From IMG/VR virus record IMGVR_UViG_3300037755_000538, positions 1 through 32,135 of that record: DNA of 32,135 nucleotides, one strand, 5' to 3'. This DNA is from a virus. Lineage: Duplodnaviria; Caudoviricetes. Numbering within the stretch: position 1 is the stretch's first letter; the number at the start of each line of letters is the position of its first letter. The notes beneath the pieces were generated by a model that was given only the letters and a program-made list of their open reading frames with translations, did not search any database and was not told the DNA's origin. Below are positions 1-32,135 of the stretch, piece by piece. The position numbers and the translations under genes were made by a program.

Positions 1-172
1 ATAGCGGCCTGAACGCCGGGGCTGGGAAGTCGTTTTCTTCTTTGAGCGGAACCATTTCGCGGGCCATCTCTCGGTCCTCTGGCTTGACGACAATCTCGGT
101 TTGCTCAAGTTCCAGGGTTCCACCACGCATCAGGTGTAGTAGGTCGTCGATGCTTATTTCGACTTTGTTCAT
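1..172 (-). CDS. Hypothetical protein, runs off window edge (MNKVEISIDDLLHLMRGG...)
   Basis: Hand-translated open frame from ATG at 172 with AAGGA upstream; co-oriented with the upstream operon. Confidence 0.45.
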   Translation of the reverse strand, partial: MNKVEISIDDLLHLMRGGTLELEQTEIVVKPEDREMAREMVPLKEENDFPAPAFRPL

Positions 173-264
173 AAGGGTTCTTTCCTTAAAGTTAGGGACG
201 GAGTGGGCAGTACCTGCTGGGGAAATCCAAAGGCGCTTCTCGGACGGCGGACGTGATGGATTTC

Positions 265-495
265 TCATGGCTTCACCCGTTCCAAAAACCAAGAAACTAG
301 CTCATCGTCCTTGTGCTGAGTGAAGAGCCAGTAGGCCCGCCCATTCGCCGTCTGGTACGTCCCGATGGATTTGCCCAGCAATCGTTGCCGGCCCTCGCTG
401 TCGATGGCCCAGAGGATCCATGACCTGCGGATTAGCTTGTCGGCTACGGTCGGCTTGGGAACGGGTGGGGCATCGGTGTTTGTGGCTTGGGGCAT
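265..495 (-). CDS. Hypothetical protein
   Basis: 76 aa; start overlaps the methyltransferase stop (translational coupling). Confidence 0.5.
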   Translation of the reverse strand: MPQATNTDAPPVPKPTVADKLIRRSWILWAIDSEGRQRLLGKSIGTYQTANGRAYWLFTQHKDDELVSWFLERVKP

Positions 496-1439
496 TAGCT
501 TCGCTTCCCGCTGAAAAGAATCGTCCCGCGTGTTCCAAACTGAGCCTGAAATTCGCTTGCCTGGTTGCCGAAGTAGGCAATGACTTGGCCTTGGAGCGGT
601 TTATTCGCGGGCTTTCCGGTTCGGTCCAAGAATGAAATCCGGCCCGCCGGGAAACAGACGGCACAGCATTCCTTGAGCAAGTCTTGAAACCATGCCGTTT
701 CAGTCGCGTTATTGATAAGCACGCAAGCCTGACTGATGGCGTCTTCACGAAAATAAAGCAACAGCTTCTCGATGAACCTGGGGCAGAGATCCCGCGAGTA
801 TGGCGGGTTCAGCCAGATCCGGCCGCGCCAGACTTTCGTAAGCCCATCGTCGGCGATGCTGAAAAACTTCTTGGCCTTGATGTATTTTTGGGCTTCATCG
901 CAACTGGCGGGGTCTAGGTCGATGCCGCCCATTGTCTTTCGCGCGGCATCAATCCATTCAGTCGGCGTGTACCATTCGTTTTCGATTGAGTTGTTCGAGA
1001 CGTGCGGCCCGGTCACATACTTCAGGAAATCGCCCTGGGTTGGAACATCCTCGGTGGAATCGTAGTATTCTTCGAGCCGTTCTTTATTTGCTGCGAGCTT
1101 GCGAAACGCCGTAATTGTGTTTGGTGATAAATCAATCGCAGGCGTTGCGATTGATTTATCTTCCTTGCCGCCACGTCCTTGCCCACGCTCGTTTGGGGGG
1201 TTCGCCGGCATCATCTCGCCTAGCTTCACCTTGATTTTTAACACGCCGATTGCAATAGGCCGCTCAACTTCGATTCCTGCTTTCAGTCGAGCGGCGTAAT
1301 GCTGCATTGTGGCAGCTTGGTCAAGCATCCCCTTCGCGTCTTCTATCGTCTTCACTTCTGCGAGCATCGCATCAACCCTCGCAGGGAACGCCAAGCATTG
1401 ATTGGCGAATGACTTTGTGATGAGTTCTCCATTACTCAT
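495..1439 (-). CDS. Phage DNA N6-adenine methyltransferase (Dam-type) with N-terminal extension
   Basis: NEWYTP, IDLDPAS and WLNPPYS motifs, plus ATETAWFQ and GRISF, typical of the phage Dam family. Confidence 0.9.
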   Translation of the reverse strand: MSNGELITKSFANQCLAFPARVDAMLAEVKTIEDAKGMLDQAATMQHYAARLKAGIEVERPIAIGVLKIKVKLGEMMPANPPNERGQGRGGKEDKSIATPAIDLSPNTITAFRKLAANKERLEEYYDSTEDVPTQGDFLKYVTGPHVSNNSIENEWYTPTEWIDAARKTMGGIDLDPASCDEAQKYIKAKKFFSIADDGLTKVWRGRIWLNPPYSRDLCPRFIEKLLLYFREDAISQACVLINNATETAWFQDLLKECCAVCFPAGRISFLDRTGKPANKPLQGQVIAYFGNQASEFQAQFGTRGTILFSGKRS

Positions 1440-1996
1440 GCCGCCCCCAAGATTCGCCGGGCGATTTCTTCACTCACGAATCGGGGAAAGTGCATCTCTC
1501 TGGAACCGGACGCGCACAGGTGGATGTTTTCGTGGCACGTTCGGCAGAGCGTTATTAACTCGCGTTGAACGTCTTCATTGAAGAGTTCGTACCGCCAATG
1601 ATGCGTTTCCAAATTCTCACCGATTTTGCACTCCTGGCAGCGAAAGCCGTCCAATTGCTTTCGCTGCAACGAAGTCTGCCGCCAGTGTGGGGTGAGGTAG
1701 TAAGCCGCCTGCATCTCGGGTGTGACGCGGACTTTTTGTTCATGGCCCACGTATCGGTAGTGGGCCACCCCGCCGATTTGCACCGTCTCGATGATGTGTC
1801 CCTCTTCCCTTAATCTCCTAATCGTGGCCTGGCCCCGATGGTGAAACAGTTCGGCCTCAACCGTGGAAAGCGGACCGGCCTTGAGCCTGTCGAGCATCTC
1901 TTGCCGCTTTTCTGACGAGTTGTAGATCTGCGGCATTGGATTCGGTTCGCCATTGGTTTTCTGTTTCGGCGGCGGGTTAAAGAGGTCGAATTGCAT
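1436..1996 (-). CDS. N-terminal helix-turn-helix plus C-terminal HNH endonuclease-like domain
   Basis: CQEC...LETHH...LITLCRTCHENIH zinc/HNH pattern; N-terminal GPLSTVEA...IRRLREEGHIIET winged-helix-like segment. Confidence 0.75.
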   Translation of the reverse strand: MQFDLFNPPPKQKTNGEPNPMPQIYNSSEKRQEMLDRLKAGPLSTVEAELFHHRGQATIRRLREEGHIIETVQIGGVAHYRYVGHEQKVRVTPEMQAAYYLTPHWRQTSLQRKQLDGFRCQECKIGENLETHHWRYELFNEDVQRELITLCRTCHENIHLCASGSREMHFPRFVSEEIARRILGAA

Positions 1997-1999
1997 GAC

Positions 2000-2209
2000 T
2001 CAAGCCTCCGTGTGCGTGCGTTTTTGCTGCTCAAGCCATTTATCCAGATCGCTGCGGCGGTAATAGACTTGACCTCCGACTTTGTAAAACGGCAAATCGC
2101 CGTAGCCGGTGGAGGCCCAATTATCGAGCGTGCCCTTCGAGACGCCGATATAGTCGGCTGCCTCTTTGCGGGTCATTCGGTCCTGGTCAAATGCGGTCGA
2201 TTGGCTCAT
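2000..2209 (-). CDS. xis: Excisionase-like HTH DNA-binding protein
   Basis: MTRKEAADYIGVSKGTLDNWAS...LPFYKVGGQVYYRRSDLDKWL; next to the integrase. Confidence 0.85.
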   Translation of the reverse strand: MSQSTAFDQDRMTRKEAADYIGVSKGTLDNWASTGYGDLPFYKVGGQVYYRRSDLDKWLEQQKRTHTEA

Positions 2210-2308
2210 TGAGATTCCCTTTCGTTCGGTGGAATGAAGGAAATCTACCGCAGTTTTTCAGGGGTTCAATAGCACTCCCTCTCGCGGAGCGCGCGCGGAA
2301 AACTCTCG

Positions 2309-2387
2309 TGTTTCACCCGTGTTCAAAGCCGTTTTTCAATTCCCAATAGAACTAGGAATCCGAATCGGCTTTTGTTTCACCCGTGTT
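2309..2387. repeat. 15-bp direct repeat TGTTTCACCCGTGTT (2309-2323, 2373-2387)
   Basis: Two exact copies between the integrase 3' end and the xis start. Confidence 0.6.
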
Positions 2388-3560
2388 ATTTTCGGGATTC
2401 TTTGAAGATTTTTTCGCGGCGGCTTCAATGGCGTTCACGGCGGCGGAAACGGCGGCGCGAACAGGATCCAGATCGAGCCTGGCGTAAATCGCCGTCGCCG
2501 ATTGCGACTTGTGCCCGAGGCTTTTACCAATGACTTGCATGGATGCCCCGCCCGCCGCTTGCCAGGATCCGAGCGTTCGCCTTAAATCATGGAGTCGCAC
2601 GTCAATCAAGCCCGCTTCATCGCGAACCTTTTGCCAAGCCGCTTTAGGATCCACGAGATGACCGGTTCTGCCGCCCCCAGGGAATACCCACGGGGAATCG
2701 GAATCCACCAACCGGCGGTTCAGAATCGCCATCACCTGGTCCACCAGCACGATCCCGACCGGCTTTCCGGTTTTGAACTTCCGCGCTGGGATTGTCCAGA
2801 CGGCTTGGCTGAAGTCGATTTCATCCCAGCACATCGAGCAGACGTTGGACCGCCTCGCGCCAGTGAAGAGCGCCATTAAAAGGAAATCCCGCGTGGTTTC
2901 CCTCTGGAGATTGGCGACGGCAAGAAACCAGCGGCGAAGCTCGTCCGCCGAAAGGAAGCGTTCCCGCTCTTCCGTCTTCGCCCGCGGCACGGCGCTGACC
3001 GGGTTGTGGTCAACCCACTGGTTATCAACGGCGATGGAGTACATCAGCCGGAGAACTTCACGCATCTTGTTCGCCGCGTAGGGACCAAGGGTTGCTTTTA
3101 GGTGGTTGTGATGCTCGCGAATCTCTGCCGTCGTGAGGCTCGACAAGCGACGGCCCGCCCAATGCTTGACCTTCTGATCGTACTCCGCCTGGTCGCGTTC
3201 CCAGGTGCGTTTATTGGGCTTGGAGTGATTTTCCAAGACCCAATCGAAAAGCTCACCGATTGTCATTTCCTCCCGCAGTTTCCGCCGGGCGTCCATTGGG
3301 TTTTTGCGCTCGGCGATTTCGCCATTCAGCCGGCGGCATTCGTCGCGGGCTTGACGGATGGTCAAATCGTCAACCTTCCCGATCTTGTACCGCTGCGGTT
3401 GCCCATGCACCCGCCCATAACGGTAAAAAGTCCTGGTCCCGTTTTCCGTGATGCAGATGCAAAGGCTAGGAACCTCGGAATCATAAACGTACTTCCGGCC
3501 CGTCTTGGGAGCTTCCAGAGCCTTGATTGACGCCTTGCTGAAATTGATGCGTTCCGCCAT
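2352..3560 (-). CDS. int: Tyrosine integrase with N-terminal arm-binding domain
   Basis: Catalytic R (TGARRSN), K, HxxR (HDLRR), H (LGH), Y (AIYA); P4-like N-terminal arm domain. Confidence 0.95.
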   Translation of the reverse strand: MAERINFSKASIKALEAPKTGRKYVYDSEVPSLCICITENGTRTFYRYGRVHGQPQRYKIGKVDDLTIRQARDECRRLNGEIAERKNPMDARRKLREEMTIGELFDWVLENHSKPNKRTWERDQAEYDQKVKHWAGRRLSSLTTAEIREHHNHLKATLGPYAANKMREVLRLMYSIAVDNQWVDHNPVSAVPRAKTEERERFLSADELRRWFLAVANLQRETTRDFLLMALFTGARRSNVCSMCWDEIDFSQAVWTIPARKFKTGKPVGIVLVDQVMAILNRRLVDSDSPWVFPGGGRTGHLVDPKAAWQKVRDEAGLIDVRLHDLRRTLGSWQAAGGASMQVIGKSLGHKSQSATAIYARLDLDPVRAAVSAAVNAIEAAAKKSSKNPENNTGETKADSDS

Positions 3561-3572
3561 GAAATTCGCCCT

Positions 3573-3799
3573 CGGTGCTACATCGGCGCTACGGCAAATC
3601 GTGAATCGTCGTGAATCAACCAGAGTTTTAGTGTACTCATTCCTCCAAAAAAAGAGCGGGAACCCCGAAAATTCAGGGATCCCGCTGGTTTTGGTGCTCA
3701 GGCGACTTGTGCCCCACTACTTCCGGGATTTTGCTTGAAACCCCTATAAAACAAGGGACTTGAAGCAAAACCCCGGATTCGGTGCTACGCCCGCGCTAC
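3573..3799. other. Probable attP: paired arm-type repeats flanking a tRNA-3'-end-like core
   Basis: CGGTGCTAC/CGGCGCTAC at 3573-3592 and CGGTGCTAC/CGCGCTAC at 3780-3799; minus-strand CCTGAGCACCA at 3702-3692; adjacent to int. Confidence 0.6.
3647..3686 (-). terminator. Intrinsic terminator
   Basis: Stem 3655-3669/3672-3686 followed by a T-tract on the minus strand. Confidence 0.65.
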
Positions 3800-4066
3800 C
3801 TATGATTGCTCGTTTTCATCGCTAGAATTACCACGGTGATAGCGGGCTTCGGCTTCAAGGGCTTCGATAATGTTTCGCCCGCGGTAGAGATATGGGGCAT
3901 GGCGATTACCAGAGCCAAGAGGCAGAAGCCCGAAACTTTTTTGCAACTCGATCAGCCGGACATTGTGCATTCCGGGGATCCTGTCGAGCATCCACGCTCG
4001 ATTGTAGAGATGCAAACTCTTGATCGAAATTTCCAAAGGATCGCTTGAATTAGGCGCAGCTTCCAT
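3800..4066 (-). CDS. Hypothetical protein (probable start MEAAPNS...)
   Basis: 3' part of the 162-aa ORF; ATG at 4066; no recognisable motif. Confidence 0.35.
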   Translation of the reverse strand: MEAAPNSSDPLEISIKSLHLYNRAWMLDRIPGMHNVRLIELQKSFGLLPLGSGNRHAPYLYRGRNIIEALEAEARYHRGNSSDENEQS

Positions 4067-4527
4067 GTTAAATTGGTTCCGTTGAAGAAAAACCAACCTC
4101 AAGTAATGCGGGGGAAAGTTTTGCTGAGGAACCAATTTGGCCGAGTCAGGATTGCACTCCTGACTCGGTTTTTTGTTGCGCGGGCAACCCATCCCGCGTT
4201 CCTCAGCAGCCAACGCCGGGGCGAACACCGCGCGCACGCTGGCCCGGGGAAGAAAACCGGGGGTCCGCGCGGGAAATAAACCAAGCACGGTTGTAAGAGG
4301 GTAGCCGCCAAAATAGAATCCGTCTGGGCGGGTGGAGGTGGTAATGACACCTTCTTTATCGAAGCGACGGCGACAAGTTCGCCGAACCTCGGACCGCCCA
4401 CTTTAGCGAATCAACGACAGAAAATCCAAGGAAAAGTTAAAGTTTTTACTAATGAACCACTATACACTCCCGCATGTTGTGGCTTCACGGAATGCTGCGC
4501 AAAATAACGGCCCGGGACTAAATAGAC

Positions 4528-4571
4528 AAAGCCCACTGTGAGTGATTCACGGCGGGCTTTTCGGGTTTTTT
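4528..4571 (+). terminator. Probable intrinsic terminator
   Basis: AAAGCCC...GGGCTTT hairpin followed by T-rich tail. Confidence 0.5.
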
Positions 4572-4592
4572 GAACATGGGATTCCCTCCCTG

Positions 4593-4633
4593 GTAACGCA
4601 ACCGTAACGCAACGTGCGTTACTATTTCGTTAC
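4593..4633. repeat. Iteron/operator-like cluster
   Basis: GTAACGCAAC at 4593 and 4604, then inverted TGCGTTAC (4615) and CGTTAC (4628). Confidence 0.55.
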
Positions 4634-4697
4634 TCATTTCAATGAGTCGAGATCCCTTCGAGCGACCGGACAAAAATTCCCGATATTTTTCGTGGGC

Positions 4698-4820
4698 TTG
4701 CTTTCAGCGCGGGAGCAGCGAATAATAGGGTTGGCCGTCCAGCCAATCTAAACCGTATTAACCCGCGATTGATTTCATGCCCTTGGACGGCTGCATGAGT
4801 CAGTCGCGGGTTTACTTTTT
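4698..4820 (+). promoter_or_regulatory. Sigma70-like promoter plus structured leader, copy 1
   Basis: TTGCTT-17-AATAAT; hairpin AACCCGCGATTGATTTC...GAGTCAGTCGCGGGTT followed by TACTTT; shared with copy 2 at 9295-9355. Confidence 0.7.
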
Positions 4821-4829
4821 GGGGTCAAA

Positions 4830-5474
4830 ATGGTTCGACGTTTTTTCTACGATACGGAATTTGCCGAGCAACCATCGACGATTGAGCTAATTTCCATCGG
4901 GATCGTCAATGAGATGGGTGAAGGGCGATATTGCATCAACAGTGAATTTGATGAGTCGCTGTGCAATGATTGGGTGAAGGCGAATGTCTTGCCAAAACTC
5001 CCGCCGCGAACCGATCCCGCTTGGTCAACGCGGGCGGAGATTCGCAATGCAATCCTGAACTTTGTGAAGCCTTCCAAGGAATGCCCTGTCGAACTTTGGG
5101 GCTATTATTCCGCTTATGATCATGTCGCGCTGTGCTGGCTTTTTGGCTCAATGATTGACTTGCCTGCTGGGATGCCGATGCTCACCCGAGACCTTAAGCA
5201 ACTCGCGGACAGCCTTGGCAATCCCGATCTTCCACCACAACCGGACGGCCAGCACGACGCGATTGTGGATGCCCAATGGAATTTGCGAGCGTGGCTTTCG
5301 TTGACCCAAGATCCTGTTCTGCAAAACGAGATCGGGCGACTCGCGGCGGGGTTGGAGATGATTACTCAAATCATTCACGGGCCAAGCCGATGGATGCGAA
5401 ATATCGCCTTAGCAGTCTTGCAGGGTGCGGACTGCCGGAAACTTGAGGACGTGGAAAAAATCGGAAAGGTTTGA
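4830..5474 (+). CDS. DEDDh 3'-5' exoribonuclease (Rv2179c/RNase AS-like)
   Basis: FYDTEF, LISIG, WVKANVLPKL, WGYYSAYDHV, HDAIVDA motifs. Confidence 0.88.
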   Translation: MVRRFFYDTEFAEQPSTIELISIGIVNEMGEGRYCINSEFDESLCNDWVKANVLPKLPPRTDPAWSTRAEIRNAILNFVKPSKECPVELWGYYSAYDHVALCWLFGSMIDLPAGMPMLTRDLKQLADSLGNPDLPPQPDGQHDAIVDAQWNLRAWLSLTQDPVLQNEIGRLAAGLEMITQIIHGPSRWMRNIALAVLQGADCRKLEDVEKIGKV

Positions 5475-5479
5475 CATTT

Positions 5480-5572
5480 GGTCCCGAAGCAAGTTGGACT
5501 TGCAGGAACACGGCCTCCCGCCTTGTGCGCACATAACCTAGCGGGTTGTGGGTTCGATTCCCACCGGGACCA
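5480..5572 (+). tRNA. Atypical tRNA-like element, anticodon not assignable
   Basis: Acceptor stem GGTCCCG/CGGGACC plus A, perfect T-arm GTGGG-TTCGATT-CCCAC, D-like hairpin GCAAG-TTGGA-CTTGC; central region non-canonical; no encoded CCA after the discriminator. Confidence 0.6.
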
Positions 5573-5573
5573 T

Positions 5574-5891
5574 TCGAGGATGAACGTTCTCGATAGGTGG
5601 CTCCCCCTGTCATCGTGATCGGAGGGAGCAAGCCCTTGTCGGGCGGCACTGAGGCGTCACGATTGAGGTGGCATACCTGGTGGGGGAAGTTCCCGACGGG
5701 TCCGGGCGTCTGGTCACGGCCAGCTTAGAGGAAAAACTGCCTGCCAACAAATCGCCGTGGGCAGTCGGAACTTGGCACAACCGCCCAGGGACGTATTCCC
5801 GCCGCGTGCCAAATTTCGACTGAGAAAACCTCACCTATACTCGGCTCGTCCACTTCACACGAAAACTTGATGGCCCCGGCAGCATCCGGGG
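5574..5891 (+). ncRNA. Candidate large structured RNA
   Basis: Many nested and pseudoknotted complementary segments (see findings); no convincing ORF. Confidence 0.5.
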
Positions 5892-6064
5892 AGATTATCC
5901 CTGGGAAAACAAGAACAGACCAAAAAGCTCCCGGAGAGAAGCAAGGCCCGTGAAGGGGAAGAGAGAGGAAGGAAGGGATCGTCCCGACGGGTGGTCTGCG
6001 ATTAGAGGGGTTAGAAAGGATTAAATAGGACAATACTATCTCTTTGGAAAGGAAGGAAAAGCCA

Positions 6065-6265
6065 GTGGGAGATCTTGAAACACTCGTTAAAATCTATCAG
6101 CAAGAAACCGGGGATGAGTGGTCGGATCAACCGGACGCGACGACCGGCAGCGAGGAATACAAGCTGTGGTCCCGCGCTGCTCAGGCGTGGGACATTCGCT
6201 TCGGTGACTGGTTGGAATCAGAGCAAGCCAGGGGCAGAGAGTTTCCCGTTGCTATTCCTGAGTGA
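6065..6265 (+). CDS. Hypothetical protein
   Basis: GTG start after AAGGA; protein-like composition. Confidence 0.5.
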   Translation: MGDLETLVKIYQQETGDEWSDQPDATTGSEEYKLWSRAAQAWDIRFGDWLESEQARGREFPVAIPE

Positions 6266-6375
6266 GTTCCGCGCCGTCATCGGCTGAAAGTTGGGCGTCA
6301 CCCCGAACCCCTTGATTCATAGCGTTTGAACGCGAAAACAGGCGTTTTAGGTGTCGCCCTGAAAGGACGTGAAAT

Positions 6376-6636
6376 ATGCTGGACACATCGGCGATTGAGG
6401 CGAGACTCGAAAGACGGGCCTGCCGGACGCTCATTGAGCGGGACGTTCGGGATTTGATCGATGAAAACGAGCGGTTTCGCAAGGCGATTGAAGCATTCGG
6501 AAACGACGGAATTTTCGATTGGAACGTGCTTGGACGGATTGACGAATTGGAAGCCGAAGTCGAGCGACTCCAGGCGGAGAATAATCGGTTGCAGCGGCTC
6601 ATTCATTTCGCGCAGGAACGGGCGTTGGGCGGGTGA
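6376..6636 (+). CDS. Hypothetical coiled-coil phage protein
   Basis: AAGGA RBS; IDELEAEVERLQAEN heptads. Confidence 0.65.
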   Translation: MLDTSAIEARLERRACRTLIERDVRDLIDENERFRKAIEAFGNDGIFDWNVLGRIDELEAEVERLQAENNRLQRLIHFAQERALGG

Positions 6637-6717
6637 GACTCCCCGCAATTGTGGATATGTGGATCAAGAAAGCCGCCCCTTGAAGCACGGGCCGCAATCC
6701 GTGCGGGCGGGACGGTA

Positions 6718-6945
6718 TCAAGCCAGGGACGCAAATTGCTCGTCCGTGACACCAATCCGCATCCAGCCGCCAGGACTCAGGCAGTGAATCATCCTGCCTC
6801 CAGCGGGTGATGTGTCATCAAGAGAGTACCCCTCTTGCCCGCAAATATGCACGGGGTCGTCTCCGGAACAAAGAAAATCCAGGATGGCATCCCACGTCTG
6901 GCGCTGGGCGGGGGTCATCTCCTCGGGTCGCGTTAATTCAGTCAT
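6718..6945 (-). CDS. Hypothetical protein
   Basis: GGAG RBS; part of a run of small minus-strand genes. Confidence 0.6.
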   Translation of the reverse strand: MTELTRPEEMTPAQRQTWDAILDFLCSGDDPVHICGQEGYSLDDTSPAGGRMIHCLSPGGWMRIGVTDEQFASLA

Positions 6946-7015
6946 TGTTCATTCTCCCTGGCTTGCGAAGCCACAAGGTTGTGGAATCCCGGCCTCACAG
7001 CGAGGCCGGGTGGAG

Positions 7016-7285
7016 TTAGCGGGTCAGATACCAACCCGCCTTGCCATCAATTCGGCGACAATCATCCGAGATCGTCAAGTCCTCGGTGAGATGCAGGGTG
7101 CGGTTGATGCTGATGGTATTATCGTCGTTTTTGTGAACTCGCACGCCGCGTTGCTCGATATAACCTTGGGCGTCGAATAGCGTCCAGTCAATTCGGTCAA
7201 TGCTCGGTTCATCCAACTTGGGGTCAAGGTTGGAGCCAGTTCCGTCAAAATTGGGCGTTGTAAGTCCAGTGTTTCTTTTTGTCAT
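7016..7285 (-). CDS. Hypothetical protein
   Basis: GGAG RBS; upstream CCAGGGAGAATGAAC is shared with the 6718-6945 gene. Confidence 0.6.
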   Translation of the reverse strand: MTKRNTGLTTPNFDGTGSNLDPKLDEPSIDRIDWTLFDAQGYIEQRGVRVHKNDDNTISINRTLHLTEDLTISDDCRRIDGKAGWYLTR

Positions 7286-7330
7286 CGTTCATTCTCCCTG
7301 GGCCTCTCGGCCCGTTAAGGTTTCCAAAAA

Positions 7331-7483
7331 CTAGTCCCGAGGGACAACGCTGATCGTGTCCCCGTCGCGGCCAAACGCCTCGGCCTGTCGCATCGCGTCC
7401 GCGTGGTCGCGGGCCACCACGCTGCCGACGTATTTCCACTCGATATACACGTCCCAAACCTGGCCGGCGGTGTCTCTGTGCAT
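7331..7483 (-). CDS. Small hypothetical protein, 50 aa (MHRDTAGQVWDVYIEWKY...)
   Basis: Hand-translated; below the ORF-track cutoff; starts 2 nt after the upstream stop. Confidence 0.5.
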   Translation of the reverse strand: MHRDTAGQVWDVYIEWKYVGSVVARDHADAMRQAEAFGRDGDTISVVPRD

Positions 7484-7485
7484 TG

Positions 7486-7743
7486 TCAATTTCCCCAGAA
7501 GCGGTCGGAATCGGGAGGCATCTTCTCGACGAATGCCATTTGGGTGGATGATTCGTTGGTTTTTGGCGCATCGCTTGGGATCACGCCGTACACCACTCGC
7601 GTATAGGATTCAATTCCCGCGACACGCTCGCTTGTTATTCTCCAAAATTTGCCGTCGCGATCCCTTATGATCTCGCCAACCTTAGCGACCAACCCCTCCG
7701 TAATGTGCTCACAAGCATCCCAGGGATCAACGTAATTGGCCAT
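7486..7743 (-). CDS. Hypothetical protein
   Basis: AAGGA RBS; operon context. Confidence 0.55.
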   Translation of the reverse strand: MANYVDPWDACEHITEGLVAKVGEIIRDRDGKFWRITSERVAGIESYTRVVYGVIPSDAPKTNESSTQMAFVEKMPPDSDRFWGN

Positions 7744-7803
7744 CGGTCTTGTTCCTTTGTTTTGAGGTTTCTGTTTCGGGGCCGGAACACCCGGCCCCTT
7801 GGT

Positions 7804-8067
7804 TCAATCTTCCCATTCGGTTTCGAGTTCCACCGCGGCTTCGATCCAGGCTTCGACGGTTTCCATCGCTTCTTCGCGCGATTCGTAAAAATCCCCGTCC
7901 GGGTCGCTGAGGATGTACAGCCTCGAAAATCCTTCCCGCGTGGCCAAGACTTGCCAGCCGGCCACGGTGGGGATCAGGTCGATTCGGTGCAGGCTGATTT
8001 CCCATGCCGTCCGATTGCCGAATTCGGTCTTAATGACTTCGGGGATGTTGATGGGCTGGCTGGTCAT
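7804..8067 (-). CDS. Hypothetical protein
   Basis: First gene after the promoter at 8103-8130. Confidence 0.6.
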   Translation of the reverse strand: MTSQPINIPEVIKTEFGNRTAWEISLHRIDLIPTVAGWQVLATREGFSRLYILSDPDGDFYESREEAMETVEAWIEAAVELETEWED

Positions 8068-8102
8068 CTCGTTTCCCTTGGTTGTCTTGTCCTTACACGT
8101 TC

Positions 8103-8130
8103 ATTATAGCCTATAGGATTGCAATTGGAA
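8103..8130 (-). promoter_or_regulatory. Sigma70-like promoter with ATTGCAAT palindrome
   Basis: TTCCAA-16-TATAAT on minus strand; same layout at 9084-9111. Confidence 0.6.
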
Positions 8131-8170
8131 GAGGGAACCGTGGAAAATTCTGATTTTCTGGAAAATAGTT

Positions 8171-8425
8171 CTAAACGCCTTCGTGTCTGGCTCTTGCGGC
8201 TTTCGCTCCGAGTCGGGAAGCCGCCTTTCCTCCGCCAATCATGATTGGGTTGCCGGGTGAGCGGGCGCTTGCGTCTCGCTCCTTGGTGGTCGTTTTCTTC
8301 GCGTACAACCGCCCCAAAGCGATTCTGAGGCATTGCATTCTCAGGATGCCTTCCCGCTCGGCGTATGCGTCCAGGGCGGCAAGCTCGGCATGGGAGAGGC
8401 GCAGGGTGATGTTTTTCGTCGTCAT
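8171..8425 (-). CDS. Ribbon-helix-helix (CopG/Arc-like) DNA-binding protein
   Basis: KNITLRLSHAELAALDAYAEREGILRMQCLRIAL; GAGG RBS before ATG 8425. Confidence 0.65.
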   Translation of the reverse strand: MTTKNITLRLSHAELAALDAYAEREGILRMQCLRIALGRLYAKKTTTKERDASARSPGNPIMIGGGKAASRLGAKAARARHEGV

Positions 8426-8554
8426 TGAAACCTCGTGAGAAGAAAGAGAACCCACCCGGACAGCGCGAAGGCGAGAAACCAGTTGCAGCACTGGCCGGGT
8501 TTCGTGTAGGATCATCTCATCGTCTCAAGTCCTTTCAAGAGGCGGGGATGATAT

Positions 8555-8597
8555 GGGGCCGGGGAGAGTGAAGATCTCCCCGGCCCCGCTTTTATTT
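8555..8597. terminator. 13-bp GC hairpin, probable terminator
   Basis: GGGGCCGGGGAGA/TCTCCCCGGCCCC followed by TTTTATTT. Confidence 0.6.
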
Positions 8598-8837
8598 GCT
8601 TTTCAATATCAAGGCTTCCTGGAGTAGCTCCATCGCCACGCCGATTTCGTCCCTCGCTATGTCGGCATAGGAGTATTCCGTTTTGGTGATTTTCCCGCCA
8701 CTTAAAACGTTGACGGCTTCGCCTTGATCTCCGGGGTTTTCTCCGGCGTTGTGTCGCTGTAAGTTCAGTTCAGCGGCTGCGATCCAGCTTTTCGCGGCAG
8801 CCAACACGGTTTCGATTGTGGGGGTTTCGGTCGTCAT
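8592..8837 (-). CDS. Hypothetical protein
   Basis: 81 aa, operon context. Confidence 0.6.
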   Translation of the reverse strand: MTTETPTIETVLAAAKSWIAAAELNLQRHNAGENPGDQGEAVNVLSGGKITKTEYSYADIARDEIGVAMELLQEALILKSK

Positions 8838-8854
8838 GGTTCGGATTCCCTAAA

Positions 8855-9037
8855 TTAGAGGCCAGCGGTTTTTTTGAGGGACGCAAACAACTCTTGGGGG
8901 TTCGGGTGATTGACTTCTTTCAGGCCGACTCCGGTAAAGGTGCAAAACACGGCGATTTTCCCGTTGGATTTTTCGACCAGTTGGATTTCGCGTTCCGTCC
9001 CCTTGTCGTCAGCTTTGAAGGATTCGATGATTTTCAT
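8855..9037 (-). CDS. Small hypothetical protein (MKIIESFKADDKG...)
   Basis: Purine-rich RBS before ATG 9037, downstream of the promoter at 9084-9111. Confidence 0.55.
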   Translation of the reverse strand: MKIIESFKADDKGTEREIQLVEKSNGKIAVFCTFTGVGLKEVNHPNPQELFASLKKTAGL

Positions 9038-9083
9038 TCTTCTTTCCCTTTTGGTTTGGTTTGGTTGTCTCTTGTATGTCTCC

Positions 9084-9111
9084 ATTATAACTACCGGATT
9101 GCAATAGGCAA
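9084..9111 (-). promoter_or_regulatory. Sigma70-like promoter with ATTGCAAT palindrome
   Basis: TTGCCT-16-TATAAT on minus strand. Confidence 0.65.
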
Positions 9112-9232
9112 TAGCTGGAGTAAGAATTTTCAGAAAATCGAAAAGGTTTTTTGGAAACAAAAACACCCCGCCGCCTCAGTCAGGTGAAGCGGCGGGGCGA
9201 CGGTCCCGGCGGTAGCGAGTCGCCGGGGGTGC

Positions 9233-9355
9233 TTGACTTTCCCCTTACAGCCCGTGGATAATTCTAGTGCCTTTACCACGCAACCTAAAGATCCAACCCG
9301 CGATTGATTTCCCGAACTGTGGTAAGGGCAGGGGAGTCAGTCGCGGGTTTACTTT
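9233..9355 (+). promoter_or_regulatory. Sigma70-like promoter plus structured leader, copy 2
   Basis: TTGACT-18-GATAAT; hairpin arms identical to those at 4760-4818. Confidence 0.7.
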
Positions 9356-9374
9356 CGCCCTGGGAGAAGCAGCC

Positions 9375-10817
9375 ATGCGGAAACGCGGATTCACGCTTGT
9401 TGAAATGCTCGTTGCCACGGCTCTTGTTGTGCTGATGATGCTGATGTTCGCCCAGATCTTCCAGACCGCCGGGGGCTTGGTCAGCAACCAGAAAGGCATG
9501 GCCAAACAAGATCAAAGCCTCCGAACGTTGACCATTCTGTTGCGGGGTGACATTGGCCAGCGAACCTTCCGGGAAGTGATCCCGTTCTTCCCCGGCCAAG
9601 ACACCGAGGCCGGCGACTTTGAACCAGAAAAACGTCGCGGTTTTTTCAGCATTTCCGAGAACGATCCCGATGATGCAACCGATGATGTTCTCCATCTGAC
9701 AATTAAGATGGATGACGAAGCCGAATCGCCGTTGCAGTTCTTCGGGAAAGCCACATTGATTCGCCGCGCGGGAAACGCGGTTCCAGCCGACCCGCCGGAT
9801 GCGGACATTGACACCGCACCCGAAGCGGAACTGTATCTGCTTGGTGATGCGAGCAACCCCGCCAATAACGACCAGCCGGAATTTGATGATGGGCAACTCA
9901 GCTTAAACGGGACCGGTTCTTCCCGGTTCGTGGAAGTCTGCTGGTTCTTACGAAATGGCGTGCTGTATCGTCGGGCCTTGCTGATTCGAGACCGTTACGC
10001 CACCCCGATCAACACGGACACCCAGCCGACAAACGCCTTTGGAGCACGGTTTATTCCCGACGATTATTCCTCCGCCAACATCCCGCCCGCCACAGCCGCG
10101 AGCGGAGAGTTCTGGCGTGACTTCGATTACTCGGCATACTACGAACCGAATGGCGGATTAAGATTCCACGACGTGGATTCACTCATCAACTCGAGCGCGA
10201 ACAATCCTGGTTCCAATCCGAATTTGCTCAACTTGCCCGCTAGCTTGGGGCTTCCGTTTCTTCGGTTCGGGAGTAGCACCAGCCGGGCATCAACCGGGCC
10301 GCTCACAATTCGTGGGCCGCGAGAGTTGCTGACGCCTGGCGACAAGTCAACCTGGATTGGTCGATTCACCCACCAAGAGACATCGCACTCCGCCTTCGAT
10401 TACCCTGGGAATCTCAATGGGGGCGATCCCCTTAATGATGCGACGCCTTTGAGTCTCGCCAATGGATTGGTGACTGAGTTCTCTAATGAAACCTTCCGGC
10501 GCGGGGAAGACATTGTGATGTCCAACGTGCATTCGTTTGATATTCAGGTTTGGGATGACTCGCTCGCTCGGTTCGTGAACACGGGCAACGGGGCGGGGGA
10601 TTACGCTTCCACGGCAAATGCGGATTACGGAAACCGCTATGACACCTGGCATCCCAACGCCATCATGCCAGATCCTCCCTATCGGCCAACGGTGACTGAT
10701 CCGGTCACGTTCGTTGAGACGCCCAAACCGCTCCGTGCCGTTCAAGTTCAGATCCGGTTCTTTGATGTTGGTAGCGATTCCATGCGGGATTTGACGTTCA
10801 CTTTTCCGTTGAAGTAA
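9375..10817 (+). CDS. Prepilin-type N-terminal cleavage/methylation domain protein (large minor pilin/pseudopilin-like), 480 aa
   Basis: MRKRG|FTLVEMLVATALVVLMMLMF class III signal peptide with E+5; GGAG RBS at 9363; C-terminal LRAVQVQIRFFD. Confidence 0.88.
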   Translation: MRKRGFTLVEMLVATALVVLMMLMFAQIFQTAGGLVSNQKGMAKQDQSLRTLTILLRGDIGQRTFREVIPFFPGQDTEAGDFEPEKRRGFFSISENDPDDATDDVLHLTIKMDDEAESPLQFFGKATLIRRAGNAVPADPPDADIDTAPEAELYLLGDASNPANNDQPEFDDGQLSLNGTGSSRFVEVCWFLRNGVLYRRALLIRDRYATPINTDTQPTNAFGARFIPDDYSSANIPPATAASGEFWRDFDYSAYYEPNGGLRFHDVDSLINSSANNPGSNPNLLNLPASLGLPFLRFGSSTSRASTGPLTIRGPRELLTPGDKSTWIGRFTHQETSHSAFDYPGNLNGGDPLNDATPLSLANGLVTEFSNETFRRGEDIVMSNVHSFDIQVWDDSLARFVNTGNGAGDYASTANADYGNRYDTWHPNAIMPDPPYRPTVTDPVTFVETPKPLRAVQVQIRFFDVGSDSMRDLTFTFPLK

Positions 10818-11418
10818 ACGCTTCCATCGTCTCAATTAGTTCGAGTTCATTGAAGTGCCGGCAAGGGTAGCCGTAGTGCGTCCAGACGTGGAATCCGGCC
10901 TTCTTCGCCTCAGTGCAGAAGTGGAAATCCGGCCCGTGGATTACTCTGCCAATTTCGTCCGTCTCTCGCACAAACCACGGCGGTTTCATGCCTTCGATCA
11001 CCCGCCGGTGAATCAGGATGCACCCACTGCCAACGGCATCGACTTCCGCGAGCTTGCCCGCTTCCGGGGGATGCTGCTTATATCCATCGGGAACCTTATC
11101 CATTGCGTTCCAGCAGATTGGAAAGCCTTTGTTCTGGTTATTGAAGATCGGCGTGGGCAGGCCGCACACATCCAGATCGAACCCCACAAGGTCAAGCGGG
11201 TTCCGCTGGGGCGGGTTGTCGGCGTCGATGCTGAGCCAGTAATCACAATCGCCTTCACGGAAATCAAAGGCAACCCGATTGAGGCTTTGTTCGTATGGCT
11301 TCCAAGTCGGCGTAATGAACTGGATTTTATGGCCTGACGTGGCCATGATCCGCACCACAGCCATTGTCACCGACTTGTGGATCCAATCGGTATTAGGAAC
11401 GCTCAAGAGGATTTTCAC
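10798..11418 (-). CDS. GT-A fold glycosyltransferase-like protein
   Basis: YWLSIDADN (DxD), EVDAVGSGCILIHRRV, GPDFHFC, terminal CRH. Confidence 0.8.
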   Translation of the reverse strand: MKILLSVPNTDWIHKSVTMAVVRIMATSGHKIQFITPTWKPYEQSLNRVAFDFREGDCDYWLSIDADNPPQRNPLDLVGFDLDVCGLPTPIFNNQNKGFPICWNAMDKVPDGYKQHPPEAGKLAEVDAVGSGCILIHRRVIEGMKPPWFVRETDEIGRVIHGPDFHFCTEAKKAGFHVWTHYGYPCRHFNELELIETMEAFTSTEK

Positions 11419-11960
11419 GGGCTGGACTTCCGGTGTTTCTCAATAATCGCCAAGCCTTTATTCGTCAGCATGTCATCCCACTTCTTGGTCTTGTTCCGCT
11501 TGCGGCCTCGGCGGGGGCTGTCGGCATCAAGTGCCGCTCGGTCGTCGTCGGATTCCGGGATGCCCGCCTGCCGCTTGGCGGCGATGGCTTGCAGCACTTC
11601 CACATCTTCCAAGACTTCGGGTTGATCCACTGTCACGCGATCCTCGTAGAACCGCTCCGCTTGCGTCTCGTTCACAATTTGGCATTGTGCCGGGAACCGC
11701 ATCACCGCTTCTGTGGCGAAGTCTTCCGGGACTAAAAGCAAACCGATCCACACCCCTCGCGGGGAGCCGTTGGTCGCGTCGTCGTTGTCGTGGCCGCTCA
11801 CGTTGTCGTAATGCCACCCCCCGAATTGATCGACGTAATGGGACCAGTCCATGCCGTCTCGGATCGTCTCCGGGATTTCATTGAACGGCGGGAATGCGTG
11901 AAGCCGCTTTTTCTTTTCGGTCTTGAGTCCGATGGTGACTCTGAGAGGAACTAGTTCCAT
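11415..11960 (-). CDS. Hypothetical protein
   Basis: 181 aa, coupled to neighbours in the late operon. Confidence 0.7.
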   Translation of the reverse strand: MELVPLRVTIGLKTEKKKRLHAFPPFNEIPETIRDGMDWSHYVDQFGGWHYDNVSGHDNDDATNGSPRGVWIGLLLVPEDFATEAVMRFPAQCQIVNETQAERFYEDRVTVDQPEVLEDVEVLQAIAAKRQAGIPESDDDRAALDADSPRRGRKRNKTKKWDDMLTNKGLAIIEKHRKSSP

Positions 11961-11963
11961 GTT

Positions 11964-12713
11964 TTACCCCACAGTAAGAGCGTTTGTGTTGATGCCCGTT
12001 GGCACAGTATCAACAGCGCCTACAGCCTCACTGGTCTTGAGTGTTGATGTGAATTTGCCGCTTTGTAGATATAGCTTGTTGGCGGAACCACCAACCCAAG
12101 GTGTGTTGTTTCCGTCCCACGAGATGCCTCGTGGCAACGTATCAATTGGCCCGATTGCCTCACTGGTTTTGATCGTCGATGAAAATTGGCCGCTCTGGAG
12201 GTACAACTTGTCATCAGTGCTGCCAATCCAGGGCGTGTCCGTGCCATCCCATGAGACGCCCTGTCCGATGGTGTCAATTGAATTGACGCTCTCACTGGTT
12301 TTGATCGTCGATGAAAATTGGCCGCTCACAAGTTTTAGAAATGTCTCTGCTGGAAAACCAATAGCGCCAACAACCGGGGTATCTGTCCCGTCCCATGAAA
12401 TGCCTCGCACGCCAGAAAGGTTTATGACCTGGCTGGTTTTAAGCGTTGACGAGAACTGGCCGCTTTGGAGGTAAATCCTATTCAACTCAGGAAAGTTATT
12501 AGACCAAGGAGTATTTGTTCCATCCCAGGATATGTCTTCGGGTGAAGCAACCACAGTACCAAGACTGGTTTTGATCGTTGACGAGAACTGGCCGCTCGTG
12601 AGATAGAACTTATTAGCTTGGTCGCCAATCCAGGGCGTGTCTGCGTCCACAGGGCGAGCCAGTAGGATCTGAAACCCATAATCGCAACAACCGTTGTAAG
12701 AATCCCAACTCAT
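11964..12713 (-). CDS. Repeat protein with five ~40-aa units (possible beta-propeller or receptor-binding protein)
   Basis: Repeated ISWDGTxTPW...KLYLQSGQFSSTIKTS; ATG 12713 overlaps the upstream TGA. Confidence 0.75.
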   Translation of the reverse strand: MSWDSYNGCCDYGFQILLARPVDADTPWIGDQANKFYLTSGQFSSTIKTSLGTVVASPEDISWDGTNTPWSNNFPELNRIYLQSGQFSSTLKTSQVINLSGVRGISWDGTDTPVVGAIGFPAETFLKLVSGQFSSTIKTSESVNSIDTIGQGVSWDGTDTPWIGSTDDKLYLQSGQFSSTIKTSEAIGPIDTLPRGISWDGNNTPWVGGSANKLYLQSGKFTSTLKTSEAVGAVDTVPTGINTNALTVG

Positions 12714-13624
12714 GGCGCTACGCTCCCATCTTTCGGATAACCTGGCGTCCAACGGGATAGTTGGACGCTCACGCCAGACCCGCCCGTCAGCGCGGCGAAG
12801 TCCAGTAAGGGGCGGGGAATCTCATGCTTGGCTAAATCGCCGATGAACTCGATCACAATATCGGCATCCGGGAACGGCCCGCCAGCCACGTCCACATCGC
12901 CGCTGGCAATGTTGGTATGGGTCTCAAGTTCGGTTTCGACTTCGGCTGCCGTCATATCGAAATCAAACGTCAGCGTGTCCGTGGTTCCTAGCACGTTCAG
13001 ATCCACATCGAACGTGCCGCCCGTGGGAGTGCCGCCGATGGTGATGGCCCATTTTTCGTTGCGTGGACTGCATCCGTTACTCAACCGCACCAGCGCCCAG
13101 CGAACATCCTCCCCCTCCCCCTCTTCGTCCGGTCCTAGCCACAGGATATGCGCCGAGCCGGAACCCGCGGTCTTTAACCGCCCAGTTTCCCCCTCTTCAA
13201 TGTCCGCGAACTCGTGGGCCTCATCATTTACCAGCACGCGCACCCAAACCTGCCCGCTAACAACCGCCGGAACCACCTCGTTGACTTTCGCCGGCTTAAT
13301 CAAGACCGCGAATTTTCCGGTGTGATCCGCTTCGGTGGGTTCCAATCCGTTAAAAACAGGACGCTCGAAAATGACGGAAGGCCGGTCATCGGGAGTAATC
13401 GCAATCGCGCCCAAGCCGACCACCGCATGAGCCAGATTCAAGACGCCGCCCGTGGCGTTTTTCACCCACACTAATCCGCGAGGCTGATCTGAACCTCTTG
13501 CCAACTCGGCGGATTGCCCGGAGGACTGATTCGCCAGGGCCGAATCAATGAACGCCGCGAACTGCTTGGCGCTTGGCCGGAAGGGTTCGCCCTGCGTTGG
13601 TTTTCGGTAGATGTCCCCCATCAA
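12710..13624 (-). CDS. Probable tail/virion structural protein
   Basis: Position after tape measure; beta-rich; C-terminal GGTPTGGTF...VAGGPFP...IEFIG segment. Confidence 0.65.
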   Translation of the reverse strand: MMGDIYRKPTQGEPFRPSAKQFAAFIDSALANQSSGQSAELARGSDQPRGLVWVKNATGGVLNLAHAVVGLGAIAITPDDRPSVIFERPVFNGLEPTEADHTGKFAVLIKPAKVNEVVPAVVSGQVWVRVLVNDEAHEFADIEEGETGRLKTAGSGSAHILWLGPDEEGEGEDVRWALVRLSNGCSPRNEKWAITIGGTPTGGTFDVDLNVLGTTDTLTFDFDMTAAEVETELETHTNIASGDVDVAGGPFPDADIVIEFIGDLAKHEIPRPLLDFAALTGGSGVSVQLSRWTPGYPKDGSVAP

Positions 13625-14430
13625 CTTGTCCCGATTCCCAGGTCCGCAAAATCGGCTGTGCGGAACACATCCGCGACCACCGCGTATTCCGCCACGTCTG
13701 TCAGGACGGGTTCCGTATCATCGATCTCGGTGCGATACCGGACCCAGAGAAATTGCCAGCCCTCTTTGTTCACGGCCGTGATGCCGGCGATGGTCAATCC
13801 GGTTTGATGCTCGCGGACGGAGAACCGGAAAGAAATCTCCCAATCTTCCGCCCCGCGCTGTGATCCGGAAACGCCAGTGCAGAGAACTTCCTTGGCACTC
13901 CACCCGCGAAAGCTGGCGTCATTAAGCCGCCCGACGATCCTTAGCAGCGTCCGCTGATGGGCATCCGTAATGGTCGTGGAGGGCAGGTAGTGCGTTTCGC
14001 TGAATGAGGCAATCGGCTCTTGGACATCGGCCCCGCTCGGCGGGGAGCCATCACCCTGTTGGCCGATTAGCCATTTCGCGGAATTAGTCGGGGCGGTCAA
14101 TCCAGTGGCGGGGTAAATCGTTTGGGGCGAGACCGGAACGATGATCCGTTGCGATTGCGTCGTCACATCGAAATTGAAAAATGACTCATTGACCTTCGGC
14201 GGTTCCTTTGGCTTGAAAGGCCCGTAAGTCACTGAGCATTCATAGCCGTTTTGGATCTCTTCATCGACATCAATTGACTTCACCGGAAACCCGGCCACCG
14301 ACGTCGGCGCGGCGGCCAGAGCCTCCGCGATGGCATCGACAGGCGTAGTCGCAGTGGAGAAGTACGGAAACCGGTAGCTGGGGCTTTCTCCACCCTGTCC
14401 ACTAGCTCCTATGATTTCCTTGATAGCCAC
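13621..14430 (-). CDS. Probable tail protein (distal-tail position)
   Basis: Immediately downstream of the tape measure gene. Confidence 0.6.
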   Translation of the reverse strand: MAIKEIIGASGQGGESPSYRFPYFSTATTPVDAIAEALAAAPTSVAGFPVKSIDVDEEIQNGYECSVTYGPFKPKEPPKVNESFFNFDVTTQSQRIIVPVSPQTIYPATGLTAPTNSAKWLIGQQGDGSPPSGADVQEPIASFSETHYLPSTTITDAHQRTLLRIVGRLNDASFRGWSAKEVLCTGVSGSQRGAEDWEISFRFSVREHQTGLTIAGITAVNKEGWQFLWVRYRTEIDDTEPVLTDVAEYAVVADVFRTADFADLGIGTS

Positions 14431-14432
14431 AA

Positions 14433-16355
14433 CTAATCCTTAAACGTAATTCCAACCCTGGTGTTTTGAACGATTTTTCCCGTGTTCTTGGCCGTCGTCT
14501 TGGAATGTTCCACCAGTTGATCGATGGGGCCGGTTGAAAACATCTGCGAAGCCATCGCCGAGAATGTGCCGCCTGGCGCGGAAAATGAATCCCGGGCTTC
14601 CTTCTTCTCATCCTCTTTGAGTGACTCCCCAATCAGCTTCTTTGCTGATTCGATTTCCTTTGGAGTCGCCCCAAGTTCTTTGAGGGCTTCCACGGTTTCC
14701 TTGACTTGCCGATCCAAAGGCTCAAGCAGACTATCCTCCAGTCTTCCTAAAATTCCGGCGATGGACTCCTTTCGCTGCTCTTCTTTTTCTTCCGCTTCCT
14801 TGGCTGGTTTATTAAATTCCTCAAACGCCGCATCCTCCATTTTCTTGAACAACGGCTTCATTCGCTCGGACTCGCCGGGAGCGGCAATGCCTAACTCCTC
14901 GCTCCGCTGGAGTTGGTCCTTCAGTCCACTGATTCGCCGAAGTTCCTCATCCAGTTTTTGCCCTGGAAAAAGACCGGATGCCGCACTTTCGAGTTCGTCT
15001 TTTAGTTTGCCGAAGCTTTCCCTAAACTCCGCCGTCTCTTCGGCAAGCATTTCTTTTCGCGCGGCTGCTTTCATCTCTTCGTGGGTTTGTTCCGGTTTCT
15101 CTTTAGGCGTCTTTGCCGCGATCTCGTCCCGCAATGCCTTCAGCTTCTTAAGCTGTTCTCCTATTGCTTCGAGTTCTTTCTTATCATTGAACGAGCCGAT
15201 AAGTCCTGATTGCCTGAAACTCTGGCCCATTAACTCTAATTGCCTCTTCTCCAGTTCCTTGATTTTTTTTGCAGTATTCTCGGCTGCATCGGCCAATTTT
15301 TCAAAATCATCACCCGCGCCGCCCGCCGCTTTCGCCAATGCGTCCACCGAACTGGCCGAATCGTCCAACAAGCTGTTTAGTTCATTAACGGCGACACCCA
15401 CGGCCACCGTTCCCGCCGCCAGCGCGAGCAGTCCCGCCGGTCCCGAGAGCGCTAATACAGCCGCCTTGGCAATGACCGTCGCTTTGGCTGCGGCAGCCAA
15501 CGCCAGCATCGCCGCCCCAACGACGGAAAGCGCGAGACCTAGCTTCGCAAGCCACTGGATCAACACTGGGTGCTCCGATACCCAAGTGCGGACGTGCTGC
15601 ACAACCTCAACCAGCCGGTTCACCAGCTTCAAGGCCATCGGGATCAGATCACGCCCCAAGGCCAGCTTCACGGAGACGATTGACCGATTCAAAACGTCCA
15701 TCGCGTCGGTCATTTCCGCCGCCGCTTTTGAATCCTCCGTACTCATCACGATCCCGAGTTCTTTTGCTTTTTCCATCAGCGACTCAATGCCGCCCTTGGC
15801 CCCCCGAAGCATCGGCAAGAGTTCCCGCCCCGCCCGCCCGAAAATCTTTTGCGCGACGGCGCCGCGAATGGATTCGTTCTCCAGCTTTTCGATTGCGGTC
15901 GCAATCTCCAGGAATTGCTCATCCGGCGAAAGACGGTCGAGATCACTAATTGACAGTCCTAATTCCGCCAGCGCATCCACCGCCGCACCGGCGCCGCGCT
16001 TTGCTTCAAAAAATGTTCGCGAGAGTCCCGCGAAGCCCTTCTCTAGCACATCAATGGAAGAGCCGGTCTGGGAAGCGACGAATTCCAGGGCGCTCAGCGT
16101 TTCGACGGCCACGCCTGTCCGTGAACTCATCTTATCGAGCTTGTCGCCCGCCGCCGCGAAGTGCTTGACGGCTAGAGTCATCGGGCCGACGATGGAAGCC
16201 CCAATCGCCGTAAGCCCACCGCCGACAATCGCCACATGCTTGGCGAATGAGTCCAATTGGGCCTTGACGTTTTTGAAGCCCTCTTCAAGCTTGCTTTTGT
16301 CGAGGTAAGCCTCCACGTAAGCCCGGCCCGCGCGGATCCCGCCAGCAGATGTCAT
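14433..16355 (-). CDS. Tail tape measure protein
   Basis: 640 aa, Ala/Leu-rich helical; IRAGRAYVE N-terminus, IFGRAGRELLPML motif; follows the chaperone genes. Confidence 0.9.
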   Translation of the reverse strand: MTSAGGIRAGRAYVEAYLDKSKLEEGFKNVKAQLDSFAKHVAIVGGGLTAIGASIVGPMTLAVKHFAAAGDKLDKMSSRTGVAVETLSALEFVASQTGSSIDVLEKGFAGLSRTFFEAKRGAGAAVDALAELGLSISDLDRLSPDEQFLEIATAIEKLENESIRGAVAQKIFGRAGRELLPMLRGAKGGIESLMEKAKELGIVMSTEDSKAAAEMTDAMDVLNRSIVSVKLALGRDLIPMALKLVNRLVEVVQHVRTWVSEHPVLIQWLAKLGLALSVVGAAMLALAAAAKATVIAKAAVLALSGPAGLLALAAGTVAVGVAVNELNSLLDDSASSVDALAKAAGGAGDDFEKLADAAENTAKKIKELEKRQLELMGQSFRQSGLIGSFNDKKELEAIGEQLKKLKALRDEIAAKTPKEKPEQTHEEMKAAARKEMLAEETAEFRESFGKLKDELESAASGLFPGQKLDEELRRISGLKDQLQRSEELGIAAPGESERMKPLFKKMEDAAFEEFNKPAKEAEEKEEQRKESIAGILGRLEDSLLEPLDRQVKETVEALKELGATPKEIESAKKLIGESLKEDEKKEARDSFSAPGGTFSAMASQMFSTGPIDQLVEHSKTTAKNTGKIVQNTRVGITFKD

Positions 16356-16621
16356 AGACCCTCCAGATCTTCGAGATACAGCGGCTTCATCACGGCAGGC
16401 TCTCTTGGATAGGAGCTGATCTGGTTGGCGGAAATTACGTGCTTCCTCGCGGCACAGTTAATTTGGCTCGCCAGCACTTCGGCTGTGTGCTGCCACTGCT
16501 CTTCACGGCAGGCTTCTACCGCGGAGGACAATTCGCGCAAGGTCATGGGGCCGGGGTCAAATCGGACGATTCCGGCGTATCGGGCGATGAGACGCCAGAC
16601 ATCAACGCCATCGCTTTTTTC
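16352..16621 (-). CDS. Tail assembly chaperone GT extension (probable -1 frameshift product)
   Basis: -1 frame ORF overlapping the chaperone end (DPGPMTLREL...QWQHTA); candidate slippery G-AAA-AAA-G at 16621-16614. Confidence 0.6.
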   Translation of the reverse strand, partial: EKSDGVDVWRLIARYAGIVRFDPGPMTLRELSSAVEACREEQWQHTAEVLASQINCAARKHVISANQISSYPREPAVMKPLYLEDLEGL

Positions 16622-17004
16622 AGTTGCTTTTCCTGGATCTCGGTCACCTGCCCCGCCAGCATGTCGTGCAGAGTCACCCATGTCTGGTGCAACTGGCGGA
16701 GCACTTTTTGCTGACGGGGCGGGGAAAAATCCAAGAGGGCCTGAATCATCGCATCCGATCCCGATTGCAGCGACATCCCGGAAAGCGATTCCCCGAACTC
16801 CAGGTCGTTGACGCCGCGTGCCCTTAATTGGTCCTCACAGAGCAGGAATAGCACATCCACCAACAAGACGACATCCTGAGCCAAGGTGTCCAATCCCTCG
16901 ACATTCAGGATGTTGACGCCCAACCGCTCACGAATGGCGCGGGCTTTGTTGATGTTGAGGGACACATGCCACTCGCGGCCCTTGTCGTCGGTAAAGCTGG
17001 GCAT
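16543..17004 (-). CDS. Tail assembly chaperone (gpG-like)
   Basis: Between tail tube and tape measure; MPSFTDDKGREW...ALLDF. Confidence 0.7.
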   Translation of the reverse strand: MPSFTDDKGREWHVSLNINKARAIRERLGVNILNVEGLDTLAQDVVLLVDVLFLLCEDQLRARGVNDLEFGESLSGMSLQSGSDAMIQALLDFSPPRQQKVLRQLHQTWVTLHDMLAGQVTEIQEKQLKKAMALMSGVSSPDTPESSDLTPAP

Positions 17005-17181
17005 TTATTCTTCCCGCTTTTGTTTCGGCTTGCTGATCGTCCGAACTTTGAACGCCGTCTTCTTCCCCGTTTTGGGGTCGAGGACGTGTTGAATCCGCAA
17101 CTCATCATCGTCTTGCACGGCAGCGTCTTGCTTCGTTGCCGGTTTTTGCTCAGTCGGTTTTTCAGGTTTGTCTTTATCCAT
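17005..17181 (-). CDS. Small hypothetical protein, 58 aa (MDKDKPEKPTEQ...)
   Basis: Hand-translated; strong GAGGAGG RBS; stop abuts the next ATG. Confidence 0.6.
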   Translation of the reverse strand: MDKDKPEKPTEQKPATKQDAAVQDDDELRIQHVLDPKTGKKTAFKVRTISKPKQKREE

Positions 17182-17196
17182 GTCCTCCTCATTTCA

Positions 17197-17652
17197 CTAA
17201 GGTGCTGCGATCGTGACATACGCGGGATCTGTGACCCGGGTGGCCGACGCGCGAAGTGTCACGGAAACCATTGTGGAGTCATGGGCCTGGTCATCATCGA
17301 AACCCACAACTTTCATCTCGGCCTGGTAGCCCCGTTCGCCGACATCGGTAATTGTGCCGGTCATCATGGCAACCCCCACGCTGGCGCCGGAACGGGCAGC
17401 GGCCTCCAGCACATCATAATTCGCGTTCCCGTGCCGCCGGCTGATCTGGAGTGTGATTTCCGTGTTGAGATGGCCGAGTTCCACGGTCGTCTCCAAGAAA
17501 TTCCGCTCCTTGACTTCGGCCACATCCCGCTGCTGCGTTCGCGTGGCTCCCTGAATTTCGCCGTACTCCACCCATGTGGGACTCGCTATATCGCCATCCG
17601 CATCGATGTACAACTTGTGAAGCCGACCGATTACAAGTGCGCCTGCTACCAT
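17197..17652 (-). CDS. Major tail tube protein
   Basis: 151 aa, beta-rich, canonical position. Confidence 0.7.
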   Translation of the reverse strand: MVAGALVIGRLHKLYIDADGDIASPTWVEYGEIQGATRTQQRDVAEVKERNFLETTVELGHLNTEITLQISRRHGNANYDVLEAAARSGASVGVAMMTGTITDVGERGYQAEMKVVGFDDDQAHDSTMVSVTLRASATRVTDPAYVTIAAP

Positions 17653-17666
17653 GATGAAAACCTCTC

Positions 17667-18188
17667 TTAATTTCTGGCTCCAAGAAGCATGCGTGCCAAC
17701 TTGGGGTATTCCTTGTCGAAGCTGGGCTTCATGTAAGGCCGTTTCTCCATGCGAAAATGATCGCCTTTGGAGCTTGTCGCCGCGCCGCCTTTTTCCAAAA
17801 CTTCCGGGGCGTTCGTGGATTTGTTCAAGCTGGCCGGCCCAATCACCACGCTTTTTCGTTGCGGTTCATAGACGAAATAAATGTGCTTTTTCAAAAGCCC
17901 CGTGATGCTGCGAGGCGGTTCGCCGGGATTGGATGGTGCGAGCGGACGCTTAGGCTTTGGCCCCTTGCCGAGTTCGTGGTAGCGCTGCCTGATATGAAAT
18001 CGCTGCCTCTCATCTTTCGTCAATTGCCCTTTGGATTTCTGGCGGGCCTTTCTGATGCTGCTCTTGGCGCTGCGACGAACGAATGCACCGAACCGGGACA
18101 GGCCCTTCGCAGCGTCTTTGTCCATCTTCTCCAGGATTTTTTCGTAGAAGAAGAAGCTTTTCGCTTCATTGATTTTTAGGCCAAGCAT
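17667..18188 (-). CDS. Neck/tail completion protein
   Basis: Basic; PGEPPRSITGLL and KRPYMKPSF motifs. Confidence 0.65.
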   Translation of the reverse strand: MLGLKINEAKSFFFYEKILEKMDKDAAKGLSRFGAFVRRSAKSSIRKARQKSKGQLTKDERQRFHIRQRYHELGKGPKPKRPLAPSNPGEPPRSITGLLKKHIYFVYEPQRKSVVIGPASLNKSTNAPEVLEKGGAATSSKGDHFRMEKRPYMKPSFDKEYPKLARMLLGARN

Positions 18189-18662
18189 TTAATCCAACAG
18201 GATGAACGGAAACGAAACAACCGAGGCAAACATCCCCGTGTAAATGACGTTGTCTCCCTGTTTTGATCGGTCCAATGCGTCCATGTCGAACCGCAAGCGA
18301 AACTCCCAGCCCTGATTCACGAATTGCCGATTGTCCGGGTCGGCAAGAATGATGTTTTTAAGCTCCAGGAAATCAGTGATCTCCATCACGAAATCCGCCA
18401 GCGAATCCAGTTCCGCTCTCGTTTTCGCAACCAACCTTTGAGCCACGCCCACGGCAATCGGGTAGGACTTCAGTAGCCGGCGGCGCTCGTGGGGTTGCGC
18501 CGTCGGCTCATCAGGCCACACCGCAACCTGAACGGTTTGAAGCTCGGATTTATGGTCCCAATCCGGGACATAGACTCTTTCCGCCGTGAACGGTTTGGAA
18601 AATTCTTCGGCTGTCAGTTTGGCCGCGATGTCATCCGCCAAGGCGATGTCGGGCGATGTCAT
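18189..18662 (-). CDS. Probable tail terminator/neck protein
   Basis: Position and size. Confidence 0.55.
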   Translation of the reverse strand: MTSPDIALADDIAAKLTAEEFSKPFTAERVYVPDWDHKSELQTVQVAVWPDEPTAQPHERRRLLKSYPIAVGVAQRLVAKTRAELDSLADFVMEITDFLELKNIILADPDNRQFVNQGWEFRLRFDMDALDRSKQGDNVIYTGMFASVVSFPFILLD

Positions 18663-19024
18663 TCGGCCTCCACTGTATGGACTCGGATCATGTTGCGGTG
18701 CGGGTCGCTGTAACGCCAGGCCGGTTCATCCCCGCCGGGACTCAGCACTTCAAACAACCGCTTTTCTCCGAGGTAATCAGTCTCGATAAAGTCCCCCGCG
18801 CTTGGTTCGTGGAAAACCGCATGGATACTGGATGCCGGGAATAAAAAATCCACCACGCGATGCTCGTTGCTGATGTCGTCCGCCCGCCTGCGCGTGAACT
18901 CCGAATCTCCCACGGTCACCTGGATGGGCAGGCATTGCTGGCCGCGCTGATAGAAAGCCGCCTGGCTGGCAAAGCCCTGGAGCTTGCCAGACAGCCAGGC
19001 GGAGCCTTTTGACATCATATTCAT
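18659..19024 (-). CDS. Probable head-tail joining protein
   Basis: EPSAGDFI...FEVLSPGGDEPAWRYSD...IRVHT; position. Confidence 0.6.
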   Translation of the reverse strand: MNMMSKGSAWLSGKLQGFASQAAFYQRGQQCLPIQVTVGDSEFTRRRADDISNEHRVVDFLFPASSIHAVFHEPSAGDFIETDYLGEKRLFEVLSPGGDEPAWRYSDPHRNMIRVHTVEAE

Positions 19025-19035
19025 GGCGCGAAGCC

Positions 19036-19380
19036 TTAAACGTAGGGCTTATGCAGCACATCGCAGACGGAGTTGGCTCCGCCCTCGCCCCGGCTCACCA
19101 CGAATCCGAAGGTGCTCATATTGGTTGATGTCGTGGTGACCTTGTCGCCATCCCAGTACACCTTGTCACCATCCGCCGCGTTGTCGAGGTTGATGCACTC
19201 ATACACGCCGCCGCCGGCGGCCAGCGCTCCAACGGCTGCGTTGGCGATGGGTACGTGGGCGATGCCGTTGGTCCAACCGGCCAAGTTGCCCAACAAAACC
19301 ACATCGCCGGCGGCGACATCCGCGCCGGGGGTGTAATCGACCATCACCGGGTCGCCATGACGAAAAGTTGCTTCGGGCAT
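19036..19380 (-). CDS. Capsid decoration/cement protein (DUF2190-like)
   Basis: VDYTPGADVAAGDVV...GDKVYWD pattern. Confidence 0.8.
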   Translation of the reverse strand: MPEATFRHGDPVMVDYTPGADVAAGDVVLLGNLAGWTNGIAHVPIANAAVGALAAGGGVYECINLDNAADGDKVYWDGDKVTTTSTNMSTFGFVVSRGEGGANSVCDVLHKPYV

Positions 19381-19383
19381 TTT

Positions 19384-20664
19384 TCAGACCTCCAAGGGAA
19401 AGGCAGCCGGTGGCTTGACCACGGCCAGCGATTGAGTTTGTGAAAGAATCTCGCCGCCATCGGCGAGCAATTCGTTGACTGCGGAAACCACGCCAGGATC
19501 GAAAGGGCGGTAGTCGTGAAACGCAATGAGTCCATCGGGGGCCAAGTGTCGGAGGGCGCAAACAATATCCGCTTGGACGCTTTCCTCATCGTGGGCGCCG
19601 TCGATGAATACACGTTCAAATTGTTGCAAACTATGGAAATCTTCGGATAGCCCGCGAATGACATCGACGTTTTGGCAACCGTAACGCTCCAGGTTCCGCT
19701 TCATTTCCTCAAAGGTGTCCCGAGGTCTTGGCGTGCCCCGCCCATCGTGAGGATCGATCGAAGTCACGTGCGCGGCAGTGCGGGCCAGGCAGATTGTGGA
19801 CCGACCGCAGTAAGAGCCGATTTCTAAAACAGACTTACCCCGCGCGAGATCAGCCAAGGCTGCCCCCTCTTCGGGAGTCAGCCAGCCGTCCACATCGGAG
19901 GGAAATCCGGTAGCGGGGATTTGGCTTTCGGGAACATAAACCGAATCCACCGGATCGCCCCAGGGGTGGCCATTGGAAAAGCCAATCTCACCCCGGTGGT
20001 GGAGTTGAATTTTTCGCGTGGCCCCGATCTTCAATTTCAATTCATGGCACAACCGGGAGAAATACCAATCCTCCGGCTCGACTTGAGCCAAGTAGCGATC
20101 AAGGTTTTTATCGAACACGATTCGGTCATTGATCGTGAAGTGAACCTTGCGTGCCCAATCACCGAACCGGCAAACCCATAGGCCGGTGTTGAGTAAAAGC
20201 GGATGGCCCACATCCTCAGAGGTAAAAGTTTCCGGCAGGGAATAGACTTCGCTCATGGTCAATCGGCAGAGCGGAGACCATGTGTCCCCCGCGCGGTCTA
20301 GCGCCAAGCTGGTGAGACCCTTCGGATCCTTGATGGGGACGGCTACGCCTAACACATCCAGATCGTGAGCTTCCATTTCCTCAATCAGCGTATCGAGCCA
20401 CCAATCTTGAGGCTCGATGTCGGCGTGCTGCATCGCGAAATAATCCACCGGCTGACCGCGGTGCACCATGTTGAGTGCTGCGGTCCATAGCCGATTGAAA
20501 TTCTGGGCGAGCAATGAACCGGAGTTGGACTGGTAGGTGACGTGGGAATCCGGCTGCCTGGTTGATCTCCAGAATCCCCGACCGGCACCAGCCGTTTGCT
20601 GGCCGTAGCCGGGCATTCCCAGGAAAATGTAAGAGGGCTTCAAAAAGTAAGGGGATTTTTCCAC
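19384..20664 (-). CDS. Glycosyltransferase-like domain fused to class I SAM-dependent methyltransferase
   Basis: N-terminal YFAMQHADIEP...LNTGLW...EDWYFSR; C-terminal VLEIGSYCGRST, VFIDGAH, GLIAFHDY. Confidence 0.8.
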   Translation of the reverse strand: MEKSPYFLKPSYIFLGMPGYGQQTAGAGRGFWRSTRQPDSHVTYQSNSGSLLAQNFNRLWTAALNMVHRGQPVDYFAMQHADIEPQDWWLDTLIEEMEAHDLDVLGVAVPIKDPKGLTSLALDRAGDTWSPLCRLTMSEVYSLPETFTSEDVGHPLLLNTGLWVCRFGDWARKVHFTINDRIVFDKNLDRYLAQVEPEDWYFSRLCHELKLKIGATRKIQLHHRGEIGFSNGHPWGDPVDSVYVPESQIPATGFPSDVDGWLTPEEGAALADLARGKSVLEIGSYCGRSTICLARTAAHVTSIDPHDGRGTPRPRDTFEEMKRNLERYGCQNVDVIRGLSEDFHSLQQFERVFIDGAHDEESVQADIVCALRHLAPDGLIAFHDYRPFDPGVVSAVNELLADGGEILSQTQSLAVVKPPAAFPLEV

Positions 20665-20669
20665 GATTA

Positions 20670-20882
20670 CTACTTCCGCTTGGGTTCCTTGGTGTCCACG
20701 TCTTTAGGGATGGCTTCCAGCGTTGCGGGAAATTTCACTTCCGCTTTCCCCTCTTCCGTGACAGTGGACACCAGCCCCTTTTTGACCCATTCTTCAGCCT
20801 GGGCGTTACTGACTTCCAGGACATCCCCTTCTTTGCGGTCGGGAATATGCGGCGTGTTTCTTTCGATTTTGACTTTTCGCAC
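20670..20882 (-). CDS. Small head-region protein
   Basis: 70 aa directly after the capsid gene. Confidence 0.6.
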   Translation of the reverse strand: MRKVKIERNTPHIPDRKEGDVLEVSNAQAEEWVKKGLVSTVTEEGKAEVKFPATLEAIPKDVDTKEPKRK

Positions 20883-20915
20883 GGCTATTCACCCTTTCAA
20901 GTTGAGCGTGAAAAC

Positions 20916-22436
20916 TTAGCTGCCGGCGCTGCGGACGCCGCCGCGCGGCTCTTGTTTCCGGACGCCGAAATCGTGATAGGCCCGCGTCTGAATGCCGAGC
21001 GTGTTGAAATCGGCATCGGCGCTTTCCACCGTGGGCATTTCCTGACCGTTCAGGAAAACCACCTCGATCACTGGCATATCGGCAGGGTCCGCCAGTAGAT
21101 ACCAGGCGGCAGCCGAGTTGCCAGTGAAGGTGGAGTTTTCCATGTACGGAGAAGACGCCACCCGGTAACGCCCTTGATAGACATTAACATTCGGCTGGGT
21201 GGTATCCGCTCCGGTCACGATCAATTGACCGCCCATCCAGCGGGTTGCCGTATTGAGCAGAGTAGGCGGAGCCAGCAAAATCGAAGGCTGAATCCCCAGC
21301 GGTTTTCCGTCGGGGTCCGTCTGGTTCATGAAAATCACTTCCGCCGCGTTGATGGCCGCACCATCCGCCGTGCCCAACGCGCTGCCCGCGCCAGTGCTGA
21401 CGTTGCTGTTGCCGCTGGCGAAGAAAGAAGCGTTGTCCAGGAACTCCGTCCAGAAAACGGAATTGATCTTTTTCGATCCGCCGCGTCCGAGTTTTTGGGG
21501 AACCCGCTGGAACGCGCCCACGTCATCGTTAATGATGTCCGTCCGGGTGATGGCAAGCATCTTCCCGTAGGTGTCCGCCCGGTTTCCATACGTGGTTTCG
21601 CCAAGCGTTCCGTGCTTGATTTCGCCCGTGGGACCGATGGCTTCATATTCCAGATCGCCCGTGAGTGAATAGCTGGAAATTTCGCGGAAGTCCCGAACCG
21701 GGCTGATGGCGGAGATCAATCGCCAAGTGGGATCCACCGCGTTGAAGTAGTCCACCAGCATCTTGTTCATGACATCCGAGAGGATGCCGGGGAGCGAAAT
21801 CGTACTGAACCCCCCGGCGCGGATTGTTAGCCCCTCGGAGGTTCTGCCGAACGCCGCTTCCAAGAGCCGGCGGGTGTTTGCCGCACTGTCGATATGCTCG
21901 CCATTGGCGGCAGCCGCCCGGAACAATAGTTGTTGAAGGCCGATTCCGTACCGGAAATACTTGTCGGTGGCGTCCAGCGTTTTGGAGTCGAAGACTTTCT
22001 CCAAGGATCGCATCTTGAGCGTCTTGCAGATCGCCGCCGTGATGACGCTGTTGCCGATGTCCTTGCTGTTCGCGGGGCGCACAGGGCTGGGACCGATCGG
22101 ACGCATGGCCCGCAGCAAAGCCAGTTCAAAGCCCCTGGCGTCCACGGTCTTGTCCTTATGGGCCGCATTGACGATGTTTTCAATCGTCTCCAGTTGCGTG
22201 GGGTATTCACGGATGGCGTCAGCCGCCAGCTTGTCGATTTCTTCGATACGGGCTTTTTCTTGTCGCTCGGCTTGCAGCGTTTTCAGGAAGTCCGCCCCGT
22301 GGGGGGATTCCGGCGGCTTTTGTTCCGCCTCGAACTGAGCCTTCAATTTTTTGACGGCTTTTTCCGAGAGTGCTTCCACGTCTTCACCTTCTTCGATGAA
22401 GTCGTTGGCGATCAACCATTTGGTGAAATCGTCCAT
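20916..22436 (-). CDS. Major capsid protein (Mu gpT-like) with N-terminal scaffold-like region
   Basis: TYGKMLAITRTDIINDD, AWYLLADP, IEVVFLNG, HDFGV motifs; own AAGGA RBS. Confidence 0.88.
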   Translation of the reverse strand: MDDFTKWLIANDFIEEGEDVEALSEKAVKKLKAQFEAEQKPPESPHGADFLKTLQAERQEKARIEEIDKLAADAIREYPTQLETIENIVNAAHKDKTVDARGFELALLRAMRPIGPSPVRPANSKDIGNSVITAAICKTLKMRSLEKVFDSKTLDATDKYFRYGIGLQQLLFRAAAANGEHIDSAANTRRLLEAAFGRTSEGLTIRAGGFSTISLPGILSDVMNKMLVDYFNAVDPTWRLISAISPVRDFREISSYSLTGDLEYEAIGPTGEIKHGTLGETTYGNRADTYGKMLAITRTDIINDDVGAFQRVPQKLGRGGSKKINSVFWTEFLDNASFFASGNSNVSTGAGSALGTADGAAINAAEVIFMNQTDPDGKPLGIQPSILLAPPTLLNTATRWMGGQLIVTGADTTQPNVNVYQGRYRVASSPYMENSTFTGNSAAAWYLLADPADMPVIEVVFLNGQEMPTVESADADFNTLGIQTRAYHDFGVRKQEPRGGVRSAGS

Positions 22437-22486
22437 AGCGGGTTTCCTTTTTGTTTGCCGCTGCTAGCGACGTGGCTGGGATAGTT

Positions 22487-23083
22487 TCAAATTCCTCGAC
22501 GCTCGCGCCGCTGGAATCCCTTTTTCGTTTTGCCGCTGGCGGCAATCGTGGTTTTGGTTTTCCGGTCGGCGCCCAGGGCGACAACCGAGATTTCGTAAAC
22601 CGTGCTTTTGCGGGCCACCAACACGGGGCCTGCGACCGTCTTCCCGTTGACCTTGATTTTCTCGCCTTCCTTGACGGACTCGAACTCTTCGACGCTCGCC
22701 CCAATGGAGGCTTGCCAGGGGAAGCCTCGCTTGGCGGAAGTCACCACATCGCGGCTGTGTTCGTTGTCGGCGCTGATTATCCCGCTGGCCGTGATGTCGG
22801 TTGCCGAGATTATCGCTTCACCGTGGCCGACCACCTTTTCTCGATCATGTTCGCGGAAGATTGGAATCTGCTTGTTGGCGACCTTAACGCCCCCGAGGTC
22901 AACAATCACCGGGCGAAAGAACCCAGAGACCTCCATTGCCCCGCCGGTGTAGGCGGTCATCCTGAATGTCGGGATTTTCTCACCGCCTTCGGCGGCTTCA
23001 ATCGCCCCCCACTCCAGGGATGCCGTGAGTTGCAGTTTTTCCGGTTCGTTGCTGACGGCCGCCAAAAGATCAAGCTGTTTCAT
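22487..23083 (-). CDS. Prohead maturation protease
   Basis: AYTGG, PIFREHD, GFPWQASIGA, EISVVALGAD motifs. Confidence 0.82.
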   Translation of the reverse strand: MKQLDLLAAVSNEPEKLQLTASLEWGAIEAAEGGEKIPTFRMTAYTGGAMEVSGFFRPVIVDLGGVKVANKQIPIFREHDREKVVGHGEAIISATDITASGIISADNEHSRDVVTSAKRGFPWQASIGASVEEFESVKEGEKIKVNGKTVAGPVLVARKSTVYEISVVALGADRKTKTTIAASGKTKKGFQRRERRGI

Positions 23084-24588
23084 TGTGAATCCTCATCTTC
23101 CGTGTCGTCGTCGTCCTCATCATCGTCTTCATCATCGGGAGTTGCCGGTTGAGTCGCGGGGGCGGATGGGTATCGTTTTTCGAGTTTGCGCTTTCGCAAC
23201 TCCACCACTGTGATTCCAAGTTCTTTGGCCACTTGCCGCTGCTGATCTTCCCAATCGCGGCCGTTCTTCGCCTGATAATCGGCTTCGCTCATCAAGCCTT
23301 CGGAAATCAAAGTCGTCGCGGCATCGGCTTCTTTTTTGGGATCGACGTGTTCGTGCCCATCCCATCGCCATTCGTGCGAAGGCGGTTCGCGGACATCGCG
23401 GAACTGCGGAAGAAGCACATTCTCAACCCGCCGAGCTTCATCCCACCATGCAAGAAAGATGCGTTCCAAGCACACGGAATCGGTGAAGATGCGATCCACG
23501 CGAATGGATTTGAAATAGGTCTGGTGATCTAAGCGACCGGAGGCGTAGTTGTAGCCCGAAGAATCCCCGGCGGCGATGTTGTACGGCATTCCAAGACACC
23601 GCGCGATTTCATTGATGATCTCGCGCTTGAACATCCCGTAGGTCGTCGCCGGCTGCTCGGCTTTCATCTGGAACGGAGTCCAGCCTTTTGGCAAGGTCAT
23701 CGCCGAGCGGCGTTCCAGGTCGAACAAGTCCAATGGTTCCAGGTCGTCCGGATCTTCCGGGGCGGCTTGCGTATGAAGTAAAATCGCCAGGTCCGCTGCT
23801 GTCTCCGCCGCCGCGATCACCGCCAGCGTGTACCGCCGGAGTTGAGAATAGAGTGGCAGGGCCGGCATGATTTCCGGTATTCCCCGCTGTTGACCGGGCC
23901 GCTCGGGGCGATAGTAATGGATCATGTTTCGCGCGGGAATGGTGTCGTAGTCCCCCACGAAATTGATGAACGTACCCAAGTCGCCGGGATGCTGCTTCAA
24001 GAGCGTGTAGGCCAGCGGGTTGCCGAAATCATCGTAGATAATCCCGTCCGACATATTGGGATCGGTGAGACTTACCCACGGGCGGGCCACCTGATCGGCT
24101 TCGTAAAGTTTCAGGTCGAGTTTGACGGGATTTCTCAGCATTCCATTGGTCGTCAAGAGCGCGAACGATTCCCCATCCACGGTGCGGGCAATCCGCATGA
24201 TGGCGAGCTTCTGGCCGAGGCCCACAGCTTGCGACCATTTCCAAAATTCCGTTTCGATTTGGGTGTCAGTATCGTTATCGCCGCTTTGCATTTGAAGCTG
24301 CGGACCAGTGCCGATCACGTCACAGGCTAGCGTGCGGACCATGCCGGCGGCGTAGCTGTTGTTCGCAACTTCATAGCGGGCACGATTGCGAAGTACGCGG
24401 CGAATGTCGGGGGCGTTGGCCGCGGCTGCCGAGAGCGAATCGGATTCCGCCCAATGGCGTTCATTGTCGCGGACGGTTTGGGCCGCATCATATCTTGCTC
24501 GAATCCGCCGGGAGACCGTCTGTCGAAGCGAATCCCTGCCGGATTCCTTCTTAATTGGCGATCCCTTGTGGTCGAGTAATTGCGTCAT
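23080..24588 (-). CDS. Portal protein, lambda family
   Basis: ARYDAA, LRNRARYEVANNSY, RPGQQRGIP, NYASGRLD, HVDPKKEA. Confidence 0.93.
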   Translation of the reverse strand: MTQLLDHKGSPIKKESGRDSLRQTVSRRIRARYDAAQTVRDNERHWAESDSLSAAAANAPDIRRVLRNRARYEVANNSYAAGMVRTLACDVIGTGPQLQMQSGDNDTDTQIETEFWKWSQAVGLGQKLAIMRIARTVDGESFALLTTNGMLRNPVKLDLKLYEADQVARPWVSLTDPNMSDGIIYDDFGNPLAYTLLKQHPGDLGTFINFVGDYDTIPARNMIHYYRPERPGQQRGIPEIMPALPLYSQLRRYTLAVIAAAETAADLAILLHTQAAPEDPDDLEPLDLFDLERRSAMTLPKGWTPFQMKAEQPATTYGMFKREIINEIARCLGMPYNIAAGDSSGYNYASGRLDHQTYFKSIRVDRIFTDSVCLERIFLAWWDEARRVENVLLPQFRDVREPPSHEWRWDGHEHVDPKKEADAATTLISEGLMSEADYQAKNGRDWEDQQRQVAKELGITVVELRKRKLEKRYPSAPATQPATPDDEDDDEDDDDTEDEDSQ

Positions 24589-24788
24589 CCGAGGGCTCCG
24601 CCGGGGCGGATTCTTGCGATTCGCACGGGAAGTTTTCGGCTCTTCGAGATGTCTGCTTCTCGCAGGTGATTCAATGCGTCGATTTGATCTTTTAGGCTGT
24701 GTTGGCTAACGGTTAAGCCATCGGTCGAGACTTGCTTGGGTCCGCCGGCGTTTTCGCGAATGGCATCAGTGAGATCTTCAAGCGGCAT
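24585..24788 (-). CDS. Head completion/adaptor protein (gpW-like)
   Basis: Small gene coupled to the portal (ATGA overlap); GPKQVSTDGLTVSQHSLKDQI. Confidence 0.7.
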   Translation of the reverse strand: MPLEDLTDAIRENAGGPKQVSTDGLTVSQHSLKDQIDALNHLREADISKSRKLPVRIARIRPGGALG

Positions 24789-24813
24789 TGGCAACCCAGC
24801 CTTTCCTCCAAAC

Positions 24814-24850
24814 AAAAAAGCCGCGCAGGGGTGCAGCCCTGCACGGCTTT
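24814..24850 (-). terminator. Terminator/attenuator-like hairpin ahead of the head operon
   Basis: AAAGCCGTGCAGGG...CCCTGCGCGGCTTTTTT on minus strand. Confidence 0.55.
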
Positions 24851-24952
24851 CCGAAACGTCTCTTATTCAACGGTAAGCTGCGAAAACCTTATAATCAATA
24901 GGTTATGAGGCGAAACTAGTGGATTTGAGGTATCGCGTTACAGGGTATATAC

Positions 24953-24990
24953 AAAACAAAAATGCCGTTGCACAAATAATGTGCAACGGC
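24953..24990 (-). terminator. Intrinsic terminator closing the Cas12f-like cassette
   Basis: Perfect 11-bp stem GCCGTTGCACA/TGTGCAACGGC, then T-rich tail on minus strand. Confidence 0.7.
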
Positions 24991-25042
24991 TAGATCAATG
25001 CCGTTGTGACCCGCCCAGGCGGAGCCCTCGGATAAACCATGC

Positions 25043-25063
25043 CGCTCGCAATCCTCACACGCT
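25043..25063. repeat. 21-bp repeat, copy 2 (CGCTCGCAATCCTCACACGCT)
   Basis: 20/21 identical to 26565-26585; core is the reverse complement of 27104-27114. Confidence 0.85.
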
Positions 25064-25066
25064 TAC

Positions 25067-25381
25067 TTAGCTGTTGTGACCTTGGGGCTCGCAACCCCTA
25101 GTCACAACTCGCTTTAGTCGGCGGCTTGCGAGAGGTCTAGTTTGCTTAGCCCCCCTGCCGCGGTTCCGCCGGAGCACGATTGACGTAACCTCCGTCTCTC
25201 GGGAGATTTCGATGTCACGAGCACTGACGCGGATTTCCGAGTCACCGCAGCCCTCGCACGCATACCGTCGGCACTGGCCACACAGCGGCTGCCTCCCTTC
25301 GCGAATCATCTGCAGGAACCGCGATTTCGTCGGAATCTTGACCGGTTTCTCGCAGATGGCGCAGTCGATTTCACGCAGCAT
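25067..25381 (-). CDS. Possible small zinc-ribbon protein; 3' half may instead be ncRNA
   Basis: CAIC, CGQC, CEGC; overlaps the Cas12f-like stop; GGAG RBS. Confidence 0.45.
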   Translation of the reverse strand: MLREIDCAICEKPVKIPTKSRFLQMIREGRQPLCGQCRRYACEGCGDSEIRVSARDIEISRETEVTSIVLRRNRGRGAKQTRPLASRRLKRVVTRGCEPQGHNS

Positions 25382-26537
25382 CTTTCTTCTCCTTTTCGGC
25401 TTTCACGATTTCTCCGATCTTGAGTTTTTGAATCCTCAGTTCGATGCCGTGTTTCGCCAGTGAGTTTTTCAGGTCGCCAACGAATCGTGTCCAATCCCAG
25501 GTAACACCCGAACGCTCAAACCAGCATTTGGTTTTGGCCGGCCCGGTCGGTTCGCGGAACAGAACAACGCCGGCCTCTTGCCGCTTGGCCTGATTCACCA
25601 CATCCTTGATCATCCGCCGGCGGACTTCATTGACGATGTTCCGTAGTTGCTTCCGGCGAAGCATCACGGCGGCATCAATCTTCTTTCGGCCATGACCTGC
25701 TCCGTTCCGCTGTCGATAACGCCAGCCAATGGCTTTGATCATCGCTTCAATGCGGGCCGTCTGACGCAACAAATAGCGGCCATCCCCAATGAACCACGGG
25801 AGGGGGCGGGACTCCGAGACTATCTGGAAAGGCCGCTCCGGGTCTCCATCCACGCTGGGAATCACCGGGGAAAGCGTCACGATGATTTCCGGGTTGGCTT
25901 CCGGCTGCTCGAATGCCACCGGCAAAAACCAATACCACTCGCCATCCTTTTCGAGCAACTTGCTATCTGCCAGCTTTCGTTTTTCCTGTGAAAGTTCCAA
26001 CAAAATGCGCTTAAAACTCGGGGGCATGTCCCGTAAGGAAATCGTGAGAATCAGAGGTTCCGCCCCGCGCAACAGGCGGGAGACTGTGAGGTTGGATTCA
26101 TCGCCCATCTCCACGGTGCACTGCTTGTTGTGGAGAGGGATTTCCGTAGCCGTGAAAAACGGAGGCCGATCCTCATAGGACAGAATCGCGTCCTTGCGTT
26201 TTGCCCGCCGTCCCTCAACTTCCATTCCCCGCCGCCAGTCTACCTTGCCATTCAGGTAAGCTCCGACTTGTTTGGCGATCATCGAGACGGCAAAGGTTCC
26301 GAGTTCCGGGGCCTTTTCAATGACCGCGTGATAGAGCTTGGTCGATTCGCTCTTGGGCTTGTCTCCGTGCTTGGACTTAATCAGACGCTTGGATTGCCTT
26401 TCGGTTTCCGGCATTCCCCGCTGACGGAGCAGCCAGTTTTCCGCCGCTACATTGCGGGCCTTGCGGCATAGGTCCGCGATGGCTTGCAGGTCCGCTTCGC
26501 TGGCTAGCTTGAACTTTAGGACGATGAAGGATTTCAT
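25371..26537 (-). CDS. Cas12f/TnpB-like protein, predicted nuclease-dead and C-terminally truncated (388 aa)
   Basis: Collinear with Cas12f1 by eye: AILSYEDRPPFF, ADSKLLEKDGEWYWFLPVAFE, GAGHGRKK, DVVNQAKRQEAGVVLFRE, WDWTRFVGDLKNSLAKHGI; RuvC-I GIDLG replaced by VTLSP; no zinc finger or RuvC-III; AGGAG RBS. Confidence 0.78.
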   Translation of the reverse strand: MKSFIVLKFKLASEADLQAIADLCRKARNVAAENWLLRQRGMPETERQSKRLIKSKHGDKPKSESTKLYHAVIEKAPELGTFAVSMIAKQVGAYLNGKVDWRRGMEVEGRRAKRKDAILSYEDRPPFFTATEIPLHNKQCTVEMGDESNLTVSRLLRGAEPLILTISLRDMPPSFKRILLELSQEKRKLADSKLLEKDGEWYWFLPVAFEQPEANPEIIVTLSPVIPSVDGDPERPFQIVSESRPLPWFIGDGRYLLRQTARIEAMIKAIGWRYRQRNGAGHGRKKIDAAVMLRRKQLRNIVNEVRRRMIKDVVNQAKRQEAGVVLFREPTGPAKTKCWFERSGVTWDWTRFVGDLKNSLAKHGIELRIQKLKIGEIVKAEKEKKDAA

Positions 26538-26564
26538 TGTTCTCCTTTTCTTCACGCGCTGGCA

Positions 26565-26585
26565 CGCTCGCCATCCTCACACGCT
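26565..26585. repeat. 21-bp repeat, copy 1 (CGCTCGCCATCCTCACACGCT)
   Basis: Intergenic, just upstream of the Cas12f-like RBS. Confidence 0.85.
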
Positions 26586-26590
26586 CGTGA

Positions 26591-27046
26591 TCAAACCAGT
26601 TCCGCAACCCGGCCCGCTCGCCCGAGCTTGGTCAGGGTCTGGTCATGCCGGGTTCGCAGTTCGGCAAGCTCCGCTTCCAGTATCTCAACCTTGACCTCCA
26701 GTTCCTTGGCGTGAGCCTTCCAATTGATCTTTTCTTTCGCTTCGGTGTTCTTCGCCGGGGCAGAAAGATCGATCATGGCCCAGATGTTGTGCGAGTATTC
26801 GTCCCACGTCGCCTTGGTTGGATTCTTGCGGTAGGCCCGCAGCATGTTCGCGAGCGACGGCTTGCCGCCGAAGTGGGCAAAGCCGGTGGCCTCCAGATGT
26901 TCCACCAGTGCTGTCTGCCCGCCGTACTCTTCACAGTATTCCGGATCGTCCGCGATCTCGGACGCCAACTTGAGCATGTCGAACAGGTTCGTTCGTGCCT
27001 TCTTGCCGAGCTTCTTCAATTCGGCGTGTTTTTGTTTCGAGTCCAT
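26591..27046 (-). CDS. Hypothetical protein with C-terminal coiled coil
   Basis: AAGGA RBS; co-oriented between the ncRNA and the Cas12f-like gene. Confidence 0.75.
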   Translation of the reverse strand: MDSKQKHAELKKLGKKARTNLFDMLKLASEIADDPEYCEEYGGQTALVEHLEATGFAHFGGKPSLANMLRAYRKNPTKATWDEYSHNIWAMIDLSAPAKNTEAKEKINWKAHAKELEVKVEILEAELAELRTRHDQTLTKLGRAGRVAELV

Positions 27047-27066
27047 TGCTTGATCCTTTCGAGTTC

Positions 27067-27268
27067 AAAAAAAAGAGAAACCGCCCGGAATGAGACTGTC
27101 GGCGCGTGTGAGGACTCGAACGCCCTGCCTTCCGCGAGCGGAAAGCGCATCGTTCGCTTATGGGTTTCGCCGAGATGGCCAAAAAGCACGTTGGGCTTTT
27201 CAGATGCTCGGCATTCGGGCTGCGAGTGCCCGCAAGCTCCAACCGACAGTCTCATTCCGGGCGGTTTC
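27067..27268 (-). ncRNA. Candidate tracrRNA/omegaRNA-like guide scaffold
   Basis: Perfect 26-bp inverted repeat (27077-27102/27243-27268) enclosing several hairpins, then a U-tract; 3' segment complementary to the two 21-bp repeats. Confidence 0.72.
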
Positions 27269-27289
27269 ATTGCCATATTCAGTCTTGGT

Positions 27290-27340
27290 GTTATACTTGT
27301 ACGGAATAATAGACCGAATGTCAATGATTTTCCCGTACAA
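27290..27340. promoter_or_regulatory. Divergent promoter region with inverted operator-like repeat
   Basis: Minus-strand TTGACA at 27324-27319; TTGTACGG (27297-27304) and CCGTACAA (27333-27340); AT-rich. Confidence 0.55.
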
Positions 27341-27361
27341 ATAAAATAATGCAGGAAAAAC

Positions 27362-27553
27362 GTGCCGAAAAAGAGATCTAAGAAAAAATCGCGGGGGAGA
27401 CCGCCGGTCCCAAGGGCTGAACGGCGGGACGAATCCATTCGGATCGCGCTAACGATGAATGAAAAGCGAAAGATCGAATCGGCAGCAAAAGCCGCCGGCC
27501 TGTCGATTTCGGATTACGGGCGAAAACTTCTGTTGGAAAATACCGTTCATTGA
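27362..27553 (+). CDS. Ribbon-helix-helix regulator with RGRP motif
   Basis: RGRPP...SIRIALTMNEKRKIESAAKAAGLSISDYGRKLLL. Confidence 0.75.
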   Translation: MPKKRSKKKSRGRPPVPRAERRDESIRIALTMNEKRKIESAAKAAGLSISDYGRKLLLENTVH

Positions 27554-27630
27554 AACGTCTATGGTTTTTAGTGGCTCAGTCTGGCATGATTCAGTGTTCG
27601 GCAATTTCATTTCTTGGGAAAGGCGAAGCC

Positions 27631-28071
27631 ATGAAAACCGGCGAACCAAAGAAGAAACGTGAAGCCCCCTGGACGCTCATCAGCTTTCTCTTGTGCGGCA
27701 TCTTCGTGGTCTGGTTCGGAATCTTCAATCTTCAAAAAGAGGATTCAAGAAACCAGCGGCCGGCGATTAAGGCTGGAGTAAGCTTGAAACTCGGATCGTG
27801 GTCTGGAAGTGGCGCGAAAACAACGGAGAAATTTGAATCGGTTACTGGCGAGCTGGAATTTGTCTGGGATGCCAAGCAGACGGACAATGAGATTGAGGGG
27901 ATATTCCAAATTTATTCCTATGGATCGGGTGGAATGAAAATTCCGGCGAATCAGATTATCTCCGGCACGGTTGCGGAATCTGGTTTTTTGCATGGAGATC
28001 CTGGTATTTATTACCTCACCATCAATGCGGCCCATTGCAGTTGGTCCGTTGACGTTTACGAACGGCGATAG
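27631..28071 (+). CDS. Single-pass membrane protein with beta-rich extracytoplasmic domain
   Basis: Basic N-terminus, hydrophobic WTLISFLLCGIFVVWFGIF, C-terminal PGIYYLTINAAHCSWSVDV. Confidence 0.7.
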   Translation: MKTGEPKKKREAPWTLISFLLCGIFVVWFGIFNLQKEDSRNQRPAIKAGVSLKLGSWSGSGAKTTEKFESVTGELEFVWDAKQTDNEIEGIFQIYSYGSGGMKIPANQIISGTVAESGFLHGDPGIYYLTINAAHCSWSVDVYERR

Positions 28072-28100
28072 CGATTCGACGGGGAGGCCGTGATGGGTAA

Positions 28101-28328
28101 TCACCAAAAATCCCCCTGATCGTCCCGGTAATCATAAGCGTCCAGCTCCGTCCATCGCGTGCGCATCGGGCTGAAATCCCAAATCGGCTTGAGCTTCACG
28201 AATTGGCTGACGCAAAACAACCGGCAGGCCCACGCCAGGAAGTCGCCCCAGCCGGATTCGATGCTCAACAGCTTATCCGGCTTGCCCGCGAAGTATCGAC
28301 GCGCCGCCCGCGCCGAGGGGAACGCCAT
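28101..28328 (-). CDS. Hypothetical protein
   Basis: 75 aa; GGAG upstream; no motif. Confidence 0.35.
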   Translation of the reverse strand: MAFPSARAARRYFAGKPDKLLSIESGWGDFLAWACRLFCVSQFVKLKPIWDFSPMRTRWTELDAYDYRDDQGDFW

Positions 28329-28412
28329 CTTGTATTCCGACTCCCTGCCGGTGATGTGACATTTGAGCGTGATCGTGAAATGTCTCAGACAGCCTCCGTT
28401 AGTGGAACCCTG

Positions 28413-28721
28413 CTACGGCAATACGGAACCGAGGCTGAAGATAATTTGGAGAATGAACCAGCAAAGCCCAAGGAACAGGGTCACGGGGAACGTGATTGGA
28501 GCCAAAATTAAAAACAGAAGCATCGCGAAGCCATCTTCTTCCTGCTGAACCGAGCCTCTCGAAGCCAAGAGAACCAGTGATGAAAGCATGCCCAAGTAGC
28601 AAGTCGTGAGGTACGCGACTCTGGTGAGCTTTGAATTTTTCATGTTCGTTGATGCTTGTTCATAAAACATTCGAGAGAAGCTTCCTCGCCAGTGTTTCAT
28701 ATCAATCCTCCCTGTCAGCAA
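28413..28721 (-). CDS. Small membrane protein, 2-3 hydrophobic segments (start uncertain)
   Basis: Long hydrophobic stretches. Confidence 0.5.
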   Translation of the reverse strand: MLTGRIDMKHWRGSFSRMFYEQASTNMKNSKLTRVAYLTTCYLGMLSSLVLLASRGSVQQEEDGFAMLLFLILAPITFPVTLFLGLCWFILQIIFSLGSVLP

Positions 28722-28926
28722 TGTGAAATTCGGGGATCTTTTTATTCACGGTACGGCTTTCCGGTTTCGTGCCAAGACAGGCAGATTTGCATGCCGTTTT
28801 TCTTCTCTTTCGACATAGTATTCATTGCCTTCGCGTTTTTCTTCCGAAGCCGCTTGGCTTCCCTTTTGCGTTTTTTCATTGGTCTTTCCACGTCTCTGGA
28901 TTTTTAACAACCCGAATTTCCATCTC

Positions 28927-29124
28927 TCAATCCCCCTCCACGAAAGCCCGTTCAAAAAACTCGAACTTGCAGTAGCGACACCGGCGCTTGCGTCGCGTGA
29001 ACCGGCCTGAATGCCGAGTGAACCGAACCGGAACGTGCCGGCAATTACACTTCGGACACCGAACGCCAGATTCCCGGACATCCTCAGCTTTTGGCTTGTC
29101 GTCTTGCTCTTCCAAAGCGATCAC
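28927..29124 (-). CDS. Zinc-ribbon protein (Ogr/Delta- or NrdR-N-like)
   Basis: CPKC...TR...RRKRRCRYC...F. Confidence 0.7.
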   Translation of the reverse strand: MIALEEQDDKPKAEDVRESGVRCPKCNCRHVPVRFTRHSGRFTRRKRRCRYCKFEFFERAFVEGD

Positions 29125-29142
29125 CGCACTAATCCCTTTCGT

Positions 29143-29493
29143 TTACAGAAGTGGCAACCGATCCATCCACGTCTCGGGAATCAATCGCTCTCTCAAGAGT
29201 TCTTCACCGTAATTGCCGATTTCCGGGAGTGATGGATGCGAGACGCCTAACTCCCAGCAACCGTGATGTGCCGAATAGCTCAGCGAGTGGACAACGCAAT
29301 TCTTTAGCTCGGGACGGAACTGCTCGACGATCGATTGAATATGCGATTGAGTCTCTTGCTTCGATGGCGAAGCAGCCAGCACTTTCATGAGGGGATCGAT
29401 CAGCGAAACATCCCTCCGGGTGATAAAAAACACTTGGGCGTGATCCGGGAACATATAGAACGGATCGACAAATTCCTTGATTTCTGGTTTCAT
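29143..29493 (-). CDS. Hypothetical protein
   Basis: 116 aa, operon context, RBS. Confidence 0.6.
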   Translation of the reverse strand: MKPEIKEFVDPFYMFPDHAQVFFITRRDVSLIDPLMKVLAASPSKQETQSHIQSIVEQFRPELKNCVVHSLSYSAHHGCWELGVSHPSLPEIGNYGEELLRERLIPETWMDRLPLL

Positions 29494-29511
29494 TCCTTAT
29501 ATCCCTTTCGC

Positions 29512-29919
29512 TTAGTCGCCGGTCCACACGCCATCGGGCCTGAGTTGCGCCAACGCCAGAACTTCGCACAAGGCCCCCTTCACATTGCCCTCGCTGGGTT
29601 GCCAATAGTCATCATCGACATCGTCAGCCAACTGGTCAATCGCCGCCCTTAGGATTGGGATTGACTCCGCCCCGGTCAGCCCATAAATCGCCCGGATGCT
29701 GTGCAGCTTGCCATCCTCCTGGGCCATGTGGTGATGCTTTTCATCTGGTTCACGGGCTGGCAGCACCCGATCCAGATGCAGGGAATAGTTGTAGGTGATG
29801 TTGAACTCCGCCCTCAGGCAACCGCCCATCTGATATGTCCCGCCTTTCATCTGGTGTGGTTCATCCAGTTGCAAAACCGCACCGCTCGCCGGTTCCCGAA
29901 GTTCGATGTCGTAGCTCAT
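29512..29919 (-). CDS. Hypothetical phage protein
   Basis: MSYDIEL...NITYNYS...DYWQPSEGN...RPDGVW; RBS. Confidence 0.7.
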   Translation of the reverse strand: MSYDIELREPASGAVLQLDEPHQMKGGTYQMGGCLRAEFNITYNYSLHLDRVLPAREPDEKHHHMAQEDGKLHSIRAIYGLTGAESIPILRAAIDQLADDVDDDYWQPSEGNVKGALCEVLALAQLRPDGVWTGD

Positions 29920-29936
29920 GGTTTTTTCCCTTTCGT

Positions 29937-32099
29937 TTATCGACGTGACTTCCGCCCCTGGATTTCCGAGAGGCTGATTTTCTTTTTCTTAGGTTCCACC
30001 ACTTCGCCGCCAATGGAGATTCCATCGAACGCCGCCAGCGCCGCACAACCCACCAAGCAATCCAGCCAGTGATTATCCTCGCCCACCTTCCGTTCGTATT
30101 CCAATTTCTTTCTCCCGTTGGACTCGGCCAGCGTCCGGCGTTCCGCCAGCAAGTGGCTTGCCAACATTTGATGCTTCATTTTGCTGTCGCCGTAGAAAGT
30201 AATCGGGGCTTCGCCGCCCAACGGCATCGCCAGCCGATCATGCACAAATTCTTTTGCGAAATTGACATCGACTTCCAAAAGTTTTTGTTGCTTCCCCTGC
30301 GGATAGACGAACCGCCACGGAAACCCCTTGCCCCGGCGTTCACCCTGCTTCAAGGCCCGCTGGAGCATTGGACATTGCTTCGTCGTGATCCCCTCGCCTT
30401 TCATGGGCAAAACAAGCTGCCCCCGCGAGTTTTGACGGCAAAAACGGTACACAATCTCCGATTTCCAGCCCATATCGATCCCGACACGGGAAAGATCGTG
30501 ATTGACGCCAGAATCCCCGCTGAATTTCAATCCGAACAAGCGGTCAGTCAACGACTCCAAGCCGCTGTAGAGCGACTCATCAACCGACGATGGCTTGCTC
30601 TGAGTTTTTAGGAACCAATCCTCAAGCGTCGGACTGATCTCGTTGGACGTGAAATACTCCCGCCGCTGGTCGGGGAAAGCACCGTACCCGAGGACATAGC
30701 CGCCAAACCGGGAAGTCCAACCACAAACCATCCACCACAGCACTTCCCCGCCGGTGTCGATGAACGAATTGATGAGCGTCACATCCGCCGGCACATGGAA
30801 CGCCTGGTGATTGTTGACGCGGTTGACCAGGCTCTCGAATTTCGGCATTCCGCTCATGTCGATCGCTTCGGGCGGGTCGTTCTGATATTCGCAGAAGATG
30901 AAATCCCAGCCCTTGTCCGCCGCCGCGTTGTGGACGTGCTGAATCGCGGAATACTCCAGGGGCTTGCCATCTTCCCCTGGCTGGGAAATGAAGCGATTCG
31001 GGTTCGCAACAACGGCCCCAGCGTCCATTTCCTCCCGATGCTCCAGGTAGAACGCCGTCGCCTGCCGGCCGTCCAAGTCTTCCGTGCCGCGCTTGCCGTC
31101 CTGCCGCAATTCAATGTAGCGGTCCCACTTGGCTTTTTCGTCCGGCCAACGCAACACTTGCCGATACCGAACACCCGAGAACCCCGGCTTGATCTGCGGA
31201 TTGGTGTATCTGGCCGCCAAGCAGTCTTGATTCTGGATTGTGCAGAGAAAAACCCGGGCAAGACGGGTATCAGGCCCCGCCAAGCCGCCGATGGCGTTCT
31301 CAATCTTGCGTTCCAGCTTGCCGATCTGGTGCAGGCTCCCTGCGACTTCCTCCGTTTCGACGTCGTCCAGCAAAACGAAATCCGGGCGATTCACCCCGCG
31401 CCGCAAACCACGGATGGAACCTTCGACGCCGCGTGCCGTCAACGCCACGCCCGCGGACTTGGACAGGTGGCGTTCATAGGAAATTTTGCATTGGAAGCAG
31501 CGAAAACCCCCGTTTTTTAGCGGTTTGGCGGGTTTATAGCACTTGGGGCACCATTCCAGGAAGACTTTCGGGAATTGAATCAAGGCCCCGCTCCATTTTA
31601 GGTGCGTCCGCACGCCTCGCACCGTCTGGGAGTTCGCCCCCTGCGGAGCGCCTTTCAAATCGCGGATGGGGACGCAAATTTCCGGGTAGTCTTCCGCGAG
31701 TAAATCGTTCGACTCGTATTCATTTTTGATATTTGACAGGATGTTCTCTGCGTCACTGCCGGTGGCCGACAAGATCACCGGGAACCGCAAATACCCCGTA
31801 AGCGGGCCATAGAAACCCGCAATTCCCTCGATAAGCGATGTTTTCCCGCTACCCCGGCTGTCGGCAATGCCCTTATCCCCCCCGTGCCGGATGCGATGGA
31901 CCAATTCCTTGATAATCTCCCGCTGGTTCTGCGTGAACGGCAGATAGAACTTGTGCGGGAAATAGGTGAGCAGGAACGTTTCCGCGTCCGCTTCGCAATT
32001 CAAGCGGCGCTGCGGAGATTGGACCGGTGGAATTTCCAGGTCTCGCTCAGCCGCTCGTTTTTTGTTGTTTAATTTTCTTTGTGACTCGTTATAAGTCAT
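29937..32099 (-). CDS. Terminase large subunit (GpA family)
   Basis: Walker A SRGSGKTS, Walker B RPDFVLLDDVE, EYQNDP, nuclease FID...NHWLDCLVG. Confidence 0.93.
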   Translation of the reverse strand: MTYNESQRKLNNKKRAAERDLEIPPVQSPQRRLNCEADAETFLLTYFPHKFYLPFTQNQREIIKELVHRIRHGGDKGIADSRGSGKTSLIEGIAGFYGPLTGYLRFPVILSATGSDAENILSNIKNEYESNDLLAEDYPEICVPIRDLKGAPQGANSQTVRGVRTHLKWSGALIQFPKVFLEWCPKCYKPAKPLKNGGFRCFQCKISYERHLSKSAGVALTARGVEGSIRGLRRGVNRPDFVLLDDVETEEVAGSLHQIGKLERKIENAIGGLAGPDTRLARVFLCTIQNQDCLAARYTNPQIKPGFSGVRYRQVLRWPDEKAKWDRYIELRQDGKRGTEDLDGRQATAFYLEHREEMDAGAVVANPNRFISQPGEDGKPLEYSAIQHVHNAAADKGWDFIFCEYQNDPPEAIDMSGMPKFESLVNRVNNHQAFHVPADVTLINSFIDTGGEVLWWMVCGWTSRFGGYVLGYGAFPDQRREYFTSNEISPTLEDWFLKTQSKPSSVDESLYSGLESLTDRLFGLKFSGDSGVNHDLSRVGIDMGWKSEIVYRFCRQNSRGQLVLPMKGEGITTKQCPMLQRALKQGERRGKGFPWRFVYPQGKQQKLLEVDVNFAKEFVHDRLAMPLGGEAPITFYGDSKMKHQMLASHLLAERRTLAESNGRKKLEYERKVGEDNHWLDCLVGCAALAAFDGISIGGEVVEPKKKKISLSEIQGRKSRR

Positions 32100-32135
32100 T
32101 TGCCAAAATCACTCTATCACTTTTGAGTTTTTTAC

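Follow-up and report, generated by a model that had tools for sequence, protein, structure and literature searches.

Repeats of a phage-borne cassette with a predicted tracrRNA and a Cas12f1-like effector probably lacking nuclease activity

Organization of the locus

The window, that is, the whole stretch of DNA analysed here, is an entire virus record of 32 kb (32,135 nucleotides) with lambda-like terminase, portal, and capsid genes, as well as an integrase and a Dam methylase. The host is presumably a Planctomycete, judging from a prepilin-type N-methylation gene and from an Atlas cluster label based on six members. The repeats considered here lie, along with a gene cassette, inside an insert of about 5 kb that separates the terminase gene from the head-completion gene; in two related phages these genes are found side by side. 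From its sequence, the cassette is read as comprising a tracrRNA, accessory gene A, a nuclease-dead Cas12f1-like protein, accessory gene B, a leader, and an array. The features of the locus are as follows.

24587-24609, plus strand: own-genome site resembling the spacer (spacer nt 12-34, 22/23)
24964-24990, minus strand: terminator-like hairpin at the end of the array
24999-25010, minus strand: truncated second repeat, which begins with the same 9 nt as the repeat
25011-25044, minus strand: spacer 1, 34 nt, likely derived from the head-completion/portal gene junction of a related phage
25045-25080, minus strand: full 36-nt leader-proximal CRISPR repeat that includes copy 1, assigned from leader phase
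25067-25381, minus strand: accessory gene B, encoding a 104-aa C4 zinc-finger protein; the 3' half of the gene shares its DNA with the CRISPR leader, and its stop lies within the first repeat
25251-25261, minus strand: degenerate repeat-like stretch inside gene B, probably a coding coincidence
25371-26540, minus strand: predicted nuclease-dead Cas12f1-like effector of about 388 aa, from profile, structure match, and family alignment
26567-26585, minus strand: copy 2, a lone 3' half repeat lying 5 nt past the gene A stop and 19 nt before the AAGGAG of the effector
26591-27046, minus strand: accessory gene A, 151 aa, with a helical N-domain and a coiled coil; weak DUF3102-like lead
27077-27268, minus strand: predicted tracrRNA with a core of about 140 nt closed by a perfect 26-bp terminal stem, with a U tract behind (z -8.4)
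27104-27116, minus strand: 3' anti-repeat, 13 bp with the repeat
27220-27226, minus strand: 5' anti-repeat segment, pairing with the last 7 nt of the repeat

Identity and extent of the repeats

A sequence-only reading of the window had described two dispersed 21-bp repeats, and both were found where it placed them: copy 1 (25043-25063) and copy 2 (26565-26585) are identical at 20 of 21 positions. The 11-nt core has three exact matches in the window, two on the plus strand and a third which, as also described earlier, is inverted at 27104-27114. Markov simulations of the window produced a direct pair of this quality (20/21) in 3 of 40 runs. In a duplex scan pairing every 16-mer, from both strands of the window, with the anti-repeat, only the complement of the anti-repeat itself ranked above the two copies, which scored -25.3 and -24.8 kcal/mol against -21.8 for the best unrelated site. 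The repeat pair exceeds chance once its pairing partner is included, and copies 1 and 2 are almost certainly CRISPR repeats.

The repeats of related loci are about 36 nt long and end in GAG, with the exception of locus L011 (17-18 nt); because the 36-nt repeats all finish in this way, the true repeat ends were placed at 25045 and 26567, the last two bases common to both copies falling within spacers. The description as a solo repeat suits copy 2, which stands alone, whereas copy 1 forms the 3' half of the full repeat at 25045-25080. A further degenerate copy, proposed at 25251-25261, is present and comes next after copies 1 and 2 in the duplex scan (-23.1 kcal/mol), although by mismatch count it is at chance level (10 matches with at most two mismatches, vs 8.9 expected). 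It falls in an insertion within the coding sequence of the zinc-finger ORF, found also in P0083, L007, and L019, and probably represents a coding coincidence.

The upstream RNA and its pairing with the repeat

The tracrRNA motif and its closing stem are also present in relatives. Pairing was compared in the eight loci, the window among them, that have both a repeat and the upstream RNA. The best pairing partner of the repeat was in every case (8/8) the anti-repeat of its own locus, and a second pairing, joining the last 5-7 nt of the repeat to a segment near the 5' end of the RNA, was likewise found in all eight, with compensatory changes in L003 and L011. Together, these two results argue that the upstream RNA is a tracrRNA, as predicted, and they argue against the second model of the sequence-only reading, in which this RNA is a natural single guide.

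The first model of that reading, a minus-strand crRNA repeat pairing over 13 bp with the anti-repeat, is borne out by the covariation that it had suggested looking for in related phages, and which extends over two segments. It had missed the second pairing (27220-27226), and its expectation of one guide per repeat is seen for copy 1 only. The anti-repeat had further been taken for the 3' end of the RNA; instead, one arm of the perfect 26-bp terminal stem and the U tract come after it.

The effector and the accessory genes

Profile searches with the effector returned Cas12f entries only (E 1e-8 to 7e-7), and its best matches in both sequence and structure were AsCas12f1/OsCas12f and dCas12f. 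The structure model (pLDDT 93.6) had AsCas12f1 as its top Foldseek match (E 8e-17, TM about 0.6). The family has 72 members, counting the one in the window, which share 38-73% identity and are nearly all metagenomic. The RuvC-I Asp is absent from all 72, as are the zinc finger and RuvC-III, and the RuvC-II Glu is retained in 61. At the column of the RuvC-I Asp, the residues V, T, Q, I, K, and A account for 68 of the 72 sequences, and the Pro just before it is kept in 71. Since AsCas12f1 requires its catalytic residues D225, E324, and D401 (10.1101/2023.07.03.547593), the effector can safely be regarded as nuclease-dead. No Pfam, NCBIfam, or PHROG family was found for the effector or for accessory genes A and B.

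Gene A is present in the seven related loci of sufficient length (7/7); its fold, a single-sequence model with a pLDDT of 69, gave no structural match. The zinc-finger ORF of gene B was seen in every locus (14/14). Its frame contains a single stop over the leader region, compared with 18 and 24 in the remaining frames, a bias by which this DNA seems to act as gene B coding sequence and CRISPR leader at once. In the window and in related loci, this overlap between leader and zinc-finger gene shows both fixed spacing and fixed codons. Inspection of the 25067-25230 region by eye also suggests a putative IHF-like core. An origin of gene B as a split-off zinc finger of Cas12f is not supported: the cysteine spacing differs, and weak treble-clef leads only were obtained.

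Related loci and phage records

Scans gave 19 related loci, which became 13 distinct ones once duplicates were merged. Arrays are present in 11 of these; the other two are truncated by contig ends, L009 with one repeat at the end and L013 short of the array. A scan for the tracrRNA motif returned 20 stretches, three with an effector, each already among the known loci, and a scan for the accessory genes gave zero new loci. Genome contigs yielded a single match, which was spurious, and GenBank phages yielded none.

Several loci have arrangements of their own. L005 carries two arrays (4405-4950 and 6345-6452) with differing repeat variants on either side of the effector, as well as a distant solo repeat like the second variant. 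In L011 (1340-2000, 7213-7450, and 7899-8125), many 17-18-nt half repeats form several mini arrays and occupy gene junctions, with a period of about 35; some of its spacers are duplicated, and a change in the repeat end is compensated in the tracrRNA. In L003 (3332-8714), a RecD2-like gene has its N-terminal half (OB, HHH) on one side of the cassette and its C-terminal half (helicase) on the other, which suggests either a mobile cassette or a split gene.

Five phage records were compared, four of which are 63-70% complete. Cas1, sigma-70 region 2, and the rve domain were found in none of the five, with positive controls detected, and given the incomplete records these absences are not final. 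The control of the sigma-factor search was detected in 10 of 14, and rpoE was found beside the effector in none of the five records. The Mu C-domain was likewise found in 0/5, its control also blank, whereas the rve search (0/5) had a working control; for both, the records are partly incomplete.

Copy 1 and spacer 1

By its sequence context, copy 1 reads as a normal leader-repeat-spacer unit with one spacer. Leader motifs are located 52 and 143 nt upstream of the repeat, the corresponding distances in relatives being 51/141 (n = 7) and 52/142 (n = 1), and the phase is kept in 9 of 9.

Spacer 1 matches the head-gene junction of its own phage at 25 of 34 positions, the maximum among shuffles being 23. 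The lone mismatch between spacer nt 12-34 and 24587-24609 is a synonymous third position, while the first 11 nt, the seed, match this site at three positions only. Read on the coding strand, these unmatched 11 nt place a stop at the same position as in the own gene and, 3 nt further on, an ATG. Spacer 5 of L003 resembles the terminase of its own phage in a similar way (30/39 nt, 11/13 residues, 47 bits vs shuffle maxima of 33 or less), again with a mismatched seed. Because both spacers are near-matches with mismatched seeds, capture from related phages, with escape via the seed, is inferred, and spacer 1 was likely acquired from a related phage. Against own genomes, a clear signature of this kind was seen in 2 of 38 guides, with a marginal third case, L006 spacer 7; at the protein level it was seen in 1 of 57. 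With regard to the T-rich PAM of type V-F1, one homologous site is flanked by TTT.

Protospacer searches gave no convincing true protospacer, so that target and PAM are deduced indirectly. Spacer 1 had 0 matches in viral contigs; among the contigs of one run, none lay over it; and the codon-degenerate pattern of its junction gave four matches, all unrelated. L003 spacer 5 matched its own array only. For L003 spacer 1, two independent seed matches of 18-20 nt with a poor distal part were near chance for the collection searched. A likeness of L003 spacer 2 to the capsid end of the window phage was discarded, as it did not rise above shuffles. For solo and short guides, a seed scan of their own records gave no match longer than 10 nt.

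Copy 2

In copy 2, the match is limited to the 3' 19 nt of the repeat, of which 12 bp and 5 bp of pairing are retained. It lies where L005 and L006 carry whole arrays, immediately before the effector, and its trailing sequence resembles, by eye, the one after the last repeat of L005. This position and this trailing sequence favour a remnant, and copy 2 most likely derives by decay from an array that formerly preceded the effector. The 20-mer downstream of it has no target in the window or in the promoter region; the best seed of this guide against the cas promoter is 6 nt, equalled by 47 of 500 random regions. The idea of one guide per dispersed repeat thus holds for the leader-repeat-spacer unit of copy 1, and for copy 2 a target is not demonstrable.

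Proposed function and competing explanations

The repeats belong to a phage-borne cassette that probably silences rival phages by binding DNA without cutting it. In such a system, the tracrRNA would be trimmed from its terminal stem and pair with the repeat, and the opening 15-20 bases of the spacer would guide the effector. Once bound, the complex would block transcription where the portal gene of the rival begins, and the own phage would be spared by the differing seed of its own site. Spacers would be inserted by host Cas1-Cas2, a step assigned to the host because cas1 was not found in the five records. The least certain part concerns copy 2, which can still pair with the tracrRNA and may be retained as a handle on the effector mRNA. 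Against rival silencing stand the lack of a true protospacer in the searches, the small share of guides with a clear related-phage signature, and the conservation of genes A and B, which could give the complex another output.

Compatible with rival silencing is a proposal that we hold possible though not probable, in which the solo repeats are selected cis-handles: the tracrRNA and the effector would seize the mRNA at the half repeat and either cleave or mask the ribosome-binding site downstream of it, and feedback on the effector along with control of further phage genes is predicted. Five solo half repeats occur in three of the five phage records, vs 0 in 25 simulations, and four of the five are followed within about 50 nt by a ribosome-binding site and a start codon, the downstream genes including a primase-helicase and a protease. 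The pairing kept by copy 2 and the many short repeats of L011 at gene junctions agree with this. However, the other two records have no solos, position and downstream gene vary among phages, two solos show traces of the 5' half as decayed full repeats would, and neutral remnants also survive in gene junctions. A dual use of the tracrRNA, in which array repeats would give rival-silencing guides, lone half repeats an own-mRNA switch, and A/B an output new to type V, must be considered doubtful.

It is unlikely that the complex regulates host or own genes under RNA guidance, working through short seeds with A or B as output module, comparable to sigma-E for other dCas12f. Guides of related dCas12f are described as 14-16 nt with a short critical seed (PMC13472631), and the conservation of both accessory genes would suit such a role. 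Two sites for spacer 1 point the same way: an 11-nt seed match within dam (687-697; 41 of 2000 shuffles) and, preceded by TTT, a 9/12 match at 27367 on the minus strand. The second site lies upstream of the cassette, and its figure of 18 of 5000 shuffles was obtained with a rule set after the site had been seen. Both matches, however, are weak as well as post hoc. Loose promoter matches were obtained for 4 of 57 guides of relatives only, with no common flank; moreover, long arrays of unique spacers suit defence, and no sigma factor was found in the five records.

Retention of the 3' part of spacer 1 as an antisense element on the own portal translation start is very improbable, even though the 22/23 complementarity spans the overlap of head-completion stop and portal start, 401 nt downstream on the same strand: the terminator-like hairpin lies between, the 11 unmatched nt spell an alternative stop-start junction, and the L003 parallel falls within coding sequence, where it has no role of this kind. 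The natural single guide with the copies as its DNA targets is largely refuted and scarcely credible, since its supports, an 11-nt core identical between RNA and copies and a flank (the proposed shared 5' motif) common to the copies, meet with relatives whose arrays of up to 13 full repeats have unique spacers, match their own anti-repeats, and covary with two separate RNA segments, with a flank that is merely the 3' end of the repeat, and with a core that runs into a stem arm and has no free end.

Relation to known systems

The cassette can be compared with several type V systems. The V-F1 systems (AsCas12f1, OsCas12f, and SpCas12f1) are alike in effector fold and sequence, in 36-nt repeats, and in an array with a leader, and the guide of AsCas12f1 also has two repeat:anti-repeat segments (10.1101/2023.07.03.547593), which here are a predicted pairing. 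In contrast, the effector of the window is without the catalytic Asp, the zinc finger, and RuvC-III, and the cassette is phage-borne, with two accessory genes and a long terminal stem in the tracrRNA. V-F1 effectors themselves act as an asymmetric homodimer on a single guide.

The dCas12f groups described in PMC13472631 are C-terminally truncated, nuclease-dead Cas12f proteins, as is predicted here. One CRISPR-associated cluster without rpoE is located near CRISPR arrays, and its members are proposed as repressors, the example being a Chitinophagaceae genome with an efflux-promoter target (PMC13472631). Compared by description, the cassette of the window differs from this cluster in its occurrence in phages and in its phage-like spacers. 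The dCas12f-sigmaE system uses a single guide with no tracrRNA and activates, according to the same source (PMC13472631); the present cassette has a separate tracrRNA and arrays, and no adjacent rpoE (0/5 records).

Cas12m (V-M) silences without cleavage between competing mobile elements, as is proposed here, with an effector of another family (PMC11656645). Viral mini-arrays similarly carry 1-2 spacers against related viruses and, as that account describes them, borrow the host effector, whereas the phage of the window encodes both effector and tracrRNA (PMC11656645). The repeat of a mini-array is, moreover, identical to that of a host CRISPR; in the window, the repeat has a cognate tracrRNA in the same cassette. 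CasMu-V (PMC10910872) and V-U43/V-U44 (PMC10691335) are also type V, with RuvC lost or altered, and close to Cas12f1. No transposase was found with the present cassette, in contrast to CasMu-V (rve in 0/5 records, partly incomplete); the present clade may belong among the V-U groups.

A degenerate repeat adjoining the effector gene is also known from CreR/CreA and standalone repeats (10.1101/2023.03.10.532045; 10.1101/2023.03.03.530964), as reported in these sources for types I and V-A. Copy 2 differs in having no promoter-matching spacer, in its place on the effector's own mRNA, and in its need for a tracrRNA. As a CreR, copy 2 fails the promoter test and was rejected.

In its proposed action, the cassette is like Cas12m or a viral mini-array, built of Cas12f1 parts; it is neither a V-F1 nuclease nor a sigmaE system. 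A literature search, mostly of papers open without subscription, found no paper on this clade, and the supplementary sequence sets of PMC10691335 and PMC13472631 may contain it.

The results point to a phage family of Cas12f proteins that is small (about 390 aa), programmed by arrays, and non-cutting by nature; as its tracrRNA and repeat are defined, it can be tested as a miniature CRISPRi module. Silencing-based competition, as seen on plasmids with Cas12m and type IV, would be extended to phages that have a class 2 effector of their own. The series from full arrays to half-repeat arrays to solos within one family corresponds to the array-shrinking path proposed for sigma-linked dCas12f. If it is true that the solos act on mRNA, they would constitute a natural case of tracrRNA-dependent mRNA capture.

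Additional features of the window

Upstream of the cassette, an imperfect inverted repeat of 20 nt (27291-27346) spans the divergent promoter region and may be an operator for a ribbon-helix-helix protein. Where the divergent ribbon-helix-helix gene (27362-27553) begins, both guides show weak seed matches, on opposite strands, to the same 7 bp (27361-27367). Close to the integrase, a perfect 22-bp direct repeat (4797-4818 and 9334-9355; 4.5 kb apart) brackets a block of small genes. A weak tRNA match was obtained at 5480-5572 (Rfam, 29.6 bits), where ARAGORN gave no match. In the tail region, an ORF at 11964-12752 contains five repeat units of 132-138 nt each.

Follow-up and report, generated by a model that had tools for sequence, protein, structure and literature searches.

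What is the RNA at the head of a small gene cassette in this phage, and why should its two ends be joined by so long a stem? The window, by which we mean the whole 32,135-nt stretch of DNA analysed, is a 32-kb virus record (Caudoviricetes; IMGVR_UViG_3300037755_000538) that is 68% complete and carries terminase, portal, major head and integrase genes. Between terminase and portal lies a minus-strand cassette that runs from the RNA through a 151-aa ORF, a half-repeat, a 387-aa ORF, a 104-aa ORF, a 36-nt repeat, a 34-nt spacer and an 8-nt repeat stub to a terminator-like hairpin (Table 1). We are confident that the RNA is the tracrRNA of a phage-carried Cas12f-type system. The RNA class is known; the system around it we have not found described.

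Fold and conservation of the RNA

The RNA is about 190 nt long. A perfect 26-bp inverted repeat (27268-27243 with 27102-27077, 26/26 positions complementary, 140 nt between the arms) encloses a structured core, and a T8 tract follows 2 nt past the 3' arm; these parts and the inner hairpins lie on the minus strand where the earlier note had placed them. The arms are the longest of 37 inverted pairs within 22000-32135. The predicted fold of the region has an energy of -109 kcal/mol (z = -7.5), and 0/200 shuffled sequences are equally stable. No Rfam family matches the region. A promoter scan did not call the possible minus-strand promoter listed in Table 1. On the plus strand, two promoter-like sites at 27270-27347 face away from the RNA, toward a membrane-protein-like ORF at 27550-28071.

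Table 1. Features of the cassette and its RNA, with positions in the window
Feature	Position	Strand	Basis or remark
Closing (head-to-toe) stem, 5' arm	27243..27268	-	26/26 against 3' arm; unrelated-sequence equivalents in 6 other loci
Stem 1 (P1)	27216..27232	-	loop 27227-27221; coordinates read from sequence
Stem 2 (P2), internal loop and apical hairpin	27169..27212	-	outer helix: 100% of cells paired
Stem 3 region	27117..27157	-	model alignment; two-sided change in 5/6 pairs
Anti-repeat	27104..27116	-	13 bp with repeat
Closing stem, 3' arm	27077..27102	-	-55.8 kcal/mol with own 5' arm vs -4.7 with repeat 5' half
T8 tract	27067..27074	-	read from sequence
Possible promoter	27290..27324	-	TTGACA at 27324-27319; no well-spaced -10 box; read from sequence
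151-aa all-helical protein, C-terminal coiled coil	26591..27046	-	31 homologues; also in distant L107/L108
Solo half-repeat	26567..26585	-	18/19 to repeat 3' end; just upstream of effector gene
387-aa Cas12f-fold effector	25371..26534	-	profile, Foldseek and motif counts
104-aa CxxC...CxxC protein	25067..25381	-	spans array leader and start of repeat
36-nt CRISPR repeat	25045..25080	-	length and 3' end as in array repeats of homologous loci
34-nt spacer	25011..25044	-	nt 12-34 vs window 24587-24609, 22/23
Truncated second repeat (8 nt) and terminator-like hairpin	24964..25010	-	sequence and terminator scan
Phage's own homologue of spacer site	24587..24609	+	mismatched at spacer nt 1-11; small head gene end / portal start

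Eighteen homologous loci were returned, 13 of them distinct. The gene for the CxxC protein and CRISPR repeats with 3' ends of the same type occur in 12/13, and the 151-aa gene together with a complete RNA in 6/13; another 6/13 are short contigs that end before the upstream region. In L004, a fragment ended by the contig edge, the CxxC gene, the repeats and the 151-aa gene are all missing within the fragment, and a cut-off tracrRNA (L004:6160-6272) lies downstream of the effector gene, with stem 1 right past the stop codon and no accessory genes upstream.

The window and the six homologous loci provide seven complete RNAs, each beside an effector gene and, in 6/7, immediately ahead of the operon. 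The earlier note had made its reading depend on conservation beside homologous genes and had proposed a covariance model; the structure is conserved in these 7 distinct loci, and a model was built from six of the RNAs with L016 held out. Its consensus has 49 pairs, of which 35 show two-sided changes, a count reached by 0/500 shuffles, although the figure is generous because the structure derives from the same six sequences. Pairing is 88% in the alignment against 35-44% in slid controls, again with a structure given by those six. The model recovered the held-out RNA at 109 bits, complete with its own closing stem. Two-sided change affects 3/7 pairs of the stem 2 outer helix across six loci, and the window copy carries an extra hairpin (27146-27127) inserted into the stem 3 region. 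Under Watson-Crick-only scoring, internal mismatches of the closing stems comprise 9 G-U, 0 A-C and 5 others (p = 0.004), a bias that points to an RNA on this, the minus, strand.

The core pattern also matched 71 places elsewhere, 70 in GTDB genomes and one extra viral. None has cassette genes, and the flanking inverted repeat score is at least 14 in 0/71, compared with 21-25 in three true loci; we reject these matches as chance.

Cognate repeats and a Cas12f-fold effector

The cross test between each RNA and each repeat is more telling for tracrRNA identity than the covariation count. In 7/7 loci the anti-repeat pairs most strongly with its own repeat, in cognate duplexes of 10-13 bp; for the window the duplex is valued at -23.8 kcal/mol with its own repeat and at -5.7 to -11.2 with six foreign ones. 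A second site of contact, a 5-7-bp pseudoknot between the stem 1 loop and the repeat 3' end, was sought after the description in the accessible part of PMC11246509. The loop is complementary to the repeat 3' end in 7/7 loci and also in the distant loci L107 and L108, with compensating changes in L001, L011 and L107. In the window the loop CUCGCA is thus predicted to form a short repeat:anti-repeat pseudoknot with the repeat end UGCGAG. The earlier note had offered two partners for the loop ACUCGCA: the trans pairing with UGCGAG stands, and the cis pairing with CGAGU falls as a family feature, since that segment is not conserved and occurs only in this copy. One correction concerns the repeat, which is a 36-nt unit at 25080-25045; what stands at 26585-26567 corresponds to its 3' half alone.

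A repeat occupies the solo half-repeat's place in L005 and L007 as well. The stretch from the half-repeat to the effector start (26566-26535) contains a ribosome site and resembles L005:4948-5000, in a distant locus; its role could be that of a fixed guide or of a regulatory leader. Inside the CxxC ORF, a leader hairpin (25106-25071, minus strand) has the first 8 nt of the repeat as its 3' side; we considered this hairpin as the repeat itself and rejected it, the repeat being fixed by the homologous arrays. The 26-nt arm as a guide against its own 5' end was likewise rejected, there being no repeat between anti-repeat and arm.

Repeats elsewhere in the family vary. In L011 (580-1245 and 6457-7345) they are cut to ~14 nt and recur every 35 nt, with copies dispersed among genes as far as 6 kb away. 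The L108 contig, G005, has the repeat core 58 times on the plus and 19 times on the minus strand over 6717-57906, 41 of these copies in arrays around the effector, and its repeats are unusually variable in the 5' half. Solo repeat 3' halves at G002:26832 and 39426, 12-25 kb off the array, are possible stand-alone guides.

The neighbouring protein supports the same identification. The 53-sequence effector profile matches Cas12f chains at E values of 3e-9 to 2e-7 and the solved dCas12f (9n9c) at 1e-6; it is thus no closer to 9n9c than it is to active Cas12f. The structure model (pLDDT 92.8) finds AsCas12f1 as its best Foldseek match (E 2e-18), with Cas12m at fold rank 40. Full-length relatives number 73, the window protein included, and none was found in GTDB genomes, searched by peptide patterns, or in plasmids. 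With a Cas12f-fold neighbour, true arrays in homologous loci, a covarying structure, and a loop and anti-repeat that both track the local repeat, the earlier note's suggestion of a Cas12f-tracrRNA-like architecture is well borne out.

What that note did not mention is the loss of nuclease residues in the effector. The RuvC-I Asp is present in 0/82 family proteins, the RuvC-III motif in 0/82 and a CxxC in the tail in 3/82, and among 110 more distant full-length proteins an Asp occupies the RuvC-I position once and the RuvC-III motif never occurs. An array beside the effector, with repeats in 12/13 distinct loci, is a canonical type V-F feature of this family; an intact RuvC triad with a zinc-finger domain is one it does not have. 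Missing the RuvC-I Asp and the whole RuvC-III/zinc-finger end, the effector has, we infer from its sequence, lost nuclease activity. The RuvC-II Glu, kept in 69/82, counts against this reading. The more distant dead Cas12f-like proteins (about 110, P0118-P0238) include two whose loci we examined; both retain the three genes of the cassette and show either two types of repeat or arrays that are split.

Neither accessory gene, nor the effector gene, receives a name from Pfam, NCBIfam or PHROGs. The 151-aa protein has no fold match beyond its coiled coil and a lead to DUF3102 at a probability of only 0.87 in profile comparison; it is possibly a DNA-binding regulator. The CxxC gene, found in 12/13 distinct homologous loci, encodes four invariant Cys. 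Its third codon positions vary most (0.60, against 0.41 and 0.37), which argues that the ORF is coding, and it ends in or near the first repeat. That its product is a leader-linked factor is a guess.

Possible roles of the closing stem

The closing stem measures 22-26 bp in 7/7 loci, with a different arm sequence at each. Arm identity between loci is 0.43, near the shuffled level of 0.37, which indicates that length and pairing are kept and sequence is not. In the distant loci L107 and L108 (24-27% identity), whose RNAs the covariance model missed, there is no long stem: a local 14-bp hairpin and a U run replace the 3' arm, while both accessory genes, the arrays, stem 1, stem 2 and the anti-repeat are kept. 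The long stem is therefore an addition of one branch. Immediately ahead of stem 1 in the arm-less L108 a -10-like box can be read. In G004 a short multi-copy REP-like sequence, present in about ten places in the contig, starts right past the tracrRNA 3' arm.

Tentatively, we regard the closing stem as mainly a processing signal. Long stop-free frames of 93-341 codons enter the 5' arm in 4/7 loci, so the 5' end of the RNA may have to be cut, with the caveat that frames of ~100 codons can be chance in DNA this GC-rich. RNase III acts on about two helical turns of near-perfect duplex, whatever its sequence. The closing stem has that length in 7/7 loci, and the tracr:crRNA duplex alone would be short for the enzyme, being only 10-13 bp. 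A processing role is a plausible fit to the fixed stem length and to the frames entering the arm, most clearly in G001. There the whole cassette, from tracrRNA to truncated last repeat (L001:3329-8708), interrupts a RecD2 helicase gene and leaves two halves that are both open, one of which reads into the arm; no transposase is annotated alongside, and no empty-site relative was found.

On balance we favour a model in which the RNA is the tracrRNA of a phage Cas12f system whose effector lacks the RuvC-I and RuvC-III catalytic residues, its closing stem lets an RNase III-type enzyme release it, and the resulting complex binds the DNA of related phages uncut. Transcription of the RNA would read through into the three genes, with a ribosome site within about 20-50 nt. 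A host double-strand RNase of the RNase III type would cut the closing stem and free the RNA from the operon transcript; the freed tracrRNA would pair with repeat-spacer RNA, and the effector would bind it as a dimer. The complex may then sit on packaging genes of competing phages as a transcription roadblock, without cutting.

Against processing stands the ~18-bp stem of SpCas12f1, which belongs to an RNA built from complex-bound species and whose truncation keeps activity; this fits a stem that is retained. The closing stem could then be a structural clamp, longer than its SpCas12f1 counterpart and left uncut; stacked on the short anti-repeat duplex, it would stand in for the repeat 5' half and protect both RNA ends. 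SpCas12f1 offers the precedent, with the same layout and with stem-less variants that are less active in vitro in the accessible part of PMC12255294. Within the family, repeat 5' halves have decayed in L007 and L010, the repeats of L011 are down to ~14 nt as noted, and no pairing links the 3' arm to the repeat 5' half. We nonetheless think a clamp somewhat unlikely, as it leaves unexplained both the constancy of 22-26 bp in 7/7 loci and the origin of the 5' end where genes read into the arm, and the stem is absent from L107 and L108.

The terminator hairpin that holds the place of the 3' arm in L107 and L108 also speaks against processing, and fits a terminator role. Folding of the core, perhaps aided by the effector, would stop transcription before the three genes and so provide feedback control by long-range termination or attenuation. 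The position of the RNA directly ahead of the operon in 6/7 loci is as this would require, and a U-rich run follows the 3' arm in 5/7; in L013 and L016, however, there is none. A terminator scan, which admits loops no longer than 8 nt, did not call the stem. Terminators work with a short loop and a stem well below 25 bp, which counts further against this role, and we consider it unlikely.

It is tempting to speculate more broadly about the processing model and the distant branch together: an old, unnamed type V subtype of temperate phages may silence competitors with a dead Cas12f and two small partners, and one branch may have swapped a terminator hairpin for a 25-bp long-range stem that releases the RNA from whatever host transcript contains it and also controls how far transcription continues into the operon. 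This larger picture is doubtful as a whole. If it were true, one partner would be the helical protein with its coiled coil and the other a zinc-finger protein whose gene spans the array leader.

Spacers and targets

Positions 12-34 of the window spacer match the phage's own head-gene/portal junction at 22/23, and none of 150 shuffles exceeds 19. Translated, the spacer gives the peptide RPGGALG as in the carrier, with one synonymous change and a different stop codon; the end of the small head gene at this site is conserved in 2/3 relatives. A G001 spacer encodes a terminase peptide near-identical to that of its own phage (score 60, against a background maximum of 48 of 114). Both spacers mismatch the carrier at the repeat-proximal end. 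As Cas12 seeds lie next to the repeat, the two look acquired from relatives and harmless to self, and the window spacer was likely taken, to judge by its sequence, from the head-gene/portal junction of a related phage.

A homologue above background was found for only 2/38 full-length spacers and for 0/31 scored from G005; an L008 spacer matches G004 weakly (77% over 35 nt). No exact protospacer was found in IMG/VR (two patterns) or, for the G001 array, in GenBank phages, and these searches gave no PAM. By analogy with Cas12m and viral mini-arrays, the system probably silences related phages by binding their DNA and not cutting it.

The window spacer might instead act on its own phage, its 3' part being an antisense RNA to the ribosome site and start codon of the portal gene. 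The 22/23 match does span GGAG and reaches two bases into the start codon (ATG) of the portal gene, and there is no full second repeat for trimming. That match, however, stops exactly at the end of the conserved upstream gene, its single mismatch is synonymous and the stop codon differs; the G001 match is sense-oriented and inside a gene, and spacers have no significant strand bias (22/38, p = 0.42; classifier accuracy 68%). Regulation of the own phage is thus very unlikely. That the element is a miniature transposable element or a DNA-level inverted repeat (recombination site or cruciform) is hardly credible, despite its perfect terminal inverted repeat and the split RecD2 gene of G001, given a single copy in each of the window, G001, G002 and L011, arms that differ between loci around a core that follows the local repeat, a G-U over A-C bias that marks one RNA strand, and no true copy among the 70 GTDB pattern matches.

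Comparison with known systems

A search of titles and abstract openings found no paper on this cassette. No cas1 was found in 4 contigs. As to a link with CRISPR-associated transposons (V-K, Mu-type V-F), TniQ was matched in 0/5 contigs, though no positive control matched either, and no TnsBC or Mu transposase is annotated among the cassette neighbours scanned. What we have is a real and functional-looking tracrRNA of the Cas12f type; its head-to-toe stem is unusually long, and the dead-Cas12f phage cassette to which it belongs is conserved.

Such a stem in SpCas12f1 (type V-F) was reportedly first proposed by Wang in 2022. Like the RNA here, the SpCas12f1 tracrRNA runs from a 5' arm through stem 1 with a pseudoknot loop, stem 2 and further stems to the anti-repeat and a 3' arm that pairs back, at a similar size (153 nt versus about 190). 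The 153-nt species was identified from pulled-down complexes, according to the accessible part of PMC8548392. The head-to-toe stem is described in the available text of PMC12255294 as predicted, unresolved in the structure and dispensable, with most truncations cutting less well in vitro; judged by eye from the supplement it is ~18 bp, shorter than the 22-26 bp here. Unlike SpCas12f1, our RNA has no hairpin between anti-repeat and 3' arm and lies upstream of the operon instead of between gene and array, and the SpCas12f1 effector is an active nuclease with zinc fingers.

AsCas12f1, the closest fold match of the effector, shares the short and long repeat:anti-repeat duplexes; its guide has stems 1-4 and two such duplexes in the portions available of 10.1101/2023.07.03.547593 and PMC11246509. 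It differs in that nothing precedes the core on the 5' side of the RNA, the long duplex is extended and the RuvC is intact. The comparison with Cas12f tracrRNAs that the earlier note had called for therefore yields a matching two-duplex layout, with a precedent for the closing stem in SpCas12f1. Its statement that the AsCas12f1 guide opens with a short hairpin whose loop pairs with the repeat 3' end agrees with this published layout. The GCCGAG stem, which it gave as another AsCas12f1 feature, was not found as an exact hexamer in the main text of two structure papers, and is here a private variant of the family consensus GGCGAG...CUCGCC.

The dCas12f-sigmaE systems, like this one, have a nuclease-dead, C-terminally truncated Cas12f. 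Those tested use single guides without a tracrRNA and need sigmaE; a further dCas12f cluster, noted close to CRISPR arrays, has been proposed to act as a repressor (PMC13472631, available part). Here, in contrast, there are a separate tracrRNA, true arrays and two other accessory genes. The RNA is no fused single guide, for the anti-repeat is followed by the arm and not by repeat and guide, and the arrays lie apart. No Sigma70_r2 match or adjacent ECF sigma gene was found in 5 contigs, which are 63-70% complete, with the control matched in 10/14.

Cas12m (V-M) is not known to use a tracrRNA. It is larger and of a separate lineage, unlike the effector here (fold rank 40). Its interference by binding without cutting, as given in the accessible part of PMC11656645, is like that proposed for our system. 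Phage mini-arrays similarly carry spacers against related viruses on phages; they borrow host effectors, whereas this cassette brings its own (PMC12669027, in part). The analogy with silencing by binding and with viral mini-arrays also draws on PMC11013384.

The array-linked Cas12 groups V-U24, V-U43 and V-U44 have altered or inactive catalytic sites; V-U24 has an HTH partner, and V-U40-43 group with Cas12f1 (PMC10691335, available text). These groups and the array-linked dCas12f cluster may already cover the family, the comparison being by description only from the accessible parts of PMC10691335 and PMC13472631.

With an effector of 387 aa, the cassette offers a small natural candidate for DNA binding that is programmable and involves no cutting; its repeat, the architecture of its guide and its two partner genes are defined here. 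One branch carries the long closing stem and the other an ordinary terminator, and this natural pair allows a direct test of how the ends of type V tracrRNAs arise when repeat duplexes are short. By keeping a tracrRNA and arrays after loss of the RuvC-III end, the cassette represents the intermediate between Cas12f and single-guide dead forms that is postulated in the accessible part of PMC10691335.
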